From positions 30,708 to 94,707 of the forward strand of contig SICL01000004.1 in assembly GCA_009691445.1 (NCBI GenBank): a stretch of 64,000 nucleotides of DNA, in the 5' to 3' direction. Below, one piece after another: positions 1-64,000 of the stretch. A program made the translations under genes and the position numbers. Positions within the stretch are counted from its first letter, which is position 1; the number at the start of each line of letters is the position of its first letter. This stretch comes from Candidatus Taenariivivens baikalensis. Its GTDB lineage: Bacteria > Omnitrophota > Omnitrophia > Omnitrophales > Aquincolibacteriaceae. A model generated the notes under the pieces. The model saw nothing but the letters and a program-made list of their open reading frames with translations, had not been told where the DNA came from and searched no databases.

Positions 1-2
1 AA

Positions 3-374
3 TTAAACTCTCCTTCTCTTCGGCGGTCTGCACCCATTGTGCGGAATCGGCGTAATATCGTAAATGGCCCGGACTTGAATTCCGGCTGCCTGAATCGCGC
101 GGATGGCGGATTCGCGGCCCGCGCCGGGGCCTTTAATATAAACTTCTACTTCTTTCATTCCAAACTCAAGTGCTTTTTTTGCAGCATTCTCGGAAGCAAT
201 CTGAGCGGCAAAGGGAGTCGATTTTTTGGATCCCTTGAATCCGGCGGATCCAGAACTGGACCAACAAAGTGTGTTGCCGGCGTGATCGGTGATCGTCACC
301 GTGGTATTGTTAAAGCTGGCATTGATATGCGCTACACCGTGTGCCACTTGCTGTTTTTTCTTTTTCTTTGCCAT
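3..374 (-). CDS. rpsK: 30S ribosomal protein S11
   Basis: The 123-aa ORF starts MAKKKKK and has the conserved S11 core ([15 protein letters not shown]-like C-terminus). It sits after rpsM in alpha-operon order. Confidence 0.95.
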
Positions 375-475
375 TGTCGTTCAGCTCCTTTAAAGCCGGT
401 GATCAGTCCTCAGTTTTCAGCGCTCAGTTATTTTTCTGAGCACGGATCACTGTTCGCTGATCACTTTATTGATCA

Positions 476-862
476 TTATTTCGGTGTAGGCGCCTTCTTA
501 CTAAGTCCGCCAATCGTTTTTCTTTTCCCCTTACGGGTACGAGCATTCGTATGCGTCCGCTGGCCGCGTACCGGAAGACCCTTCATGTGACGGATTCCAC
601 GATAAGAGCGAATATCCATCAGACGCTTGATATTCTGACCTATTTCCCGCCTAAGATCCCCTTCCACTTTGACATTCTTCTGAATCACCGCCGTGATCAG
701 GGAAATTTCTTTTTCACTCAAATCTTTGGCACGCTTTGTTGGTTCAATTTGAGCTTCTTTTAAAATTTTCCGAGCGGTATACGAACCGATCCCGTACAAA
801 TAGGTCAAAGACGTCTCAATCGTTTTCTCACGGGGAATATCAATCCCTATAATACGAGGCAT
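476..862 (-). CDS. rpsM: 30S ribosomal protein S13
   Basis: The 128-aa ORF has S13-typical [10 protein letters not shown] and a KGKRK tail. It is adjacent to rpmJ and rpsK. Confidence 0.95.
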
Positions 863-957
863 TTTATGCTCCTTAATAAATCCTAGTGTGCGAGTTTACG
901 GGTGAACGGGTATGCGGGTTTGAAAACCCGGTCACCAGCTCACTCGTTAACCAATGT

Positions 958-1071
958 TTATCCTTGCCGCTGTTTATGCTTCGGATTTTTGCAAATGACG
1001 TACACCACTCCGCGTCGGCGGACAATCTTGCAATCTTCGCAAATTCTTTTGACTGAACTATGAACTTTCAT
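958..1071 (-). CDS. rpmJ: 50S ribosomal protein L36
   Basis: Hand translation of the minus strand gives a 37-aa [40 protein letters not shown]. It carries the L36 Zn-ribbon C-x2-C...C-x4-H pattern. It is absent from the ORF track because it is under 60 aa. It lies in the canonical position between infA and rpsM. Confidence 0.9.
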
Positions 1072-1093
1072 TAATAGACCTTACTCAAGTTTT

Positions 1094-1200
1094 GTCATTC
1101 CCGCATTCTGTTGACAGGAATCCATTTTTTTGTCTGGATCCCAATCCGCCAGAGGCCGGATTCGTCCTCTGGCGAACAAAATCATCCGGGGATGAATGCT
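1094..1200. repeat. Family-A intergenic palindromic element. It is a GTCATTCCCGC...GGAATC hairpin plus CGCCAGAGG...CCTCTGGCG and CATCCGGGGATG hairpins.
   Basis: Inverted repeats are read directly from the sequence. The GTCATTCC terminus is shared with the elements at 6611, 53061, 57364 and 58541. Confidence 0.6.
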
Positions 1201-1209
1201 AAAACGCTG

Positions 1210-1428
1210 TCATTTTACTCGAAACGTAATTCTGCCGCGGGCCAAATCATACGGGGAAAGCTCTAGCTTGACTCTGTCGCCCGCTAATATACGAATATAA
1301 TTCATTCTCATTTTGCCCGAAATATGAGCCAGAACTTTGTGGCCATTATCAAGAGTCACACGAAACATCGCATTAGGAAGCGGCTCAAGTACGATTCCTT
1401 CCACTTCAATCGCTTCTTCTTTCGGCAT
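1210..1428 (-). CDS. infA: translation initiation factor IF-1
   Basis: The 72-aa S1-like OB-fold sequence ([31 protein letters not shown]) is near-universal IF-1. Confidence 0.95.
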
Positions 1429-1435
1429 AATTTTT

Positions 1436-2188
1436 TTATTTTTCTCCGCAGGTGAGATTCACCACGGCTCCATCGATAAAAGCGACCGTGTCTTCATAAT
1501 GACTGGCCCATTTCCCATCCTCGGTCACAACCGTCCAGCCGTCTTCGAGTGTTCGGACTTTGTAATGTCCTTCGGTCACCATCGGCTCAATCGCCAGCAC
1601 CAGACCATCTTGAATCTTATATCCGCGCCCGGCTTCTCCATAATTGGGAACCTGCGGATCTTCGTGCAAATTGCGGCCGATACCGTGGCCAACATAATCC
1701 CGAACAACTTGATAACCATCTTCTTCAATCGATGCTTGAATCGCGGCGGATAAATCCCCGATCCTTGCCCCGCTTTTGTAGGCTTTAAGTGCCGCTTCAA
1801 AAGATTTTTGAGCGGACCGAAGAAGCTTCATTCTTTCTGCGCTGATAGTTCCTACCGGCCACGTACGCGCTGCATCCGCATAGTAACCGTCTATCTTAGC
1901 CCCGATATCAAAACTTACTATATCCCCTTCGCGTAATTTTCGCGAACCCGGAATCCCGTGCACCACTTCTTGGTTCACCGAGATGCACGCGGTTTTGGGA
2001 TATCCTCGATAGCCTTTAAAGGCTGGGATCGCTCCGGCGCCAACGATAATCTTTTCTGCGATCTGATCCAGCGTATCAGTCGTGACCCCAGGTGCGATCA
2101 CTTGCTCGACTTCAATAAAAATTCGTTTTAGGACTTCCGCTGCTTGACGAATAATCCCAATCTCCCGACTTGATTTCAGAGAGATCAT
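1436..2188 (-). CDS. map: methionine aminopeptidase type I
   Basis: The 250-aa ORF has the conserved metal-ligand context ([20 protein letters not shown]) and sits in the canonical position after secY-adk. Confidence 0.9.
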
Positions 2189-2841
2189 ACCGCCAATTTC
2201 ATCTCATCAAAAAGCGTCTTCAATACCGTTTGAAGTTCGGGCACATCGTAATCACCCGGAACGGAAACCAAAATATTCTGTCTCTTATAATACTGGATCA
2301 GCGGGCTCGTCTCTTTGAGATACATTTCAAGCCGATGTTGAATCGTCACCGGCGTATCATCTTTGCGCTGTACGAGCATTTCGCCGCACTTGTCGCAGAC
2401 CCCCTCTTTCTTAGGAGGGATGTTACGCGTATGATAATTACCTCCGCATTTCGTGCAGACTCTGCGGCCAGATAAGCGGTCAATGATTACCTGCTCTGAT
2501 GTCTCAAAATCAAGAACAGCATCAAGCTTCATCGTCTGCTTCTTTAAAAAAACATCCAAGGATTCAGCCTGACCGATCGTTCTTGGATAGCCATCTAAAA
2601 TAAAGGCCTTCTTACCAACCCTACTAATTTCTTCAAACATCATTTCATTCACCAGTGCGTCGGGAACTAAATTTCCAGTTTCGATGATATCCTTAGCCTT
2701 GGCTCCCAAGGTCGTTTTTTCGCGGATATGCTGTCTTAAAATATCCCCGGTAGCCAAGTGATCAGCTTTGAACTTTTCACTCAAAATCTTAGCGTGTGTT
2801 CCCTTTCCTGCGCCCGGAGGTCCTAACAGTACAAGTCTCAT
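2185..2841 (-). CDS. adk: adenylate kinase with Zn-ribbon lid
   Basis: The ORF has the GPPGAGKGT P-loop and a CTKCG...CDKCG lid. It is 218 aa long. Confidence 0.95.
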   Translation of the reverse strand: MRLVLLGPPGAGKGTHAKILSEKFKADHLATGDILRQHIREKTTLGAKAKDIIETGNLVPDALVNEMMFEEISRVGKKAFILDGYPRTIGQAESLDVFLKKQTMKLDAVLDFETSEQVIIDRLSGRRVCTKCGGNYHTRNIPPKKEGVCDKCGEMLVQRKDDTPVTIQHRLEMYLKETSPLIQYYKRQNILVSVPGDYDVPELQTVLKTLFDEMKLAV

Positions 2842-2867
2842 GTAAGCAGCTTCGGTCTTTCTAGGCT

Positions 2868-4223
2868 TCAGCGCCGTGATTTCAATTTTCCGCGCTTAAT
2901 AAATCCGTCGTAATGACGCATCAAAAGCTGGGACTCAATCTGCTTCATCGTATCCAGCACCACGCCAACAATAATCAAAAGACCGGTACCGCCAAAAAAG
3001 CTGGCAATTAAAAATGGAATGTTCAAAATCTTAGGAGACGAAATCACTCCAGGAATCATCGCGATAAATGCCAGAAACACTGCGCCGCTCATCGCAATCC
3101 GCGTCATCATATAATCCAGATATTCTGCTGTGTTTTTTCCAGGACGAAGCCCTGGAATAAACCCGCCATACTTCTGGAGATTATCACTCACCTCAATCGG
3201 ATTAAACGTAATCGCCGTATAAAAGAACGTAAAAAAAACAATCAACAAGGCGTCAAGCACGGAATGAGTCGCGCTTCCAGCCGCAAGCCCTCGAGCAAAG
3301 TTACTCAAGAGTCCCGTGTTGGGGAAAAAACCAGCGATGGTTGCCGGAAAGAGCAACACAGATTGGGCAAAAATAATCGGCATCACACCCGCCTGATTAA
3401 CTTTCAGCGGTAAGTATGTGCTCTGCCCTCCATAAACGCGGTTGCCACGAATCTGCCGCGCATATTGAACTGGAATTTTTCGCTCACCCTGGATAATGAG
3501 AATAACAAAAACAACCGTCGCAACAAATAGCCCAACCATAATTCCAAACTTCCACCAAGGAAGCTGCTGGTGAGCCATATCCAAAGGGGACAAGAGTACC
3601 CAAGTTTGCCATAAGGCTGTCGGCACACGGGAAATAATACCGGTCGTAATTAAAATCGACATCCCGTTTCCGATCCCATGCTGGTCAATCTGTTCGCCAA
3701 GCCACATAATAAATGCAGTGCCGGTGGTCAGCGTCAGAATCGTCATGAGGCGGAACGCCCAACCCGGATTCGGAACAATCACGGTGCTATGAAAATTTTC
3801 TGGATTCTCAAGCCAGAGTGAAATAAAAAACGTCTGGATAATACTCAGGACAATCGTGCCGTAACGCGTATACTGGATGATCTGCTTACGTCCCGCCTCG
3901 CCTTCTTTCGCCAAAGTTTCCAACTGAGGGATTACCACTGTCAAAAGCTGCAGAATAATCGACGCTGAGATGTAAGGCATGATTCCGAGTGCAAAGATCG
4001 TGGCTTTTTCTAGAGCGCCACCCGAAAAAAGACCCATAATGCCAAAGAGCGATCCACCTGACGTGCGCATAATGTTTTGAAAAAACATCGCCAAAGCCGC
4101 GCCATCAATTCCGGGCGTTGGAACAAAAGCACCGAGACGGTAAATCAATACAATAAAAAGAGTGAAAAGAACCTTGGTCCTCAGCTCCGGGACCTTAAAA
4201 ATATTAACAAACGCTTTTAGCAT
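2868..4223 (-). CDS. secY: preprotein translocase subunit SecY
   Basis: The 451-aa polytopic membrane protein has SecY signature segments (GIMPYISASIILQLL) and lies between rplO and adk. Confidence 0.95.
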   Translation of the reverse strand: MLKAFVNIFKVPELRTKVLFTLFIVLIYRLGAFVPTPGIDGAALAMFFQNIMRTSGGSLFGIMGLFSGGALEKATIFALGIMPYISASIILQLLTVVIPQLETLAKEGEAGRKQIIQYTRYGTIVLSIIQTFFISLWLENPENFHSTVIVPNPGWAFRLMTILTLTTGTAFIMWLGEQIDQHGIGNGMSILITTGIISRVPTALWQTWVLLSPLDMAHQQLPWWKFGIMVGLFVATVVFVILIIQGERKIPVQYARQIRGNRVYGGQSTYLPLKVNQAGVMPIIFAQSVLLFPATIAGFFPNTGLLSNFARGLAAGSATHSVLDALLIVFFTFFYTAITFNPIEVSDNLQKYGGFIPGLRPGKNTAEYLDYMMTRIAMSGAVFLAFIAMIPGVISSPKILNIPFLIASFFGGTGLLIIVGVVLDTMKQIESQLLMRHYDGFIKRGKLKSRR

Positions 4224-4243
4224 TTTAGGGATTCGCTCTGTGC

Positions 4244-4672
4244 TTAAGCAATCAGAACAGCCTGACCGCCGGCTTTTTCAATCTTAGCCTTGGCTGACTC
4301 ACTAAAACGATGGGCTTTGACTATCACGGGGATTGAAATCTCTCCGGCCCCAAGAACCTTCAGGCCTGATTTTATTTTCTTAATCGTACCCTGCGCTTTT
4401 AAAATCTCAGGCGTCACTTCTTTGTGCCCAAGCTCGGCAATCTCACCGATATTGATGATGGCATACCGCGTTTCAAAACTAACATTGCTGAAACCGCGCT
4501 TGGGTAATCGGCGATACAAGGGATTTTGCCCCCCTTCAAAACCTCCGCGACGGGTATATCCAGACCGTGATTTTTGACCTTTTTGTCCGCGGCAAGATGT
4601 TTTCCCATGACCGGAACCAATACCGTGACCAATCCGCTTTCTGTTTTTCTTGTAGGGTTTTTTCGCTCTCAT
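4244..4672 (-). CDS. rplO: 50S ribosomal protein L15
   Basis: The Gly/Arg-rich N-terminus and L15 core are present. The ORF overlaps the rpsE stop, and there is no L30 gene between them. Confidence 0.9.
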
Positions 4673-5244
4673 GACTCGGAACTCTCATCGGTTGACTCAT
4701 CAAGATCGAGCCGCTCTTTACGATCACAAAGCTGCTCCATACCATGCAACGTTGCCTTGAGCACATTAATCGAATTGTCACTTCCCAAACTCTTGGTCAG
4801 AATATCTTTAATACCGCAGGATTCACACACAGCTCTCACAGCGCCGCCCGCAATAATTCCTGTACCCGGGGCTGCCGGCTTCAGAAAGACACGAGCCGCG
4901 CCGTAGCGTCCGTACACTTCATGAGCGATGCTCGTCCCCTTCATCTTAATTTTAATCTTACTCTTGTGAGCAGCGGTAAGCGCCTTACGGATCGCATCCG
5001 AAACTTCATTGGCTTTGCCTAGGGCATAACCAAGCTCTCCAGCACCGTTACCAACAATCACCAAAGCACTAAAATGAAACCTTTTTCCACCCTTAACCAC
5101 TTTGGCGCAACGATTCACTTGAATCACTTTTTCATACGGTGTGACGCGAAGAGTCTCGACGATTTTCACCGTTGCCAATGGAATTGTTTCCACAACTTCA
5201 ACTCGCTTTTCTTCTACATGTGCCTCGGTTTTTTTATCCGTCAT
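4669..5244 (-). CDS. rpsE: 30S ribosomal protein S5
   Basis: S5 dsRBD and C-terminal domain motifs are present ([27 protein letters not shown]). There is an acidic C-terminal tail. Confidence 0.95.
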
Positions 5245-5267
5245 AAGCTCTTCTCATTTTCCTTCAT

Positions 5268-5624
5268 TTAGAACTGGATTCCCGCTTTGCGAAGAGATTC
5301 CGCAAGGGCCTTCACGCGTCCATGATATTTATAACCCGCACGATCAAAAGCGATTTTCGAGATTCCTTTGCTCTTAAGTTTTCCCGCAAAAACTTCGCCC
5401 AATTTGTCAGCCTTCACGGTCTTAGAGCCTTTAACAGTTTTTTGAAATTCCTTTTCACTCGTGGCAACCGAACAAATCGTTTTAGCTTGAATATCATCGA
5501 TCACCTGAACATACATGTGGTTCAAGGAGCGGTGAACACAGAGCCTCGGCCGGTCCTGCGTTCCCGTGATTTTTTTACGTATACTCTTATGCCTTGCGGC
5601 TCTTGCTATTTCTTTTTTTAGCAT
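5268..5624 (-). CDS. rplR: 50S ribosomal protein L18
   Basis: The L18 family sequence ends in RKAGIQF. Confidence 0.9.
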   Translation of the reverse strand: MLKKEIARAARHKSIRKKITGTQDRPRLCVHRSLNHMYVQVIDDIQAKTICSVATSEKEFQKTVKGSKTVKADKLGEVFAGKLKSKGISKIAFDRAGYKYHGRVKALAESLRKAGIQF

Positions 5625-5639
5625 AAATGGCTCTTACGA

Positions 5640-6176
5640 TTAACCAACCGTCTTTCCTTGTTTGCGGCGAATTACTTCACCGACATAATGAATGCCTTTA
5701 CCCTTATAAGGTTCGGGCTTATGAGAAGATCGAATATCAGCGGCCAACTGCCCCACCATCTGCTTATCTAATCCAGAAACCGCCACACGGGTCGGGTTAG
5801 GACAATGAACCACGATCCCTTCCGGTATATCATGCTCAATCGGGTGGGTAAACCCAAGCGCCATAACAAGCTTCTTACCCTTTACTTCCGCCTTGTAACC
5901 AACACCGACAATTTCGAGCTCTTTTTTATAACCATCAACCACACCGCGCACCATATTTTGGAGCAGACTGCGGGTCAAGCCGTGAAGCGCTCGATCCGAA
6001 TTAATATCCGTGGGACGACTAACTTCAACGTGACCATCCTTCACCGCAACCTTCATGCGGGGATGAACTTCCATCTGAAGCTTTCCTTTCGGCCCCTGAA
6101 CAGAAACGGTCAGGTCCTTAATTGCGACTTGCACGCCACTGGGGATTTCTACTGGCTTTTTTCCAATTCGAGACAT
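5640..6176 (-). CDS. rplF: 50S ribosomal protein L6
   Basis: The ORF starts MSRIGKKPVEIPSGVQV and has the two-domain L6 fold. Confidence 0.95.
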   Translation of the reverse strand: MSRIGKKPVEIPSGVQVAIKDLTVSVQGPKGKLQMEVHPRMKVAVKDGHVEVSRPTDINSDRALHGLTRSLLQNMVRGVVDGYKKELEIVGVGYKAEVKGKKLVMALGFTHPIEHDIPEGIVVHCPNPTRVAVSGLDKQMVGQLAADIRSSHKPEPYKGKGIHYVGEVIRRKQGKTVG

Positions 6177-6191
6177 ACGCTCCTCAACCCT

Positions 6192-6590
6192 TTACCAAAC
6201 TTTACACAGCAGTTCGCCGCCCACATTTAACTTTCTTGCTTCCTTATCCGTCACAACTCCACGCGACGTCGAAATAATCGCAATTCCAAGTCCACCCTGC
6301 ACGCGAGGCAACTCTTCCGACCCTTTATAGGTCCGAAGACCTGGTTTAGAAACACGCTTTATCCCTCGAATTGCGGGCGATTTTCCGCGAATATACTTCA
6401 GATGAATCCGCACGAAATTTTTATTTCCTTCGTTAAAGGGTTTTACACTGGTGACAAACCCCTCTTCTTTTAAAATATCCGCAATACGGGTAGTCATCTT
6501 CGAGGTCGGAACGGTAACCTTATCCTTTTTAGCACTCGATGCATTTCGAAGCACCGTTAAAAAATCAGCTACAAAATCCGTGACAGGCAT
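6192..6590 (-). CDS. rpsH: 30S ribosomal protein S8
   Basis: The S8 family ORF ([17 protein letters not shown]...) ends in GGELLCKVW. Confidence 0.95.
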
Positions 6591-6610
6591 TTCTTTTTCT
6601 CCTTATTACT

Positions 6611-6649
6611 GTCATTCCCGAATACTTCTACTGGGAATCTATTCTTTTG
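6611..6649. repeat. Family-A short hairpin GTCATTCCCGA...TGGGAATC between rpsH and rpsZ.
   Basis: A short inverted repeat with the ATTCCC/GGGAAT stem is read directly from the sequence. It shares the GTCATTCC terminus with other family-A copies. Confidence 0.5.
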
Positions 6650-6675
6650 GGTCCTGATTCACCATTTGGGAGATA

Positions 6676-6861
6676 CTACCAACTTGATTTCGTCACGCCG
6701 GGAATAATCCCCTCGTTGGCGAGTTCTCGGAAACAAATACGGCACAATGAAAATTTTCGAATGTATCCCCTAGGACGTCCACAACGCTGGCACCGGTTAT
6801 AACCCTGCACCTTAAACTTCGGGGTCCGGCGTTGTTTAACCACCAAGCTTGTTTTTGCCAT
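6676..6861 (-). CDS. rpsZ: 30S ribosomal protein S14, Zn-ribbon (type Z)
   Basis: The 61-aa ORF has the [20 protein letters not shown] motif. Confidence 0.95.
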
Positions 6862-6879
6862 AACTTTTAAATCCTTGTT

Positions 6880-7446
6880 TTACTTTTTCTTAAAAGGAAG
6901 GCCAAGATTCTGGAGCAGGCTTTTACCTTCGGAATTAGTTTTTGCCGAGGTCACGAACGAAATATCCATACCCTGAGTTTTCTTGATTTTATCAAAAACA
7001 ACTTCCGGAAAAATAGTCTGTTCCTGAAGTCCAAGCGTGAAATTTCCGCGCCCGTCAAAGCCCTTATCAGAAAAACCCTGAAAATCACGTATACGCGGCA
7101 TCGCAATATTAAACAACCGGTCGACAAACTCATACATCTTCGCCCCCCGGAGCGTAACTTTAAGCCCAACCGGAAGTCCTTCCCTCAGCTTGAATGCGGA
7201 AATTGATTTTTTGGCGCGAGTCACAAGTGGTTTTTGCCCCGTAATATTTCCAAGCTCCATAGCCAACTGCTCCAGAATCTTGATATCATCCTTCGCTTCT
7301 TTAATTCCCATATTAACGACGATTTTTTGAAGCCGCGGCAATTGCATGACATTAGAGTAATTAAACTCTTTTTGCATCGCAGGCACCGCCTCTTTGCGAT
7401 ACTTTTCCAACATTCTCGGGACCGTTGCCTTTCCAGCTACGCTCAT
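6880..7446 (-). CDS. rplE: 50S ribosomal protein L5
   Basis: The L5 family ORF is 188 aa and in canonical spc-operon position. Confidence 0.95.
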
Positions 7447-7772
7447 ACTTTATCTCCAAACATCTCTTGGCTTTTCTTGGCAATACGCTGCTTTTCGCCG
7501 TCTTTCAGGATCACATAACCCACCTTAGTCGGCTTCCCAGTCTTGGGGCAAAGCAATTGCACGTTCGAAATGTGAATAGGGGTTTCCATCTGAATAAGCC
7601 CCCCCTTGGGATTTTCCTTAGTGGGACGCGAAGCCTTTTTACGGTAGTTGATTTTCTCCACCAACACCGCCGCCTGCGTTGGATAAACTTTCATGACCCT
7701 ACCCTTTTTGCCGCGATCTTTACCGGCAATCACCAAGACTTGATCATTTTTTCGAATACGCATCTTAAACAA
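7443..7772 (-). CDS. rplX: 50S ribosomal protein L24
   Basis: The KOW motif ([15 protein letters not shown]) is present. The start may be at the second Met. Confidence 0.9.
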
Positions 7773-8133
7773 CCTCGGGAGCTAAGGAAATTATTTTTGT
7801 AAATTGACGCTCGCGAAGCTCTCGGGCAACAGGTCCAAAAATTCGCGTGCCTTTTGGATTTTTTTGATTATCAATAATGACTATGGCATTAGAGGAAAAA
7901 CGCACGAGCGAACCGTCTTTACGACGAATCGGAGAGCGGGTACGAACAATGACCGCCTTAACAACCTCGCCTTTTTTGACACTACCCTGCGGAATGGCCT
8001 CTTTAATGGCAGCCGTGATTATATCCCCCACCTCCGCCACGCGCTTACCTCGACGTCCAATAACACCAATCATAGCTGCTTTTTTAGCACCGCTATTATC
8101 TGCAATTTCTAAAATCGAGCGCATCTGAATCAT
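7765..8133 (-). CDS. rplN: 50S ribosomal protein L14
   Basis: The ORF starts [17 protein letters not shown] and ends LAPEVV, matching near-universal L14. Confidence 0.95.
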
Positions 8134-8405
8134 TTCGCAAGCACCTTAACCAACTTCCAGTTTTTTGTTTTTGAAATAGGCTTTGTCAGGATAATTTGAA
8201 CTTTATCCCCCACCTTAGCTTCTTTGTTTTCATCGTGTACCGCATACTTAACTTTACGACGGACAATTTTTTTAAATGTTCGGTGCTGCATTAGACGGGA
8301 AACTTCCACTACAACCGTTTTCTGCATCTTGTCACTGATCACAACCCCTTCGCGGACCAGAGAAGCTTTGCGCTTCATTTCCTGCGGCTGAACTTGATCG
8401 CTCAC
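8130..8405 (-). CDS. rpsQ: 30S ribosomal protein S17
   Basis: The OB-fold S17 family ORF has QKTVVVEV and [13 protein letters not shown]. Confidence 0.9.
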
Positions 8406-8605
8406 GACTTGACCTCCGATTTTTTCTGACGCATCACTGTTAAAATACGCGCAATATCCCGCCGAGTATTCTGTATCACTGATTGTCTTTCTAGCTTCCC
8501 AGTCTTAAGCTGGAAGCGGTATTGCATCAGTTCTTTTCGAAGGTTGCCTGCTTTTTCGGCCAACTCTTCAATGCTCAAGTTAAGAAACTCTGCTACCTTC
8601 GCCAT
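8402..8605 (-). CDS. rpmC: 50S ribosomal protein L29
   Basis: The L29 helical protein has LRKELMQYRFQLKTGKL. The ORF track starts at a GTG at 8623 that overlaps rplP. The ATG at 8605 is preceded by a GGAGAGG Shine-Dalgarno and abuts the rplP stop, so it is preferred. Confidence 0.85.
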   Translation of the reverse strand: MAKVAEFLNLSIEELAEKAGNLRKELMQYRFQLKTGKLERQSVIQNTRRDIARILTVMRQKKSEVKS

Positions 8606-8606
8606 A

Positions 8607-9023
8607 TTATTGTACCTCTCCACGTATCACAAACTTGGTTCTGAATGGCAACTTATGAGCGCAGAGCCTAAGAGCGGCCTTAGCCAACGCTTCGGGAAGC
8701 CCACCCATTTCAAAAATTAAACGGCCAGGCTTAATCACCACCACATAATATTCAGGGGCGCCCTTCCCTTTTCCCATCCTGGTTTCAGCTGGCTTTTTAC
8801 TGTAAGCTTTGTCGGGGAACACACGTATCCACACTTTTCCGCCCCGCTTGATGTGCCGCGTCAAAGCCACGCGAGCCGCCTCAAGCTGAATTGACGTCAT
8901 ATAACCACATTCAAGCGCCTTAAGTCCAAAATCCCCGAAAGAAATCGTGCTGCCACGGGTGGCAACACCCCCCATCCAACCGCGCTGCTGTTTGCGGAAT
9001 TTTACTCGTTTTGGCATTAACAT
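8607..9023 (-). CDS. rplP: 50S ribosomal protein L16
   Basis: The L16 family ORF has [15 protein letters not shown]. Confidence 0.95.
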
Positions 9024-9042
9024 AAATCAACGTTCCTTAAAA

Positions 9043-9888
9043 TTAGACGATTGGTTCGGCAGAAGCGGTGTCAGGCGGCACTTCTAAAGATATTTGCACG
9101 TCCCGCTTTTCCTTCACCGGGGATTCCGATTGAGCTTGAGCGACTACTGCTTTGCGTGGCTGCTTTTTCGCACTACCCGCAACCGCGCCATGAATCGCGG
9201 CATCTCCATCTTTCTCCACATCCGTCAGCTGCTGCGTCTTACGAATTTCCGCTTCTTGCTTTTTCACAAACACATCGCCCTTATAAACCCAAACCTTACA
9301 ACCGATAGTTCCATACGTCGTCTTCGCTTCCACGAAGGCATAATCAATATCTGCACGAAACGTATTCAGAGGAACCTTACCTTCTCGGTAACCTTCGTCG
9401 CGAGCAATTTCAGCACCACCCAACCGCCCCTTACACAGCACTTTAATTCCCAAGGCCCCCTTGGTCATCGCCATCTGCACGGCCTTCTTAAGCGTCTTTC
9501 TGAAATTGACACGCTTCTCCAACTGCGTGGCCATATTCTGAGCAATCAACTGGGCATCCGTATGGGGATTCTTAACTTCCTTAATTTCCAAAAAGATTTC
9601 ATTTTTAACGATCTTCGCAAGCCCTTCCTTGATCTTATCAATCTCCTGACCTCGGCGTCCAATAATTACCCCGGGCCTGGCTGTGAAAATTCGTATCCGG
9701 AGGCGTCCGCCCGATCTTTCAATTTCAATGTTAGTAATACCCGCAAAAAAAAGCTTCTCTTTTAGGAATTTCCTAATCTTCAAATCTTCGTGCAGGAATA
9801 CGCTAAAGTTTTTACGGACAAACCAACGCCCTTTCCATGGTTTGATATACCCAAGCCTTAGTCCGTATGGATGTGCTTTCTGACCCAA
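9043..9888 (-). CDS. rpsC: 30S ribosomal protein S3 with about 60-aa C-terminal extension
   Basis: The S3 KH and C-terminal domains are present (MGQKAHPYGLRLG). A low-complexity Lys/Ala/Glu-rich tail follows about residue 215. Confidence 0.95.
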   Translation of the reverse strand: MGQKAHPYGLRLGYIKPWKGRWFVRKNFSVFLHEDLKIRKFLKEKLFFAGITNIEIERSGGRLRIRIFTARPGVIIGRRGQEIDKIKEGLAKIVKNEIFLEIKEVKNPHTDAQLIAQNMATQLEKRVNFRKTLKKAVQMAMTKGALGIKVLCKGRLGGAEIARDEGYREGKVPLNTFRADIDYAFVEAKTTYGTIGCKVWVYKGDVFVKKQEAEIRKTQQLTDVEKDGDAAIHGAVAGSAKKQPRKAVVAQAQSESPVKEKRDVQISLEVPPDTASAEPIV

Positions 9889-9903
9889 GAGTTCCTCCTT
9901 AAA

Positions 9904-10419
9904 TTAAACTTTAGCAGCTGCCGCACGATCTGTTTTTTTTGCCGACACTTTTAATTTTGCTGCTTTTGATAAGCCTTCTTCTTTTTTTAGTAACTCAGCT
10001 GTTTGGTTAGATGCACCGGCGGGCTTCTTGCCTTCTTTCAAAATAATAGAAAGATGGGACATCCTCTTTAGGATTTTATCCGCACGCCCCATCGACCGCT
10101 GCATAACGCGCTTCATCGAGGGGCCGCCGTCGGCGCGGATATCCGCGATATAAAGACGATTCTCATCCATACCAAGAACTTTAGCATTGGCCGCGGCACT
10201 CTTAAGAACTTTTTCCGTTATCCGTGCTCCTTTTTGCTTGATCACCGTCAAGGTCAAAAAGGCCTTTTGTACCGTCGCTCGGCGTACCGTGTTAATCACT
10301 CCACGAAGTTTCCGCGGACTAATTCTTAGATATTTCGCCACTGAACGCGCACAAAGCTCCACCGCCGGACGCGCCTCTGATTCTGTAACTAATTTTGATT
10401 TTTCTTTTTTCATAGTCAT
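9904..10419 (-). CDS. rplV: 50S ribosomal protein L22 with Lys/Ala-rich C-terminal extension
   Basis: The L22 core (YLRISPRKLRGVINTVR...) is present. The 171-aa length compares with a typical length of about 110 aa. Confidence 0.9.
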   Translation of the reverse strand: MTMKKEKSKLVTESEARPAVELCARSVAKYLRISPRKLRGVINTVRRATVQKAFLTLTVIKQKGARITEKVLKSAAANAKVLGMDENRLYIADIRADGGPSMKRVMQRSMGRADKILKRMSHLSIILKEGKKPAGASNQTAELLKKEEGLSKAAKLKVSAKKTDRAAAAKV

Positions 10420-10447
10420 CCACTCACTATCTTTTTAATTTTAAAAT

Positions 10448-10747
10448 TTAGGTCTTCGCGCCCGCCGCCATCGCCTTCGCTTTATCTCCCGCCGCACTAT
10501 GAACTCTAAAGGTACGGGTCGGAGAAAACTCTCCAAGCTTATGCCCCACCATATCTTCGGTGACGAAAACGTTGAGAAACGCCCTTCCATTGTGAACAGC
10601 AAAGGTCAACCCCACAAATTCCGGGGTGATCGTGGAACGACGGGACCATGTTTTGATTGGGCGACGGTCCCGCTTGTCATGTGCAGTTTTTATTTTTTTC
10701 GCCAACTTTAAATCAACGTAGTATCCTTTTTTTGCTGAACGGCTCAT
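10448..10747 (-). CDS. rpsS: 30S ribosomal protein S19
   Basis: The S19 family ORF has [15 protein letters not shown] and FAVHNGR. Confidence 0.95.
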
Positions 10748-11571
10748 TTTCGGCGATCCTTCACGATATATTTATTGGTCGATTTATTGCGAGTTCTCGT
10801 CTTAAGACCCTTTGATTTTTGACCCCATGGACTCTGTGGATGATTCCCCCCCTTGGATTTTCCTTCACCACCGCCCATCGGATGGTCCACAGGATTTTTC
10901 GCCACACCACGAGTTGCGGGGCGTCTCCCGAGCCAGCGAGCACGACCCGCTTTCCCGAGTGATATATTTTCATGATCCAAATTCGAGCACTGCCCCACAG
11001 TCGCGTAGGAACGAAGATCTATCATTCGAACCTCGCCGGAAGGCAACTTAACATGCGCATACTTAATTTCCTTGGATAAAATCTGAGCCACGCCGCCCGC
11101 AGACCGGACCAACTTTCCCCCAAGCCCCGGCTGAAGCTCGATATTATGAATAGGCGTTCCTTCTGGAATCATTTTTAGGGGAAGGTGATTTCCAAGCTTC
11201 ACTTCCACACCCTCACCGCTCATCACAGTATCCCCAACCTGCAGGCCATTAGGGCAAAGAATGTAAGTCTTTTCACCATCTTCATACTGAACAAGCGAAA
11301 TGCGCGCGCTACGGTTTGGATCATATTCAATCGTGAGAACTTTAGCCGGTACACTGAAACGGTTTCGGCGAAAATCTAGGATGCGAATCCGGCGCTTGTG
11401 GCCGCGTCCACGCCGGCGCATAGTCATGTGTCCGTGAGCATTCCGACCGCCACTGCGTTTTCTAATTTCCGTCAATGGCTTGTACGGTTTATCCGTGGTC
11501 AGTTCGTTAAAATCAGGAACATTTCCAAAACGACGGGAAGATGTCGTCGGTTTATATTGAATCAAAGGCAT
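10744..11571 (-). CDS. rplB: 50S ribosomal protein L2
   Basis: The 275-aa L2 ORF has [19 protein letters not shown]. Confidence 0.95.
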
Positions 11572-11583
11572 AGTTCATTTTCC

Positions 11584-11874
11584 TTAAGTCGTCGTAATAT
11601 CAATTTTTTGACCCTTTTCCAAGGTCACAATCGCTTTTTTCCACTCTGCTGTTTTTCCAGGCTGATAGCGGATGCGTCGCCATTTTCCAAAACTATTAAT
11701 CACATTAACTTTAACAACATGGACATTAAAAATCTTCTCTATCGCCAATTTGACCTGCTTTTTATTGGCAGATTTATGGACGACAAAAGCATATTTTCCA
11801 TCACGTTCGGACTGAACACTGATCTTTTCGGTGATCACAGGCTCGCGTACAATATCATAAATACTTAACTTCAT
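11584..11874 (-). CDS. rplW: 50S ribosomal protein L23
   Basis: The L23 family ORF is 96 aa, between rplD and rplB. Confidence 0.9.
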   Translation of the reverse strand: MKLSIYDIVREPVITEKISVQSERDGKYAFVVHKSANKKQVKLAIEKIFNVHVVKVNVINSFGKWRRIRYQPGKTAEWKKAIVTLEKGQKIDITTT

Positions 11875-11879
11875 GGCAT

Positions 11880-12644
11880 TTAACTCTTCTTGGGTTTCTT
11901 GGCCGTGATTTTTTTGTCAGCCCTACCTTCAGCCGCCGCTACTTTTTTCTTCCGAACTTTCTTAACAACAATTTCCACATCACCACCTTCAGCCGCGCCC
12001 ACTGACGACAACTGACCGTCAAGCACGCGACTTTCAATCGTAGGGATAGCTTCATGCTCGATAACTATTTTTGTCCGTTGCATGACATGATAAGCATTCA
12101 AATTTGAAGCCTCCCGCACGTCAATAACACTCGAGTAATTTTGGCTGGCACGACGAATATTTTCATCCAGTTTATGCACAACACAAAGCGCTCGTTTTCC
12201 ATCCAAGGGAAGACTTTTAAAAATTTGAATCCATTCGCGTGTTTTAGGCGAACCCAACTTAAGATCCTCCACCAAAAAAAGCCCCTTCTGTTCCCCGCGA
12301 AGACTCAGGGCTGAAATCAATGCTTTCTGACGCATCGTTTTGGACAGATTCACAAAATAACTACGCGGATGCGGACCAAACACGGTACCGCCACCTCGCC
12401 AAATCGGAGAACGTATCGAACTATGACGCGCACGGCCAGTCCCCTTCTGCTTCCAAGGCTTTTTGCCGCCCCCACTCACCTCTTTACGCGTTTTCGTATC
12501 ATGCGTTCCACGCCGAAGGTTGGCGCTATAAGCATTTTGAACGAGGTCCAATAAGCGTTGATTGACCCGCGCCGCAAAAACTTGCGGGTTCAACACCACT
12601 TCATCTTTCTTTTGTCCCGCTTTAGAATATAAAATAGCTTTCAT
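11880..12644 (-). CDS. rplD: 50S ribosomal protein L4 with Lys/Ala-rich C-terminal extension
   Basis: The L4 core is about 205 aa and is followed by about 50 aa of K/A/E-rich tail. Confidence 0.9.
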   Translation of the reverse strand: MKAILYSKAGQKKDEVVLNPQVFAARVNQRLLDLVQNAYSANLRRGTHDTKTRKEVSGGGKKPWKQKGTGRARHSSIRSPIWRGGGTVFGPHPRSYFVNLSKTMRQKALISALSLRGEQKGLFLVEDLKLGSPKTREWIQIFKSLPLDGKRALCVVHKLDENIRRASQNYSSVIDVREASNLNAYHVMQRTKIVIEHEAIPTIESRVLDGQLSSVGAAEGGDVEIVVKKVRKKKVAAAEGRADKKITAKKPKKS

Positions 12645-12736
12645 AGTTTTTCTCTTCTTTACCCATTTTAGAGTAAAAGATCCCCTTCAATATAACTTTC
12701 GTTTTTGATTTCCTAACGAAAAACAGATCAGGAATT

Positions 12737-13465
12737 CTACATCGATGCTTCCGACGCACTCCCAGAAGCTTCATCCGGCGAGACGCTCGCCCTAGCAGCC
12801 GCACTGACCGACTTAACTACTTTCCATTTTTTAGGCTTACCCTTTTTAAGGGCGTTTCGAATAATTAAGTAGGTTCCATCATGACCTGGAACGGACCCTT
12901 CAACAAGCAATAAATCATTGTCGGCGTCAATTTTCATAACCTTAAGATTCTGAGTGGTCTGCTGAACATTCCCCATTTGCCCTGGAAGCTTCAACCCCTT
13001 AATAACTCGGGAAGGAAACGCAGAAGATCCAATAGAACCTGGCTCACGGCCCATTTTCGTTCCGTGTGCTTTTTCGCCCCCCTTGTGCCCGTGACGCTTC
13101 ACCACTCCCTGAAATCCTTTTCCAATAGTTACCCCAACGATATCTACAACATCACCCTCTTCAAAATTATTCACTCTGAGCTCGGAACCAACTTCCAGAT
13201 TCTCAATTTCCTTTGTGCGGATCTCGCGAATAAAACGTAATAGAGTATTACCCGATTTGATTAGGTGACCCACCTTAGCCTTGTTGAGATGCTTTGCCTT
13301 CGCCGGCTCAAACCCCAGCTGAACTGCCGTATAACCATCTTTTGTTTCCGTGCGAATCTGCGTCACACAGCAAGGACCGACCCGAAGGACGGTGACCGCT
13401 ATAGCGCGCCCATCCTTATCAAATAACTGAGTCATTCCAACTTTTTTACCTAATAATCCAATCAT
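12737..13465 (-). CDS. rplC: 50S ribosomal protein L3
   Basis: The L3 N-terminus is MIGLLGKKVGMTQ. The ATG at 13465 is preceded by an AAGGA Shine-Dalgarno. The ORF track extends to a TTG at 13486. There is a C-terminal Ala/Ser-rich extension. Confidence 0.9.
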   Translation of the reverse strand: MIGLLGKKVGMTQLFDKDGRAIAVTVLRVGPCCVTQIRTETKDGYTAVQLGFEPAKAKHLNKAKVGHLIKSGNTLLRFIREIRTKEIENLEVGSELRVNNFEEGDVVDIVGVTIGKGFQGVVKRHGHKGGEKAHGTKMGREPGSIGSSAFPSRVIKGLKLPGQMGNVQQTTQNLKVMKIDADNDLLLVEGSVPGHDGTYLIIRNALKKGKPKKWKVVKSVSAAARASVSPDEASGSASEASM

Positions 13466-13513
13466 AATATCCTTGTGATGCGACAAGCCATTCTGAGGAT
13501 GGCAGCCGCGACT

Positions 13514-13828
13514 TTACAATTTAATTTCGACGTCCACGCCAGCAGGGAGGTCAAGCTTCATCAGCGCATCCACAGTCCGCGAAGTCGGCTCTTGAATATC
13601 AAGCACCCTCTTGTGTGTGCGGATCTCAAACTGATCCCTGGCTTTTTTATCAATCGTGGGTCCACGGAGCACTGTTGTTTTCCAAATCTCGGTCGGAAGA
13701 GGTATCGGACCAATCACTTTAGCGCCAGTTCGTTTCGCGGTGGCCACAATTTCATGCACCGACTGGTCCAAAACACGGTGATCATACGCTTTCAATTTAA
13801 TCCGAATTTTTTCTTTAGGTGCTGCCAT
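13514..13828 (-). CDS. rpsJ: 30S ribosomal protein S10
   Basis: The ORF starts [23 protein letters not shown], matching the S10 family. It lies only 17 nt downstream of fusA. Confidence 0.95.
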
Positions 13829-13845
13829 AATTGTTCATCGCGGGC

Positions 13846-15939
13846 TTATTTAGCGACCGCATCTCCCATTATCTTTTCTGTAAGCATTTTCGGTACCTGC
13901 TGATAACTGTTCGGCTCCATACTGTAGTTAGCACGGCCCTGTGATAAAGACCGGATCGCCGTGGCATAACCAAACATTTCCGCCAGAGGCACAAGACCCT
14001 TGATAACCTTTAAGTGCCCGCGGTTTGACATCTCCTGAATGACGCATCGGCGCGAGTTAAGATCCCCAATAATATCACCCATGTACTCCTCAGGGACAAT
14101 CACCTCAACAAGCATCACAGGCTCAAGCAAGATCGGGTGAGCTCTTCGGAAGGCTTCTTTAAATCCCAAAATCCCCGCCATTTTAAAAGCAATTTCTGAA
14201 GAGTCAACATCATGATAGCTCCCATCAAAAACAGACGCCTTAACATCCGTAACAGGATAGCCCGCTAAAACCCCGCCCGCACACGCGTCAGTAACTCCGT
14301 CTTCGATCGCTGGAATATATTCGCGGGGAATCACTCCGCCCACAACTTCATTTTCAAATTCATTTCCCGTACCACGCTCAAGAGGCTCAAGGCGAATCCA
14401 GCAATGGCCATACTGACCACGACCACCAGTTTGTTTGATAAATTTTCCTTCAGCCTGAGCCTTACCCGTAATCGTTTCCTTATAAGCCACCTGCGGCTTA
14501 CCAACATTAACTTGAACTCCATATTCACGGCGCATAATATCAACCTTAATTTCAAGGTGTAACTCGCCCATCCCGCCAATCAAAGTCTGCACGGTTTCCT
14601 GATCTGTTCTTACGCGGAATGTCGGGTCTTCTGAAACAAGCCGACCGAGGGCATCCGACATCTTATCACGATCAGCCTTAGTCTTCGGCTCAATCGCCAT
14701 CCAAATAACAGCCTCCGGCACAAAAAGCGACTCTAGAATAATGGGGTTGATTTTTTCGCACAGCGAATCCCCTGTACGCATATCTTTTAAACCTACGGCA
14801 GCAACAATATTTCCAGCACCCGCCTCCTCAATCTCTTCACGCTTATTAGCATGCATCAGAAGCAAACGGCCGATTCTCTCTGTCCTGTTAGTACGCGGAT
14901 TATAAATATAAGAGCTGGATGAAAGAACGCCGGAATAAATACGAATATAGGTCAGAGATCCAACAAATTTATCACTCGCTATCTTAAACGCATAACAGGT
15001 GAGGGGATCCGCTTCTGAAGTCTTTCTTATAATCTCAGACCCATCATCCGGATGCGTTCCCTTAAGTGGCGGCAGATCATTCGGCGCCGGAAGGAAATCC
15101 ACAACCGCATCAAGCAGATGCTGCACACCTTTATTCTTAAGCGAAGATCCGCAAATGATCGGCACTATCTTAATCGCAAGAACACCCTTACGAATTGCGC
15201 GTTTGATTTGTTCCACAGTCGGCTCACGCCCCTCAATAAATTCATGCATAGCCTCCTCGTCAAACTCTGCAACCTTTTCAATCATTTCAGCACGATACTT
15301 CTTGGCCGCCTCCTGATATTCTGCTGGAATTTCTTCCACTTCAAATTTAGCGCCCAGGGTTTCATCCTTAAAAACAATCGCCTTCATATTAATTAAATCA
15401 ATAATGCCCTTAAAATGTTCTTCACGGCCGTACGGAAGCTGAATCGGAACAGGATTAGTTCCAAGCTGATCAATCATCTGCTGAATATTTCTTTCAAACT
15501 CAGCGCCTGTCCGGTCCATTTTATTAATGAAGGCAATACGAGGAACATGGTAACGATCCGCCTGGCGCCACACAGTCTCGGATTGAGGCTCAACGCCTTC
15601 CACTGCACCAAACACAACAACCGCACCATCCAGCACACGAAGAGAGCGCTCAACTTCCATCGTAAAATCAACGTGTCCCGGAGTATCGATAATATTAATG
15701 CGACAATCTCTCCAGAAACAAGTCGTGGCAGCTGAAGTAATTGTGATCCCACGCTCCTGCTCCTGCTCCATCCAGTCCATGACAGCCGTCCCCTCATGAA
15801 CTTCCCCAATTTTATAGGTTCGTCCCGTGTAATAAAGGATGCGCTCCGTCGTAGTCGTTTTACCGGCATCTATATGAGCAGCAATGCCAATATTACGAAT
15901 TTTATCTAGCGGGAAATGGATTTTCTTTTCATCTGCCAT
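13846..15939 (-). CDS. fusA: elongation factor G
   Basis: The 697-aa ORF has the G-domain motifs AHIDAGKTT and DTPGHVDF, and all five EF-G domains. Confidence 0.97.
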
Positions 15940-15945
15940 ACAAAA

Positions 15946-16413
15946 TTACCACCGGTAATGAGCAAACGCACGGTTCGCTTCAGCCATCTTATGTGTATCC
16001 TCACGCTTCTTATAAGAAGCGCCGGTCTTATTATAACCGTCCAAAATTTCATCCGCGAGCTTTTGCAACATTGGTTTGCCCTTGCGCCCCTTAGCATAGG
16101 TCTGCATCCAGCGAAGAGCTAGAGAACTACTCCGATCCTGACGAACATTAACCGGAACCTGGTAGGTTGCACCGCCGACCCGACGAGATTTTGTTTCAAG
16201 TAAAGGTCGGACATTATCTACTGAGCGCTTGAAAACTTCAAGTGGATCTTTCCCTGTTTTTTCTTTGAGCACATCCAAGGCACCATAGACGATCTTCTGA
16301 GCTGTCGATTTCTTACCCATTTTCATCACAATATTAACAAGCTTCGCCACTAAGTGGTCACCGAACTTAGGATCTGGCAGAGGCTCTCTTTTTTTCGCAC
16401 GTCTTCGTCGCAT
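15946..16413 (-). CDS. rpsG: 30S ribosomal protein S7
   Basis: The S7 family ORF is 155 aa, between rpsL and fusA. Confidence 0.95.
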
Positions 16414-16422
16414 AGCGTTCCC

Positions 16423-16824
16423 TTATTTTTTCACAGCCACAGCTGGCTTGACTTTAGGTGTTTTAGCTCCGTACTTTGAACGGGATTTATTACGGTCAGC
16501 GACTCCGGTCGCATCCAATTTCCCCCGAACAATATGATAACGAACGCCGGGCAAATCCTTCACACGACCTCCGCGCACTAATACAATGGAGTGTTCCTGT
16601 AAATTGTGTCCAACTCCCGGAATATACGCAGTAACCTCTTCTCCGTTAGTCAACCGAACACGGGCAATTTTCCGAAGCGCAGAGTTGGGCTTTTTAGGAG
16701 TTTGCGTTCGCACGATCAAACAAACCCCTTTACGAAATGGGGCGTTATGAAGAGCCGGCGACTTTGTTTTGTTTTTGAATTTTTTCCGTCCGTACCGAAT
16801 CAACTGATTAATTGTTGGAGCCAT
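16423..16824 (-). CDS. rpsL: 30S ribosomal protein S12 with short basic C-terminal tail
   Basis: The ORF has [10 protein letters not shown]...[10 protein letters not shown]. Its start overlaps the rpoC stop by 1 nt (TAATG). Confidence 0.95.
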
Positions 16825-19800
16825 TACCTCTTCTCCGTTTTTTCCGCCACAACGGTTTCCACTTGAGATTTTTCAACAACTTCTTCCCGTTGAATCTCGG
16901 GTAGGATTCCATCCAGATTTTTTGTCATTTCGATGTCTTGGTGCTCTTTGAATCCTGTTCCAGCAGGAATCAAGTGGCCCATAATCACATTTTCTTTCAA
17001 GCCACGCAGATCGTCTACTTTTCCCGACGCAGCCGCCTCAGTCAAAACACGAGTGGTTTCTTGAAAGCTTGCAGCTGAAATAAAACTTTCGGTAGTTAAG
17101 GATGCTTTAGTAATCCCCAAAAGAATCGGAGTTGCCTTGGCCGGCTGCTTATCCTTCTTAGTCATTTTATCATTTTCTTCGGCAAATTTAATCTTGTCGA
17201 TATGAGCACCTACAAGAAAATCTGCATCCCCAGGATCATCAATGCGTACTTTGCGTAACATCTGCCGAACAATGGTCTCAACGTGCTTATCGTTCACGCG
17301 CACACCTTGCAACCGATAAACCTCCTGCACCTCATTCACTAGATATTCTTGCAAGCTCCTTTCTCCAGAAACGCGCAAGATATCCTGAGGCACCACAGGG
17401 CCATCAACGAGCTGTTGTCCCGCAACCACCTTGTCACCCTTGTACACGTTCAAATGTTTCCCGTGTGGAATCAGGTATTCTTTTTCCATTCCCGAGGAAC
17501 TCTTTACAATGATCTTGCGTTGCCCCTTGACCACATCGCCGATTTCAACCGTTCCATCAATTTCTGAGATGATAGCGGGATTCTTTGGTTTACGCGCTTC
17601 AAAAAGCTCCGCAACGCGGGGAAGACCACCCGTAATATCTCTTGTTTTTGCAATTTTACGCGGGGTCTTCGCTAAAAGAGACCCTCCCGTGATATCCTGC
17701 CCGTCTTTCACCACAATATGGGCTCCGGTAGGAATCGGGTAGAAAGCAATAATCTCATTATCCTTACCCATGATCAAAAGTTGCGGATGCAACTCTTCAC
17801 GATGCTCAATAATCACGCGCTCCTTCATTCCCGTCGTCGCATCCATCTCTTCGTTCATAGTGACACCCGGCACAACGTCTTCATACCGGACTTTTCCGGA
17901 GACTTCGGTAAGAATTGGGACTGTGTAAGGATCCCACTTCACAAAAATATCATCCTTCTTTACCTTTCCGCCTTCTTTGTTACTAATAATAGCACCGGAA
18001 GGAAGCGTGTAGCGCTCCAATTCGCGTCCAGAAGGGTCATGAATCGTAATGGCGCCATTACGATTAAGCACGATGATTTCATTGTTTTTCGTAATAACAG
18101 TTTTTAAATTATGATACTGCAAAGCCCCCTCATTGCGGGCACGGAAGTAAGATTGCTCCACGATGCGTGACGCTGTACCACCGATATGAAATGTTCTCAT
18201 GGTCAACTGGGTTCCCGGCTCACCAATGGACTGAGCCGCCATAATACCAACCGCCATCCCAAGGTCAACAAGGCGACCACGAGCAAGATCCATTCCGTAG
18301 CATTTAGCACAAATACCTGTTTTAGCTTCGCATGTCAGAACAGACCTAACCCGGATTTTTTCAATCCCCATCTCCTCAACGCGATCCGCCATTTCTTCCG
18401 AAATAATCTCACCATTTTTAATAATTTGCTGATCGGTGACCACATCCACGATATTATCCAGCGGTGTACGGCCCATAATCCGGTCTTTCAGAGGCACAAT
18501 CACTTCTTCCCCTTCATAAACCGGTTCAATATAAATTCCATTGAGCGTTCCGCAATCGATTTCACTCACAATGACGTCCTGAGCCACATCCACCAAACGA
18601 CGGGTCAAGTACCCCGAGTCAGCTGTTTTAAGCGCAGTGTCCGCCAGACCTTTGCGCGCCCCGTGAGTGGAAATAAAATATTCCAGCACGGTTAAACCTT
18701 CCTTGAAATTCGCGGTAATCGGACTTTCAATAATTTCGCCCGATGGCTTGGCCATTAGACCGCGCATACCCGCCAACTGACGAATCTGCTGCTTGGATCC
18801 ACGAGCTCCGGAATCCGCCATCATAAAAATTGGGTTGAAGGATTCAAGCTTTTCGAACATGCTGTCAGAAACACGCTCTGTGGTGTGTGTCCAGATATCA
18901 ATCACCTTGTTGTAGCGCTCACCCTCTGTAATCAAACCATTTTTATACTGGACTTCAATAGCGCTAACATCTTTATGCGCTTCATCAAGCAACTCTTGCT
19001 TGTTATTTGGAATCTGAATATCGTCAATTCCGATGGATACGCCCGCCAAAGTAGCTTCTTCAAACCCGAGCGACTTTAAGCGATCCAGAAGAGCGACGGT
19101 CTCCGAATGGCCAAACTGTCGGTAGCAAGATGAAATGATTTTGGAAAGCCCGCTTTTGTTAATGGGTTTATTAACATAAGCGCAACCCCTAGGGAGGACA
19201 GCGTTAAAAATGATGCGACCCATTGTAGTGTCAACGATCTGACCATTCTCCAATTGGACTTTGCATTTCGCGTGTTTTTCAATTTCGCGATCTCGATAAG
19301 CTAAAAAAGCCTCTTGAAAATTTGAAAATTTAAGCCCTTCACCTTTAGCATTCTCCGCCTGCTTGGTCAGATAATAAATACCAAGCACAATATCCTGCGA
19401 AGGCGTCGCAATTGGCTGGCCACTCGCAGGAGAGAAAATGTTATTAGCCGAAAGCATAATAACGCGAGCTTCCATCTGAGCTTCCATAGAAAGCGGAATA
19501 TGAACCGCCATTTGGTCACCGTCAAAGTCTGCGTTGAAAGCCGTGCAGACAAGAGGGTGGACGCGAATAGCCTTCCCCTCCATAAGCACCGGCTCAAAAG
19601 CCTGGATACCCAAGCGATGCAGGGTCGGCGCACGGTTAAGAAGCACCGGATGCTCCTTGATCACTTCTTCGAGAATATCCCAAACCTCAGGCTTGCCGCG
19701 TTCTACCATTTTTTTCGCTGAACGAATCGTGTGAACATATCCGCGCTCTTTAAGTTTTCGGATAATAAATGGCTCAAAAAGCTCCAGAGCCATCTTTTTA

Positions 19801-20882
19801 GGAAGCCCGCACTGATGGAGCTTAAGCTCAGGTCCAATCACGATCACGGAACGGCCGGAATAGTCTACGCGTTTTCCAAGAAGGTTCTGACGGAAACGAC
19901 CCTGCTTACCCTTCAGCATATCGCTCAGGGACTTGAGCGGACGGTTACCAGCGCCGAGCACGGGGCGCCCATGGCGACCGTTATCAAAAAGCGCATCCAC
20001 AGCTTCCTGGAGCATCCGCTTTTCATTGCGAATAATAACATCAGGGGCTTTCAACTCGAGCAATTTCTTCAACCGGTTATTACGATTAATGACGCGACGA
20101 TATAAATCGTTCAAATCACTTGTAGCAAATCGTCCTCCGTCCAGCGCCACCAACGGACGTAGATCGGGCGGAATCACGGGGACCACATCCATAATCATCC
20201 ATTCCGCGTTATTGCCAGACTTACGGAAGGTATCCACGATTTTTAAAATCTTGATCGCGCGGGCGCGAGATTGTTTGGATTTTGAAACCTTAACCTGTCG
20301 CTGATATTTCTGAGCCATCTTTTCAAGCTCAAGCTCCTTGAGCAGCTCACGAACGGCCTCAGCGCCCATCTTTGCGACAAAACTACTGGAACCATATTGT
20401 TCCTGAGCTTTCACGTAATCTTCTTCTGAAAGAAGCTGCTTTTTCTTGAGCGGTGTCTCTTTTGGATCGATCACAATATATTCTTCGTAATAAAGCACCT
20501 TTTCCAAGGAACGGACGCTCATATCAAGAAGATTTCCGATACGGGACGGCATGGTTTTAAAAAACCAGATGTGGGAAATGGGGGTTACAAGATCAATATG
20601 CCCCATACGCTCACGACGCACTTTAGATTGCGTGACTTCGACGCCGCAACGATCGCAAACAATACCCTTATGCTTGATTCGCTTGTATTTACCACAATTA
20701 CATTCCCAATCCTTGGTGGGCCCAAAAATACGCTCACAAAAAAGACCATCTTTTTCGGGCTTGAGAGTCCGATAATTGATAGTCTCCGGTTTTCTAACCT
20801 CGCCATGTGACCAACTACGAATCACGTCGGGTGAAGCAATCTTAATCGATATGGAATCGAACATATTGATGTCGTAACTCAT
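16824..20882 (-). CDS. rpoC: DNA-directed RNA polymerase subunit beta-prime
   Basis: The 1352-aa ORF has the Zn-binding [23 protein letters not shown] and the [12 protein letters not shown] catalytic motif. Confidence 0.98.
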
Positions 20883-23800
20883 ACCTTTAGCTTCTCCTTA
20901 GCTTTCTGCTTGCGCTCTTCTGCTTTCTCATCCCCGTCCATCCTCACTTGGGATTTTTCAGGAATAATATCCAAGCCAAGAGATTGAATTTCTTTCACCA
21001 GCACGTTGAAGGATTCAGGGGTTCCAGCATGCAACGCGGGCTCTCCCTTAACAATAGCTTCATAGACACGCGTTCTTCCCACCACATCATCACTCTTTAC
21101 CGTGAGAAGCTCTTGAAGCGTGAATGCCGCGCCGTAGGATTCGAGCGCCCAGACTTCCATTTCTCCAAACCGCTGACCACCAAACTGCGCCTTACCACCC
21201 AATGGCTGCTGAGTCACGAGCGAGTAGGGACCGATGGAGCGGGCATGGATTTTGTCATCCGCTAAATGGGCTAGCTTAAGCATGTAGATATACCCAACCG
21301 TAATTCGACTATCAAATTTATCGCCGGTCCTGCCATCATAAAGCTGAATCTTTCCGTCCAGCGGAAGCTTAGCCTCCCTAAGCATATCCTTAATTTCGTC
21401 CTCACGCGCACCGCTGAATACCGGAGTCATAATTTTCACCCCGAGCACCTTAGCGGCCCACCCTAAGTGAGTCTCTAAAATTTGCCCAACGTTCATACGA
21501 GAAGGAACACCGAGAGGATTAAGAATAATCTCAACGGGCGTTCCATCCGGCAAATACGGCATATCCTCTTCGGGAAGAATCCGGGCAATCACACCTTTAT
21601 TTCCGTGACGACCAGCCATCTTATCTCCCACGGAAATTTTTCGCTTGGAGCAAACATAAACCACAACTTTTTTTATCACGCCCGGAGGAAGCTCGTCGCC
21701 TTTTTTCACGCGCTCAATTTCCTGAGTTCTTTCACTCACAAGCTCGTCAATTTCATCCCCCCAAACACGGGCGATTTTACGAACGCTCTCCTCAAGCTCC
21801 GGCTCATCATCTAAGCGAATGGATTCCCAGTCGCAATTTTCAAATTTCTTAAGATCACTTTTGGCAATAACATGCCCGGTCTTGATTAACACCTCACCCA
21901 AAACTTCATCAACAATATCATCTGAAAGCCGCTTACCAATGATCATTTCTGAAATTTTATTGAGGCGCTCTTTCTTAAGCACATCAATGCGCTCCTGATA
22001 ACGCTCTCTAATAACATCCGCCTCTTTAGTTTCTTGGCGCTTTTCATCACGCGTCTTAGCCATGGATTCGCGACGTTCAAACACTTTCACGTCTACCACA
22101 ATCCCCTCCACACCCGGCGGCACGGTCAAGGAAGCATCACGAACATCTCCAGCCTTTTCACCAAAAATTGCGCGGAGCAGTTTTTCCTCTGGAGAAAGCT
22201 CGGTTTCTGACTTAGGAGTAATTTTCCCGGCCAAAATATCACCAGGACCAACCTCCGCACCAATCCGAATAATCCCGCCCTCATCCAAATCCTTAAGCGC
22301 CTCTTCGCTGATATTCGGAATATCACGCGTAATCTCTTCATTACCAAGCTTTGTATCACGAGCCTCAATCTCAAACTCCTCGATGTGAAGCGACGTATAA
22401 ACATCCTCCTTGGAAAGCCTCTCGCTAAGAATAATCGCGTCCTCGAAGTTGTATCCACGCCAAGGCATAAAAGCGACAAGAACATTGCGCCCAAGCGCCA
22501 ATTCACCCGCCTCAGTCGCAGCGCCATCCGCAATCACATCCCCACGCTTCACTTTTTCACCCACACTAACAATCGGACGCTGGTTGATACAAGTCCCGGC
22601 ATTCGAACGCTCAAACTTTTTTAATCTATACACAAAATCATCCACAACAATTTCATTAGAAGAAACCGCCTTAACGGTTCCCTTAGTCTTCGCTAGCACA
22701 GTTGCTCCAGAATCACGGGCAACATATTTCTCCATTCCGGTTCCAACAAATGGAGACTCGGTAATGAGAAGCGGAACTGCTTGGCGCTGCATGTTCGATC
22801 CCATAAGCGCACGGTTTGCGTCATCGTGCTCAAGAAACGGGATCAAAGACGCCGCGACACTAACGAGCTGGCGCGGAGAAACGTCCATATAATCAATTTC
22901 CTCAGGTTTTCTCTTTGGAAAATCACCGCGAAACCGACAAGATACAACAGCATCCACAAACCGCCCTTTTTCATCGATAGGGGCATTCGCCTGAGCAATC
23001 GTGTATTTGTCTTCCACATCCGCCGTAAGATAATCAATTTTTTCGGTGACACGGCCATTCTCAACTTTACGGTAAGGACTCTCTAAAAAACCAATTGGAT
23101 TAACTCGGGCAAAAGTACTGAGAGATGCAATCAATCCAATATTGGGACCCTCTGGAGTTTCGATAGGACAAATACGACCGTAGTGAGAGGGATGAACGTC
23201 ACGGACTTCAAAACCGGCGCGCTCGCGAGACAAACCGCCGGGACCCAGAGCAGAAAGACGGCGTTTATGCGTTAGCTCCGCAAGCGGATTTGTTTGATCC
23301 ATAAACTGAGAGAGCTGGCTACGCCCGAAAAAATCCTTGATAGCCGCAGAAATAAGCTTGGGATTAATCAGGTTGTGCGGCATAGCGGCATCCAGGTCAT
23401 AAATCGACATGCGCTCAAGACAGGAACGCTTCATGCGGGTAAAACCTACACGAAATTGATTCTGAAGAAGCTCACCCACTGAACGGACACGACGGTTTCC
23501 AAGATGATCAATATCATCAACATTCACCTCGCCGGAGCGAAGCTTTAGAAGGTTTTGGATCACACGCATAATATCATCTTTGCGGAGCGTGGTTTGCTTA
23601 ACCTTGGAATCCAAATTAAGTTTTCGGTTCAACATGAACCGACCCACCTCCCCAAGATCATACCGCTGCGGATCAAAGAAAAGCTTTTCGATCAGATCTT
23701 TCGAGCTCGCTTCGGTCGGGGGATCGCCGGGTCGAATACGTCTATAAATAGCGATCTGAGCATCTTTTGAGTTTTTGTAGGGATCTCGTTCAAGCGTATT

Positions 23801-24646
23801 CACAATAGCGAGGTCATCTTGACCCAACTTAACAGTATGCACCGTATGAATCTTGGCTGCTAAAATCGAAGCAACTATTTCTTTGGTAATCTTAGTGCCA
23901 CCATTCGCTACAGCATCCTTGGTTTCAGGATGAAAAAGGTCTTCTGCTAAATACTCATTATCCCATTTGCGAGCATTGGATTTTGAGATATCATCAATTT
24001 TTTCAACCGAATGAAGCTCCTTCATGATATCCAATGTCGTGGAATAACCCACGGCACGCAGAAGGGTTGTTGCCAAAATCTTACGCCGCCGGTCAATGTA
24101 GGCATATAAGACATCATTAATGTCGGACTCGAATTCAATCCATGCGCCGCGGTAGGGAATAATACGCACACTAAAAATCTTCTTTCCGCTGGGATGAGCA
24201 GACTCTTCCAGAGAAACACCCGGCGATCGGTGCAGCTGACTAACCACGACACGCTCCGCTCCATTAATTACGAAGGTTCCGGTTTCGGTCATAAGAGGAA
24301 GATCGCCGATATAAACTTCCTGCTCCTTAGCAATCGCATTACGAACCAACCTAAGCTTGACCTTTAGAGGAGCCGCGTAGGTCATACCACGACGATGACA
24401 CTCAACCACAGAGTATTTGGGCTTTCCTAGGTTATAACCCACATATTCAAGCTTGCACGAGCCATCAAAACTATCAATCGGAAAGCAATCCCGGAAGGCC
24501 GCTTCCAAACCTTGCGACTTACGGTCACGTGTATTTTCTGTTTGCAAAAAATCGTCATAAGACTTTATCTGAATCTCAACGAGATTGGGCAAACTAATCG
24601 TATCGTGAATCTTGGTAAAACTTTTTCTAACGGCACTTTGAACCAT
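20879..24646 (-). CDS. rpoB: DNA-directed RNA polymerase subunit beta
   Basis: The 1255-aa ORF has conserved rifampicin-region and catalytic segments. It overlaps rpoC by 4 nt. Confidence 0.98.
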
Positions 24647-24721
24647 TCAGAGTCGCCTCCAGAATGAGCGTTTTAACTTAAAATTTTAAAGGCTGCCAGA
24701 TGACAGCATCTTTCCAAGCAA

Positions 24722-25150
24722 TTACTTGATTTCAACCTTTGCGCCCTGCTCTTCAAGAAGCTTTTTTATTTTCTCGGCTTCTTCCTTTGTCACGCCGGCC
24801 TTCACGAGCTTCGGAGCACCATCCACAAGGTCTTTCGCTTCCTTCAAACCAAGGCTGGTCACGGTACGGATTTCTTTAATGACGTTGATTTTCTTGACAC
24901 CCACTTCGGTCAAATGAACATCAAAAGTGGTCTTCTCTTCAACCACAGCAACAACACCTGCACCACCACCAGCAGCCGGAGCAGCAACCGCCACAGAGGC
25001 AGCGCTAACACCAAACTTTTCCTCAAGAACCTTCACAAGATTTGCAAGCTCAATGACCGTGAGCTGCTCTATCGTTTCAAGAATGCCTTGCAGTTTATCA
25101 GACACAGCAACACCCTCTTTTTTCGTTTCAGTTTCTAGTTGAGTTGACAT
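24722..25150 (-). CDS. rplL: 50S ribosomal protein L7/L12
   Basis: An Ala-rich hinge and the C-terminal domain ending EQGAKVEIK are present. The preferred start MSTQ at 25150 is preceded by an AGGAGGG Shine-Dalgarno. Confidence 0.93.
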
Positions 25151-25184
25151 TTTGAATCCCTCCTGTGGATGCAATGATAACCAC

Positions 25185-25718
25185 TCAGGCAGTTTGACCT
25201 TGAGCTTCTTTCAGTTTTTTCACCTCATTCAAGGCCACAACAAAACCGCGCAGCACTTGATGCAAGGTAAGTACAATCCCCGTGATCGGAGACTTGATAC
25301 GCAGAACCACCTGCGTGAGGAGTTCCTTCCGGGAAGGAAGACTCGCAAGCTGTTTAACAAAATCCTGATCATGAATTTTCCGCTCAAAATAAACACCCGA
25401 AGAAATAAACCGATTGTTGGTTTTTGAAAATTCAAGCAATGCCTTCGACACTATCTGCGGATCATTCGAGCCAAAAGTCACAAACACAAACCCTTTGAAG
25501 AATTTATCAGCCGCATCCGCTTTACGAGCCTTCAACACCTTCTTGGCTAACGCATGCTTGATCACCATGGAACGCGTCCCTGTTTTTGACAGCTTGTTAC
25601 GAAGCTCCGAAATCGCAGCAACACTAAGCTTGTCAAAACTAGAGAAAAAAGCAAACGCGTTCTCTTCGAACTGATTTTCGATTTCGCGCATCATGACTTT
25701 ATTAACTACCGATGGCAT
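25185..25718 (-). CDS. rplJ: 50S ribosomal protein L10
   Basis: The L10 family ORF is 177 aa, in the canonical rplJL pair. Confidence 0.9.
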
Positions 25719-25724
25719 GCAACC

Positions 25725-26420
25725 TCACAAACTACTTAAAGATAATTTAAAACCAGGACCTTGGGTCGAGGCAATCGTCGCATTACGGATGAACTCCCCC
25801 TTGGCCGTCGCGGGCTTGGAATCCTGAACCGCCTTCACAAGAACCTTAATATTTTCCACCAAGTTTTTTTCCGCAAAAGAGAGCTTACCGCAAATCGCGT
25901 GCAACCCACCGGTCTTGTCGCTCTTGAACTCCACACGTCCAGCCTTAAGCTCTTCAACGGCTTTAGCGACGTTCGGAGTAACCGTTCCAGTTTTTGGAGA
26001 AGGCATAAGCCCCTTAGGCCCAAGAACCCGACCCAGCTTACTGACCTCGCGCATCATATCGGGGTGAGCAACCACCGCATCAAAATCCATCCAACCCGCC
26101 AAAATCTTCTGAACCAGCTCCTCAGCCCCCACCGCATCAGCACCTGCTTTTTCAGCAACCTTCGCCAACTCACCCTTACAAAAACAAATAACCCGGACTT
26201 TTTGCCCTGTTCCATGAGGAAGCGAAACAGCACCGCGAATATTCTCCGTTCCAGATGCGGTTTTAATCCCGAGCTGAAAATTAATCGTTATCGTTTCATC
26301 GTATTTTTGGTTATCAATCGATTTGATCGCCTTAAGCGCCTCTTGAAGATCATAGCGACGCTCCCGGATAACCAACTGACTTCTTTTTTGATAACGCTTA
26401 CTTCTGACTAATGTCGGCAT
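25725..26420 (-). CDS. rplA: 50S ribosomal protein L1
   Basis: The L1 family ORF follows rplK. The ATG at 26420 is preferred. The ORF track uses a TTG at 26450 that overlaps rplK. Confidence 0.9.
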
Positions 26421-26433
26421 AACTTTTTCTCTC

Positions 26434-26859
26434 TTATTTAATGATTTCAAGCCCCATACTACGAGCCGTACCTTCTACAATTCTGACCGCGCTTTCAATT
26501 TTCGTAGTATTTAAATCCACCATCTTCGCGCGCGCAACCTCTAAAACCTGCTCCCTTGTTACCTTTCCAAGCATGACCCGCCCTGGCTCCGAAGACGCCT
26601 TCGCAAGCCCCGCAGCCATTTTCAAGGCAATTGCCACCGGGGGAGTTTTAATAATGAAGGTAAACGATTTATCTTTATAAACCGTAAGAAGCACCGGCAA
26701 AATTATACCGGGGCGATCTTTGCTCTGGTCATTAAACTTCTTACAGAAATCCATAATATTAACGCCGTGCTGCCCTAAAGCGGGACCAATTGGCGGTGCA
26801 GGATTTGCTTGCCCACCTGGAATCTGCAACTTAATTTTCGTTACAATCTCTTTCGCCAT
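26434..26859 (-). CDS. rplK: 50S ribosomal protein L11
   Basis: The L11 family ORF has [19 protein letters not shown]. Confidence 0.95.
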
Positions 26860-26860
26860 A

Positions 26861-27406
26861 CTAAATTCTCTCCACTTGCCAGTATTCTAATTCAACCGGG
26901 GTTGAGCGCCCAAAAATCGCCACCATCACTTTAAGCTTCCCACGATTCGGATTTACTTCATCGATAGTGCCATTAAAATTTGCAAAAGCCCCTTCTTTAA
27001 CCCGAACACTTTCCCCTTCCATAAATTCAACCTTAGGCTTGGGCTTAGAAGTCTTCTCTTCCTGCTGCTGAAGGATTTTATTCACTTCATCTTCCGAGAG
27101 TGGAATTGGATTTTTTCCCGAACCCACAAAACCAGTAATACCATTGGTGTTTTTAACGAGATACCAACTCTCGTCCGTAAGCTCCATCTGCACCAGAATG
27201 TATCCCGGAAAAAATTTGCGCTCACTAATGCGCTTCTTACCGTCTTTAACTTCACTCACTTTTTCAGTCGGGATCAGAACCTTTTGAATTTTATCGGCCA
27301 TACCGCATGTTATAGCCCGATTTTCAAGACTAGCCTTCGCCTTCGACTCAATACCCGTCTGTGTGTGAACTACATACCATTTTGCATCAGCCATAGAATT
27401 ACCCAA
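26861..27406 (-). CDS. nusG: transcription antitermination factor NusG
   Basis: NGN and KOW domains are present ([11 protein letters not shown]). It sits in the canonical secE-nusG-rplK context. Confidence 0.93.
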
Positions 27407-27584
27407 GGATTAGCCTAACCGCCCACGCCAAAAAAATATCTGCAAAACCAATCAAACAGCCCATCAAAAAAGTGGTCACGATCACAACGCCCGTCGCTTG
27501 AACAATTTCATTCCGACTCGGCCACGTGACCTTTTTTAGTTCCTGCCTAGTTTCTTCGATAAAGCCAGTAAATCTACCGAACAT
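27399..27584 (-). CDS. secE: preprotein translocase subunit SecE
   Basis: The 61-aa single-TM protein has ELKKVTWPSRNE, upstream of nusG. Confidence 0.85.
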   Translation of the reverse strand: MFGRFTGFIEETRQELKKVTWPSRNEIVQATGVVIVTTFLMGCLIGFADIFLAWAVRLILG

Positions 27585-27619
27585 ATTCTTCCGTCCGTTT
27601 TATTTTCGCAATCAAACTC

Positions 27620-27693
27620 AGGCCTGGCAGGATTCGAACCTGCAACAAGCGGTTTTGGAGACCGCCGCTCTAGCCAGTTGGAGCTACAGGCCT
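27620..27693 (-). tRNA. trnW: tRNA-Trp (anticodon CCA)
   Basis: The reverse complement reads AGGCCTGTAGCTCCAACTGG...CTCCAAAACCG...GGTTCGAATCCTGCCAGGCCT. The 7-bp acceptor stem, T-arm GTTCGAATC and CCA anticodon loop were hand-folded. It occupies the classic position between rpmG and secE. Confidence 0.85.
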
Positions 27694-27720
27694 CCGTGCC
27701 TTTAACGACGTCAATCCGTA

Positions 27721-27870
27721 CTATTTATGTTCCCGATGCAGAACATGCTTTCTGCAAAAAGGACAAAATTTCCGGCGCTCCAAGCGTTCCGTAGTTATTT
27801 TTTTATTCTTACGCGTCGAATAGTTTTTGCGCTTGCACTCGGTGCAAGCTAAGGAAATAATCTCTCGCAT
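27721..27870 (-). CDS. rpmG: 50S ribosomal protein L33
   Basis: Hand translation gives a 49-aa [52 protein letters not shown]. It has the L33 Zn-ribbon CxxC...CxxC pattern and lies between tuf and tRNA-Trp. It is not in the ORF track because it is under 60 aa. Confidence 0.88.
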
Positions 27871-27995
27871 CGATCACTCTACTTTTGTGTATTTTTTAAT
27901 CACAGAAATTCTTACGGCGAAAATAAATTCTCTGCGATTAGAAATGTTCGCCAATTAAATGGAATTTAAAATCAGAGCGAGGAAAGAAAAACGAT

Positions 27996-29195
27996 TTACT
28001 CGATGATTTGACTCACCACGCCAGCACCAACCGTCTTACCGCCTTCACGAATAGCAAACCGAAGCTCTTTCTCCATAGCCACCGGCATAATGAGCTCAGC
28101 CTCGATCGCTACGTTATCACCAGGCATAACCATCTCAGTACCCGCCGGTAACTTAACCACACCAGTCACGTCAGTGGTCCTGAAATAAAATTGAGGACGA
28201 TAACCATTGAAGAAAGACGTGTGCCGTCCACCCTCTTCTTTACTCAGCACATAAATTTGCGCTTTGAATTTTTTGTGGGGCTTAACAGATCCAGGCGCAG
28301 CCAAAACCATCCCTCTTTCAATCTGGTCTTTTTCGACTCCACGCAGGAGAAGACCGACATTTTCTCCAGCATGCGCATCATCCAATATCTTACGAAACAT
28401 TTCAATTCCCGTAACAATCGTTTTACTCGTGGCTTCTTTAAGACCCACGATTTCGAGCTCCGCACCCACCTTCACCTGGCCTCTCTCAATACGCCCTGTT
28501 CCCACAGTTCCACGACCAGAGATAGAAAACACATCCTCAATCGGCATCAGGAACGGCTTATCAATATCGCGTTTAGGCTCAGGAATACTGTTATCCAAAG
28601 CATCCATCAACTCTTCAATGCATTTAATCGATGCTGGGTCCGTGGGATTCATAGCCGCTTTGAGGCCGGATCCGCGAACTACCGGAATAGTATCTCCGGG
28701 GAATTCATATTTCTTAAGGAGCTCACGAACCTCAAGCTCAACAAGATCAAGCAATTCAGGATCCTCAACTGCATCACACTTATTAAGAAAAACCACAACG
28801 GCGGGAACACCAACTTGGCGGGCGAGAAGAATATGTTCACGAGTCTGAGGCATAGGTCCATCAATGGCAGACACAACCAAAATCGCGCCATCCATCTGCG
28901 CAGCACCGGTGATCATATTTTTAACATAATCGGCGTGGCCCGGGCAATCAACATGAGCATAATGACGCTTAGTAGTATTGTATTCCACGTGGGATACGGC
29001 AATGGTTACAATTTTAGATTCATCACGAACCGTTCCACCCTTAGCAATATCCGAATATTCACGAACATCAGCAAGTCCCTTGGCCGCTAAAACTTTAGTG
29101 ATGGCGCATGTCAGCGTGGTTTTACCGTGGTCTACATGACCAATCGTGCCAACATTCACGTGGGGTCTTGTTCTCTCGAATTTTTCCTTCGCCAT
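27996..29195 (-). CDS. tuf: elongation factor Tu
   Basis: The 399-aa ORF has [17 protein letters not shown] and NKCD motifs. Confidence 0.98.
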
Positions 29196-29273
29196 AACTT
29201 CCTCCTCGACGTTTTAGTCCAGTGATCTTCAACTCATATTAATAGGAAAGCAAAACAATGTCTAAAATTTATC

Positions 29274-29346
29274 AGCTGGAGATGGGGGTTGAACCCATGA
29301 CCTCGTCCTTACCAAGGACGTGCTCTACCAACTGAGCTACTCCAGC
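29274..29346 (-). tRNA. trnT: tRNA-Thr (anticodon GGT)
   Basis: The reverse complement reads GCTGGAGTAGCTCAGTTGGTAGAGCACGTCCTTGGTAAGGACGAGGTCATGGGTTCAACCCCCATCTCCAGCT. The acceptor, D, anticodon and T arms were hand-folded. Confidence 0.85.
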
Positions 29347-29403
29347 ATGGCTCAGCCACTGAAACCCATGCAGAGACAGTCCCCGCCTTCATGTAAGGTG
29401 TGC

Positions 29404-29431
29404 ATTATAAGAATGTTCCGATGTGTGTCAA
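29404..29431 (-). promoter_or_regulatory. consensus sigma70-type promoter TTGACA-N16-TATAAT upstream of tRNA-Thr and tuf
   Basis: The minus strand reads cTTGACAcacatcggaacattctTATAATg. Both hexamers match consensus 6/6. It lies about 55 nt upstream of the tRNA-Thr 5' end. Confidence 0.65.
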
Positions 29432-29633
29432 GGGGTTTTTTAGACTTTCAAAGCCTTTTTTGCTTGTTTCGTTCCCGATTTTTAATCGCTTAAGAAAATA
29501 ATATCGCGAAACCAAAACTCAACTTCAGAACATAAGACGACTAAGATTCGCTTGCTTTATTAACGAAATTCCTCTAGCATAGATCTTCGAATTTATTTAA
29601 ACTGGCCTACAGTCATTCCAAAAGGTAGATATT

Positions 29634-30590
29634 ATGAAAGAGGAGAATCCTTTGCCCCAAAACACCTTGTCCGACCCCGCTGAATCAATAGAAGGCTCCG
29701 CTTCAGCCCCCATATCCGACGTTACTCGTGCAGATAAAAGCACTCATCCCACGAGAAAACCCACTGCTTTTGACTGGCCCGTTGCGCTTTTCATGGTAGG
29801 TGTCCACCTAGTTGCTCTCTTGGGCTTTTTTACTTTTTCCTGGAAAGCACTTGGCGTATGTTTGCTGCTTCACTGGATCACGGGCGGACTAGGAATCACT
29901 CTTTGTTATCACCGGCTTTTGACGCACCGAAGCTTTCAAACTCCGAAGTGGATGGAATATTTTTTGTCGATACTCGGCTCTTTAGCCTGCCAAGGCGGTC
30001 CCTTAACTTGGGTTGCGGTTCACCGGATGCATCACGCTCAGTCAGATCAACCCTTAGATCCACACAGCCCACGTCATGGTTTTTTCTGGGCCCATATGGG
30101 TTGGTGCCTTCACGCCGTCACGGGAGTCGCCACCTCTGAAGAAAAAACGAAGCTAGCTCCAGATCTCGCCAAAGACCCTGTCCACGCATGGCTCGATAAA
30201 GTGCAGCTTATTTGGTCTGCTCCTTTAGCTTGGGGACTTTACGCTTTAGGCGGATGGCCTTTTGTTATTTGGGGCATTTTCGTAAGACTCGTCACGGTTT
30301 ATCACACGACATGGGCTGTCAATTCGGCGGCTCACGTATGGGGCTATAAAAATTATAAAAGCGACGACGATTCAACGAATCTCTGGTGGGTCGCGCTCGC
30401 AACTTTCGGTGAAGGATGGCACAACAACCATCACGCGTTTCAATTCTCCGCCAGACATGGCCTCAAGTGGTGGGAGCTTGACGCTACTTATTTAACCATT
30501 CAGCTTCTTGAAAAACTAGGGATTGCTACCGCCATAAAACTCCCCTCTCAACATCTCTTGAATACTAAACTCCCCTCTCATTCGCGTTAA
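29634..30590 (+). CDS. membrane fatty-acid desaturase, delta-9 acyl-lipid/acyl-CoA desaturase family
   Basis: The 318-aa ORF has three His boxes (HRLLTHRSF, HRMHHAQSD, HNNHHAF) and hydrophobic segments. The spacing matches the stearoyl-CoA desaturase/DesC-like family. Confidence 0.85.
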   Translation: MKEENPLPQNTLSDPAESIEGSASAPISDVTRADKSTHPTRKPTAFDWPVALFMVGVHLVALLGFFTFSWKALGVCLLLHWITGGLGITLCYHRLLTHRSFQTPKWMEYFLSILGSLACQGGPLTWVAVHRMHHAQSDQPLDPHSPRHGFFWAHMGWCLHAVTGVATSEEKTKLAPDLAKDPVHAWLDKVQLIWSAPLAWGLYALGGWPFVIWGIFVRLVTVYHTTWAVNSAAHVWGYKNYKSDDDSTNLWWVALATFGEGWHNNHHAFQFSARHGLKWWELDATYLTIQLLEKLGIATAIKLPSQHLLNTKLPSHSR

Positions 30591-30809
30591 AGGATGATCA
30601 AATATTATTTTTAGCTCCCGTTGATCCGCTTGTGATTTCAGCCGCACCTTTCGCCTTTTCGCCTCGGGTGGAGAAAATCCTTCTACCATCCGAGACTTAA
30701 AAGGTTTGTGGAATTAAATCGTTAAAACTTTCTCTCTATTTCATGATTTTTTGAAGATAAGAATAATATGAAGCGCACTCCTCATAAGCACAATAGCCTT
30801 TGAGATCGC

Positions 30810-30883
30810 TGGAGCGGGTGGAGGGAATCGAACCCTCATAGCAAGCTTGGAAGGCTAGCACTTTACCATTAAGCTACACCCGC
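30810..30883 (-). tRNA. trnG: tRNA-Gly (anticodon TCC), 3' CCA encoded
   Basis: The reverse complement reads GCGGGTGTAGCTTAATGGTAAAGTGCTAGCCTTCCAAGCTTGCTATGAGGGTTCGATTCCCTCCACCCGCTCCA, hand-folded. Confidence 0.85.
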
Positions 30884-30902
30884 ATTAAGGAAAGGAAACG
30901 CC

Positions 30903-30931
30903 ATTATAGGAATCCGACCCCCGCCTGTCAA
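30903..30931 (-). promoter_or_regulatory. consensus sigma70-type promoter TTGACA-N17-TATAAT upstream of tRNA-Gly
   Basis: The minus strand reads aTTGACAggcgggggtcggattccTATAATggcg and is followed by the tRNA 5' end about 20 nt downstream. Confidence 0.65.
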
Positions 30932-31181
30932 TTTCATAAAAGAGCTTTCCGTGGTCAGCAATCGCCTTGCCGTAAAAAATAATTAGCCACGTGGTTTTTT
31001 TTCTGAAAGCTGGTTGCTGACAGCAGAAAGCTCTTGCTGTAGAATTACGAAAAATCAGGGGCGATTCTCCGGCGCATTCATCGCCTTGTCAAATATTGAA
31101 AATATTCAATCCGAATTAACGAGAATGAAATCGTTTATGACCTACCGGCAGGCCGGGAACCGTCCCTAAAATGGAGAGCTT

Positions 31182-31820
31182 ATGCCCACGCTAATTTTGA
31201 TTCGTCACGGAGAGTCTCAATGGAATTTGGAAAATCGGTTTACCGGCTGGGTGGATGTTGAACTCAGTGAAAAAGGAAGAAAAGAAGCTGACTCGGCGGG
31301 GATAAAACTCAAGGATTACAAGATCGACAAGGCCTACACTTCCGTCCTTAAACGCGCTATAAATACACTTGATCTCGCTATGAAATCAGCCGGAAAAACC
31401 GCCGTCCCCATCATCCGTGACGGCGCCTTAAACGAACGGCACTACGGAGCGCTTCAAGGACTCAACAAAGCAGAAACTGCCAAAAAATACAGCGATGAGC
31501 AAGTGCACATTTGGCGTCGAAGCTATGACATCCCTCCCCCAAAAGATAAAACCGAATTTAACCCGGAGGGCATCAGTGAAAGTTTAAAAGACACGGCCGC
31601 CCGCACGCTCCCCTACTTTCGAAGCCACGTGATGATGGATCTACGAGAAGGAAAGAATGTGATCATTGCCGCGCACGGCAACAGCCTTCGTTCGATTGTG
31701 ATGGAGCTGGATAAAATGACCAAGGAACAAGTTTTGAATCTGAATATTCCGACCGCATTGCCCATTATTTATGAGTTTGATAAAAATTTGAACATCCTTT
31801 CGAAAAAATCGCTGCTGTAG
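31182..31820 (+). CDS. gpmA: 2,3-bisphosphoglycerate-dependent phosphoglycerate mutase
   Basis: The N-terminal LIRHGESQWN catalytic His motif is present, in a histidine phosphatase superfamily protein of dPGM length. Confidence 0.85.
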   Translation: MPTLILIRHGESQWNLENRFTGWVDVELSEKGRKEADSAGIKLKDYKIDKAYTSVLKRAINTLDLAMKSAGKTAVPIIRDGALNERHYGALQGLNKAETAKKYSDEQVHIWRRSYDIPPPKDKTEFNPEGISESLKDTAARTLPYFRSHVMMDLREGKNVIIAAHGNSLRSIVMELDKMTKEQVLNLNIPTALPIIYEFDKNLNILSKKSLL

Positions 31821-31843
31821 TCTCATTTTTGTCAAATTGTCTG

Positions 31844-31871
31844 TTGACATTTTTCAGTGATTCGGGATAAT
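31844..31871 (+). promoter_or_regulatory. putative atp operon promoter TTGACA-N16-GATAAT, overlapped by the palindrome TGTCAAattgtctgTTGACA
   Basis: Hexamers were read from the sequence about 75 nt upstream of the first atp-cluster ORF. An inverted repeat overlaps the -35 element. Confidence 0.5.
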
Positions 31872-31944
31872 AGTCGCCTCAAGTTTTATCGTAACTAATT
31901 GATGTGATTACAGTTGAGATTTAATTCTCGCCACAGGCACATCA

Positions 31945-32190
31945 TTGACCAGCCAAGAAGGTAATTCCTACCGTTTATTGTGGATGCTTGGAGCTGTCAT
32001 GACACTCCCTGTCATTTTAATAAGCGGTCCCTTTGCCGGATATTTGCTGGGTCATTTTATTTTCTATAAATATTTTGGGATGCCCAAGTGGGGCGTATCC
32101 GCTTTGATCGCATGCGGATTTCTTGCCTCGGGCTTACAAGTGTTTCGATTAATCAAACGCATTAAAGATTCGGATTCGAAAAAGAATTAA
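31945..32190 (+). CDS. small 2-TM membrane protein, AtpZ/AtpI-like (ATPase_gene1 family), preceding atpB
   Basis: The 81-aa ORF has two predicted TM helices and a basic C-terminus. It is positioned immediately upstream of atpB (1-nt gap). The family assignment rests on position and topology only. Confidence 0.5.
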   Translation: MTSQEGNSYRLLWMLGAVMTLPVILISGPFAGYLLGHFIFYKYFGMPKWGVSALIACGFLASGLQVFRLIKRIKDSDSKKN

Positions 32191-32191
32191 T

Positions 32192-33013
32192 ATGCCTCAC
32201 GAAGAAGCCGCCGTAGAACACGTCAAGCATCAAGCGCACGAACTTCCCAATCTCATTACGCTTCTTCATGAAAATTTCGAGCACGCCCCCGTTGTTCAGT
32301 TTCTACATCAGTGGGAAAATATTCTTTTCTCTCTCGTCGCCATTTCTCTTCTCGGAATGCTTGCCTTGGGCGGCGCCAAAGCCAACCGTCTGATTCCCGA
32401 AGGCGTTCAAAATTTATTTGAAGCGATCGTGGAAGGAATCACGGGATTCGTCACTGGAATTTTGGGAGAGCAAGGAGAAAAACATGTCCCGTTTTTAGGG
32501 ACGCTCTTTCTTTATATTCTTTTCATGAACTGGATTGGCCTGGTCCCGCTCATGAAGTCCCCCACCTCGGCCTGGAGTACGACGATTGCCGTGGGTCTCA
32601 TTACCATGTTTTATGTTCAAATCACCGGCATCCGCGAACAAGGATTCTTCAATTATCTGAAACATGTCGCGGGCAATCCCTCCAATGGTTTTGGCATTGT
32701 CCTAATTCCTCTGATGCTGGTTTTAAATATTATTCTGGAATTTGGCGCCGTCCCATTTAGTTTGTCGCTTCGTCTTTTTGCCAATGTGTCCAGCGAAGAC
32801 CGTTTACTTTTTAACTTCGCAAGCTTGGATGTGGCGCGGCCGTTTTTACCTTTGTTCTTTCAATTATTTGCGAATGTTCTCGCGATTATTTTTAGTATGG
32901 TGCAAGCGTTTGTGTTTATGCTGCTTTCCACCGTTTACTTGTCGCTTGTGATGCCGCACGGAGATCACAAGCATGAGGATCACGGAGAAGCGGCCGGACA
33001 CCCGGCTCACTAG
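32192..33013 (+). CDS. atpB: ATP synthase Fo subunit a
   Basis: The conserved Arg-containing helix LSLRLFANV and other subunit-a TM segments are present. The C-terminal tail HGDHKHEDHGEAAGHPAH is unusual. Confidence 0.92.
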   Translation: MPHEEAAVEHVKHQAHELPNLITLLHENFEHAPVVQFLHQWENILFSLVAISLLGMLALGGAKANRLIPEGVQNLFEAIVEGITGFVTGILGEQGEKHVPFLGTLFLYILFMNWIGLVPLMKSPTSAWSTTIAVGLITMFYVQITGIREQGFFNYLKHVAGNPSNGFGIVLIPLMLVLNIILEFGAVPFSLSLRLFANVSSEDRLLFNFASLDVARPFLPLFFQLFANVLAIIFSMVQAFVFMLLSTVYLSLVMPHGDHKHEDHGEAAGHPAH

Positions 33014-33059
33014 GTTTTTCATTTAGTCATCAACAGCAAAAATCAAAAAGGAGAAGTTC

Positions 33060-33290
33060 ATGGATCCTAAAAGTTTTATCGCAATCGGTGCCCCGCTCGT
33101 TCTCGCATTAACTGCCATGGGATCGGCCGCGGCCTTGGGAAAATCTGTCGCAGCAGCGATGGATGCTACCGCTCGTCAACCGGAAGCCTCCACCAAGATT
33201 CTTGTGAACATGATGGCCGGCTGCGCTTTGATTGAAGCTCTCACGCTTTACGCCCTTGTGTTTGGTTTTTCGCTTTTGGGAAAACTGTAG
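33060..33290 (+). CDS. atpE: ATP synthase Fo subunit c
   Basis: The 76-aa hairpin proteolipid has GAPLVLALTAMGSAAALG and the conserved carboxylate in LIEALTLYALV. Confidence 0.95.
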   Translation: MDPKSFIAIGAPLVLALTAMGSAAALGKSVAAAMDATARQPEASTKILVNMMAGCALIEALTLYALVFGFSLLGKL

Positions 33291-33311
33291 TCCGGAAACG
33301 GTTGAACGTTT

Positions 33312-33809
33312 ATGGATTTTTTTAAGCAGAACATCGTACCGGGAGAAGTCCTCATTCAGCTCGTTGCTTTTTTGGTTGTGTTCTTCACACTCAAAAAGCT
33401 CGCCTGGAAACCTGTGCTTACCGCCCTTGAAGACCGGCGCAAACGGATTCAAGACGAGTTCGCGCACCTTGAAAAAACCAGGCAGGAGCTTGAAGCCTTG
33501 AGGGCAGATTACGCTTCCAAACTTCAGAAGATTGAAGATGAGGCGCGCCTCAAGATTCAGCAGACGATTGAAGAAGGCCGCAGGATCGCCAAAGACATCC
33601 AGGACAGGGCCCGCTCCGAAGCTCAGGAAACTTTCGAGAAATCCAAAGAACATCTGAGCGTGGAAGTGGCCAAGGCACGCGTGACCCTGAAACAGGAAAT
33701 CGCGGCGCTGGCTCTTCAAGTGGCGGAAAAAGTCATCGGCGAAAAAATGACCGAGGAACTGCATCAGCACAAGGCGATTCAGATTATTGAGGAGCTTGAG
33801 AAACTATGA
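33312..33809 (+). CDS. atpF: ATP synthase Fo subunit b
   Basis: An N-terminal TM helix is followed by a long charged coiled coil (165 aa). Confidence 0.9.
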   Translation: MDFFKQNIVPGEVLIQLVAFLVVFFTLKKLAWKPVLTALEDRRKRIQDEFAHLEKTRQELEALRADYASKLQKIEDEARLKIQQTIEEGRRIAKDIQDRARSEAQETFEKSKEHLSVEVAKARVTLKQEIAALALQVAEKVIGEKMTEELHQHKAIQIIEELEKL

Positions 33810-34342
33810 TCGATCACCGGGTCAGCCGCAGATATGCGGGCGCTTTGATCGGCCTCGTAACTCAGGCAGATGATCTCGAGCGCGTGGATCAGGATTTCAC
33901 CAAAGTCCGGCAAATGATCGGTCAGTATCCGGAGATCACGCATCTGGCTTTGAATTCCACGATTTCCCGGGCAGAGAAAGAGGATTTTATCGAAAAAATC
34001 TTCGGTCCGGAAGTGAGCGGGATCATGATCCATTTTCTCAAGGTGTTGATTGAGAAACACCGCTTTGCCCAGTTGATCGGCATTCAGGAAGAGTTTCACC
34101 GTCTTTATGAAAAGAAAAAAGGCATTCAGCAAGTGGATGTCATTACCGCTGCTGCGCTGAATCCTAAGACCGAAGAGCGCTTGATCCAGGCGCTTCAGAA
34201 AAAATTCCGGACAGAAATCCGGCTTCAAACGCATGTGAACCCCGCGATTCTGGGAGGAATGATCCTTCGTTTCGGCGGGAATGAAATTGATGCAAGCTTT
34301 AAGGACCGACTTTTAAAAATGCGGCGGCTTTTGCTGGCTTAA
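33806..34342 (+). CDS. atpH: ATP synthase F1 subunit delta (OSCP)
   Basis: The 178-aa ORF overlaps the atpF stop. It has delta/OSCP family features and the canonical position before atpA. Confidence 0.88.
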   Translation: MIDHRVSRRYAGALIGLVTQADDLERVDQDFTKVRQMIGQYPEITHLALNSTISRAEKEDFIEKIFGPEVSGIMIHFLKVLIEKHRFAQLIGIQEEFHRLYEKKKGIQQVDVITAAALNPKTEERLIQALQKKFRTEIRLQTHVNPAILGGMILRFGGNEIDASFKDRLLKMRRLLLA

Positions 34343-34355
34343 TATTATGAATAAT

Positions 34356-34425
34356 GTCATTGCGAGCGAAGCGAAGCAATTTCAGCGCTAAGATTGCCGC
34401 GCTCGCTCCGCTCCCTCGCAATGAC
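34356..34425. repeat. Family-A 70-bp nested palindromic element (GTCATTGCGAG ... CTCGCAATGAC) inside the atp operon between atpH and atpA
   Basis: 11-bp perfect terminal inverted repeats are read directly from the sequence. A near-identical copy in opposite orientation lies at 54761-54830. Confidence 0.85.
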
Positions 34426-34438
34426 AAATTAGGAGAAC

Positions 34439-35947
34439 ATGATGCTAAAACCCGAAGAAGTTACACAAGCAATTCAGGATGAAATCAAAAAATACAGCTC
34501 CAAACTTGAAATGGAGTCCGTGGGTTATGTGCTTCAAGTCGGCGATGGCATTGCGCGCGTCTACGGTCTGGATCAGGTCATGGCCAATGAAATGGTCACC
34601 TTTCCCGATCAAACCATTGGGCTGACCCTGAACCTCGAGCCCGACAATATCGGAATCGTGATCCTGGGACCGGACCGTAATATCAAAGAAGGCGACCAAG
34701 TCAAACGCACGGGCCAGATCGCCCAAGTACCCGTCGGAATCGAACTGCTTGGCCGCATTATTAATCCCTTAGGATTGCCGTTGGATGGTAAGGGGCCAAT
34801 CACGTCAACTAAGAACCGCCCGCTTGAAACCGTTCCTCCTTCCGTGATTCGCCGCCAGCCCGTTAAAGAACCTCTACAAACAGGAATCAAGGCCATCGAT
34901 GCCATGATCCCAATTGGACGCGGGCAACGTGAACTCATTATCGGCGACCGGCAAACCGGAAAAACCGCCATCTTGATTGACACGATCATCAATCAAAAAA
35001 ATTCTGGTGTTTTTTGTATTTATGTCGCCATCGGCCAGAAACTTTCCAGTGTCGTTGCCCTGGCACAAACACTTGAAAAGCACGGCGCTATGGCATACAC
35101 CACGATCGTCTGCGCTTCATCGGATGACGCGGCTCCGCTTCAATACTTGGCTCCGTACGCCGGATGCGCCATTGGGGAAGAGTTTATGTATACAGGTAAA
35201 CACGCGCTCGTGGTCTACGACGATCTCTCCAAACACGCCGTGGCTTACCGCGAACTCTCACTTCTCTTGCAGCGTCCTCCCGGCCGTGAAGCCTATCCGG
35301 GTGATGTGTTTTATCTTCACTCCCGTCTTCTTGAGCGCGCGGCAAAAATGCGGGAAGATTTGGGTGGCGGATCTCTCACCGCGCTTCCCGTCATTGAAAC
35401 TCAGCTTGGCGACGTGTCGGCTTATATCCCCACCAATGTAATTTCAATTACCGATGGTCAGATTTATTTGGAAAGTGATTTATTCTATTCGGGGGTGCGT
35501 CCTGCCATTAACGTGGGTCTTTCGGTATCCCGTGTCGGCGGAAACGCTCAGACTAAAGCCATGAAGCAAGTCGCGGGGACGCTTCGTCTCGCGCTCGCCC
35601 AGTACCGTGAACTGGCGGCCTTCGCGCAACTCTCCACGGATCTTGATCAGACCACCAAGGATCAGCTTATCCGCGGAGAGCGCATGGTGGAAATCTTGAA
35701 ACAGGGTGTTTTTCAACCGCTTCCGTTTGAAAAACAGGTGATGATCATTTTTGCCGCCAATATCGGCGCACTTGATGATATCCCGCTCGCCAAGCTCAAG
35801 GACTTTGAGACGGGCCTTTACCCGTTTATCACAAAAAACTACCCCGACGTAGAACACAAAATCCAAAAAGAAAAGGCCCTGAGCGATGCCCTTAAGGCCA
35901 CCCTCACGGAAGCCATTAAGAAATACAAAGGACAACTGACCCAATAA
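34439..35947 (+). CDS. atpA: ATP synthase F1 subunit alpha
   Basis: The ORF has the Walker A GDRQTGKT and a 502-aa alpha-family sequence. Confidence 0.98.
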
Positions 35948-36070
35948 CCAAGATCCAAGAAACAATAACCAAAGAATGACCAAATTCCAAATTTTCAATT
36001 TTTTATTTGAAATTTTAATGATTGATTATTGTTTGGTGTTTGTATCTTGGTGATTGGTTATTAGAACACT
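35948..36070. repeat. Family-B long imperfect hairpin (CCAAG/CCAAAT-rich arm then TTGG/ATTTGG-rich arm) between atpA and atpG
   Basis: The inverted-repeat arms are read directly from the sequence. Related copies lie at 38469-38560 and 62594-62685. Confidence 0.7.
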
Positions 36071-36988
36071 ATGTCAGGCAAATTAAGAGAACTCAAAAAC
36101 CGGATCCGCAGCGTTGAGAATACAAAAAAGATCACGCGTGCGATGGAAATGGTAGCGGCCTCCAAGCTGCGCCGCTTTCAGACCCTGATGTCCCAAGCCC
36201 GTCCCTACACACTGGGATTGGAAAGCCTGCTGAAGCGCTTGAACCAGAATCTGCCTTCCAAGAGTCATCCTTTTTTTGAATCTCGGGAAGAAAAAAAAAT
36301 CGGTGTGGTTTTGATGACTTCGGATTCTGGACTCTGCGGTTCGTACAATCTTGATCTGCTGGAACATACGCGGGATTTTCTCCGTGAAAATAAATCAGAA
36401 AAAATATGGATTGGAGTGGGCAAGGCCGGCATTGCTGAACTGCGACGTCTTGGTTGCAAGATTCATAAGGAGCTGATTGAAATTCGGCCAGCGCGGTTCG
36501 ATGAGATTTTGAACGACCTCAAATCGATGCTCGAATCTCTTTTCCTGAGCAGGCAGGTGGACGCGGTTTATGTGATCTACAGTCACTCGTTGACGTCTTC
36601 AAGCTTTGCGGATGTTACCGAGAAACTGTTGCCGCTGGCCCAACCCGCCTCTACGCCCGTCATCGCGAACGAAGAGAAGCAATCTAACGCCGTTATTGCT
36701 CCTCGCAATGACAAAGAGCAAGACGTGGATTATATCTTTGAACCTTCGCCGGCATTTATTTTTGATAAGCTAATTCCGCTTTATTTTGAGTCTAAAGTAA
36801 GACAAGTGTTTCTCGAAGCCATCGTCTCCGAGCAGATTGCCCGTATGACGGCCATGCACGCCGCCACGCAAAACGCCAAAGAGATGATCAGCTCGCTTGT
36901 CTTGGAACGCAACAAAGCGCGCCAGGCTTCGATCACTAAAGAAATTATTGAGATTGTGTCGGGCTCTCAAGCCCTAAAAATAAAGTGA
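36071..36988 (+). CDS. atpG: ATP synthase F1 subunit gamma
   Basis: The gamma-family N- and C-terminal coiled-coil helices are present (MSGKLRELKNRIRSVENTKKITRAMEMVAASKLRR...). Confidence 0.95.
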   Translation: MSGKLRELKNRIRSVENTKKITRAMEMVAASKLRRFQTLMSQARPYTLGLESLLKRLNQNLPSKSHPFFESREEKKIGVVLMTSDSGLCGSYNLDLLEHTRDFLRENKSEKIWIGVGKAGIAELRRLGCKIHKELIEIRPARFDEILNDLKSMLESLFLSRQVDAVYVIYSHSLTSSSFADVTEKLLPLAQPASTPVIANEEKQSNAVIAPRNDKEQDVDYIFEPSPAFIFDKLIPLYFESKVRQVFLEAIVSEQIARMTAMHAATQNAKEMISSLVLERNKARQASITKEIIEIVSGSQALKIK

Positions 36989-37010
36989 GGCGTCTTTCGT
37001 GAAGCGTTAA

Positions 37011-38468
<1,458 letters not shown>

Positions 38469-38560
38469 GACCTGGCAAATTCCAAATCTTAAGCACCAAA
38501 TACCAAGTCCTTGTTTGAGATTTGAAATTTGTTTTTTGGATGTTGTTTGGAATTTAGGAT
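38469..38560. repeat. Family-B long imperfect hairpin between atpD and atpC
   Basis: The AAATTCCAAAT... arm and ...TTGGAATTT arm are read directly from the sequence. It is followed by a U-rich tract and the atpC ATG. Confidence 0.7.
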
Positions 38561-38581
38561 TTGGTTCTTGGAATTTATTTT

Positions 38582-38845
38582 ATGAATAACAATTTTCATC
38601 TTAAAGTTGTTACCCCCAAAGGTCCGGCGCTGGAAGAGGACGTCCTGTATGCTTTGCTTCCCGATGAGCGGGGTTTCGTGGGGGTGTTGACGAATCACGC
38701 TCCGTTTGTGATTTCTTCTCCCGGAGGAAAAATGGTGCTGCGGCTCAAGGACGGTCAGGAAAAGACCTATCAGATCGGCGCGGGTTTTTTTGAAGTGGCT
38801 CACAACCAAGCTGTGTTTCTCGCACAATCCTTTCAGGGAGTGTAA
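38582..38845 (+). CDS. atpC: ATP synthase F1 subunit epsilon, truncated form with beta-sandwich domain only
   Basis: The 87-aa ORF starting at the ATG (MNNNFHLKVVTPKGP...) matches the epsilon N-terminal domain. The C-terminal two-helix inhibitory domain is absent because nuoJ starts right after the stop. Confidence 0.85.
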   Translation: MNNNFHLKVVTPKGPALEEDVLYALLPDERGFVGVLTNHAPFVISSPGGKMVLRLKDGQEKTYQIGAGFFEVAHNQAVFLAQSFQGV

Positions 38846-39343
38846 TTGGACGCTTTTATTTTTTATTTCTTTGGCGGCCTCGCCGCAGTAAGCGCCCTTG
38901 CCGTGATCCTGCTTCGCCAGCCCGTGCGTGCCCTGCTCTCCCTGATTGTAACCATGATCTCTTTATCCGTTCTTTATCTCAGTCTGGGCGCGCCCTTTGT
39001 CGCGATGGTGAATCTGATTGTGTACGCGGGCGCGGTGTTGGTGCTTTTTCTCTTCGCCATCATGCTTCAGGGAATCGGAGCCCGGGAAATTGATCTGGGA
39101 AAGCGTTTTCATCCGGCCTTTATTCCTGGCGTGATTTTAACGATTTCTTTTTTTGATTTTGGATTTCTTAAACTTATTCGCCGGTTTCCAGAACTTCATT
39201 TCCAGGATGTCGCAGGCTCCGCACGCCAGGTGGGAAAAACACTTTTCACGCAGTACCTGCTTCCCTTTGAACTCGTTTCGATTCTTCTGATCCTGGCCAT
39301 TTTAGCGGCAGTGGCCTTGGCCAAGAGAGAGGATTCAGCATGA
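38846..39343 (+). CDS. nuoJ: NADH-quinone oxidoreductase subunit J
   Basis: The NuoJ/ND6-like TM protein has a TTG start that immediately abuts the atpC TAA stop (taaTTG). Confidence 0.85.
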   Translation: MDAFIFYFFGGLAAVSALAVILLRQPVRALLSLIVTMISLSVLYLSLGAPFVAMVNLIVYAGAVLVLFLFAIMLQGIGAREIDLGKRFHPAFIPGVILTISFFDFGFLKLIRRFPELHFQDVAGSARQVGKTLFTQYLLPFELVSILLILAILAAVALAKREDSA

Positions 39344-39642
39344 TCACACCCCTTCATTATTTGGGACTAGCCGGGATTCTATTTTCAATCGGACTTCTCG
39401 GGCTAATTATCCGCCGCAATATTCTTTTAGTTTTACTTTCCGTGGAACTGATGCTGAATGCAGCAAACCTGGTCTTTGTCACCGGCGCTCATATCCACGG
39501 ACAAGTGAACGGCCAGGTGCTTGCTTTTTTTGTGATGGTGATCTCGGCCGCGGAAGTAACGATCGGGCTTGCCCTCACGGTTTTACTATTTCGGAAACAA
39601 GATTCGGTGGATACCAATGAGATCCGCTGTTTGAAAGGATAA
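39340..39642 (+). CDS. nuoK: NADH-quinone oxidoreductase subunit K
   Basis: The 100-aa 3-TM NuoK/ND4L family ORF has the conserved Glu in LLSVELMLNAANL. Confidence 0.9.
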   Translation: MITPLHYLGLAGILFSIGLLGLIIRRNILLVLLSVELMLNAANLVFVTGAHIHGQVNGQVLAFFVMVISAAEVTIGLALTVLLFRKQDSVDTNEIRCLKG

Positions 39643-39653
39643 AAGAGCAGGAT

Positions 39654-41510
39654 ATGCTTACATTGGCCTGGACAATACTATGGATTCCGTTCATTGCGGC
39701 GGTCTTGATCACACTCTTCCTGCTCAATAAGCCGCGCGCGGCTGGCTGGCTGGCCACGGGCGTCCTCTTTGCGGGATTTATCTGCACACTTAGGATCTTG
39801 TCTCATGCCCAGTTTGAATCCTTGAACCATTCCCCTCTTGAGTCTTCCATTGTATGGCTCTCTCTCGGCGGACACGGCGTCATTGAATTCGGAATCCTGC
39901 TCAACGGCCTCTCGATTTTGATGCTCCTGATTGTCACCGGCATCGGCAGTCTGATTTTTCTCTACTCCATTTCCTATATGAAAGAAGACAAAAGCGCAGG
40001 CCGCTATTTCGCCTGCCTTTCGCTTTTTGCTTTTTCGATGCTGGGCATTGTCCTTGCAAACAATTTGGTCCAGGTCTTTATCTTCTGGGAATTAGTTGGA
40101 CTGAGCTCTTACCTTCTCATCGGATTTTGGTATGAAAAAGATTCTGCGGCGATGGCAGGGAAAAAAGCTTTTCTCACCAATCGCGTCGGCGACATCGGGA
40201 TGATGATTGGAATCCTTCTTCTGTTTCATCAAATCGCCACAAATCACATTGGTTCCGTAAATTTCCTGACACTGGAAGGGCGACTTCCTCATGCCGGAAT
40301 TTCCGAGGGAATGCTGGCGGCCATCTCGCTTTTAATCTTTTGCGGCGTGATGGGAAAATCCGCCCAGGTTCCGCTTCATGTCTGGCTTCCCGACGCCATG
40401 GAAGGTCCCACGCCCGTCAGCGCGCTGATGCATGCCGCCACCATGGTCGCCGCTGGAGTTTTCCTTCTTGCCCGTCTCTATTTTCTTTTTGCCGCCAGCC
40501 CCTCAGCGCTTCACATTATTGCCTGGATCGGCGTCGTGACTGCTTTTCTGGCCGGAACGATGGCTCTGGTGCAAAACGATATTAAAAAAATCCTCGCCTA
40601 TTCCACGTTAAGTCAACTCGGATACATGGTCATGGCCATTGGTCTTGCCGACCGCAATGCCGGAATGTTTCATCTCACCACGCATGCTTTTTTCAAAGCC
40701 TTGCTTTTTCTCGCAGCCGGCAGTCTCATTCACGGCATGCACACCCAGGACATCTGGGAAATGCGCCGCTTTCCAAAAACCCTCAAACACATGCTTGTCA
40801 CGAGCTTCACATTTTTGATGGGCACTCTGGCGCTGATGGGAATTCCTCCTTTCAGCGGCTACTTCAGCAAAGAGGAGATTTTAAGCGCGGCCACGCACGG
40901 CCCCAAACTTCTCCTTATCATCGCTCTAAGCGTTGTCTTCTTGACGGCTTTTTATATGGGCCGGCTTTGCACGATTGTCTTTTTTAGCCAAACCGCCAAA
41001 GAGGAACATCATCACGCGCATGAATCCGACGGCTTCATCCTGTTCCCTCTCGCAGTCTTGGCTGTCTTTTCCATCGCCGGGGGATATTTACCCATAAAGG
41101 AAATACTGGGCCACAGCGCACACGCCGCCGCTCATCATGGAGGAAATCTTCTCGCCATTATTTCCGTTTCCCTCGGCCTGATCGGATTTGGAACAGCTTT
41201 TCTGGTCTTCCGAAAAGCTCAAGGGCCCGTGCTTGGCGAAAATTCATTTCCCTCTATCGTTCTGGACCACAAATACTTTTTTGATGAGCTTTATGACGAT
41301 CTAATCCGGTATGGCCAGGAATCCATCGCGACTTTTTCAGACGCGTTTGAACGCCATGTCGTCGTTCAATTTGCCTCCAATGGCACAGCCTCAGCAGCCC
41401 GCTCGCTGGGACAGCTTTTATCCCGGCTTCAAACCGGCGTGGTTCAGTTTTATGCTTTGGTCTTTGCCGTCGGTGTAACGGTTTTAGTGTTTTTGTTAAT
41501 GTTACGGTGA
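39654..41510 (+). CDS. nuoL: NADH-quinone oxidoreductase subunit L
   Basis: The 618-aa antiporter-like subunit carries the C-terminal long amphipathic helix extension characteristic of NuoL. Confidence 0.9.
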   Translation: MLTLAWTILWIPFIAAVLITLFLLNKPRAAGWLATGVLFAGFICTLRILSHAQFESLNHSPLESSIVWLSLGGHGVIEFGILLNGLSILMLLIVTGIGSLIFLYSISYMKEDKSAGRYFACLSLFAFSMLGIVLANNLVQVFIFWELVGLSSYLLIGFWYEKDSAAMAGKKAFLTNRVGDIGMMIGILLLFHQIATNHIGSVNFLTLEGRLPHAGISEGMLAAISLLIFCGVMGKSAQVPLHVWLPDAMEGPTPVSALMHAATMVAAGVFLLARLYFLFAASPSALHIIAWIGVVTAFLAGTMALVQNDIKKILAYSTLSQLGYMVMAIGLADRNAGMFHLTTHAFFKALLFLAAGSLIHGMHTQDIWEMRRFPKTLKHMLVTSFTFLMGTLALMGIPPFSGYFSKEEILSAATHGPKLLLIIALSVVFLTAFYMGRLCTIVFFSQTAKEEHHHAHESDGFILFPLAVLAVFSIAGGYLPIKEILGHSAHAAAHHGGNLLAIISVSLGLIGFGTAFLVFRKAQGPVLGENSFPSIVLDHKYFFDELYDDLIRYGQESIATFSDAFERHVVVQFASNGTASAARSLGQLLSRLQTGVVQFYALVFAVGVTVLVFLLMLR

Positions 41511-41650
41511 CTTAAAGAGGGAAGAAAAGGGATGAAGATGAAAAAGGAAGAAGGTGGAAGAAGAGGGAGAAATCTTTTTTCGTTTTTTAATTCCTTCTTT
41601 TCCCCTGTTCTTCCTTCTTGTTACACCTTTTTCCCTTCGGGAATAACTTT
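41511..41650. repeat. A 57-nt polypurine tract followed by a T-run and a roughly 50-nt polypyrimidine tract, forming an imperfect long hairpin or triplex-prone mirror between nuoL and nuoM
   Basis: Plus-strand aagagggaagaaaagggatgaagatgaaaaaggaagaaggtggaagaagagggagaaa is followed by ttccttcttttcccctgttcttccttcttgttacaccttttcccttc. Confidence 0.7.
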
Positions 41651-43105
41651 ATGATTCTCTTATTGCCCTGGATTCCTTTTTTGGCCGCGTTTCTCATTAT
41701 GTTAGCGCCGCGGGAAAAAGAATTTCTTCATAAACAAATTGCGGTAACAAGCTGTGCCGTGAATTTCGCGATCGTCCTTTGGCTCATCTTCCATTTTCAC
41801 CCGGAAGTCCCGGGTTATCAGTTTGCTCATCGTTACCCTTGGATTCCCTTTTTAGGCATTCATTATCAGGTCGGGTTGGACGGCATCAACATGACGCTTT
41901 GCCTGCTCCACGCATTGGTGTCTTTTACCGGAGCGATTGTCAGCTGCTGGCCCAAGGACCGGATGAAAGAATATCTTTGTTTTTACCTCATCCTGACTGG
42001 TGCCATTTACGGCGTCTTTACGGCGCTCGATGTGTTTCAGCTCTACCTTTTCTATGAGCTTACTTTGATTCCGCTTTATCCGATGATCGTGATCTGGGGA
42101 AGTAAAAATAAAGCTTACGGCGCCATGAAGCTGACTTTGTTTATTACCGGCGGCGCGATGCTGGCCCTTTTTGGAATCTTGATCCTTTACCGCAATCTTG
42201 GTCTGCAGAGCTTTGACCTGCTCGAGATGCGAAAAAATATCGAGATCCTGCCCATGAATCCAGGTACGGTCCATGGATTGGCCGGAATTTTCCTGGTGGG
42301 ATTTGGCGTGATCGCTTCCTTGTGGCCACTGCACAGTTGGTCGCCGATTGGTTACGCGGCTGCGCCAACCTCCGTCAGCATGCTTCACGCAGGAGTGCTC
42401 AAAAAAATGGGACCCTATTTAATGCTGCGTCTTGCCGTCGCTCTGCTTCCGGACGGCGTTCACTACTGGGCCAATACCCTTGCGGTTTTATCCTGCGTCG
42501 GTATCCTGTACGCGGGTTACGCCGCGGTCAAACAACAGGACCTTAAATTCATGATTGGTTTTTCCAGTGTCAGCCATATGGGTTATATCCTGCTTGCGAT
42601 AGCCGTCATGAATCAAGCCACGCTTTCCGGGGCCGTACTCCTCATGTTTTCTCACGGCGTTATGGCTGCGACCACATTTGCCTGCATTGGATTTATCTAT
42701 GAGCAAACACACGCCCGCGGAGTGAATGATTTCGGAGGGCTTGCTAAAAAAATCCCATTCATTTCCACCTGTTTGATTATGGCTTCCTTTGCTTCGCTCG
42801 GACTTCCTGGCTTTTCCAATTTTGTCGCAGAACTTCTGATCTTCTTTGGAAGCTGGTCGCAATATCCCATCATCGTGTCTCTGGCGATCTTTGGCGTATT
42901 TATCACCTCGCTTTATTTACTGCGGATGGTGAAATCCGTTTGCTACGGTGCAGAAAATCCTCGCTGGAGTTTGCTTCATGATGCCAGGACCATTGCCGAC
43001 AAACTGCCCTTTGTTATTCTCCTTGGAGCACTCATGCTTTTTGGATTTTGGCCTCAGGGCCTGCTTCGTATGATTCAGCCTGCGGTTGGAGCCCTGCTCT
43101 CATGA
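41651..43105 (+). CDS. nuoM: NADH-quinone oxidoreductase subunit M
   Basis: This is an antiporter-like NuoM/ND4 family ORF. The ATG at 41651 (MILLLPWIPF) is preferred over the track's upstream TTG, which lies inside the pyrimidine tract. Confidence 0.88.
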   Translation: MILLLPWIPFLAAFLIMLAPREKEFLHKQIAVTSCAVNFAIVLWLIFHFHPEVPGYQFAHRYPWIPFLGIHYQVGLDGINMTLCLLHALVSFTGAIVSCWPKDRMKEYLCFYLILTGAIYGVFTALDVFQLYLFYELTLIPLYPMIVIWGSKNKAYGAMKLTLFITGGAMLALFGILILYRNLGLQSFDLLEMRKNIEILPMNPGTVHGLAGIFLVGFGVIASLWPLHSWSPIGYAAAPTSVSMLHAGVLKKMGPYLMLRLAVALLPDGVHYWANTLAVLSCVGILYAGYAAVKQQDLKFMIGFSSVSHMGYILLAIAVMNQATLSGAVLLMFSHGVMAATTFACIGFIYEQTHARGVNDFGGLAKKIPFISTCLIMASFASLGLPGFSNFVAELLIFFGSWSQYPIIVSLAIFGVFITSLYLLRMVKSVCYGAENPRWSLLHDARTIADKLPFVILLGALMLFGFWPQGLLRMIQPAVGALLS

Positions 43106-44559
43106 TGAACCTTCGCTATCTCTTACCAGAATGGGTGGCGCTAGGTGTCTTTATTCTTCTACTCATCGCGGAGATTCTCAAGGGTGATGTAAAACATCCG
43201 GACGCTCAGAATATCCGCTCTTTTTGTATCACGAGTCTTCTGGGAAGCATCCTTGTCTGCATATCGACTTTGCTCTTCTTGAAAAAAACAGGGACGGCCT
43301 TTGGCGATTCATTTATCGTGGATCCGCTCTCCGCATTTTTTAAACTATTTTTCATCTTGACGCTTTTTATGATGATTCCGATCAGCTATGCCTTCTTTAA
43401 CAAACGCCGTGAACGTCTTGAAACATTTCTACTCATTCTCTGGTGCACCCTGCTTGGGATGTTTTTCCTGGCCTCGGCCAACGATCTCTTTGTCCTGTTT
43501 CTGTGCATTGAAATTATCACGCTGTCGTTTTATATAATGGCTGCCTATCTCAAGCACGAACTTCCCTCAATTGAATCAGGCCTGAAATACCTGATCATCG
43601 GATCGCTCGCCTCTGCTTTTCTGGTCTTTGGGATTGCTCTGATCTACGCAGCCGTGGGATCCACAAATCTTCCTGTCCTTCATCAGGCATTTGTGGCTCA
43701 CCCCGGTGACCGAATGCTGGTGCTTGGCATGCTCTTCATTATTGCCGGCCTTGGTTTCAAAATCGGCGCTGTGCCGTTTCATCTCTGGGTTCCGGATGTT
43801 TATGAAGGCGCTCCGATTCCAACCGTAGCCTTCCTTTCCGTCGGATCCAAGGCCGCTGGAATTTTTGTCCTGCTCCGCCTTCTCTTCCAGGTTTTTGTTC
43901 TAACCGACAGCCAGCGCGCACTGCTTTTCTCTACACTCTCGGCCCTGACCATGATTTGCGGAAATTTTGGAGCTCTAAAACAAACCAGCCTCAAACGGCT
44001 TTTGGGATATTCGAGTATCGCTCACGCGGGTTATCTGCTCATTGGATTTGCGGTCGGATATAGCGGAGGTATCACCGGGGTGCTTTATTATTTGCTGGCT
44101 TACGCCGCGGCAAATCTCACGATCTTTCTTGTGATGGCGATTGTGGATCGGCACCTGCAAAGCGACCGGATCGAGGCTTACGCAGGTCTGGCACAGCGCT
44201 CGCCAATACTCGGCGCCTGTTTTTTTATTGCCCTGCTTTCTTTGGCCGGAGTTCCCGGCACCGCTGGATTTTTCGGAAAGTTTTTAATCCTGCTTGCGGC
44301 CGTCCATGGAGGTTTTCTATGGCTAACGCTTCTAGGTCTCGTGGGCGTCGTGGTCTCACTCTACTATTATTTAAGCGTCGTGCGTGTGATTTACGCGGAA
44401 GAACCGGCGTACGATGAAGCTATTCCAGTTCCTCTTTCCTACCGGCTCACTTTAATCCTTCTCGTGGGAGGAATTTTCGTACTCGGTCTTTTCCCGGCTC
44501 CGTTTCTTCTCGGGTGTTATCACACCGCCTTCATGCTTTTTCAGACTCCGCTGTCGTAA
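43102..44559 (+). CDS. nuoN: NADH-quinone oxidoreductase subunit N
   Basis: This is an antiporter-like NuoN/ND2 family ORF. The ATGATG start overlaps the nuoM stop, and the track's longer N-terminus is probably a read-through artefact. Confidence 0.85.
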   Translation: MMNLRYLLPEWVALGVFILLLIAEILKGDVKHPDAQNIRSFCITSLLGSILVCISTLLFLKKTGTAFGDSFIVDPLSAFFKLFFILTLFMMIPISYAFFNKRRERLETFLLILWCTLLGMFFLASANDLFVLFLCIEIITLSFYIMAAYLKHELPSIESGLKYLIIGSLASAFLVFGIALIYAAVGSTNLPVLHQAFVAHPGDRMLVLGMLFIIAGLGFKIGAVPFHLWVPDVYEGAPIPTVAFLSVGSKAAGIFVLLRLLFQVFVLTDSQRALLFSTLSALTMICGNFGALKQTSLKRLLGYSSIAHAGYLLIGFAVGYSGGITGVLYYLLAYAAANLTIFLVMAIVDRHLQSDRIEAYAGLAQRSPILGACFFIALLSLAGVPGTAGFFGKFLILLAAVHGGFLWLTLLGLVGVVVSLYYYLSVVRVIYAEEPAYDEAIPVPLSYRLTLILLVGGIFVLGLFPAPFLLGCYHTAFMLFQTPLS

Positions 44560-44724
44560 GGAATAAGGTTTTAGTTTTTTCATGACGGCTGCTGTCCCAT
44601 CTGTTCCTGCCAATTGTTTTTTGCTAATAATAACCGCCCTCATCTCCCCATAGTAGCTGCTCTAAATGCACTAATTGCACTAAATTTGCAATTTGCTTCG
44701 AATGTGCTACCGTTTGATTAGCGT

Positions 44725-45324
44725 ATGAAACAATCCTACACCACTTCAGAAGCTGCGGAAATTTGCCGAGTCTCCCGCGGAACTATCCTGCGCTGGATCC
44801 GCGAGAAAAAATTAAAAGCCTCCGTCACTTTTGGTGGTCATCACCGCATTGAAGCCGTCGACCTTACCGGGGTATTAGAAAAACTGGGAATGAAACTGCC
44901 TGACAGTTTTTCGGCGTTTTCCCGCTGTTTACCCTCCCGGGTACTGCTTGTGGATGAGGAGGAGGAAATTGGAAAATTAGCCCGTCATTATTTACAAAAA
45001 TATTATCCTGCCTTGCAAATTGAAGAAGCCGCTGACAGTTTCAGTGCCGGCATTACCATCCAAAAATACCGCCCGGATCTTATTGTTCTGAATATCATGC
45101 CTCCCGGTATACAAGGCTATGATCTGTGTGAATCTATTCGAAATTTGTCGCGGGAATACAGGCCGGCCATTCTTGCCATCACGGCGCATGAAAACAACTG
45201 GGAACACCGCATCTTGGAAGCGGGAGCCGATCTGTGCCTAAAGAAACCGTTTCATGAGAACGATTTTATCAGTGCGATTAGAATTCTCTGGAATAGCACC
45301 TATAAAAATAAAAGGGCGGGATGA
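44725..45324 (+). CDS. HTH (excisionase/MerR-like) plus atypical receiver-domain regulator. The phospho-acceptor Asp is replaced by Asn.
   Basis: The N-terminal TSEAAEICRVSRGTILRWIREKKL helix-turn-helix is followed by a CheY-like fold with the VDEEEE acidic pocket, and with T and K conserved (AITAHE, LKKPF). The D57-equivalent position reads LIVLNIMPPG instead of LLDxMP. Confidence 0.75.
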   Translation: MKQSYTTSEAAEICRVSRGTILRWIREKKLKASVTFGGHHRIEAVDLTGVLEKLGMKLPDSFSAFSRCLPSRVLLVDEEEEIGKLARHYLQKYYPALQIEEAADSFSAGITIQKYRPDLIVLNIMPPGIQGYDLCESIRNLSREYRPAILAITAHENNWEHRILEAGADLCLKKPFHENDFISAIRILWNSTYKNKRAG

Positions 45325-45343
45325 ACTTTTGATAGAGAAAAAT

Positions 45344-48300
45344 ATGACCAACAATCCAAAGACATGTCATAAAAAAATAATGTGGAATAGAGGTGTTCTG
45401 AAGGACCGTTTTGCGCCGTTTCTTTTACTCTTGACCTGTTTAAGCCTGACAACAGTGGGTTTCGTCTTTCTCAGTCGCATGACCCATGAAAAAGCATCCC
45501 TTAAGTTTGAGTCGGAATGGCGGGATATCAAGGCCAGGATCCAGACCCATGTCAATATGTACACTGAACAGCTTTACGCAAACCGCGCGCTCTTTGCCGC
45601 AAGTAAGAGTGTTGAACGTAATGAGTGGGCGTCGTTTATAAACAACCAACGTCTCTCAAGTCAGTTCCCAGGAATTGTCGCAAGTGAATTTATTGAATCG
45701 GTTTCAAGCGACGCATTGGGGGACTTTATCCGCTCCGTCAAAGAGGATAAGAGCATCGATCCAGAAGGATATCCCACATTTGATGTCTTCCCCAAACATC
45801 AAACAAAAAATCATTATATTGTCACTTATGTTGAGCCTTTTACGTCTAATCGAAAAGTGTTTGGATATAACATGTCTTCAGACGGCATGCGTTCTGAGGT
45901 TTTGCAAAGAGCCGCTGAAACCGGAAAAGCTGTAGCCACAAGCAAGATTCACCTTATTCAAGATCCGTCCCATGCGGGCCTAATCATCGCTTTGCCCATC
46001 TATAAAAACAAACTCCCCGTTACCAACAAGACAGAGCGGTTAACTGCGCTTCAGGGGTTCGTCGCAAGCGTCATCGATACTTCTGCTTTTTTTAGACACG
46101 ACTTCATTCTGTCCACGGCTACCAACCAAATCGGTTTTGAGATTTTCGATTCTGCCCTGACAACCAAAGATCACCTCTTGTTTAATTTTGATCATTCGCT
46201 CAATTCCACAAATCAACACGACAAGGCGAAGTTCTCGGTCAACACGCCGATGGTGATCGGAAACCGAACATTCATCCTGAACTTCACAGCCTCACAAAAT
46301 TTCCGTCTGGGTGAGGGACAGGAGTGGTTTCCCTACTGGATTTTAGGCATCGGTATCCTCACCAGCTTTCTTTTTTTCACCCTTCTGCAAGTTTTAGCCT
46401 CGAGAGAATCCAAAGCCCTGCAATATGCTGACGAAAAGACGGAGGAAATTAAACTGCTGCTTGAGGCTTCAACGGACGGCATCTATGGAATTAATCTCGA
46501 AGGTCGGTTTACTTTTATGAATTCTGCCGCGCTTCAATTGCTGGGTTACGCTCTTGAGGAAGTTATCGGAAAAAATATTCATCACTTAGCTCATTTAAAA
46601 AAGTTAGACGGTGCCCCCTACCCCATCGAAGATTGCCCGATCTATCAAGCATTTCAATCTGGAATCTCCTGCCGAGTCGATACTGAGGTTTTGTGGCACA
46701 AAGACGGAACCTCCTTCCCCGTCGAATATTCTGCTTCACCGATGATTCGCCGGGGAAAGATATTAGGGTCATTGTGTACTTTTAGTGATATCACCGAGCG
46801 TAAAATAGCAGAGGAAAAATTAGCTCGAGCGGCAGCGGAAGCCGAAATTTTGCATCAAGCAGCTACTTTCGCCACACGGGATCTCACCTTTGATGTGGCC
46901 CTTAAAGAAACGCTTGCCTTAGTTTGTCAGGGTATCCATTGGCCCGTGGGACATGTCTGTAAATTGTCCCCCGATCACAAGGGCTTGGAATCCACCGATA
47001 TCTGGTATTTGAACGATCCAGAAAAGTACCACCCCTTCAAAAAATTGACGGAAAGTTTATATTTCCCTATCGGAACGGGGCTGCCCGGACGCATTGCCCA
47101 ATCTCGTGACATTGCTTGGATTGATAATGTGCAGAATGACCATAATTTCCCGCGAAAACAAGTTTGCGCCGAAGTCGGTATTACCTCTGCTTTTGCTTTT
47201 CCGATTACGATTGAAGGACGGGTCGTTGCGGTTTTAGAGTTCTTCATCCCCAAAGCACTAAAACCGGATGCGGACATTTTGAAACTCGTGGGCAATCTCT
47301 CAAAACAACTTCAAGTGGTTTTTGAGAAAAAAAGGGCGGCGGAAGCGGCGGAAGCGGTGGAAGCAAGCCGTCTCCGGCTGCAGGCTGTTTTGGATTCTGC
47401 CACAGAAGTTTCCATTATTACAACAGACACTCAAGGGCTTATCACCGTCTTTAACAAAGGAGCAGAAAAAATGCTGGGCTGGAAAGCAGAGGAAATGCTT
47501 TACCAGAAAACGCCGGAGGTTATTCACACTTTTGAGGAAGTCTCCGAGCGGGGAAAAGAAATGTCTCTCACTTCAGGGAAAACTGTGGAGGGATTTGAAG
47601 TTTTTGTGGCCAATGCGCGTGCAGGAAAGCCTCAGCTCAGGGAATGGACTTACGTCAAAAAAGACGGCACCCGTTTCCCCGTCAGTCTTTATATTACGGG
47701 AGTGTACAATGCCAGCCATGAGCTTTCTGGCTTTTTGGGAATCGCTACGGATATCACAAAAATTAAACAAGCTGAAATTCAGCTTCAAGAAGCGGCGCGT
47801 CAAGCATACGAAGCGTCGCGTATAAAATCTGATTTCTTAGCCACCATGAGCCATGAAATTCGTACGCCAATGAACGCCATTCTCGGAATGAGCGACTTAC
47901 TGACCGAGACGCCTTTGACGGCTGAACAAAAAGACTATCTGGCACGATTATCCCGCGCGGGCGAGACTCTTTTAAGCATTATTAATGACGTGCTTGACCT
48001 TTCAAAGATTGAAGCCCGCTCCATGGAGATTGAGCATATTGCATTTAATTTAAAAGAGCAGGTAGGAAAAACGGTCGACTTGCTGGCCTCTAAAGCTCAT
48101 CAAAAAGGGCTCGCGATTCATTGGCAGCTCGACCCAGAGATTCCGGCGATACTGCAGTCTGACCCAACCCGCTTGTGGCAAATCCTGCTGAATTTGATCA
48201 ACAATGCCATCAAGTTTACTGAGGAAGGTGAGATTTCCTTGTCGGTAAAACCGGTAAAAAAGGAGATTGAACATAAAGAGAAAAATGAAATTTGGCTTCA

Positions 48301-48988
48301 CTTTGCTCTGTCGGATACCGGAATTGGCATTCCGAGAGATAAAATAAACAAACTATTTAAGCCGTTCGCGCAGGCCGATTCATCAACGACGCGAAAATTC
48401 GGCGGTACCGGTTTGGGCTTAAATATCTGCAAACGGCTTGTGGAGCTGATGGGAGGAAAGATTTGGGCGGAAAGCGAGGAAGGAAAAGGTTCCTGTTTCC
48501 ATTTTATTCTCCCCTTTGGGAAATCAGATACGCTTCAGGAAAAGGCCCTGGAGACAGCTTCCGAAGACTCCCCCTTGGCATCAAGTCTAAAAATTCTTCT
48601 TGCGGATGACTCCGAGGACAATCAGAGTCTCATCCAGGCTTATTTGAAGAAATATCCTTATCAAATTGACATCGCAGAAAATGGAAAAATTGCCTGCGAC
48701 AAATCGGCCGCCACGGAGTACGATGTCATCTTGATGGATATGCAAATGCCGGAAATGGACGGCTATACCGCCTCTCGAATTATTCGCGAACGAGAAGCAA
48801 TCGGCGGCCCCAAACGGCATGTGCCGATTATTGCCCTGACAGCCAACGCATTAATTCAGGACGCTCAAAGATGTCTCGCCGCTGGCTGCGATCAGCATCT
48901 TTCGAAACCCATCAAAAAATCGATTTTGTTACAAACTTTGCAGTCGATATCTATAAAAAGGCTGCTTGAAAGGCGGGGACTAAAATGA
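45344..48988 (+). CDS. hybrid sensor histidine kinase: TM-CHASE-TM-PAS-GAF-PAS-HisKA-HATPase-REC
   Basis: A CHASE-like periplasmic region lies between two TM segments. It is followed by PAS-like, GAF-like and PAS-like segments, the H-box SHEIRTPMN, N/G-box ATPase motifs (NNAIKFT, GGTGLGL) and a C-terminal receiver (LLADDSEDN...DVILMDMQMPEMDG). The ATG at 45344 is preferred because the track's ORF runs into the upstream gene. Confidence 0.9.
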   Translation: MTNNPKTCHKKIMWNRGVLKDRFAPFLLLLTCLSLTTVGFVFLSRMTHEKASLKFESEWRDIKARIQTHVNMYTEQLYANRALFAASKSVERNEWASFINNQRLSSQFPGIVASEFIESVSSDALGDFIRSVKEDKSIDPEGYPTFDVFPKHQTKNHYIVTYVEPFTSNRKVFGYNMSSDGMRSEVLQRAAETGKAVATSKIHLIQDPSHAGLIIALPIYKNKLPVTNKTERLTALQGFVASVIDTSAFFRHDFILSTATNQIGFEIFDSALTTKDHLLFNFDHSLNSTNQHDKAKFSVNTPMVIGNRTFILNFTASQNFRLGEGQEWFPYWILGIGILTSFLFFTLLQVLASRESKALQYADEKTEEIKLLLEASTDGIYGINLEGRFTFMNSAALQLLGYALEEVIGKNIHHLAHLKKLDGAPYPIEDCPIYQAFQSGISCRVDTEVLWHKDGTSFPVEYSASPMIRRGKILGSLCTFSDITERKIAEEKLARAAAEAEILHQAATFATRDLTFDVALKETLALVCQGIHWPVGHVCKLSPDHKGLESTDIWYLNDPEKYHPFKKLTESLYFPIGTGLPGRIAQSRDIAWIDNVQNDHNFPRKQVCAEVGITSAFAFPITIEGRVVAVLEFFIPKALKPDADILKLVGNLSKQLQVVFEKKRAAEAAEAVEASRLRLQAVLDSATEVSIITTDTQGLITVFNKGAEKMLGWKAEEMLYQKTPEVIHTFEEVSERGKEMSLTSGKTVEGFEVFVANARAGKPQLREWTYVKKDGTRFPVSLYITGVYNASHELSGFLGIATDITKIKQAEIQLQEAARQAYEASRIKSDFLATMSHEIRTPMNAILGMSDLLTETPLTAEQKDYLARLSRAGETLLSIINDVLDLSKIEARSMEIEHIAFNLKEQVGKTVDLLASKAHQKGLAIHWQLDPEIPAILQSDPTRLWQILLNLINNAIKFTEEGEISLSVKPVKKEIEHKEKNEIWLHFALSDTGIGIPRDKINKLFKPFAQADSSTTRKFGGTGLGLNICKRLVELMGGKIWAESEEGKGSCFHFILPFGKSDTLQEKALETASEDSPLASSLKILLADDSEDNQSLIQAYLKKYPYQIDIAENGKIACDKSAATEYDVILMDMQMPEMDGYTASRIIREREAIGGPKRHVPIIALTANALIQDAQRCLAAGCDQHLSKPIKKSILLQTLQSISIKRLLERRGLK

Positions 48989-49455
48989 AACAAATTATCT
49001 GTATTGATCTACTGGAAGACAATGACGACGATGCCCTGGTGATTAAGGTTAAAAGTCAAAAACTACGATACGATTTTCACTGGGAAATTTTTAAGGACGC
49101 GTCCTCAGCGGAAGCCCATTACAAGCATTTGCTCACCGAGCTTGGGCCTTCAAATCCCCTCCCTTCCAACCGCCTGATCCTGTTGGATCTGGCATTGCAG
49201 CAATCTCATGGATTTGAATTTCTGAGTTTCATTAAAAAGGGCGATCCACGCCTTGCGACACTGCCGATCATTATTGTCACTGCTTCCGATTCCAAAGAGG
49301 ATGTGAGAAATACTTTCAAGGGAGGCGGCACCGCCTTCTTAAAAAAACCTTTTGCTCTGGAGGAATTCACACGCACTCTTGAAACCCTGATCATGACCGG
49401 CCGCTTGAAACCTCTTTGCGACGCTGACGAAAAGACGGATGCGCTGAAGAGATAA
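48985..49455 (+). CDS. single-domain response regulator receiver protein
   Basis: This is a CheY-like ORF with IDLLEDNDDD, RLILLDLAL (Asp present), VTASD and KKPF. Its start overlaps the kinase stop (ATGA). Confidence 0.8.
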   Translation: MKQIICIDLLEDNDDDALVIKVKSQKLRYDFHWEIFKDASSAEAHYKHLLTELGPSNPLPSNRLILLDLALQQSHGFEFLSFIKKGDPRLATLPIIIVTASDSKEDVRNTFKGGGTAFLKKPFALEEFTRTLETLIMTGRLKPLCDADEKTDALKR

Positions 49456-49707
49456 AATAAAACCTTGCTGGCCCAAATCACCCCTTTGGTTTATGGGAAA
49501 CTGGTCAAGGATATTTCCATTTTGTACCAGGACACCCACAGACCCTGGTGAAATCTTACTGGCACGGATTGGCCAAAGAATTGTCGAGGGGGGCACTGTT
49601 AAGATCTCTCGCTGCGCTCGAGATAAATTTCCGCAAGATGAGTCTCTCGGATCCTTCGCTGTACTCAGGATGAGTTCTCGATTGAAAAAGATAATTTTTA
49701 CGAGAAC

Positions 49708-50271
49708 TCACATATTGAGCGAACGCCGGAGAGCCGGATGCATTTTGCTGGGATTCCAGGGCGGGTCAAACACCAATTCAACACTCACTTCTTTAACTTT
49801 GGGCACGACCATCAGTTTATTGCGGATGTCCTGCTTGAGCCATTCTCCCATCCCACAGCCCGGAGCAGTGAGCGTCATTCGGATATTGACCTGGGTGTCG
49901 CCGGGTTCGGATGAAAGGGGGAAATCCGAGATCTTGCATTCATAAATCAGCCCAAGATCCACAATATTGTGAGGGATTTCTGGATCGTAGCAGGTGCGAA
50001 GCTGAGTCCAGATTAAATCTTCGACAGGCTTGTCTTCTTTGATGGCCTCTTCAGTTTTTTTGACTTCTTCAGGAATTTCTTTACCAATCGCATCCGCGTC
50101 TTTGCCCAAAATGCTGGCCATTTGACCCATCATCGTCGTGACAGTAAACGTACCACCTAAGGCTTGGGTCAATCGAAGATCGGTTCCCGGATACAAAATA
50201 ATCTGTTTTCCGCTCGGAATTTCAGTCGCTACACATTCGCGTTTTAACGTCACAACTTCTTGGGAAGACAT
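49708..50271 (-). CDS. DUF59/MIP18-family Fe-S assembly protein (SufT-like)
   Basis: The C-terminal DUF59 signature is present (CYDPEIPHNIVDLGLIY ... TLTAPGCGMGEWL ... VELVFDPPW). The ATG at 50271 carries a GGAGAAACG Shine-Dalgarno. The track's longer N-terminus is an extension. Confidence 0.7.
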   Translation of the reverse strand: MSSQEVVTLKRECVATEIPSGKQIILYPGTDLRLTQALGGTFTVTTMMGQMASILGKDADAIGKEIPEEVKKTEEAIKEDKPVEDLIWTQLRTCYDPEIPHNIVDLGLIYECKISDFPLSSEPGDTQVNIRMTLTAPGCGMGEWLKQDIRNKLMVVPKVKEVSVELVFDPPWNPSKMHPALRRSLNM

Positions 50272-50332
50272 CGTTTCTCCGAAATTTTTCCGCTTAGGTA
50301 TCGTGATAAACCGTCGATAGTCTAACACGATA

Positions 50333-51730
50333 ATGAAAAACTTAATGCGCTTAAAACCAACCGCACCAGGTTTTCTTCTTTTAGTCCTTTCTCTTTTCGG
50401 GCCATCTTCCACCGCCTTTGCCGTTGGTTCGGGCGGTTTTGAAAATGCGACCTTCAGTTCAATTGCTATCTCTCAGAGTAATGCCGTCACCGCTCAAGGC
50501 GAAGAACCGGCGGCTATTTCCTATAACCCGGCAGGAATTGCTAATCTAAAAGGCCTGCAAGTGGAATCCAATATGGGTTTTATCAGCGTAATCACCCATA
50601 TCAGTAAGCAGAGCCAGGACGGAAAAACTCAGAGCTCCGGGACACTCGTGGAAGTTCCCACGGGCTATCTGACTTTCAATCCCGGAAAAGTCTTTAATGA
50701 CCGGCTGGTGCTAGGAATCGGGTCCGATTCGCCCTTTGGCCTCTCCAACAAGTGGGATTCAGCCAATCAAGCAGTCCGGTACACGGGCTACAAGAACTGG
50801 CTCAAAATGTATACCCTGAAACCCACGGTTGCCTTCAAATTCACGGATTGGTTGTCGGTTGGTGCCGGGGCCATGAATTACCGCGTTTTTAATTTTGGAT
50901 CAGTCCAAGCCTACCCTAACAATGCTATTGTTCCGGGATCTCCGGACGGCCAGCTTCGACTCAATATGAGCGGCTCTCATTGGGGTTGGCATTTCGGAGC
51001 GCGTGTGAAACCAGCTCCAAAGCATCAGTTTGGATTTTATTTCCGGAGTCCTGTTAAAATTCACATCCGAGGAAAAGTAAAGGTGGAACGCTCTTCCTTT
51101 GCGCCGGGAGGACGTTTTGAAAGCGGTGCTTATTCCAATCTTGATCTTCCGATGAATATGACCTGGGGCTATGCTTTCATGCCTAATCCCAAGAACACTA
51201 TTGAAGCAGATTTTGGCTACACACGCTGGTCTCAGCATAATCGTCTGGATGTGATTTCTACCGACAGCATCAGCACCTTCGATGACATGATTTTAGCCGC
51301 CATCAGTCTCAATGCCCATGATTATGACGACACCTTCTCGATTCATCTCGGAGGAAATCACAAGGTCAATGACCGCCTGACCTTGCGCGCGGGAACATTA
51401 TTTTATACGGCCGCGGTGCCCAAAAACCATCTTATCCCTGCGGTGCCGGACAGTAACAGGCTGGCTTTTTCTGCAGGTCTCAGCTACCAGATCAATCAAA
51501 TGATGGCCCTGGATGTTTGCTATATGAACATGATTGGCCTGCGCAGAGGCGTGAATAATGATATCGGCGAATCCCTCGGCGGATCTGGGGATGGAAAATA
51601 TACTTCTGATTATAATATTTTCCTGATCTCAATGAGGTTGATGTGGGAAGATCTGTTTGACAAGATGCTGCCTGGAAGTAAACCCTCAGAACCTGCTCAA
51701 AAGTTGGAAGTTTCCCCGGAAATAAAATAA
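50333..51730 (+). CDS. outer-membrane long-chain fatty acid/hydrophobic compound transporter, FadL/OmpP1/TodX family
   Basis: A signal peptide and the family-typical ISYNPAG motif near the N-terminus of a roughly 440-aa beta-barrel are present. Confidence 0.75.
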   Translation: MKNLMRLKPTAPGFLLLVLSLFGPSSTAFAVGSGGFENATFSSIAISQSNAVTAQGEEPAAISYNPAGIANLKGLQVESNMGFISVITHISKQSQDGKTQSSGTLVEVPTGYLTFNPGKVFNDRLVLGIGSDSPFGLSNKWDSANQAVRYTGYKNWLKMYTLKPTVAFKFTDWLSVGAGAMNYRVFNFGSVQAYPNNAIVPGSPDGQLRLNMSGSHWGWHFGARVKPAPKHQFGFYFRSPVKIHIRGKVKVERSSFAPGGRFESGAYSNLDLPMNMTWGYAFMPNPKNTIEADFGYTRWSQHNRLDVISTDSISTFDDMILAAISLNAHDYDDTFSIHLGGNHKVNDRLTLRAGTLFYTAAVPKNHLIPAVPDSNRLAFSAGLSYQINQMMALDVCYMNMIGLRRGVNNDIGESLGGSGDGKYTSDYNIFLISMRLMWEDLFDKMLPGSKPSEPAQKLEVSPEIK

Positions 51731-52236
51731 CGAAGCGTCGACTGCAGTTTTAGAATCGCCTCATCCTTCAAGCGGCTGATCGGATTTCCGTAATAACGTT
51801 TGATCGTCTTTTCAATATCTTCATCCGTGGCAAGAACGATTTCAATATCCCGAATGCCGGGCACGCACTCGAGATCTTTAAGAGAAGCGAGATTCATGGG
51901 ATCAGGGATAGCCACAAGCATCATCCCTTCCTGGATCGTAATCGGGATTAAACCATGTTCGACAGCGAACTGTTTTGAAACCGCTTGCAGGGCCTTGGCC
52001 TGAATCTTGATTTGAGATAAATCCACAAACTGTTTTCCAAACTGAATTGCCAGGGCCTGATATAAAATATTTTTCGAAATGACTCCGTTATCAATCAGTA
52101 TCTTTCCAAGAGGGCGCTTCTTCTCATCGTATTTCTGGAAATTTAACGCGTCTTCAAGATCCTGCCCCTGAACCCACCCCTGATGAAGCAAAATTTCTCC
52201 GATTCGTATGGGCTTCCGTTGTGTGGATATGATCAT
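51697..52236 (-). CDS. stand-alone MshEN-like domain protein (tandem c-di-GMP-binding motifs plus T2SSE_N fold), with no ATPase domain
   Basis: Two 24-aa copies of the RLGxxLLxxG(L/V/I)(L/V/I)xxxxLxxxLxxQ motif are present (RIGEILLHQGWVQGQDLEDALNFQ and PLGKILIDNGVISKNILYQALAIQ). They are followed by a GspE/PilB N-terminal-domain-like segment (LIPITIQEGMMLVAIPDPMN...IEIVLATDEDIEKTIKRYYG). Confidence 0.7.
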   Translation of the reverse strand: MIISTQRKPIRIGEILLHQGWVQGQDLEDALNFQKYDEKKRPLGKILIDNGVISKNILYQALAIQFGKQFVDLSQIKIQAKALQAVSKQFAVEHGLIPITIQEGMMLVAIPDPMNLASLKDLECVPGIRDIEIVLATDEDIEKTIKRYYGNPISRLKDEAILKLQSTLRYFISGETSNF

Positions 52237-52348
52237 CCTTAACCTCTTGGTTAATTAAACCTTACCTGTCGCAAACACTTTCTACAAGGGCTTTGTTGGT
52301 TTTATCTCTATCAATGCTGATCAGGTTGGGGGGGATCATCTCTCATTC

Positions 52349-52532
52349 GTCATTGCGAGCTACAGCGAAGCAATCTCGGGTTGTGCGCTTGAGATTGCCG
52401 CGTCGTCCTGCGGGACTCCTCGCAATGACTAAAATCTTTTCGTTGTCATTGCGAGCTGCAGCGAAGCAATCTTGCTGGTTGTGCCCAAGGATTATTGCCG
52501 CGTCTCCGCCCAAGCGCGGGACTCGCAATGAC
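52349..52532. repeat. Two tandem family-A elements of 81 and 88 bp, each bounded by GTCATTGCGAG...CTCGCAATGAC, separated by a 15-bp linker
   Basis: Read directly from the sequence. Both units contain an inner GCAATC...GATTGC palindrome. The internal sequence differs between units. Confidence 0.85.
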
Positions 52533-52584
52533 TACCAACGGAAATGAACCGCACAATGACAGAATAAGAGGATCTTATTCCCAC

Positions 52585-53055
52585 TTATCCTCGAATGAAG
52601 TCTTGCCTGGAAGAATCCCATATAAAAAGCGCTGAGTCGAAAGCCTTCCCCGCCTGAATGGAAAAAATTAAATAGGCGGCATTGGGATAAACAGGGTTTC
52701 CCTCCCATAGAGCCTGGCGGCGATCTTCTTCGGAAAAGGCTGCTGGGGCATCAATATGAGAATGATAAATGAGACAAATAATCAGGCTGTCGCGACGAAG
52801 TCTTTGATGAACTAATAGAAGTTCGCGAGGATCGATTAAATAAGCAGCGCGGGAAGTGCGAGGATATGTCTGAGGATCCTTGCGATGAAGTTCATCCTGC
52901 ACATTTCTACAGGGAATGATTTCTAGCAGTGTATCGGGATTCTTATTCGTCGCCAGACCTAAGCCACAGCATTCCTGGGGATATTCTTGTTCGGCGTGCT
53001 GCTGAATGCGAAAGAGTAAATTCTGCGGAATGGTGAGGGGCATATGATTCCACAC
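52585..53055 (-). CDS. JAMM/MPN+ (Mov34) family metalloprotease
   Basis: The JAMM motif is intact: the ECCG glutamate, then HSHIDAPAAFSEED (H-x-H-x7-S-x2-D). The ORF is 156 aa. Confidence 0.75.
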   Translation of the reverse strand: MWNHMPLTIPQNLLFRIQQHAEQEYPQECCGLGLATNKNPDTLLEIIPCRNVQDELHRKDPQTYPRTSRAAYLIDPRELLLVHQRLRRDSLIICLIYHSHIDAPAAFSEEDRRQALWEGNPVYPNAAYLIFSIQAGKAFDSALFIWDSSRQDFIRG

Positions 53056-53060
53056 ATTTT

Positions 53061-53136
53061 GTCATCCCCGAAATTTCTTGTCGAGGAGAGGATCCAAAAG
53101 GCTTCTGGATTCCCGCCTAAAGCATGCGGGAATGAC
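53061..53136. repeat. Family-A element GTCATCCCCG...GCGGGAATGAC
   Basis: Terminal inverted repeats lie between the JAMM gene start and the upstream gene stop. Confidence 0.6.
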
Positions 53137-53146
53137 AAACACCTAA

Positions 53147-54739
53147 TTAATCCTGGTGGATAATTCCGGCAATTCGGCCAGACCTGATTTGAACGCGTAC
53201 ATGGGCAGACTGTGCTTTGGATCCCGAACGCACAGTATGAATCACCGCATCAAACACCTCTGCGCTGGATCCTAAATCAATCGTCGGCGAGTGAACATCC
53301 GCTGAACTGAGGTTTTTACCTTGGGCATTAACGAGATCCACATGATACGTCGTTTGCTCTGTGGTCCAAAACTTGTGATCTATCGCCAGATCTTTAAAGC
53401 TAAGCAATTGGTTTTGTAATGAAAAATCTTCCAGGGGAGAGGATGTTTCAAACCCGTATTTCCCAATCAGATCCCGGCGCTCAATAAGCACCTTGGCAAC
53501 GGTTTCGCTGTCCTCGGGCTTGGAAAGTTTTCCGGTTTTCACAATCGCACGAATATTCTCATCCGAAAAGGACATGATAATCTTGGTTGCCCAAAGCGCA
53601 TCCGCACGGGTTAAGTCCTTAAACGCGTAATGCGGCAGCTGGGTTTTGTATTTCGCGGGATCAAAATAACGGTTGTCAAAATAACCGACTGCCGGAGAAA
53701 CACTCATCAGATTTTCTCCCGTATCTTTCCAACGTTTTTGCCAGGGCTTTTTCCAAAATCCAAAAGAAAAAATGGCTTTCCCGGTATCACCATAATCCAC
53801 AAAATACTCGTGAGTGGCCATGGGAGGCTTGGCGCCGTTCGAAGAACTGCCTAGTGCATCCTGAAAATCCATCAGGTAATGTTTCAAAACTGGCTTTCCA
53901 TTGTCACTCACCAGAAGATCCTGCGTATTACCTTCCCGCAGGTCATCCTCACCTAACCAAGAACCAAAGACACGCAAAGCCCGAAGCGCCCGTAAGCAAT
54001 CATGATTAATTTTATCTTGAGGATCAGCGCTGCGGCGGCCTTGAAATCGAAAAACCCCTTTGTCTTCTCCTGCCGGTGTTTTTCTCGCGGAAGCCCGGTA
54101 ACGGCCTTCTTCGTCCTGGGGAACAAAAGTAATATATTGTTCAAAACGTTCCTGCGTTAGTTTTTTCTGAAAGCCGGTGTCGTCATAGACAGTCGCAGAG
54201 GGGGCAATGGAGACCTGCTTCAAGGTGAAGGTCGCAATTGTATATTGAGGAACTGAATAGCCAATCGCGTGAAAAAAACGGCTGGCGATGGAATCGGCGG
54301 ATGTCTGAAGCTCCAACGAGTCTTCGGAATCGAATTTCAAAAAATAAGCTCCTCCCTTGGAATCCTTGATAAAAAATCCAGGATGAAGACCGTTGAATTT
54401 GCCTTGAGTGATCGTAAGTCCGTTGCTGAAATCAGGGCCTTCATTTTCCGCAGGACCTTTGGCCAGCTCCTCAGCACTGAGGGGCTTGCGGGCGTGACGA
54501 TTCACAAAGAACGCTGAATCCGGAACTTCATCATAGGCATTAACATCCAGCGAACGGAGTTTTTTCTTGGCAACAAAGCGGTAAAGCCGGTCCAAATGAA
54601 GAAAATTGGTGCCTTCGTAGTAGACGTTCTGATTAAAAAGATCGGCGAAAAAACTGGTCTCTTGTGTTTTGATCTCTTGCGCAAAGGCAGGCGCCGACAG
54701 CGGAAGCGTTGCTGCAATCATGACAATGGCTATTGTCAT
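53147..54739 (-). CDS. secreted hypothetical protein (530 aa with signal peptide)
   Basis: The ATG at 54739 gives MTIAIVMIAATLPLSAPAFAQE, a classical signal peptide. I do not recognise the family. The track's longer N-terminus reads through repeat 54761-54830. Confidence 0.6.
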   Translation of the reverse strand: MTIAIVMIAATLPLSAPAFAQEIKTQETSFFADLFNQNVYYEGTNFLHLDRLYRFVAKKKLRSLDVNAYDEVPDSAFFVNRHARKPLSAEELAKGPAENEGPDFSNGLTITQGKFNGLHPGFFIKDSKGGAYFLKFDSEDSLELQTSADSIASRFFHAIGYSVPQYTIATFTLKQVSIAPSATVYDDTGFQKKLTQERFEQYITFVPQDEEGRYRASARKTPAGEDKGVFRFQGRRSADPQDKINHDCLRALRALRVFGSWLGEDDLREGNTQDLLVSDNGKPVLKHYLMDFQDALGSSSNGAKPPMATHEYFVDYGDTGKAIFSFGFWKKPWQKRWKDTGENLMSVSPAVGYFDNRYFDPAKYKTQLPHYAFKDLTRADALWATKIIMSFSDENIRAIVKTGKLSKPEDSETVAKVLIERRDLIGKYGFETSSPLEDFSLQNQLLSFKDLAIDHKFWTTEQTTYHVDLVNAQGKNLSSADVHSPTIDLGSSAEVFDAVIHTVRSGSKAQSAHVRVQIRSGRIAGIIHQD

Positions 54740-54760
54740 CCTAAGGCCTCTTTGCCTTAC

Positions 54761-54830
54761 GTCATTGCGAGGGAGCGGAGCGACCGCGGCAATCTCAGCG
54801 CTGAGATTGCTTCGCTTCGCTCGCAATGAC
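54761..54830. repeat. Family-A 70-bp element, a near-identical reverse-orientation copy of 34356-34425
   Basis: GTCATTGCGAGGGAGCGGAGCGAcCGCGGCAATCTcAGCGCTGAgATTGCTTCGCTTCGCTCGCAATGAC aligns to the reverse complement of the atpH-atpA copy with about 4 mismatches. Confidence 0.85.
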
Positions 54831-54833
54831 GAC

Positions 54834-56162
54834 TTAAAAGGGTGTGCTGGTTTTAACATAATAATTGGTTCCTTCATCTCCATGGGCCATTTCCAACGAC
54901 AGCAACACAACGTTTGCCAAACTCGTGCGAATCCCAACTCCATACGATTCACGCAAATTCTTTGATTTCAACTTGTCAAAATTTTTGAAGACCTGCCCTG
55001 AATCCAGAAATACCACGGCGTCCGTCTTCCAATCTCTGTATTCCCAAAGATTGTACCGATACTCTACATTGAAAACGACCATGCTGCGGTCTGTAAACCG
55101 GTTGTAGCGATAGGCCCGAAGGGTTTCGCTCATCTGGTCCGACATCCCGTAACCTCCAAGCCGCGCCATTTGATGAAAGGGCACAGAGTGTCCGTTTGTT
55201 TCAGAGTTATGTTCGCCGTAAGCACGAATCCCAAGTACGCGGCGCGGAGTGCCCAGCTTAAAATAATGACTGAGTTCCATTTCGTATTTGAAAAACTCGG
55301 CATTGGAACTGTAAAGACCCTGGTTATAGCTGAAGCCAAACTTTTGAAGACCGCCGGTTGTGGAATTTCCAGCCTGATCACGGGTATCACGCTTCGCCTC
55401 AGTTTTATAAACTAAAAGTTCATCCCCGTGAAGCCCGGGAATGCCGGCGCTGCCATTGAAAATACCACTGTTATAACGGCCCATCGATCCATCACGACCA
55501 TCCGCGATGTGTACATTGCGGTAGCCAAATTTAAAATCCAGGGAATGCGCCACGTCCGGCTTGTACCCAAGAAGATATTGAAGATTGGTTTCTTCCCGTT
55601 TGTACACATAACCATCTCCCCGGCTGGAATGGGGACCGATGCCATAGAAATGTTCCTGGGGATGGGTTTCATATTGAAAATACCCCTGAGTCCGGAATCC
55701 GGTTCCGCCGATGCGCTCTACGCCAAGACGCGATCCAACGTTAAAATTATAATGGGACGCAAAATGGATCCAGCTATCCGCCACCAAATCCGGAAAACGT
55801 TCCTTCTGATGAAGGGCCCTGACAAAATCAACTTCAGCGCCTATATCCAGACGCGCCAAGCTAATCAAATTGAGTTTTGGTGTCAGACCTTTTTTGCCTA
55901 GCGTGTCATACACCCACTGGATCTTTTCCATCACGTGGTGTTTTTCCATATAGACCAAGCTCTTATCCACGGGGTAACGCAGGATTTCAAAGGGATATTC
56001 CGGAAAATGCAGCAGACTTCGTTCAAACAGAGTGGCCTGTTTAGGTTCGCTCTGAAGCGGAGCATATTTATCGTAAGAACTATCCTGGGCAAACAACGGG
56101 GGCGAAGCAAGAAGCAACACGGCTGTAAAACGGATGATGGATAAGAATGATTTTTGTTTCAT
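54834..56162 (-). CDS. Omp85 (BamA/TamA/TpsB superfamily) outer-membrane beta-barrel protein, short form
   Basis: The ATG at 56162 gives the signal peptide MKQKSFLSIIRFTAVLLLASPPLFAQD. The C-terminal barrel has alternating aromatic/hydrophobic strands, a Gly-rich motif, and a terminal ...YVKTSTPF ending in Phe, as in the bacterial surface antigen D15 domain. Confidence 0.65.
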   Translation of the reverse strand: MKQKSFLSIIRFTAVLLLASPPLFAQDSSYDKYAPLQSEPKQATLFERSLLHFPEYPFEILRYPVDKSLVYMEKHHVMEKIQWVYDTLGKKGLTPKLNLISLARLDIGAEVDFVRALHQKERFPDLVADSWIHFASHYNFNVGSRLGVERIGGTGFRTQGYFQYETHPQEHFYGIGPHSSRGDGYVYKREETNLQYLLGYKPDVAHSLDFKFGYRNVHIADGRDGSMGRYNSGIFNGSAGIPGLHGDELLVYKTEAKRDTRDQAGNSTTGGLQKFGFSYNQGLYSSNAEFFKYEMELSHYFKLGTPRRVLGIRAYGEHNSETNGHSVPFHQMARLGGYGMSDQMSETLRAYRYNRFTDRSMVVFNVEYRYNLWEYRDWKTDAVVFLDSGQVFKNFDKLKSKNLRESYGVGIRTSLANVVLLSLEMAHGDEGTNYYVKTSTPF

Positions 56163-56292
56163 AGGGTAATAAAGTGTTTCTCGAAAAATATTTATCGGCT
56201 CCCGAGGATTTTCCTTAAGATTTATTTTTGATTCTTCAACTGCCGGACGCAGAAACAACTGGTGGGGCCAGGGCCAGCCGGACTTGGCCTCT

Positions 56293-56718
56293 TTAGTCGT
56301 TATCCGCCGGAAGGGTAAAGGCTTGAGGAATATGCCTGATTTCCGGAGCTCCCCGCCCGACAGATGACAGGCCGGCGTCTAGTGACCCGCTCACGGCAAT
56401 CACATCAAAGCCCGCGGGTTGGGAAGCAAAGCTCGGATGCGTTTTTAAATACCACTGCGCCAGCCGAATCAGCTTCTTTTGCTTGGCCGCGTGAACCGAT
56501 TCTTCGGGCCGTCCGAAGTGATCATTCGACCGTGTCTTAATTTCAACGAAGATAATCCGTCCATCCTTTTGAACAATCAAATCAATTTCACCGATTGTGC
56601 ACCGATAGTTTTTCTCCAAGATCTTGTAGCCTTGCTTCTTTAGATAACTGCAGGCTGCCGCCTCACCGCGGTCTCCGAGCGTATAACGAAAAGGTTTAGA
56701 GCTGGGTTTAAGCTTCAC
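56293..56718 (-). CDS. yraN: YraN-family (UPF0102) predicted endonuclease
   Basis: The ORF has GEAAACSYLKKQGYKILEKNYRCTIGEIDLIV...IIFVEIKTR, a PD-(D/E)xK-like motif. It shows the conserved synteny downstream of rnhB. Confidence 0.8.
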   Translation of the reverse strand: MKLKPSSKPFRYTLGDRGEAAACSYLKKQGYKILEKNYRCTIGEIDLIVQKDGRIIFVEIKTRSNDHFGRPEESVHAAKQKKLIRLAQWYLKTHPSFASQPAGFDVIAVSGSLDAGLSSVGRGAPEIRHIPQAFTLPADND

Positions 56719-57368
56719 CGCAGCGTCTCTTGAAAAAAGGCCCGGACCGGCGCAAAACTTCTACGATGAGCTTGGCTTGGTCCCAAAACCTTTAAGCTTG
56801 CCAAATGTTCTGGGGTTGGATAACCTTTATGTTTAGCAAACCCATACCCAGGATAAACCTGATCGAGACGTTCCATCCACTCATCACGAAACACCTTGGC
56901 TATAATCGAAGCCGCCGCAATGGAAGCCGACTTCGTATCCCCCTTCACAATGGCCTTTTGGGTCAGCGAAATATCAAGTTGCATATTGCCATCAATGAGC
57001 ACCAGATCGGGAATCTGATTCAGGGAAAGCAGGGCTTTTTTCATCGCGACTCGTGTCGCCTGATAAATATTGATCTGATCAATCATGGTTTCATCCACCA
57101 TGCCGATCCCCACAAAACTGCAGCGAATGATTTGGTGAAAAAGTTTCTGCCGCATCTTGGGCGATAATTGTTTGGAATCCTGCACAGGAAGGCGAGGTGC
57201 TTGAGGAAAAAAAATTACAGCCGCTGCCACCACGGGCCCCGCCAAAGGGCCGCGGCCAACCTCATCCACCCCCGCAATTAAAGAGTGAGAGGCCGGCAAA
57301 TGGCTACTATCAAAATCATGCAAGGGGTTAGACATTTCAGGGACAGACCTCGTTGACGCTTGTGTCAT
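56715..57368 (-). CDS. rnhB: ribonuclease HII
   Basis: The catalytic GVDEVGRGPLAGPVV motif is present. The ORF is 217 aa. Confidence 0.9.
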   Translation of the reverse strand: MTQASTRSVPEMSNPLHDFDSSHLPASHSLIAGVDEVGRGPLAGPVVAAAVIFFPQAPRLPVQDSKQLSPKMRQKLFHQIIRCSFVGIGMVDETMIDQINIYQATRVAMKKALLSLNQIPDLVLIDGNMQLDISLTQKAIVKGDTKSASIAAASIIAKVFRDEWMERLDQVYPGYGFAKHKGYPTPEHLASLKVLGPSQAHRRSFAPVRAFFQETLR

Positions 57369-57454
57369 TCCTGAACCCTTCGATTGTCATTCATCCGTCA
57401 GCCAGGGATCCGTCCTTCTCGGCGGAGGCTAGAAACACCTCAGAATGACATTCG
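57364..57454. repeat. Family-A element with CGATTGTCATTC / GAATGACATTCG inverted termini between rnhB and rplS
   Basis: A 12-bp inverted repeat (1 mismatch) flanks a roughly 55-nt loop. The GTCATTCC motif recurs. Confidence 0.6.
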
Positions 57455-57489
57455 TGGCCTAGAAAACACCCTTGTGCCCCGGCACTTCT

Positions 57490-57816
57490 TTACAGGATGA
57501 CTTTTTTCTTTCTCAAATAATAAAGCCGGGCGCGGCGGACCTTTCCCTTACGAACAATCTGAATCTTTTCGATGGTGGGAGAATAAAGGGGGAAAATCTT
57601 CTCAACCATGTCTCCGTGGGTTTCCTTAATCACGGAAAAAGTTTTTCCAGCGCCCTCTCCACGCTTGCGAAGGCACACGCCTTCAAAAACCTGGACGCGG
57701 GTTTTATCGCCTTCTTTGACTTTCAAATGAACCTTGAGCGTATCGCCCACCTGGAAATCTGCGACTTGTTTTTTCTGAAGTTCCTGATCAATCACTTGAA
57801 TCGCTTTAACTCTCAC
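57490..57816 (-). CDS. rplS: 50S ribosomal protein L19
   Basis: The L19 family ORF is 108 aa and follows trmD. Confidence 0.93.
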
Positions 57817-57848
57817 GGTGCACTCCTCTTTTTATTCAGTTTATATTA

Positions 57849-58523
57849 CTATTTCTTTAAGTCCGGTCGCTTTTTGATCGTCGCTTGCCTTGAAGCTTGT
57901 GCCCGCCATTTGGAAATCTTTTCGTGATGCCCGGAAAGCAGCACCTCCGGCACTAAAAATCCACGAAAATCCTGCGGCTTCGTGTACTGGGGATACTCGA
58001 GACCTTCTGTCTCAAAGCTCTCTTCCACAAGCGACTGTTCATTGCCCAAAACACCCGGAACCAGCCTTGATATCGCTTCCACCACACAGAGCGCCGGGGC
58101 TTCGCCTCCCATGGTGATAAAATCACCCACGGAAATTAACTGATCCGCCAAATGCCCGTGCACCCGGTGATCCACCCCTTCGTAATGCCCCGCAATTAAA
58201 ATTATTTGCGACTTCTTGGCTAGGGAACGAGCCATTTTCTGGGTGAAGGGTTCTCCCGTGGGATCCATCACAATCACCCATCCGCCTTTTTTGCGGATCT
58301 TCTCCACGCATTCAAAGATCGGCTCAGGTTTCATCACCATCCCGGGACCACCACCAAACGGCTTGTCATCCACGGTTTTGTGGCGATCGTGAGTATAGTC
58401 CCGAAGATTATGCGTCCGGATCTGAATCAGGCCTTTTTTCTGCGCCTTACCCAAAATTGATTCGCGAAGTGGCCCGTCAAAAAATGACGGAAAAATCGTC
58501 ACCAGATCAATTTCAAGAGACAT
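57849..58523 (-). CDS. trmD: tRNA (guanine37-N1)-methyltransferase
   Basis: The SPOUT-fold TrmD sequence (224 aa) is in the canonical rpsP...trmD-rplS context. Confidence 0.92.
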   Translation of the reverse strand: MSLEIDLVTIFPSFFDGPLRESILGKAQKKGLIQIRTHNLRDYTHDRHKTVDDKPFGGGPGMVMKPEPIFECVEKIRKKGGWVIVMDPTGEPFTQKMARSLAKKSQIILIAGHYEGVDHRVHGHLADQLISVGDFITMGGEAPALCVVEAISRLVPGVLGNEQSLVEESFETEGLEYPQYTKPQDFRGFLVPEVLLSGHHEKISKWRAQASRQATIKKRPDLKK

Positions 58524-58540
58524 AAGTTTTTAGAGGATTT

Positions 58541-58700
58541 GTCATTCCCGCGCCACCGCCTATGACGGGGTCCCGTCCGAAGGCGGGAAAAGCGGGAATC
58601 CAGGCTGTTAAAAACTGGATCCCCAATAAAAAATTTTCGCCAGCGAACGAATCCGTCCATTTTTGGGCGAATTGGGGATGACATCCCGGAAAAATTTCCG
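58541..58700. repeat. Family-A element cluster: GTCATTCCCGCG...GCGGGAATCC hairpin plus GGGATGACATCCC and TCCCGGAAAAATTTCCGGGA palindromes. It occupies the position where rimM is normally found.
   Basis: Inverted repeats are read directly from the sequence. No rimM-like ORF lies between rpsP and trmD. Confidence 0.6.
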
Positions 58701-58709
58701 GGAGCCCTG

Positions 58710-58961
58710 TCACTTTTTAGCTTTCTTATTACTGCGCTTGATCAACGTTTTAATGGTGTCCGATGCTTGAGCGCCCTGACTTAACCAGTACTCCAAACGA
58801 TCTTGCTTCACCACAAATTTCTCGTCCTTGGGAAGCGGGTCATAATAACCGATCTCTTCAATAAACCGACCATCCCGGGGCATTTTGGCTTCACTCACCA
58901 CAATGCGCCAAAAGCTGCGGTTATTCGTGCCGCAACGTTTCATGCGAATTTTAACTGCCAA
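58710..58961 (-). CDS. rpsP: 30S ribosomal protein S16
   Basis: The S16 family ORF has a TTG start preceded by an AAGGAGG Shine-Dalgarno. Confidence 0.9.
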   Translation of the reverse strand: MAVKIRMKRCGTNNRSFWRIVVSEAKMPRDGRFIEEIGYYDPLPKDEKFVVKQDRLEYWLSQGAQASDTIKTLIKRSNKKAKK

Positions 58962-58980
58962 TGGATCCTCCTTTTAAATA

Positions 58981-59056
58981 GCTTTCAGCTATCAGTCTTC
59001 AGCTATCAGCAAGGTTGACTGAAAGCTGTTAGCTGACGGCTGAAAGCTGTTAGCTG
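58981..59056. repeat. Two short tandem direct repeats: TCAGCTATCAG twice (14-bp period) and CTGAAAGCTGTTAGCTGACGG about twice (21-bp period)
   Basis: Read directly from the sequence between the murA stop and the rpsP start. The first repeat half is related by reverse complementarity to the second (GCTTTCAGC vs GCTGAAAGC). Confidence 0.8.
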
Positions 59057-59058
59057 CC

Positions 59059-60324
59059 TTACTCTTTCGCTCTTTGGATTTTTGCTCCTAGAGCGGTTAA
59101 CTTCTCTTCGATTTTTTCATATCCGCGGTCTAAATGATAGACGCGGTGTACTTCGGTTTCGCCGTCAGCCACAAGACCTGCGATCACAAGCGCTGCGCTT
59201 GCTCTGAGATCGGAGGCCATCACCGGCGCTCCGCTTAAACGCTTAACGCCATGAATAATGGCGCTAGGCCCTTCCAGGAAAATTTTTGATCCCATCCGGT
59301 TCAGCTCACTCACATGCATGAAACGGTCCGGATAAATTTTTTCCGTAATCACACTGATGCCCGGCGTAATCGCCATGAGCGCCATCATTTGCGCTTGAAG
59401 ATCCGTCGGAAAGCCCGGATAAGGAAGCGTCGTCACATCCACCGACTTTAACCTGCCGGTTCTCCGGACATGCATCGCATTTTTCTTTTCTGAAATCCGG
59501 ACACCTGCCTGAAGCAGCTTATCCATCACGACATGATGATGCTGCGCTTCCACATTACGAATCATCACATCTCCGCCGGTCATGGCTGCAGCCATCATAA
59601 AGGTCTGCGCTTCGATCCGGTCGGGAATAATCCGGTATTTAACTCCGTGGAGTTTTTTCACTCCTTCGATTTCAATCCGGTGCGATCCTTCTCCGGAAAT
59701 TTTAGCGCCCATCTTCCTTAGAAAACGCGCTAAATCAACCACTTCCGGTTCGCTTGCTGCGCTCTCAATCGTTGTTCTTCCCTGAGCCAACACAGCAGCC
59801 ATCATAACATTGCCTGTAGCCAGCACGGAAGATCCAAACGATCCCCCTAGATAAATATTTCCGCCACGCAAATTTTTCTTAGCCTTGGCATGAACATATC
59901 CATGAACCGTATCAATCTCAGCTCCAAGGGCCTTAAAACCTTTCAAATGCAAATCGATCGGACGCGGGCCAATCACGCAGCCGCCGGGTAAAGAGACTTC
60001 CGCGCGGCCCGTCCGTGCTAAAAGCGGCCCAAGCACGCAGACCGAAGCACGCATTGTGCTGACCAACTTATACGGAGCCACCGGATTCAGACCCTTGCCT
60101 GCCCGAATCAAGACCGAACCATCTTGATAAAGCGCCTTGGCTCCCAAAGACCGAAGGAGCTTGATCATCGTGTGGACATCACGGAGATCCGGAACGCCTT
60201 CGATCACGGTTTCATCTTCGGTCAGAAGAGAGGCCGCCATAATCGGAAGCGCAGAATTTTTTGCTCCCGACACATTGACTTCTCCCCGAAGTCTGCATCC
60301 GCCCTGAATGATGATTTTTTCCAT
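59059..60324 (-). CDS. murA: UDP-N-acetylglucosamine 1-carboxyvinyltransferase
   Basis: The 421-aa EPT-fold ORF has the N-terminal MEKIIIQGGCRLRGEVNVSGAKNSALPIMAASLL and the active-site region. Confidence 0.95.
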   Translation of the reverse strand: MEKIIIQGGCRLRGEVNVSGAKNSALPIMAASLLTEDETVIEGVPDLRDVHTMIKLLRSLGAKALYQDGSVLIRAGKGLNPVAPYKLVSTMRASVCVLGPLLARTGRAEVSLPGGCVIGPRPIDLHLKGFKALGAEIDTVHGYVHAKAKKNLRGGNIYLGGSFGSSVLATGNVMMAAVLAQGRTTIESAASEPEVVDLARFLRKMGAKISGEGSHRIEIEGVKKLHGVKYRIIPDRIEAQTFMMAAAMTGGDVMIRNVEAQHHHVVMDKLLQAGVRISEKKNAMHVRRTGRLKSVDVTTLPYPGFPTDLQAQMMALMAITPGISVITEKIYPDRFMHVSELNRMGSKIFLEGPSAIIHGVKRLSGAPVMASDLRASAALVIAGLVADGETEVHRVYHLDRGYEKIEEKLTALGAKIQRAKE

Positions 60325-60327
60325 ATC

Positions 60328-61206
60328 TTATTTCTTTTGAGCGGCGATGACGCGATCCACGCCCAAATAATCTTTCGTGATCTCAATCTCTTGATACAAA
60401 CCGCTTAATTCCAGGGTTTTCCGGATCGCCTGGGACTGATGAATTCCCATTTCCATCACAAGCCATCCGCCCGCGTTCAAGCGATCGGCGCTGTCCGCAA
60501 TCAACCGCCGGTAAAAATCCAAGCCGTCGCTTCCGCCGTAAAGTGCTTCACGCGGTTCATAACGAAGTTCAGGTTCCATCTGCTCCAGATCCGCGGCAGA
60601 TAAGTAAGGAGGATTGGAAACGACCAGATCCCACTTTTGATCGGAGACCAAGTCCTGAAATAAATCAGACCGCAAGAGCGTTGCGCGGTCTTCGAGTCCA
60701 TGCTGCCGGATATTTTTCCCGGCAAACTCCAGAGCTTCCAAAGATAAATCCACCAGGGTTGCCTGGACTCTGGAATCATTTTTTAAAAGAGCAATCGCAA
60801 TCGCGCCGGATCCTGTTCCCAGATCCAAGAACGAAACTGGCCGCGGCAGAGTTTTTATTTTCTCACCGGCGACCTGGACAAGAATTTCTGTCTCGGGCCG
60901 CGGCACCAAACATCCGGGACCCATGGCCAATTTTTCATTCCAAAAAAAACTTTCCCCTAAAATATACGCGAGGGGTTCGCGAAGAATGCATCGTTCGACC
61001 CATCCCCGGAAAAGCGCTTCCTGATCCGGTGAAACCGGCAGGTGCTTCTGGAGATAAACGTCGCTCCGGCTTAAACCCAGCAAATGCTCAAGCATCCACT
61101 CGCAGGACGCCTGAGCCTCAAGATCACCCAAGGGAGTAAGTTTCTCTTTCCCCCATTGAAAAAGATCCTGCACCTTCGGCAAGGGAATGGGAGGGGAAAA
61201 CGTCAA
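60328..61206 (-). CDS. prmC: release factor glutamine methyltransferase
   Basis: The N5-glutamine MTase NPPY motif (VVSNPPY) and the AdoMet motif LDLGTGSG are present. It lies downstream of prfA. Confidence 0.9.
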
Positions 61207-62279
61207 AGGATTTCCTCTTTCAGCCTGCGCTGCTTCTCATCGTAAGCCAGGGCCGCAACAAGTTCGTCCAAATGGCCGTCTAAAATATCATTCAGGCTGT
61301 GTAAAGTCAAACCGATTCGATGATCCGTAACCCGTTGATCTGGAAAGTTATAGGTGCGAATTTTCCCGGAACGATCGCCGCTTCCGATTTGGTCTTTTCG
61401 CTTTTTGGCCATTTCGTCGTGCTGCTGCTGCTGTTTGGCATCAAAAAGCCGGGCCCGGAGCACCCTCATGGCCTTTTCCTTATTCTTATGCTGAGAACGC
61501 TCATCCTGGCAGGACACAACCACGCCCGTCGGCATATGGGTAATACGGACCGCAGATTCGGTCTTGTTCACATGCTGACCCCCAGCGCCCGAGGCCCGGA
61601 ACACATCGATCCTTAAATCCACAGGATTGATAATGATCTCTGTCTCGGTAGCTTCAGGCAGCACAGCCACTGTGACCGCAGAGGTATGAACCCTCCCGCT
61701 GGCTTCGGTCGCGGGCACACGCTGAACCCGGTGGATCCCCATTTCATATTTCAACTTGCCATAAGCATCATCCCCGCTGACCCCGAAAATGATTTCCTTA
61801 AATCCGCCGATTCCGGTCGGATTGGAGTCCATCACTTCAGTCACGAGCCGGTGATCCACGGCAAACCGCGAGTACATCCGGAAAAGATCTGCGGCAAAAA
61901 GCGCGGCTTCATTTCCGCCTGTCCCCGCCCTGATTTCCATAATCACATCGCGGGACTGGTTCGGATCATCGCCTTTTAAAAGCAGGTCTTCAATTTTGGT
62001 AACGATTTCCTGCCTTGTTTGAGAAAGAACGCGCTGCTCATCCTGATAAAGAGACTTCATCTCTGTATCCAGGCCCTTATCCAACAATGCATCGGTCACC
62101 GTTTTAAGCTCCCGGTCAATTTTGAGAAAATCCTCGTAGGCAATGACCACCGGTCTTAAACCCGCCAGCTCTTTGGAGAGCTTTTGGTACTGAGACTGCG
62201 CCACCGATGGATCGGAAAGCTGCTGTTCCAGTTCCTTGGAACGCGCAAAAATCTTCTCGAGTTTCGGAAGTAAAATCAT
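61203..62279 (-). CDS. prfA: peptide chain release factor 1
   Basis: The GGQ motif ([13 protein letters not shown]) is present, and the PxT-type RF1 context (PATE in [17 protein letters not shown]). Confidence 0.95.
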
Positions 62280-62593
62280 GGATTCTGGATAGCGGCTTTA
62301 TCCTTGGCAGCCTGAAGCTTCTCTCGAATCGAAAGCTTTGCGCCAAATGCTTGCTCAGGCGCCTTGGGTTTTTTAACCGGAGCAGGAGCCGCGCCTGAAA
62401 CGAACTTTTTATTGAAACGGTCGATACGGCCTGCAATATCCATCACTTTCTGTTTTCCCGTAAAAAACGGGTGACAACTGGAGCAGACGTCGACCCTAAT
62501 GGATCCCTTAATCGTGCTTTGTGTCTGAAAAGAATTTCCGCAGGCGCACTGCAGCGTAACGGGTCCATATTCTGGGTGAATTTCTGTTTTCAT
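62276..62593 (-). CDS. rpmE: 50S ribosomal protein L31 with roughly 40-aa Lys/Ala/Pro-rich C-terminal extension
   Basis: The core is [27 protein letters not shown]...[10 protein letters not shown]. The ATG at 62593 is preferred. The track's longer ORF begins inside the family-B hairpin. Confidence 0.88.
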
Positions 62594-62685
62594 AAAACTC
62601 CCTTTCTTGATTAAGTTAAAATCCCAAAAACCAAACAACAAATTATTGGCATTTTGGATTTGGCGCTTGGAATTCTCTTTGGAAT
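62594..62685. repeat. Family-B long imperfect hairpin between rho and rpmE, in the same polarity relative to transcription as the atp copies
   Basis: The minus strand reads AAATTCCAAAGAGAATTCCAAGCGCCAAATCCAAAATGCCAA ... TTTGTTGTTTGGTTTTTGGGATTTT. It shares GGATTTGG, CTTGGAATT and TTGGAATTT words with 38469-38560. Confidence 0.7.
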
Positions 62686-63987
62686 TTATTTTTCTACTTT
62701 ATTTAAACTGAGCAAAAACTCAGCATTGGATTTTGTTTTGGCAAGCCGATCCACAAGAAGCTCCATAGCTTCCGCAGGATTCAACTCGTTTAATACTTTG
62801 CGAAGCACCCAAACCCGCGGCAGTTCATCCTTGTGCATCAGAAGATCTTCCTTACGGGTGTTCGATTTCTTCACATCAATCGCTGGATAGATGCGTTTCT
62901 GAAAAAGGTTACGGTCCAGCTGCAATTCCATATTGCCCGTGCCTTTAAATTCTTCAAAAATAACCTCGTCCATGCGCGAACCGGTATCGACGAGCGCCGT
63001 CGCGACAATGGTCAAACTTCCACCTTCCTCAATATTTCGCGCGGCCCCAAAAAATCGCTTTGGGCGATGAAGCGCATTGGAATCCACACCGCCGGAGAGA
63101 ATTTTTCCGGAATGCGGAACCACGGTATTATAAGCGCGCGCAAGACGCGTAATACTGTCGAGCAGAATCACGACATCGCGTTTGTGCTCCACAAGCCGTT
63201 TCGCCTTCTCAAGCACAATTTCCGCCACCTGAACATGCCGCTCAGCGGGTTCGTCAAACGTTGATGCGATCACCTCGGCTTTGACCGACCGCTGCATATC
63301 CGTCACTTCTTCCGGACGTTCATCAATCAGCAGAATAATCAGATAAGCGTCCGGATGATTAGTGGTAATGCTGTTGGCGATTTTTTGCAGCAAAATCGTT
63401 TTACCGCTGTATGGCGGCGCAACAATTAAACCGCGCTGGCCAAATCCGATGGGCGTCAGAAGATCCATAACCCTCATCGAGACTTCACTCGGAGAAGTTT
63501 CAAGAATAATCCTTCCGTTCGGATAAAGAGGCGTCAGATTATCAAAGGGGATCTTGTCTTTACTCTTCTCCGGATCTTCAAAATTGACCAGCTCCACTTT
63601 CAGAAGAGCAAAATACCGTTCGCCTTCTTTCGGCGGCCGAATCTGCCCGCTCACGCTGTCGCCGGTGCGCAGGTTGAATCGGCGAATCTGGCTCGGCGAG
63701 ACATAAATATCGTCCGGCGAAGGCAGGTAATTATAATTGGGCGAACGTAAAAACCCAAAACCGTCTTCAAGAATTTCAAGAACGCCTTCCCCGAACATCA
63801 CATCCGACTGGTCCGACGAAGCCGCCTGAGCTTGAAGGATTTTAAAAATCAAATCCTGTTTTTTGATACCCGTCGTGGGACCAATATTAAACTTACGACT
63901 CATGTCATGAAGTTCATTGATCTTGAGTTTTTTAAGGCTGATGGCATCTAGCGGTTTATGTCCAGACTTCGCCGCGGGGCCCGGCAC
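62686..63987 (-). CDS. rho: transcription termination factor Rho
   Basis: An N-terminal RNA-binding domain, a RecA-like ATPase with Walker A GKT, and the Q and R loops are present. The ORF is 433 aa. Confidence 0.95.
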
Positions 63988-64000
63988 AGAACCTCGGTTA

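Follow-up and report, generated by a model that had tools for sequence, protein, structure and literature searches.

The repeat pair at 52349-52532 of the window (the whole stretch of 64,000 nucleotides analyzed here) is best read as two adjacent head-to-head dimers of REP-type repeats with CGTC or TGTC tags, each a small, non-autonomous mobile DNA element; we put the probability of this reading at roughly 80%. Copies of the family to which both units belong, the ATTGCGAG family, are dispersed through the source genome and also occur in at least 12 bacterial phyla and in the genomes of real phages. Its members insert without target-site duplication, favor short spacers just past stop codons, can enter coding sequence in frame at a tolerant loop of the protein, and differ in presence or absence between related genomes. 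The pair and its immediate surroundings comprise the following features:

52349-52429 (feature range 52348..52430), unstranded: unit 1, 81 nt, a head-to-head dimer of the ATTGCGAG family
52445-52532 (feature range 52444..52533), unstranded: unit 2, 88 nt, a second head-to-head dimer of the same family
52549-52561, minus strand: a decayed solo half-site, CCGCACAATGACA, which reads TGTCATTGTGCGG on the minus strand

The pair occupies a 348-nt spacer flanked by two minus-strand genes, which encode an MshEN-domain protein (51697-52236) and a JAB-domain protein (52585-53055). Its coordinates, the lengths of 81 and 88 nt, and the perfect 11-nt inverted termini (GTCATTGCGAG/CTCGCAATGAC) that bound both units are exactly as given in a preliminary description of this DNA. 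The inner GCAATC/GATTGC palindrome reported there is likewise exact in unit 1 (GCAATCTC/GAGATTGC), but an interruption of the right inner arm of unit 2 (GGATTATTGC) leaves that unit with no exact GATTGC hexamer. Including the flanking base, unit 1 is tagged CGTC at its left end (with C at the flank) and AGTC at its right end, and the left tag of unit 2 is TGTC. With at most one mismatch, the 11-mer terminus occurs 10 times in the 64-kb window against an expectation of 1.23, and none of 100 shuffles contained as many. The half-site beyond unit 2 is probably the remnant of a third unit.

For both units, RNA and DNA folding alike predict a long outer stem that surrounds a central hairpin together with a small hairpin on the 3' side. 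In unit 1, the outer stem (P1) pairs 52349-52359 with 52419-52429, the central hairpin (P3) pairs CGAAGCAATCTC with GAGATTGCCGCG (52366-52377/52391-52402), and the side hairpin GTCC-TGCG-GGAC spans 52405-52416; the folding energies of the RNA and DNA forms are -41.4 kcal/mol (z -4.9) and -23.4 kcal/mol (z -4.5), respectively. The corresponding side hairpin of unit 2 is CCGC..GCGG, and the two units share 76.9% identity, differing chiefly in the loop and the 3' side hairpin. A CRISPR array can be rejected, as the preliminary description had concluded, because there are only two units, each an inverted-repeat palindrome, of unequal length and 15 nt apart. The placement of the units among REP-, BIME-, or MITE-like dispersed nested palindromes, also proposed there, is supported, and this structural class can be sharpened to head-to-head dimers of CGTC-tagged REPs.

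Copies had also been described at five or more intergenic sites of the window, including sites within the atp operon. Beyond the pair, we find the following members of the ATTGCGAG family:

34356-34425 (feature range 34355..34426), plus strand: a 70-nt dimer in the atpH/atpA spacer of the atp operon, with a TGTC tag at each end
36658-36713, plus strand: a decayed 54-nt copy inside atpG, in frame (CGTCATCGCGAAC...CTCGCAATGACA), encoding V197-D214 (VIANEEKQSNAVIAPRND)
54761-54830 (feature range 54760..54831), minus strand: a single 70-nt dimer with a CGTC tag at each end

The presence of copies in the atp operon is thus borne out, both in the atpH/atpA spacer and, in decayed form, in atpG. In total, the window holds four dimers of the family at three intergenic sites and one intragenic copy, with CGTC or TGTC at 8 of 10 dimer ends and AGTC at the other 2. 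The dimer at 34356-34425 has the atpH stop 12 nt before it and the atpA start 12 nt after it and spares the GGAG ribosome-binding site; for that at 54761-54830, the stop codon of an Omp85-family gene comes 2 nt earlier, and a secreted-protein gene has its real start (54739) 20 nt downstream. These two single dimers are 20 kb apart in opposite orientation, and the 95.7% identity between the latter and the reverse complement of the former points to recent intragenomic spread. We take a match at 18565 (GTCATTGTGAG, within a coding region) and those at 47882/48326 to be chance occurrences.

A scan of the window for units that combine a tag with a hairpin located relatives of the GTCATTCC type:

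6610-6641, plus strand: a solo CGTC-1-like unit in a ribosomal-protein operon spacer, TGTC-ATTCCC-N13-GGGAAT-CTA
53060-53137, unstranded: a head-to-head heterodimer of CGTC-type units, TGTC-ATCCCC...GGAT-CCA / CTGG-ATTCCCGC-(9 nt)-GCGGGAAT-GACA
57385-57450, unstranded: a degenerate ATTC-type dimer in the rplS/rnhB spacer, TGTCATTCATCC...CCTCAGAATGACA
58540-58683, unstranded: a head-to-head heterodimer in the trmD/rpsP spacer, TGTC-ATTCCCGC...GCGGGAAT-CCAG / CTGG-ATCCCCAAT...ATTGGGGAT-GACA

The ATTCCCGC unit of the heterodimer at 53060-53137 has the form TGTC-ATTCCCGC-(9 nt)-GCGGGAAT-CCAG, and its partner is of the ATCCCC type. The ATTCCCGC units have 8-bp stems, and canonical CGTC-1-type units reside side by side with the ATTGCGAG family in this window. 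By itself, the ATTGCGAG family occupies three intergenic sites, fewer than the five or more described, and the described count is correct if these four relatives are included. Together, the scan matches and the ATTGCGAG copies place members of one superfamily at no fewer than seven intergenic sites.

To delimit the family outside the window, we searched a 596-Gb genome collection for the exact-termini pattern GTCATTGCGAG-N(40-70)-CTCGCAATGAC, whose 22 fixed bases lead to an expectation of approximately one chance match in the whole collection. The search returned at least 120 genome loci and, among the matches listed, at least 12 phyla, and the same pattern was present in at least 120 viral contigs of IMG/VR. 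The preliminary description had proposed that a lack of further copies would argue for local duplication only; in view of the genome loci found elsewhere, we reject that reading. Hosts among the matches listed include Alpha-, Beta-, and Gammaproteobacteria, Bacteroidota, Chloroflexota, Patescibacteria, Planctomycetota, Cyanobacteriota, Desulfobacterota, Zixibacteria, Margulisbacteria, and a Clostridiaceae MAG. The named hosts among them include many Bradyrhizobium and sphingomonads, Rickettsiales, Pedobacter, Mucilaginibacter, Flavobacterium, Berkelbacteria (Patescibacteria), Microcoleus, Caenarcanales, and Moduliflexus. Two of the IMG/VR contigs, L162 and L189, are real tailed-phage structural modules (portal/capsid/tail), each with three copies placed between portal, head, tail, and baseplate genes. 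In the plasmid collection, matches occur only in Novosphingobium and Methylosinus megaplasmids, and the cultured-phage collection yielded only half-sites, in Helicobacter canis prophages. This rarity in curated collections indicates that curated plasmids and phages are not the main carriers.

A comparison of 130 elements defines the ends of the repeat and its internal architecture. Position -1 is occupied by C in 86 elements and by T in 37 (123 of 130 together), and position +1 by G in 92 and by A in 33 (125 of 130 together), so that the true terminus is CGTC/TGTC...GACG/GACA. No target-site duplication of 1-8 nt was detected in these elements; counts were at or near chance, and below chance for lengths of 1 and 2 nt. 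All full copies are head-to-head dimers, built either from a short and a long arm, in either orientation, or from two short arms. The short arm has the form GTCATTGCGAG-CGAAGC-GAAGCAATC, and the layout of the long arm is GTCATTGCGAG-GAGCGAAGCGAC-GAAGCAATC, unless a GC-rich hairpin replaces the middle segment. In approximately 20 of the 71 asymmetric copies, units 1 and 2 among them, the long linker is a stable GC hairpin of unrelated sequence.

The paired bases of the central stem covary across copies: pair 2 is C-G in 63, T-A in 29, and G-C in 3 elements; pair 3 is A-T in 58, C-G in 32, and T-A in 7; and pair 4 is G-C in 50, T-A in 12, A-T in 10, and C-G in 5. The triplet that precedes GCAAT also covaries with its partner (GAA/TTC, GTG/CAC, GCG/CGC). 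The 12-nt terminus and the GCAATC core, for their part, are near-invariant across phyla. A dimer comprises an outer stem of 11-12 bp, (C/T)GTCATTGCGAG / CTCGCAATGAC(G/A), and a central hairpin on GAAGCAATC / GATTGCYKC with a variable loop; of the two linkers that join them, one is short and purine-rich, and the other is longer and often forms a GC-rich hairpin of its own. Single-stranded DNA or RNA with this five-part layout is predicted to fold as a three-way junction. The half-unit has a stem that begins with AT (ATTGC...GCAAT) and pairs only 5 bp around a 12-18 nt interior, and its folding energy is -2.7 kcal/mol (z ~0), against -9.0 kcal/mol (z -5.5) for a CGTC-1 unit. Because the half has only this 5-bp ATTGC/GCAAT stem and does not fold by itself, the dimer alone is structured.

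These features invite comparison with the two REP superfamilies, GTAG- or CGTC-tagged, defined by Di Nocera, De Gregorio and Rocco (2013; PMC3733652), whose four CGTC families we reconstructed from the text, the peptide table, and Additional file 3 of that paper. As described in those parts, CGTC repeats carry a CGTC, TGTC, or CCTC tag, stems of 8-9 bp that begin with AT, loops of 4-5 nt, and a CCA tail, and they occur mostly as head-to-head dimers with the tags outside and spacers of 20-100 bp that are often structured. They are found near the 3' ends of ORFs, mostly between co-directional or convergent ORFs, and occasionally as in-frame intragenic copies, of which Rickettsia RPE-4 and RPE-6 are examples; they 'apparently lack a dedicated transposase' and are known from five phyla (PMC3733652). 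The families are CGTC-1 (ATTCCCGC; peptides VIPAKAGI/SFPRKRES), to which Neisseria dRS3 belongs, CGTC-2 (ATTCTGAA-like; RHSELVSGS), CGTC-3 (ATTGCCGGG; VIAGLDPAI), and CGTC-4 (ATACCGTGG-like; VIPWLDHGI) (PMC3733652).

The ATTGCGAG family shares with these repeats the CGTC/TGTC tag, the AT-initial stem, mainly head-to-head dimers with outside tags, and structured spacers. It also shares their placement at ORF 3' ends (2 and 12 nt past stops in the window) between co-directional or convergent genes, in-frame intragenic copies, the lack of a linked transposase (for this family, among the 17 window ORFs tested), the coexistence of several families in one genome, and a distribution over several phyla. 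The published CCA tail is short and unpaired; in most copies from other genomes, the bases after GCAAT are likewise C, C, A, but they pair with TGG of the partner arm, and the window copies have CTC, TTT, or CTT at this position. Three differences stand out. The ATTGCGAG/GAAGCAAT stem lies outside the four families as far as these can be traced in the text and Additional file 3, its halves lack the published 8-9 bp stem and 4-5 nt loop, and the hosts extend beyond the five published phyla to Omnitrophota, Patescibacteria, Chloroflexota, Planctomycetota, Cyanobacteriota, others, and phages. The peptide strings 'VIAS' and 'ARND' are absent from the supplements of PMC3733652, including its list of intragenic CGTC repeats, and literature searches with the literal sequence and peptide strings returned unrelated primers only. 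Because the halves are unlike and the peptides unlisted, it is by tag, tail, dimer type, and genomic behavior that we assign the family to the CGTC superfamily.

A bolder proposal is that the ATTGCGAG repeats constitute a fifth CGTC family of their own, in which the entire three-way-junction dimer is the unit that moves and the 12-nt termini stay identical across at least 12 phyla and tailed phages; we offer this only tentatively and regard it as rather doubtful. If it is true, the mobilizing activity would have to be very widely distributed or phage-borne, and candidates would include a universal host enzyme or a new single-strand nuclease of the HUH or another type. More modestly, our findings add to what had already been described a family that is structurally distinct in forming a three-way junction only as a dimer, its occurrence in Omnitrophota, many further phyla, and tailed phages, and an AtpG loop struck repeatedly by different family members.

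The AtpG of the window is 100% identical to a protein of a 'Candidatus Omnitrophica bacterium' MAG, in keeping with the source of the DNA. In an alignment of 24 Omnitrophota-type AtpG proteins, the closest homolog (P0002; 288 aa, 81% identity by BLASTP) does not have the 18-aa insert, and five others (P0006, P0008, P0046, P0062, and P0064) carry differing but related sequences in one common loop. The insert of P0008 is of the form ...SETTKQPSEIASL..FARND, P0046 has several partial units (EIASLRSAELAMT...PPRNDVIASAAKQS), P0006 has a ATTCTGAG-type relative (RHSEERSDEES...LRSAQDD), and P0062 and P0064 show further variants. The lack of an insert in the closest homolog, together with the different CGTC-type inserts in the same loop of other Omnitrophota, shows mobility. 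At the DNA level, the atpG genes of the related Omnitrophota loci L122 and L123 contain intact CTCGCAATGACG ends and a junction at which AATGAC and GTCATT abut, and L122 has a full dimer in its atpA/atpG spacer. The atpH/atpA spacers of these same two loci are empty sites of 13 and 19 nt, as opposed to 96 nt in the window. The sole orthologous pair of filled and empty sites among the fetched loci (L061 and L003, respectively) has spacers too diverged to define a junction.

An AlphaFold model of the window AtpG (pLDDT 83.8 overall) places the insert V197-D214 within a low-confidence segment, residues 194-220 with pLDDT below 50, between the last beta-strand and the C-terminal helix. We take this to be the region in which chloroplast and cyanobacterial gamma subunits hold an extra regulatory segment, and on that basis the loop is one known to tolerate insertions. 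In-frame insertion at structurally tolerant protein sites is also a property of the Rickettsia palindromic elements (Ogata et al. 2000), although RPE-1 is longer (~100-150 nt) and unrelated in sequence, and RPEs have been described as confined to Rickettsia, unlike the pan-bacterial ATTGCGAG family.

From the abundance of copies inside essential operons, the preliminary description had suggested a role as RNA structures or protein-binding sites rather than selfish DNA. The RNA form of this proposal holds that the repeats are selected cis-acting structures in operon mRNAs, serving as barriers to 3'-exonucleases, RNase processing sites, or translational decouplers that might, for example, tune the stoichiometry of atpH and atpA. 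It can draw on the strong predicted folds, on the location of copies within operons, past a stop codon but ahead of the ribosome-binding site that follows, and on the preference for co-directional (51) and convergent (22) over divergent (12) gene contexts, and such roles have been proposed in PMC3733652 and in the REP literature. Orientation relative to transcription, which the preliminary description had suggested as a check, shows a weak bias that leaves some room for RNA-level effects: of the copies flanked by co-directional genes, 20 have the short arm toward the 5' end of the transcript and 9 toward the 3' end. Both orientations nonetheless occur, also within the window (two loci versus one), and the transcribed strand is on average the poorer folder, by +1.1 kcal/mol across loci (lower in 21, higher in 29). 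The same holds for both single dimers of the window, where the transcribed strand folds at -32.0 and -36.3 kcal/mol against -43.4 and -43.2 kcal/mol, respectively, for the other strand.

Further observations weigh against a selected RNA function. At gathering score, Rfam models match only tRNAs in the whole window, and at E <= 10 there is no meaningful match in 52300-52580. Between 51600 and 55000, no terminator-like site with a T-tract overlaps the elements, and we reject an intrinsic terminator because no T-run follows the hairpin. Moreover, translation of atpG runs in frame through one copy, the atpH/atpA copy is absent in related Omnitrophota whose inserts are different, and the same sequence stands beside unrelated genes in many phyla and in phages. 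Orientation, strand folding, the null results for terminators and Rfam, the coding insertion, and the lineage-specific presence together favor a DNA-level mobile element, and we consider selection for an RNA role unlikely; the argument from essential operons is not supported by these tests. RNA effects, if any, would be secondary: once inserted, an element would be co-transcribed and may incidentally serve as a stable mRNA stem-loop, as a side effect and not as the cause of its abundance.

The near-invariance of the 12-nt terminus and the GCAATC core suggests a conserved protein partner and could thus also be accommodated by an immobile DNA-level site. Such a site might bind a nucleoid or topoisomerase protein, as with the BIMEs of Escherichia coli, or be used by IS110/Piv-type recombinases as an attachment target, in the manner of Neisseria dRS3. 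The latter, a CGTC-1 repeat, is an integration target for filamentous phages. An immobile binding or landing site leaves unexplained the in-frame coding insertions, the lineage-specific presence and absence, and the copies in phage structural modules, and we regard it as extremely improbable.

If the repeats are mobile DNA, as we favor, the means of their movement can be narrowed by comparison with other systems. Bacterial MITEs (Correia/NEMIS, Nezha, Chunjie) are likewise short and non-autonomous, have terminal inverted repeats, and are tolerated inside operons. The ATTGCGAG elements could in principle be MITEs in the classical sense, internally deleted DDE-type insertion sequences moved by a full-length IS with the same terminal inverted repeats, and the perfect 11-12 bp inverted termini, small size, and dispersed copies are what one would expect of them. 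MITEs, however, have target-site duplications and identifiable DDE parent insertion sequences, and we found neither for the ATTGCGAG family. The absence of target-site duplications of 1-8 nt speaks against a DDE transposase. Only one pair of termini spaced by 300-5000 nt (845 nt) is present in the 2 Mb of sequence that surrounds 240 copies, and hence a full-length parent IS is not evident. Pfam domains of transposases are absent from the 17 window ORFs tested (those left out are mostly in the ribosomal-protein/rpoBC block), and the published survey, in the parts cited above, reports no linked transposase for CGTC repeats (PMC3733652). A MITE origin is therefore very unlikely.

The better precedent is provided by the GTAG REPINs and BIMEs, which are mobilized by RAYTs (Bertels and Rainey 2011; Nunvar 2010; Ton-Hoang 2012). 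As in the ATTGCGAG family, an inverted REP doublet forms a long hairpin that is the likely mobile unit, without target-site duplication, in intergenic sites, and in tens to hundreds of copies. The tags differ, GTAG with a REP-flanked RAYT as opposed to CGTC/TGTC here, and GTAG REPINs are lineage-specific and vertically inherited, whereas the ATTGCGAG family has identical termini across phyla. The search for a cognate RAYT that the preliminary description had called for found neither a RAYT nor another Y1 transposase among the 17 window ORFs tested. To our knowledge, no flanking RAYT accompanies any CGTC repeat. Later papers that cite PMC3733652 (RepRanger 2025; HUH survey 2018) contain nothing further on the mobilization of CGTC repeats. 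By analogy with GTAG REPs and RAYTs, the likeliest mechanism would be an HUH/Y1-type single-strand transposase acting in trans: the elements would spread as folded single strands, cut and rejoined by an enzyme that recognizes the tag plus the stem.

The locus itself is an ordinary case of a described class, and its consequences are in part practical. The repeats give rise to spurious ORFs (52293-52547, as well as an N-terminal extension of 53147-54952), their peptides VIASEAKQS and ..PRND inflate protein families, and genuine proteins, AtpG for example, acquire variable loops from them. Because the same termini occur in Bradyrhizobium, Patescibacteria, Omnitrophota, and phages, the family offers good material for finding the mover of CGTC repeats, and the identification of that mobilizer would answer the question left from 2013, namely what moves CGTC repeats.

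Copies of the CGTC type, the superfamily that comprises the ATTGCGAG family and related units, are unevenly spread along the window. The ribosomal-protein/rpoBC/EF-Tu block (positions 1-29000) holds a single CGTC-type unit, a small one at 6610-6641, and lacks ATTGCGAG-family dimers; all remaining CGTC-type copies of the window fall within the next 30 kb (30000-60000). Long imperfect palindromes of non-CGTC type also occupy further spacers of the window:

35943-36062, long imperfect palindrome, atpA-atpG spacer
36982-37040, long imperfect palindrome, atpG-atpD spacer
41541-41619, long imperfect palindrome, after nuoL
30940-31035, long imperfect palindrome, upstream of the phosphoglycerate-mutase-like gene
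58977-59051, long imperfect palindrome, spacer of rpsP and the EPSP synthase gene

Several of these palindromes are made up of short words, AGCTTTCAGCTATCAG or GAAACGTGAAGCG for example. Within the atp operon, nearly all spacers carry a palindromic repeat of some sort.

Every dimer in the window combines one GAAGCAAT arm with one ATTGCCGC arm, a pairing in which the central stem has two mismatches at its base. A G-U pair is possible at this mismatched base in one of the two strands, and the RNA fold of that strand is more stable by 7-11 kcal/mol. At both single-dimer loci (34356-34425, in the atpH-atpA spacer, and 54761-54830, beside a secreted-protein gene), the more stable, G-U-capable strand is the non-transcribed one.

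The CGTC-type repeats also give rise to two spurious ORFs, of 84 and 61 amino acids, and to the false start of a third:

52293-52547, + strand, spurious ORF made by repeats
52343-52528, - strand, spurious ORF made by repeats
53147-54952, - strand, ORF with a false 71-amino-acid N-terminal extension (...SSLRAKRSNLSAEIAAVAPLPRND...) from repeats

The true start of the secreted protein in the last of these lies at 54739. Among the 24 Omnitrophota-type AtpG proteins of alignment A2, the homologs P0024 and P0062 contain more repeat-like peptide insertions, at other places: MVGVDPCVDPLLEIRADTCLAGRQAEVRPYTRTF at the N-terminus of the former and STEGGSPPKDGSVRLLADASGG at columns of about 150-170 in the latter. 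These extra peptides may stem from other repeat families or from mis-called starts. In L122, a locus that comes from another Omnitrophota MAG, the gene calls at 4605-6013 divide atpD into a pair of ORFs of 212 and 257 amino acids with a 4-nt overlap, a split that is possibly a frameshift or an assembly error.

Beyond the tags of 130 pooled elements, pyrimidines predominate at the second flanking position to the left (97/130) and purines at that to the right (102/130). The -1 and +1 bases are complementary in 100 of the 130, compared with ~70 estimated from individual base frequencies, an excess that could mean either that the outer stem extends weakly into the flanks or that the element inserts at a Y|R palindromic target, for example C|G or T|A. 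In atpG of L122 (4182-4240), two element ends meet as CTCGCAATGAC/GTCATTGCGAG with zero bases in between, so that their two CGTC tags share CG; this overlap may bear on the position of the cleavage site.

Among the matches listed, two IMG/VR viral contigs with genes for portal, major head, tail-fibre and baseplate proteins each carry three exact-termini copies, all between structural genes:

L162: 842-919, 6429-6511, 8549-8631
L189: 1178-1257, 4324-4393, 5157-5238

The ATTGCGAG-family element has therefore invaded phages, which could ferry it from host to host.

Follow-up and report, generated by a model that had tools for sequence, protein, structure and literature searches.

A stand-alone JAMM protease of an Omnitrophota genome as a probable Mec+-type hydrolase of a sulfur carrier encoded elsewhere

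What does a JAMM/MPN+ metalloprotease act on when neither a Ubl protein nor an E1-like enzyme is encoded beside it? The question is raised by a small gene in a 64,000-nt stretch of a Candidatus Taenariivivens baikalensis contig (the window), the product of which had been described, from the sequence alone, as an orphan with partners encoded elsewhere or with a different substrate. In M. tuberculosis, the E1-like MoeZ thiocarboxylates the carrier CysO, CysM joins CysO to the aminoacrylate derived from O-phosphoserine to give CysO-Cys, and the JAMM protein Mec+ hydrolyzes CysO-Cys to free cysteine and regenerated carrier; moeZR is unlinked to mec-cysO-cysM (PMC3227635). We compared the window gene, its product, and its neighborhood with those of its relatives and of systems of this kind.

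The gene and its product

The JAMM gene (Prok-JAB, MEROPS M67) is located at 52585..53043 on the minus strand and encodes 152 aa. In the list of open reading frames it begins at a GTG (52585..53055, minus strand, 156 aa); the ATG at 53043 is the likelier start, with the GTG at 53055 as the alternative. The 152-aa product is 100% identical to NCBI MSR77076.1, which comes from a MAG of Candidatus Omnitrophota and is annotated as "M67 family peptidase," and it matches Pfam PF14464 (Prok-JAB; E = 4.3e-15) with 56 bits, above the gathering cut-off of 25, which places it in that family. Pfam supported nothing beyond Prok-JAB, and readings of the protein as a RadC or phage-tail JAB protein were set aside. 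No NCBIfam equivalog cut-off was reached, and NCBIfam holds no curated Mec+ model. Several homologs have been named "[CysO sulfur-carrier protein]-S-L-cysteine hydrolase" by JGI (KO-derived names), which lends support to a Mec+-type assignment.

In-frame stops were found seven codons 5′ of the ATG, and database homologs are 148–190 aa long, so the protein is whole and not a portion of a longer one. The concern that it might be a piece of a Mov34 fusion is thus ruled out by the upstream stops. A promoter and terminator scan around the gene performed no better than on shuffled sequence.

Active site, fold, and a subfamily-specific insert

The JAMM motif is complete and canonical (152-aa numbering). 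The catalytic glutamate is E24, in ...YPQECCG... (codon 52972..52974, minus strand), and the zinc-binding core is H94-S95-H96, followed by seven residues and S104-E-E-D107 (codons 52723..52764, minus strand). All six motif residues were invariant in 17 database homologs and in 60 orthologs from genome contigs. The complete E...HxH...S..D zinc site of the original prediction is therefore present, in a protein of more likely 152 than 156 aa, and its ligands are conserved throughout the orthologs.

The AF2 model, built from a 17-sequence alignment (pLDDT 91.5, pTM 0.86), has the MPN alpha/beta fold. When the model was compared with the PDB by Foldseek, the top match was P. furiosus JAMM1 with the Ubl SAMP2 (5LDA/5LD9; TM 0.81–0.83, 21% identity), followed by two uncharacterized bacterial MPN proteins and then by Rpn11 and BRCC36 (probability 1.00 for JAMM1, Rpn11, and BRCC36 alike). 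The bacterial Ubl-deubiquitinase complex 8TYX was also among the matches. A sequence-profile search of the PDB was consistent with this outcome; the closest solved sequences were DSY2949 (PDB 2KKS, E = 3e-14) and SRU_2040 (PDB 2KCQ, E = 2e-13), which are uncharacterized, stand-alone bacterial Mov34/MPN proteins of similar size. Structure prediction, which had been proposed as a check, thus agreed with the assignment, and from motif and fold together the product is predicted to be an intact zinc-dependent protease.

Alignments revealed an insert at residues 45–72 (52828..52911, minus strand; C-R-N-V-Q-D-E-L-H...P-R-T-S-R-x-A-Y...P) that is specific to the subfamily and missing from 2kks, 2kcq, and JAMM1. 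Its residues N47, Q49, H53, R62, A67, Y68, and P72 are 95–100% conserved. The only lower-confidence part of the AF2 model lies within the insert (pLDDT down to 64, residues 61–70). The insert occupies the position of the Ins-1 substrate-tail loop of JAMM deubiquitinases, and it is probably a carrier-tail-binding loop. Of the 32 alignment columns with conservation of 95% or more, insert positions among them, the window protein keeps 30, and the remaining two are V-to-I replacements.

The likeness to Mec+ (Rv1334; [CysO sulfur-carrier protein]-S-L-cysteine hydrolase, EC 3.13.1.6) extends to size, stand-alone architecture, and motif. Identity to an approximate Rv1334 sequence is only 28% (E = 6e-8), a value that serves as a lead only. 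In that approximate sequence, approximately 20 residues of the insert of the window subfamily (RNVQDELH...PRTSRxAY) are missing.

Neighborhood of the gene in the window

The genes that flank the JAMM gene are those originally described. On the 5′ side is a hypothetical protein with a signal peptide (hyp601; a 601-aa ORF at 53147–54952, minus strand), which is paired with an Omp85-family protein (53147–56258 for the pair, minus strand). On the 3′ side is an MshEN-domain protein identified by Pfam (51697–52236, minus strand), and palindromic repeats are present on both sides. The MshEN protein (179 aa), which keeps a conserved place 3′ of the JAMM module (shared with L063 and L008), consists of the c-di-GMP-binding MshEN domain alone, without an ATPase or glycosyltransferase part. 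Two-component genes and genes for FadL and a SufT-like protein are farther away, and housekeeping genes (ribosomal proteins, rpoBC, ATP synthase, NADH dehydrogenase subunits) make up the remainder of the window.

No ThiS/MoaD/CysO, ThiF/MoeZ, or PLP cysteine synthase gene was found in the 64-kb window by tblastn, HMM, or Pfam searches. The four small ORFs in the window that end in GG were all shadow ORFs within or overlapping real genes. Within the 64 kb, the JAMM gene therefore has no Mec+-type linkage to carrier or cysteine synthase genes. The JAMM gene has neither cysO nor cysM adjacent to it, in contrast to mec-cysO-cysM.

Orthologs outside Omnitrophota

The neighborhoods of orthologs were compared across 58 loci, one genome per species. 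The loci were retrieved with the eight closest sequences and with the patterns IYHSH[IM]DA and CRNVQD[ED]xH, so the set is biased toward this JAMM subfamily. In 39 of the 58 loci, the JAMM ortholog was located directly 3′ of a CysO/MoaD-like carrier gene on the same strand. The carrier gene (approximately 90 aa) was 0–40 bp 5′ of the JAMM ortholog or overlapped its start. These loci were mostly from Rokubacteria/Methylomirabilota, with JAMM orthologs 40–51% identical to the window protein. A cysteine synthase gene was located 5′ of the carrier in all 32 carrier-linked loci with enough flank, giving the order cysM-cysO-JAMM, which differs from the mec-cysO-cysM order of M. tuberculosis. The carriers were 33–51% identical to M. 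tuberculosis CysO (approximate query sequence) and scored as SAMP1/MoaD_arch in NCBIfam. The orthologs at these loci are thus linked to both a carrier and a cysteine synthase, as mec is, with the E1 gene unlinked. In a CysO profile search of a 5.8-billion-protein set, the best 120 matches were all Rokubacteria/NC10-like.

The E1 gene was missing from nearly all loci examined, as in M. tuberculosis, and its non-adjacency is therefore normal for the family. A JAMM gene without Ubl or E1 neighbors is not by itself evidence for a new system. The description of the window gene as an orphan was correct in that no Ubl or E1 gene is nearby. It overstated the puzzle, because a carrier (39 loci) or cysM (10 Omnitrophota loci) adjoins the orthologs; comparing neighborhoods across relatives, as had been suggested, was what revealed a cysteine synthase and a CysO/MoaD-type carrier as partners. 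A different arrangement, ThiF-TusA-ThiS-x-JAMM-APS kinase, was found in an Archangium locus.

In 39 of 40 loci, the carrier next to the JAMM ortholog extended 1–37 residues past a conserved PALAGG; such carriers need a cut after the GG before activation. In one locus (L032:2757–3575), carrier and JAMM were encoded in a single frame of 272 aa. The tails and this in-frame arrangement suggest synthesis of the carriers as precursors that the JAMM protein must trim, and the post-GG cut that frees cysteine is probably also needed for carrier maturation. M. tuberculosis CysO ends at GG and differs in this respect from the carriers of the window relatives. The tails often consist of repeated xALAGG units (for example, L026:7627–7989, L034:119–436, and L030:7654–7983, among L016–L060).

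Tails of this kind are shared with QbsD/QbsE-type pairs of the Pseudomonas quinolobactin pathway, in which the JAMM protein QbsD trims the residues past the GG of the carrier QbsE, enabling its activation. A similar pair of JAMM protein and sulfur carrier reportedly occurs in the chuangxinmycin natural-product cluster. QbsD/QbsE-type systems belong to secondary-metabolite clusters with an E1 and include the carrier, whereas the relatives of the window gene stand in a cysteine synthase context and the window itself has no carrier.

The Omnitrophota locus

Within Omnitrophota, the JAMM ortholog was located 6–24 bp 3′ of, or overlapped, a cysM-like cysteine synthase gene in 10 loci (TIGR01138, 359–369 bits). 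None of approximately 20 Omnitrophota orthologs had a recognizable CysO/ThiS/MoaD gene alongside, and no recognizable carrier was found within 8 kb at any Omnitrophota locus, the window included (CysO HMM without filters, best E = 2). In a neighbor-joining tree, the window protein nested among the cysM-linked Omnitrophota orthologs on a branch of uninflated length, and the carrier-linked clade adjoined them. In one Omnitrophota-type MAG, a cysteine synthase (PALP) and the JAMM protein formed a single 459-aa in-frame ORF with no stop between them (L011:7074–8453), which is either a genuine fusion or the result of a stop codon lost in assembly.

The window, L003, L008, L063, and other loci had a common gene order: RNase HII, UPF0102, Omp85, a secreted protein of approximately 550 aa, [HAD], [cysM], JAMM, [Trm112-like methyltransferase], and MshEN (brackets denote genes present in some loci only). 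The window order is this order minus HAD, cysM, and the methyltransferase. The gap between the hyp601 counterpart and JAMM was filled by cysM in L007, L008, L009, L011, L013, L015, L017, L020, and L063, and the gap between JAMM and MshEN was filled by the methyltransferase in L006, L008, L012, L015, L017, and L063. The methyltransferase, which often follows JAMM in Omnitrophota, is a protein of approximately 345 aa that combines a Methyltransf_11 domain and a zinc ribbon of the Trm112p-like type (for example, L063:2175–3218 and L008:8441–9472). Its start overlaps the JAMM stop, and the cysM-JAMM-methyltransferase set therefore looks translationally coupled.

Both window gaps contain palindromic repeat elements in place of these genes. 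Where relatives carry cysM (and HAD), one element (GTCATCCCC...GCGGGAATGAC; 53060..53136, no strand assigned) lies between hyp601 and JAMM, and the GCGGGAATGAC family had six matches in the window vs. 1.3 expected. Where relatives carry the methyltransferase, two tandem elements (GTCATTGCGAGC...CTCGCAATGAC; 52349..52532, no strand assigned) lie between JAMM and MshEN; this family had nine arm matches in the window vs. 0.28 expected and a strong fold (z = −4.1).

In the nearest relatives (approximately 60% identical), the secreted protein is encoded directly 5′ of JAMM and cysM is not adjacent; at least seven Omnitrophota loci were without cysM adjacency. The uncoupling from cysM is therefore old rather than recent, which leaves room for a change in the role of the JAMM protein. 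In L006 (7361–7986), cysM was split into two frames, with its middle missing, beside an intact JAMM gene. The same MAG (JAHFHG01, isolate nzgw333) also contained an intact cysM-JAMM pair (L013:2127–3529). These two copies of the secreted-protein/cysM/JAMM set could reflect duplication with decay or a bin in which two strains are mixed.

Proposed function and alternative explanations

From the motif, the fold, the orthology to operon-linked enzymes, and the synteny, we infer that the window protein is probably a hydrolase of the Mec+ type and that its substrate is a sulfur carrier, encoded outside the window, which it would cleave behind the Gly-Gly. Mec+-like release of cysteine is the best-supported role for the subfamily as judged from operon and fusion evidence. 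The protein would be a cytoplasmic, zinc-dependent JAMM isopeptidase that cuts the peptide bond just past the C-terminal Gly-Gly of a carrier of the CysO/MoaD/ThiS family. In the predicted pathway, protein-thiocarboxylate-dependent cysteine synthesis, an E1-like MoeZ would thiocarboxylate the carrier, CysM would add the carrier to activated serine to form a carrier-cysteine adduct, and the JAMM protein would free cysteine from the adduct and regenerate the carrier. The same cut probably also strips the short post-Gly-Gly tail of the neighboring carriers. In the Omnitrophota lineage of the window, the JAMM gene appears to have stayed in its ancestral slot, with palindromic repeats instead of cysM (5′) and the methyltransferase (3′); because these two genes are gone from the locus, the enzyme would use a carrier and a synthase encoded elsewhere. 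Of the two possibilities raised at the outset, partners encoded elsewhere are favored over a different substrate, because the family-specific conserved residues have been kept.

It seems to us rather unlikely that the whole genome has lost cysM and the carrier, leaving the JAMM protein as an undecayed relic or with a new substrate such as a Ubl-like tail or a small amide. Such a loss would agree with the disappearance of both flanking pathway-associated genes, with repeat elements at the scars, with the visible decay of cysM beside an intact JAMM gene in L006, with the cysM-less arrangement of at least seven Omnitrophota loci, and with the lack of a carrier near any Omnitrophota ortholog. However, the catalytic and subfamily-specific residues are retained, the branch is not inflated, and the approximately 60%-identical relatives without cysM are equally intact, which indicates that purifying selection has long acted on one and the same binding surface. 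A related idea, in which the pathway operates in Omnitrophota without a carrier or with different wiring, is unlikely as well. Under that arrangement, the enzyme might act on an unrecognized substrate instead of CysO-Cys, such as a small-molecule amide, a noncanonical carrier, or some other protein's tail. This idea draws on the translational coupling (and, once, fusion) of cysM to JAMM, often followed by the Trm112-like methyltransferase, and on the persistence of an intact JAMM gene in the window lineage, from whose locus cysM and the methyltransferase have long been gone. We consider it decidedly improbable that the enzyme is a desampylase or resembles a deubiquitinase, removing a Ubl modifier that is attached to lysines in other proteins (SAMP/Ubl-type conjugation) rather than serving cysteine synthesis. 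The archaeal JAMM1 desampylases (P. furiosus; Haloferax HvJAMM1) have the closest solved fold, determined with SAMP2 bound, and the same active site, and they recognize a MoaD-like Ubl by its C-terminal tail; in addition, the carriers next to the orthologs score as SAMP1/MoaD_arch. The role of the JAMM1 desampylases is deconjugation from proteins, not cysteine release, and they are without the insert of the window subfamily. The haloarchaeal desampylase model NF041370 was the only NCBIfam match, yet its score (40.6 bits) was far below the cut-off of 130. The orthologs are found with a cysteine synthase and a carrier, not with E1/E2 or proteasome genes, and the synthase-JAMM fusion points to metabolism.

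The neighbors in the window itself suggest a different partner, namely the Omp85 and secreted protein pair, for which the JAMM protein could, for example, process an envelope-biogenesis factor. To this we assign a very low probability. The order Omp85-hyp601-JAMM is kept in 15–17 Omnitrophota loci, the gap between hyp601 and JAMM is only 15–100 bp in the window, L003, L010, L045, and L056, and there is no terminator-like site in that gap. Yet hyp601 and Omp85 are predicted from their sequences to be exported, and the JAMM protein is without a signal peptide; HAD, cysM, or both separate hyp601 from JAMM in most relatives; and orthologs outside Omnitrophota have a carrier and a synthase instead of Omp85 and hyp601. 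Because RNase HII and UPF0102 upstream are equally syntenic, the synteny of Omp85 and JAMM reflects conserved gene order, not a functional module. The chance that the protein is a Cap3-like JAMM of an anti-phage (CBASS-type) signaling operon, a link entertained in the original prediction, is negligible, and gene context effectively refutes it. All that it shares with such proteins is the generic JAMM fold, with 8TYX among the Foldseek matches, whereas PADLOC gave no match for the JAMM protein or three neighbors, the neighboring genes encode Omp85, the hypothetical, MshEN, and FadL and not a CD-NTase or Cap2, and neither the window nor the 60 related loci contained cyclase, E1/E2, or effector genes.

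The Mec+-type reading replaces the generic label of "M67 family peptidase," under which the protein was already known, with a specific prediction, that of a post-Gly-Gly hydrolase of a CysO-type carrier. The protein is an ordinary representative of a familiar enzyme type, and the practical value of the prediction is small. The comparison may bear on the evolution of sulfur carriers and Ubl proteins in two ways: post-Gly-Gly tails, sometimes made of repeated xALAGG, are near-universal beside this JAMM subfamily, and Omnitrophota retain cysM-JAMM pairs that have no carrier in their vicinity. Should the MAG truly be free of carriers, the retained JAMM gene would need a new explanation.

Repeat elements and other conserved neighbors

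Elements of the GTCATTGCGAGC...GCTCGCAATGAC type (approximately 70–90 bp, palindromic) are scattered through the intergenic gaps of the window, with copies at 34356–34425, 36701–36712, 52349–52429, 52445–52532, and 54761–54830. Within its first 71 codons, the 601-aa ORF reads through a repeat copy, and the true start of hyp601 is therefore probably the ATG at 54739. Sites of the GCGGGAATGAC-arm family were found at 1094, 53126, 58541, and elsewhere.

Omp85 and the secreted protein of approximately 550 aa form a conserved pair in approximately 15 Omnitrophota loci (L003, L005–L008, L010, L011, L013, L015, L017, L020, L022, L045, and L056), often with overlapping ORF ends. The secreted protein had no match in Pfam, NCBIfam, PADLOC, or the PDB (the PDB profile search gave noise), apart from faint Pfam matches to a HipA-like kinase in only 4 of 15 members. 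The AF2 model of the 530-aa protein upstream of JAMM in the window, from a single sequence, had a pLDDT of 31.

In four Omnitrophota loci, a HAD-family phosphatase (PpaX/phosphoglycolate-phosphatase-like) was encoded between the secreted protein and cysM/JAMM (L005:7252–7992, L011:6371–7072, L017:6311–6991, and L022:7307–7999). A tie between this phosphatase and the phosphoserine substrate is conceivable.

Follow-up and report, generated by a model that had tools for sequence, protein, structure and literature searches.

Two adjacent genes on the minus strand of a 64,000-nucleotide stretch from Candidatus Taenariivivens baikalensis (GCA_009691445.1 SICL01000004.1:30708-94707, hereafter the window), an uncultured member of the Omnitrophota, raise the question of what a short outer-membrane barrel of the Omp85 family and a secreted protein of unrecognised family do together. 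The initial annotation proposed that the two may form a transporter-cargo pair after the logic of the TpsB-TpsA systems, with co-conservation of the genes as a check. Both open reading frames were confirmed at the coordinates given, both on the minus strand.

The upstream gene (54834..56162, minus strand, stop codon 54834..54836; the mechanical open reading frame extends further, to a TTG at 56258) encodes 442 amino acids (MKQKSF...), in agreement with the approximately 440 amino acids first reported for the Omp85 barrel. The protein matches the Pfam family Omp85 (PF01103) over residues 155-426 (E 1.1e-15, 58.5 bits, cut-off 24) and is identical to a 442-amino acid database record, “hypothetical protein EXS63_02470” of a Candidatus Omnitrophica MAG. 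A signal peptide was read from the sequence (residues 1-26, ...LLLASPPLFA/QD, 56085..56162, minus), and in all barrel homologues the n-region is basic, a hydrophobic core comes next, and a conserved SYDRYA follows an AxA-type site. An AlphaFold2 model (pLDDT 86) predicts a signal peptide, a helical hairpin (residues 45-90) and then 16 beta strands. The hairpin (H45-74 and H77-90) lies in a putative periplasmic N-terminal segment (residues 27-92, 55887..56084, minus) that was delimited from the secondary structure of the model, where pLDDT is only 50-85, and that carries the conserved motifs SYD(K/R)YA and YPFE(I/L)xR(Y/W)PxDK. Among 54 homologues P57, P64, and P95 are invariant and D31 and Y33 nearly so. 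The predicted barrel itself (residues 93-442, 54837..55886, minus) ends in an invariant F442; according to DSSP of the model its strands comprise residues 93-101, 104-112, 126-135, 139-148, 156-172, 185-200, 206-221, 247-259, 270-282, 288-302, 308-321, 360-375, 378-392, 404-415, 418-428, and 431-437. Between strands 11 (308-321) and 12 (360-375), model position and conservation place the loop-6 motif LRAYRYNRF (55095..55121, minus; R349, R355, and F356 invariant in the 54 homologues), and the family consensus TLRGYDxNRF corresponds to the Omp85 (V)RG(Y/F) signature. The hallmarks of Omp85 proteins are thus present: 16 strands, a long loop 6 with the signature motif and a C-terminal aromatic residue.

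The initial annotation had allowed at most one POTRA-like region, which was right but understated. No POTRA was found in the model or by Pfam at E ≤ 1, none of 90 barrel homologues has a POTRA match, and only ~65 mature residues without a recognised domain precede strand 1; BamA carries five POTRA domains and TamA three. It is well supported by the model that the 442-amino acid protein is a 16-stranded, POTRA-less Omp85 barrel of the outer membrane with only a short conserved helical segment in the periplasm. With no N-terminal functional domain it fits the noNterm Omp85 proteins (Heinz and Lithgow 2014, PMC4104836), a descriptive class that is not monophyletic. The proteins LIC12252/12254/12258 of Leptospira are likewise 16-stranded, POTRA-less Omp85 proteins of unknown function, and in some leptospiral noNterm groups the flanking gene also encodes an exported product, in this case a DUF1566 lipoprotein (Bettin et al. 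2024, PMC11358297). Neither the leptospiral nor the Cytophagales noNterm proteins are reported to have a kinase-fold partner. The window barrel differs from the leptospiral proteins in its own conserved ~65-residue N-terminal segment, and it reaches 99.6 bits against a cut-off of 200 for the Leptospira/Cytophagales subfamily model NF047779 and has no DUF5982 match.

The downstream gene (53147..54739, minus, stop codon 53147..53149, GAGG 8 nt upstream of the ATG) encodes 530 amino acids (beginning MTIAIVMIAATLPLSAPAFA, mature from QE...) and its product is identical to the database record “hypothetical protein EXS63_02465”. As first described, it is a secreted protein of unrecognised family, with a signal peptide and no Pfam or NCBIfam match even at E ≤ 1. 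The signal peptide of the 530-residue form was read from the sequence (residues 1-21, ...LPLSAPAFA/QE, 54677..54739, minus) and contains no lipobox; a Sec-type signal peptide without a conserved Cys is present in 51 out of 51 aligned homologues. A lipoprotein was considered and rejected, the lipobox Cys being found in 0 out of 51. An N-terminal extension follows (residues 22-105, 54425..54676, minus; helices 30-57, then coil), and its coil holds the invariant motif N67-x-x-D70-E71-V-P-D-S-x-F77-F-x-N-R81-H82, of which R81 is still invariant in the 28-45%-identical set. The protein-kinase-like core (residues 106-435, 53435..54424, minus) consists of a beta-rich N-lobe, a catalytic segment and a helical C-lobe, and precedes a C-terminal FN3/Ig-like beta sandwich (residues 436-530, ending ...IIHQD, 53150..53434, minus). 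The predicted structure shows a bilobal fold of the CtkA/Fam20/CotH/HipA kind of atypical kinase, which bears out the earlier guess of CotH or an atypical kinase. A profile search of the family against PDB sequences returned repeat artefacts only (designed armadillo proteins, 26-residue stretches, per-domain scores ~2 bits). Overall, a soluble protein with an N-terminal extension, a HipA/CtkA/PI4KII/Fam20/CotH-type core and a C-terminal FN3-like domain is well supported, as is Sec export of both products. The kinase-fold family comprises >3,400 clusters at 50% identity and has no Pfam model. Fam20C/Fam20B and CotH have no detectable sequence relationship to the window protein; they act in compartments provided with ATP (Golgi lumen, mother cell) and are not known to have a barrel partner.

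Candidate catalytic residues were assigned by motif order and predicted secondary structure rather than by residue-level superposition. K135 in YFLKFD (54335..54337, minus) is the candidate ATP-binding beta3 lysine, as suggested by motif order; it lies in a strand (E131-136) followed by a helix (H144-159) with the acids E143 and D149, and the position is K or R in 51 out of 51 close homologues and K in 42 out of 49 distant ones. The candidate catalytic loop D266-L-R-E-G-N271 (53927..53944, minus) has the spacing D-x4-N (cf. HRDxxxxN, DRHxxN, DxHxKN), lies between a helix (H255-262) and a strand (E272-279) and retains D266 in 50 and N271 in 49 of 51 close homologues. D291-F292-Q293 (53861..53869, minus) occupies the candidate metal-binding “DFG” position after two short strands (E272-279, E282-289), as in canonical kinases, and reads DFG in 33 out of 49 distant members. 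The candidate elements therefore occur in canonical order (beta3 Lys, alphaC acid, D-x4-N loop, two short strands, DF), and each of K135, D266, N271, and D291 is retained in 47-51 of the 51 close homologues. Two strings that the initial annotation had singled out as kinase-like proved to be real fold elements: GAYFLKFD holds the beta3 K135, and INHDC...SWLGEDDL covers the helix ahead of the catalytic loop together with the beginning of that loop (D266). Judged from sequence and model, the 530-amino acid protein probably keeps the Lys/D-x4-N/DF(G) catalytic set. It departs from otherwise conserved residues at four positions (E149D, R249L, N264E, and R501H), and the residues most invariant across the whole family (R81, D126, R236, D242, R250, R253, D380, and W383) are not classical catalytic ones.

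The relationship to HipA-type kinases is distant. Among structures the protein matches CtkA (JHP0940) of Helicobacter pylori best, and identity to CtkA and HipA-type kinases is about 12-15%. Searches of the window protein against kinase HMMs including HipA_2 (PF20613) and HipA_C (PF07804) gave no match at E ≤ 1, and the best-scoring homologue falls just below the HipA cut-off (26.8 bits, cut-off 27). Sub-threshold HipA_2 and HipA_C matches recur in 10 and 5 of 49 diverse members, and every other Pfam family was matched only once among them. An hhalign comparison of the diverse alignment with E. coli HipA gave no usable alignment (probability 0.2%), and the residue mapping therefore rests on motifs and the model. 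The window protein is set apart from CtkA and HipA by its signal peptide, its N-terminal extension, the FN3-like tail and the pairing with an Omp85 protein. HipBA systems consist of a cytoplasmic kinase toxin and an adjacent HipB/HipS-type antitoxin. A HipBA-like toxin–antitoxin was rejected, given the signal peptide and the absence of an HTH antitoxin; next to the kinase-fold gene lie genes for the Omp85 barrel and a JAB-domain protein, with neither a HipB-like antitoxin nor any DNA-binding partner among them.

The two genes are adjacent on the same strand in about 144 out of 147 informative loci in the Omnitrophota, Acidobacteriota, KSB1, and Calditrichota. The barrel gene lies immediately upstream of the kinase-fold gene in 76 out of 77 informative genome loci, 6 out of 6 distant look-ups and 61 out of 63 metagenome loci, with every other neighbor varying. 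Only three clear exceptions were identified (L050, L099, and L167, the last with swapped order). Where a genome encodes two kinase paralogues, it also encodes two barrels (L021/L023, L064/L069, and L014/L029), and pairwise identities of barrels and kinases correlate (r = 0.91, Mantel 0/999). The murA-trmD-rnhB-yraN context of the window, where yraN abuts the barrel gene, is shared by 40-48 of 80 loci, about half of the Omnitrophota loci, and is not carried with the pair into other phyla; no other neighbor tracks the pair there either, JAB, MshEN, HAD, FadL, and FeS-assembly genes being shared with the closest relatives only. No Omp85 or other domain was found in three long kinase-fold members that were searched for Rosetta-stone fusions (P0322, 1158 amino acids; P0326, 742; P0357, 969). 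The data support the barrel and the kinase-fold protein as a functional pair, and the genetics suggests that the two proteins may be in physical contact. No description of the pair was found in the literature searched.

Two further genes join the pair in many related loci. In 32 out of 70 loci with long flanks (~46%), a TLC-family gene (PF03219) is found at most 3.2 kb from the pair. The linked genes score 49-90 bits against PF03219 (cut-off 21), their position relative to the pair follows one of two gene orders, they share the strand of the pair throughout the genome set, and many encode C-terminal HEAT repeats. This homologue of TLC/NTT ATP:ADP translocases is often accompanied by a DUF5329 (PF17263) lipoprotein, and a single operon then covers all three layers of the envelope. 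An intact K-D-N-D tetrad was found in 53 out of 55 TLC-linked kinases versus 16 out of 35 without an adjacent TLC gene (Fisher p = 3.7e-8, loci counted without correction for phylogeny); the 19 degenerate tetrads among the latter show at least 11 different motifs, and one clade supplies eight of the 19. A tblastn screen of the window with four TLC and three DUF5329 queries found nothing real, and the window represents a two-gene version with an intact tetrad that lacks the adjacent PF03219 and PF17263 genes of the four-gene module. Many of the transporters linked to the pair in relatives have the same architecture as the NTT-HEAT proteins that a survey found widespread in free-living bacteria, with no known function; the survey makes no mention of an Omp85, kinase-fold or DUF5329 neighborhood (Major et al. 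2017, PMC5381601). These two additional partners, which were outside the view of the initial annotation, shift the mechanism that is most likely. About half of the loci lack the transporter, many of them degenerate yet still paired, so that the core function cannot be catalysis alone; the full candidate catalytic set in the window and in 53 out of 55 transporter-linked relatives argues for catalysis at least there.

The preferred reading, held tentatively and at just short of an even chance, is an outer-membrane-docked, nucleotide-dependent envelope enzyme, with the two genes acting as a single envelope module. The kinase-fold protein and its own barrel would be produced together, as the start codon inside the last barrel codons of relatives suggests, and the kinase-fold protein would stay docked on the barrel as a dedicated partner, either at the periplasmic face or threaded to the surface. 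There it may act on an envelope substrate by a nucleotide-dependent transfer reaction, of which phosphorylation would be the simplest. In the complete module of related loci, an inner-membrane NTT/TLC antiporter homologue with or without HEAT repeats and the DUF5329 lipoprotein are encoded alongside, and the antiporter, following the gradients, could release ATP and take up ADP and so feed the enzyme. The window has intact candidate catalytic residues and no transporter within 64 kb, and its enzyme would therefore rely on a transporter gene located elsewhere or on another nucleotide source. A more specific version, in which the pair is the core of an undescribed envelope phosphorylation system with an NTT-type antiporter that exports ATP and a barrel-docked kinase that modifies outer-membrane or surface components, is possible but on the unlikely side.

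If such a phosphorylation system exists, some diderm bacteria would keep up a dedicated periplasmic ATP supply against the textbook view of a periplasm without ATP (PMC7391070), and the principle that ATP is not directly available to processes in the envelope would need qualification. Three widespread groups without a known function meet in this neighborhood, the noNterm Omp85 barrels, the NTT/NTT-HEAT proteins of free-living bacteria and the kinase-fold family, and the kinase active site is kept with the transporter and decays without it, which makes ATP-dependent chemistry in the periplasm or at the outer membrane, supplied by a dedicated transporter, a testable proposal. The phosphorylation system would provide the first function for noNterm barrels, for the NTT-HEAT proteins of free-living bacteria and for DUF5329, and its kinase would join POTRA-bound substrates, TpsA proteins and TamB as a further kind of Omp85 partner.

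An unlikely alternative is two-partner-like secretion, with the barrel as dedicated translocator that takes the kinase across the outer membrane and the kinase acting outside the cell, its target being a host or prey cell, surface proteins or matrix proteins, as has been proposed for CtkA of H. pylori or for CotH and Fam20 in their own compartments. As with FhaC-FHA and CdiB-CdiA, an Omp85-superfamily barrel gene precedes, on one strand, the gene for a partner exported by Sec, and the two are strictly co-inherited one to one, as in tpsB-tpsA. CtkA is moreover a secreted kinase, Fam20 and CotH are secretory-pathway or coat kinases, and many Omnitrophota are thought to be host-dependent nanobacteria. 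However, a type Vb TpsB has an N-terminal plug helix and two POTRA domains, which bind the cargo, and a TpsA has an N-terminal TPS domain (Haemagg_act, PF05860) and a beta-helical passenger, whereas the window barrel has no POTRA and its partner has no TPS domain and consists of kinase-like and FN3-like domains; the TpsB-TpsA logic of the initial annotation is not supported on either count. The barrel fold is nearer to the insertases BamA, Sam50, and TamA than to FhaC or CdiB, and the family is as common in the Acidobacteriota, including the free-living Bryobacteraceae. An enzyme at work in a foreign cytoplasm would hardly be expected to be linked to a nucleotide transporter of the inner membrane, and pairs with degenerate active sites are still retained. 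Should the kinase nevertheless be a secreted effector, the pair would constitute a new enzyme secretion route in the Omnitrophota and Acidobacteriota.

Also unlikely, and slightly more so, is a structural role in which the kinase fold supplies the missing periplasmic domain of a POTRA-less Omp85, as receptor or chaperone subunit of a specialised insertase, comparable to the lipoproteins of BamA and to TamA-TamB, or as plug or regulator of the barrel, with nucleotide binding at most regulatory as in pseudokinases such as Fam20A. The retention of the pair where K135, D266, N271, or D291 has been replaced (the 19 TLC-less loci above) and the noncatalytic nature of the most invariant residues agree with this role, as do the BamA/TamA-like barrel and the FN3-like domain, a typical protein-binding module. 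The conserved candidate catalytic set of the window and the transporter-linked relatives argues against it, and no gene for a substrate outer-membrane protein was found consistently linked near the pair. TamB differs from this partner in being an inner-membrane-anchored beta-taco conduit for lipid or protein, whereas the kinase-fold and FN3-like partner has a cleavable signal peptide.

More doubtful still is nucleotide scavenging, with the barrel as pore, the kinase-fold protein as periplasmic nucleotide binder or processor and the NTT homologue as importer, the role that NTTs have in obligate intracellular bacteria. All characterised NTTs import nucleotides, and import or exchange is the only NTT activity demonstrated (PMC5381601). 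The operon that spans all three envelope layers and the intact nucleotide-binding residues that accompany the transporter also fit scavenging; the catalytic base D266, which pure binding would not need, is conserved as well, and half of the loci, the window included, lack the transporter. The often reduced metabolism of Omnitrophota favors scavenging, but the module is also widespread in the Acidobacteriota with their large genomes, nucleotides (~500 Da) cross outer membranes via ordinary porins, and Omp85 barrels are not known to be solute channels. The absence of any functional link, the pair being inherited synteny beside murA-trmD-rnhB-yraN and the 530-amino acid protein having an unrelated periplasmic role, is very improbable and close to refuted, as the shared context of about half of the Omnitrophota loci is outweighed by a pair that persists without it, in other phyla and in second paralogous copies, overlaps in relatives and is broken in only three informative loci.

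The kinase-fold gene of relatives starts inside the last barrel codons (MLKPAHPFK, corresponding to an ATG at 54859), and the two genes overlap by 26 nt in four loci of close relatives (L002, L003, L004, and L010). This ancestral start is still in frame in the window, which makes the start of the gene ambiguous there. A 70-bp palindromic (REP/MITE-like) element (54761..54830, minus) is inserted after the stop codon of the barrel, ahead of the annotated start of the kinase-fold gene, and adds 31 in-frame codons ahead of the hydrophobic core; the product is therefore either 530 or 570 amino acids long, and both forms carry a signal peptide. The element thus splits, in the window, two genes that overlap in relatives. 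As RNA it forms a hairpin (-46.7 kcal/mol, z -4.3) and was rejected as an intrinsic terminator, since it has no U-run and is a repeated element: a second copy with four mismatches is located at 34356..34425, and two matches occurred in 0 out of 100 shuffles.

The barrel gene lies on the minus strand at 54834..56162 and encodes a protein of 442 amino acids that starts with MKQKSF; the mechanically extended open reading frame reaches a TTG at 56258, and the shorter start agrees with the N-termini of homologues and with the public record ("hypothetical protein EXS63_02470", from a Candidatus Omnitrophica MAG, 105-kb contig). Pfam places the protein in Omp85 (PF01103; 58.5 bits with the cut-off at 24, E 1.1e-15), and its match to the NCBIfam subfamily NF047779 remains below threshold (99.6 against 200). 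An AlphaFold2 model based on 54 homologues (pLDDT 86.1) contains a signal peptide, a less confidently modeled helical hairpin (residues 45–74 and 77–90) and 16 beta strands between residues 93 and 437. The long loop connecting strands 11 and 12 carries the loop-6 signature of Omp85 proteins in the form LRAYRYNRF (TLRGYDxNRF in the family consensus; R349, R355 and F356 are invariant). POTRA domains were absent from the model, from the Pfam search and from the precomputed domains of 90 homologues. Two family-specific motifs mark the mature N-terminus, SYD(R/K)YA right behind the cleavage site followed by YPFE(L/I)xR(W/Y)PxDK. The assignment as a Sec-exported POTRA-less Omp85 is well supported, and the protein belongs to the "noNterm" Omp85 proteins, a descriptive class (PMC4104836). 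Membership in the leptospiral/Cytophagales DUF5982 subgroup (PMC11358297) was ruled out by the Pfam and NCBIfam searches.

The neighboring gene (53147..54739, minus strand) encodes a 530-amino-acid protein starting with MTIAIVMIAATLPLSAPAFA|QE that is identical to "hypothetical protein EXS63_02465" and matched no Pfam or NCBIfam family even at E ≤ 1. Its structure model (51 homologues; pLDDT 88.5, pTM 0.89) matched the Helicobacter pylori secreted kinase CtkA (score 14.4), Fam20 kinases (13.3–12.4), PI4KIIα (12.7), CotH (12.1), HipA-like/HipT (11.8–11.3), actin-fragmin kinase (11.2) and MavQ (10.5), and a Sec-exported kinase fold with an FN3-like tail is well supported. By fold, the protein is a member of the protein-kinase-like superfamily; it passes no family model. 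Profile comparisons suggest a weak but consistent tie to HipA: the best homologue reached 26.8 bits on HipA_2 (cut-off 27), and the sub-threshold matches among 49 diverse members were to HipA_2 (n = 10), HipA_C (n = 5) and other Pfam families once each. The context typical of HipBA systems is absent around the gene.

Conserved residues of the protein run in canonical kinase-core order. The candidate catalytic elements are K135 (YFLKFD) on the strand 131–136, the acidic E143 and D149 on the helix that follows, D266-x4-N271 between the helix 255–262 and the strand 272–279, and D291-F292 directly after the next strand (DFG in 33 of 49 distant members). Judged by predicted fold and conservation, the two strings that the initial annotation had described as kinase-like probably correspond to elements of this core. 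The most invariant positions across the wide family (R81, D126, R236, D242, R250, R253, D380 and W383) lie outside the classical set. The window protein retains an intact candidate tetrad (K135-D266-N271-D291) and carries unusual residues at four positions that are conserved in its homologues (E149D, R249L, N264E and R501H).

At E ≤ 1e-3 the kinase family comprises 3,414 cluster representatives, with 1,006 remaining at 1e-30, and a distant-branch profile matched more than 5,500 proteins, every named one of which is "hypothetical". Among the named sources are Omnitrophota, Acidobacteriota (including Bryobacteraceae), Blastocatellia, KSB1 and Calditrichaceae. One further Omp85-kinase pair is located on a 520-kb contig (L083, GCA_035559535.1, labeled Candidatus Limnocylindrales) whose MAG is placed in a Chloroflexota lineage; either this lineage is diderm or the MAG was mislabeled or misbinned.

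The proposal that the two genes form a pair was borne out in three sets of loci. In 76 out of 80 genome loci collected with the kinase profile, the gene directly upstream, on the same strand, encodes a barrel homologue; three of the other four contigs stop just upstream of the kinase gene, leaving a single real exception (L050). Among the distant-branch look-ups, an Omp85 gene encoding 429–471 amino acids directly precedes the kinase gene in 6/6, and an independent metagenome scan recovered the pairing in 61 of the 63 loci with sufficient upstream sequence. The metagenome deviations consist of one real exception (L099), a truncated kinase fragment (L116) and a swapped order (L167). Other neighbors vary, and the murA-trmD-rnhB-yraN context is common to only about half of the Omnitrophota loci. 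Where a genome encodes two kinase paralogues it also encodes two barrels (L021/L023, which share a contig, L064/L069 and L014/L029). Pairwise identities of barrels and kinases are correlated over 64 pairs (r = 0.91; Mantel 0/999), indicating that the two are inherited as a unit, a correlation that in itself speaks to inheritance and not to contact. Overall, strict co-inheritance of barrel and kinase is well supported. In four loci (L002, L003, L004 and L010) the conserved methionine of M(L/Q)K...FK falls within the terminal Y-V-K codons of the barrel gene, and the resulting 26-nt overlap suggests translational coupling.

In the window, this overlap is split by a 70-bp palindromic element (GTCATTGCGAGCGAAGCGAAGCAATCTC...CTCGCAATGAC; 54761..54830, minus strand) inserted directly behind the barrel stop codon. 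The hairpin that the element forms is strong (−46.7 kcal/mol, z −4.3) and lacks a U-run, and a second copy that differs at four positions is likewise intergenic (34356..34425, plus strand). The ancestral kinase start is retained in frame (ATG 54859, MLKPAHPFK), the element adding 31 in-frame codons to the ancestral frame, and GAGG is found 8 nt upstream of the annotated ATG at 54739. With both start codons present, the product has either 530 or 570 amino acids; both forms retain the AFA|Q site along with the hydrophobic core. The initial description of the two genes was correct as written, with the amendments that both lie on the minus strand and that the kinase start is ambiguous.

Housekeeping genes surround the pair, with yraN (UPF0102), rnhB, trmD, murA, prmC, prfA and rho preceding it on the same strand and genes for a prokaryotic JAB protein and a protein with an MshEN domain downstream. 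The closest relatives (L002 and L003, 54–55% identity) have the order yraN-TLC-barrel-kinase-HAD-JAB-MshEN, with a gene for a TLC/NTT protein of 436–451 amino acids between yraN and the barrel gene (L002 4827–6137, L003 5187–6542) and a gene for a HAD hydrolase behind that of the kinase. The order in the window is yraN-barrel-kinase-JAB-MshEN, with yraN abutting the barrel gene (56163..56292 compared), so that this locus lacks both the TLC and the HAD gene; neither a TLC nor a DUF5329 gene was found anywhere in the window. On the opposite strand, 1.4 kb downstream of the pair, lies the gene for an outer-membrane transporter of the FadL/TodX family (PF03349, E 7.6e-50; 50333..51730, plus strand), whose conservation is limited to the two closest relatives. 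Also on the plus strand, 45254..49455 encodes a hybrid sensor kinase of 1244 amino acids (CHASE-PAS-GAF-HisKA-HATPase-receiver) and then a 156-amino-acid protein in which Pfam recognizes a receiver domain by its C-terminal part alone.

In related loci the pair is often linked to an NTT-family transporter and to DUF5329 (PF17263), a predicted lipoprotein of about 160 amino acids with a lipobox, and this linkage is well supported. PF03219 (TLC ATP/ADP transporter) scored above threshold in four pair-linked proteins with or without HEAT repeats (49–90 bits against 21), and on a Bryobacteraceae contig the end of the kinase gene overlaps a gene for an 875-amino-acid MFS/TLC protein with HEAT repeats. 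The genome loci display the orders TLC-(DUF5329)-barrel-kinase (23 loci) and barrel-kinase-TLC-(DUF5329) (15 loci), and one more has DUF5329 upstream and TLC downstream; all of these TLC genes share the strand of the pair. Counting only loci with at least 4.4 kb of upstream and 3 kb of downstream sequence, a TLC gene is no more than 3.2 kb away from the pair in 25/49, 2/6 and 5/15 loci. DUF5329 is present in 26 out of 80 genome loci, nearly always adjoining the TLC gene (e.g., L010 6095–6589, L065 5929–6408 and L050 878–1327), and L050, which lacks the barrel, is organized as TLC-DUF5329-kinase. A full-text literature search of incomplete coverage returned no mention of DUF5329 and no description of the Omp85-kinase-NTT-DUF5329 combination.

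The tetrad was read from an alignment of 159 kinases. It is intact in 53 and not intact in 2 kinases with an adjacent TLC gene, against 16 intact and 19 not intact where the flanks are long enough to reveal a TLC gene and none is present (Fisher p = 3.7e-8, odds ratio 31, a statistic that ignores shared ancestry). Co-variation of the intact catalytic set with transporter linkage is well supported. The degenerate tetrads comprise at least 11 different motifs (EDDD in 8), a variety that indicates several independent losses; L007 (KDTG) and L013 (RDTS) resemble the window in having no adjacent TLC gene. The tetrad-losing homologues without an adjacent transporter (for example L007, L013, L027 and L035–L047; EDDD, KDTG, RDTS, KGNN and others) have kept the barrel and look like a pseudokinase subfamily.

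The module is best classed with the Omp85 barrels that have a partner protein of their own. The kinase-fold protein would dock on its own barrel, from where an envelope substrate may receive a nucleotide-dependent transfer, and the transporter might feed the periplasm with ATP through ATP/ADP exchange. Such a periplasmic ATP economy is the more radical reading and is less likely than not. The periplasm is commonly stated to be without ATP (PMC7391070) and characterized NTTs are nucleotide importers (PMC5381601), both of which count against the supply step. If true, it would provide a role for the NTT-HEAT proteins of free-living bacteria, left open in PMC5381601. The pair is retained despite degenerate active sites, so its core role must be partly non-catalytic, for example that of a structural or regulatory barrel subunit. 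A purely structural partner is a rival reading, against which stand the intact tetrads that accompany the transporter. Alternatively, the linked genes could serve a nucleotide-scavenging route, in keeping with the import activity of characterized NTTs; pairs with no adjacent TLC gene also occur. TPS-like secretion of a kinase effector is a further, less likely reading. The pair resembles TpsB-TpsA and TamA-TamB in its genetics (an Omp85-plus-partner operon) but lacks their defining traits (POTRA domains, a TPS domain and a TamB-type partner), and the specific TpsB-TpsA logic of the initial annotation is not supported.

A metagenomic locus (L086 3660–11719) encodes on one strand an Omp85 protein, the kinase, a metallophosphoesterase (417 amino acids), a second Omp85 protein (449 amino acids), three small open reading frames and a third Omp85 protein, forming a cluster of several POTRA-less barrels and different exported enzymes. 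A homologue of this phosphoesterase also follows the pair in four other loci (L136, L144, L159 and L166).
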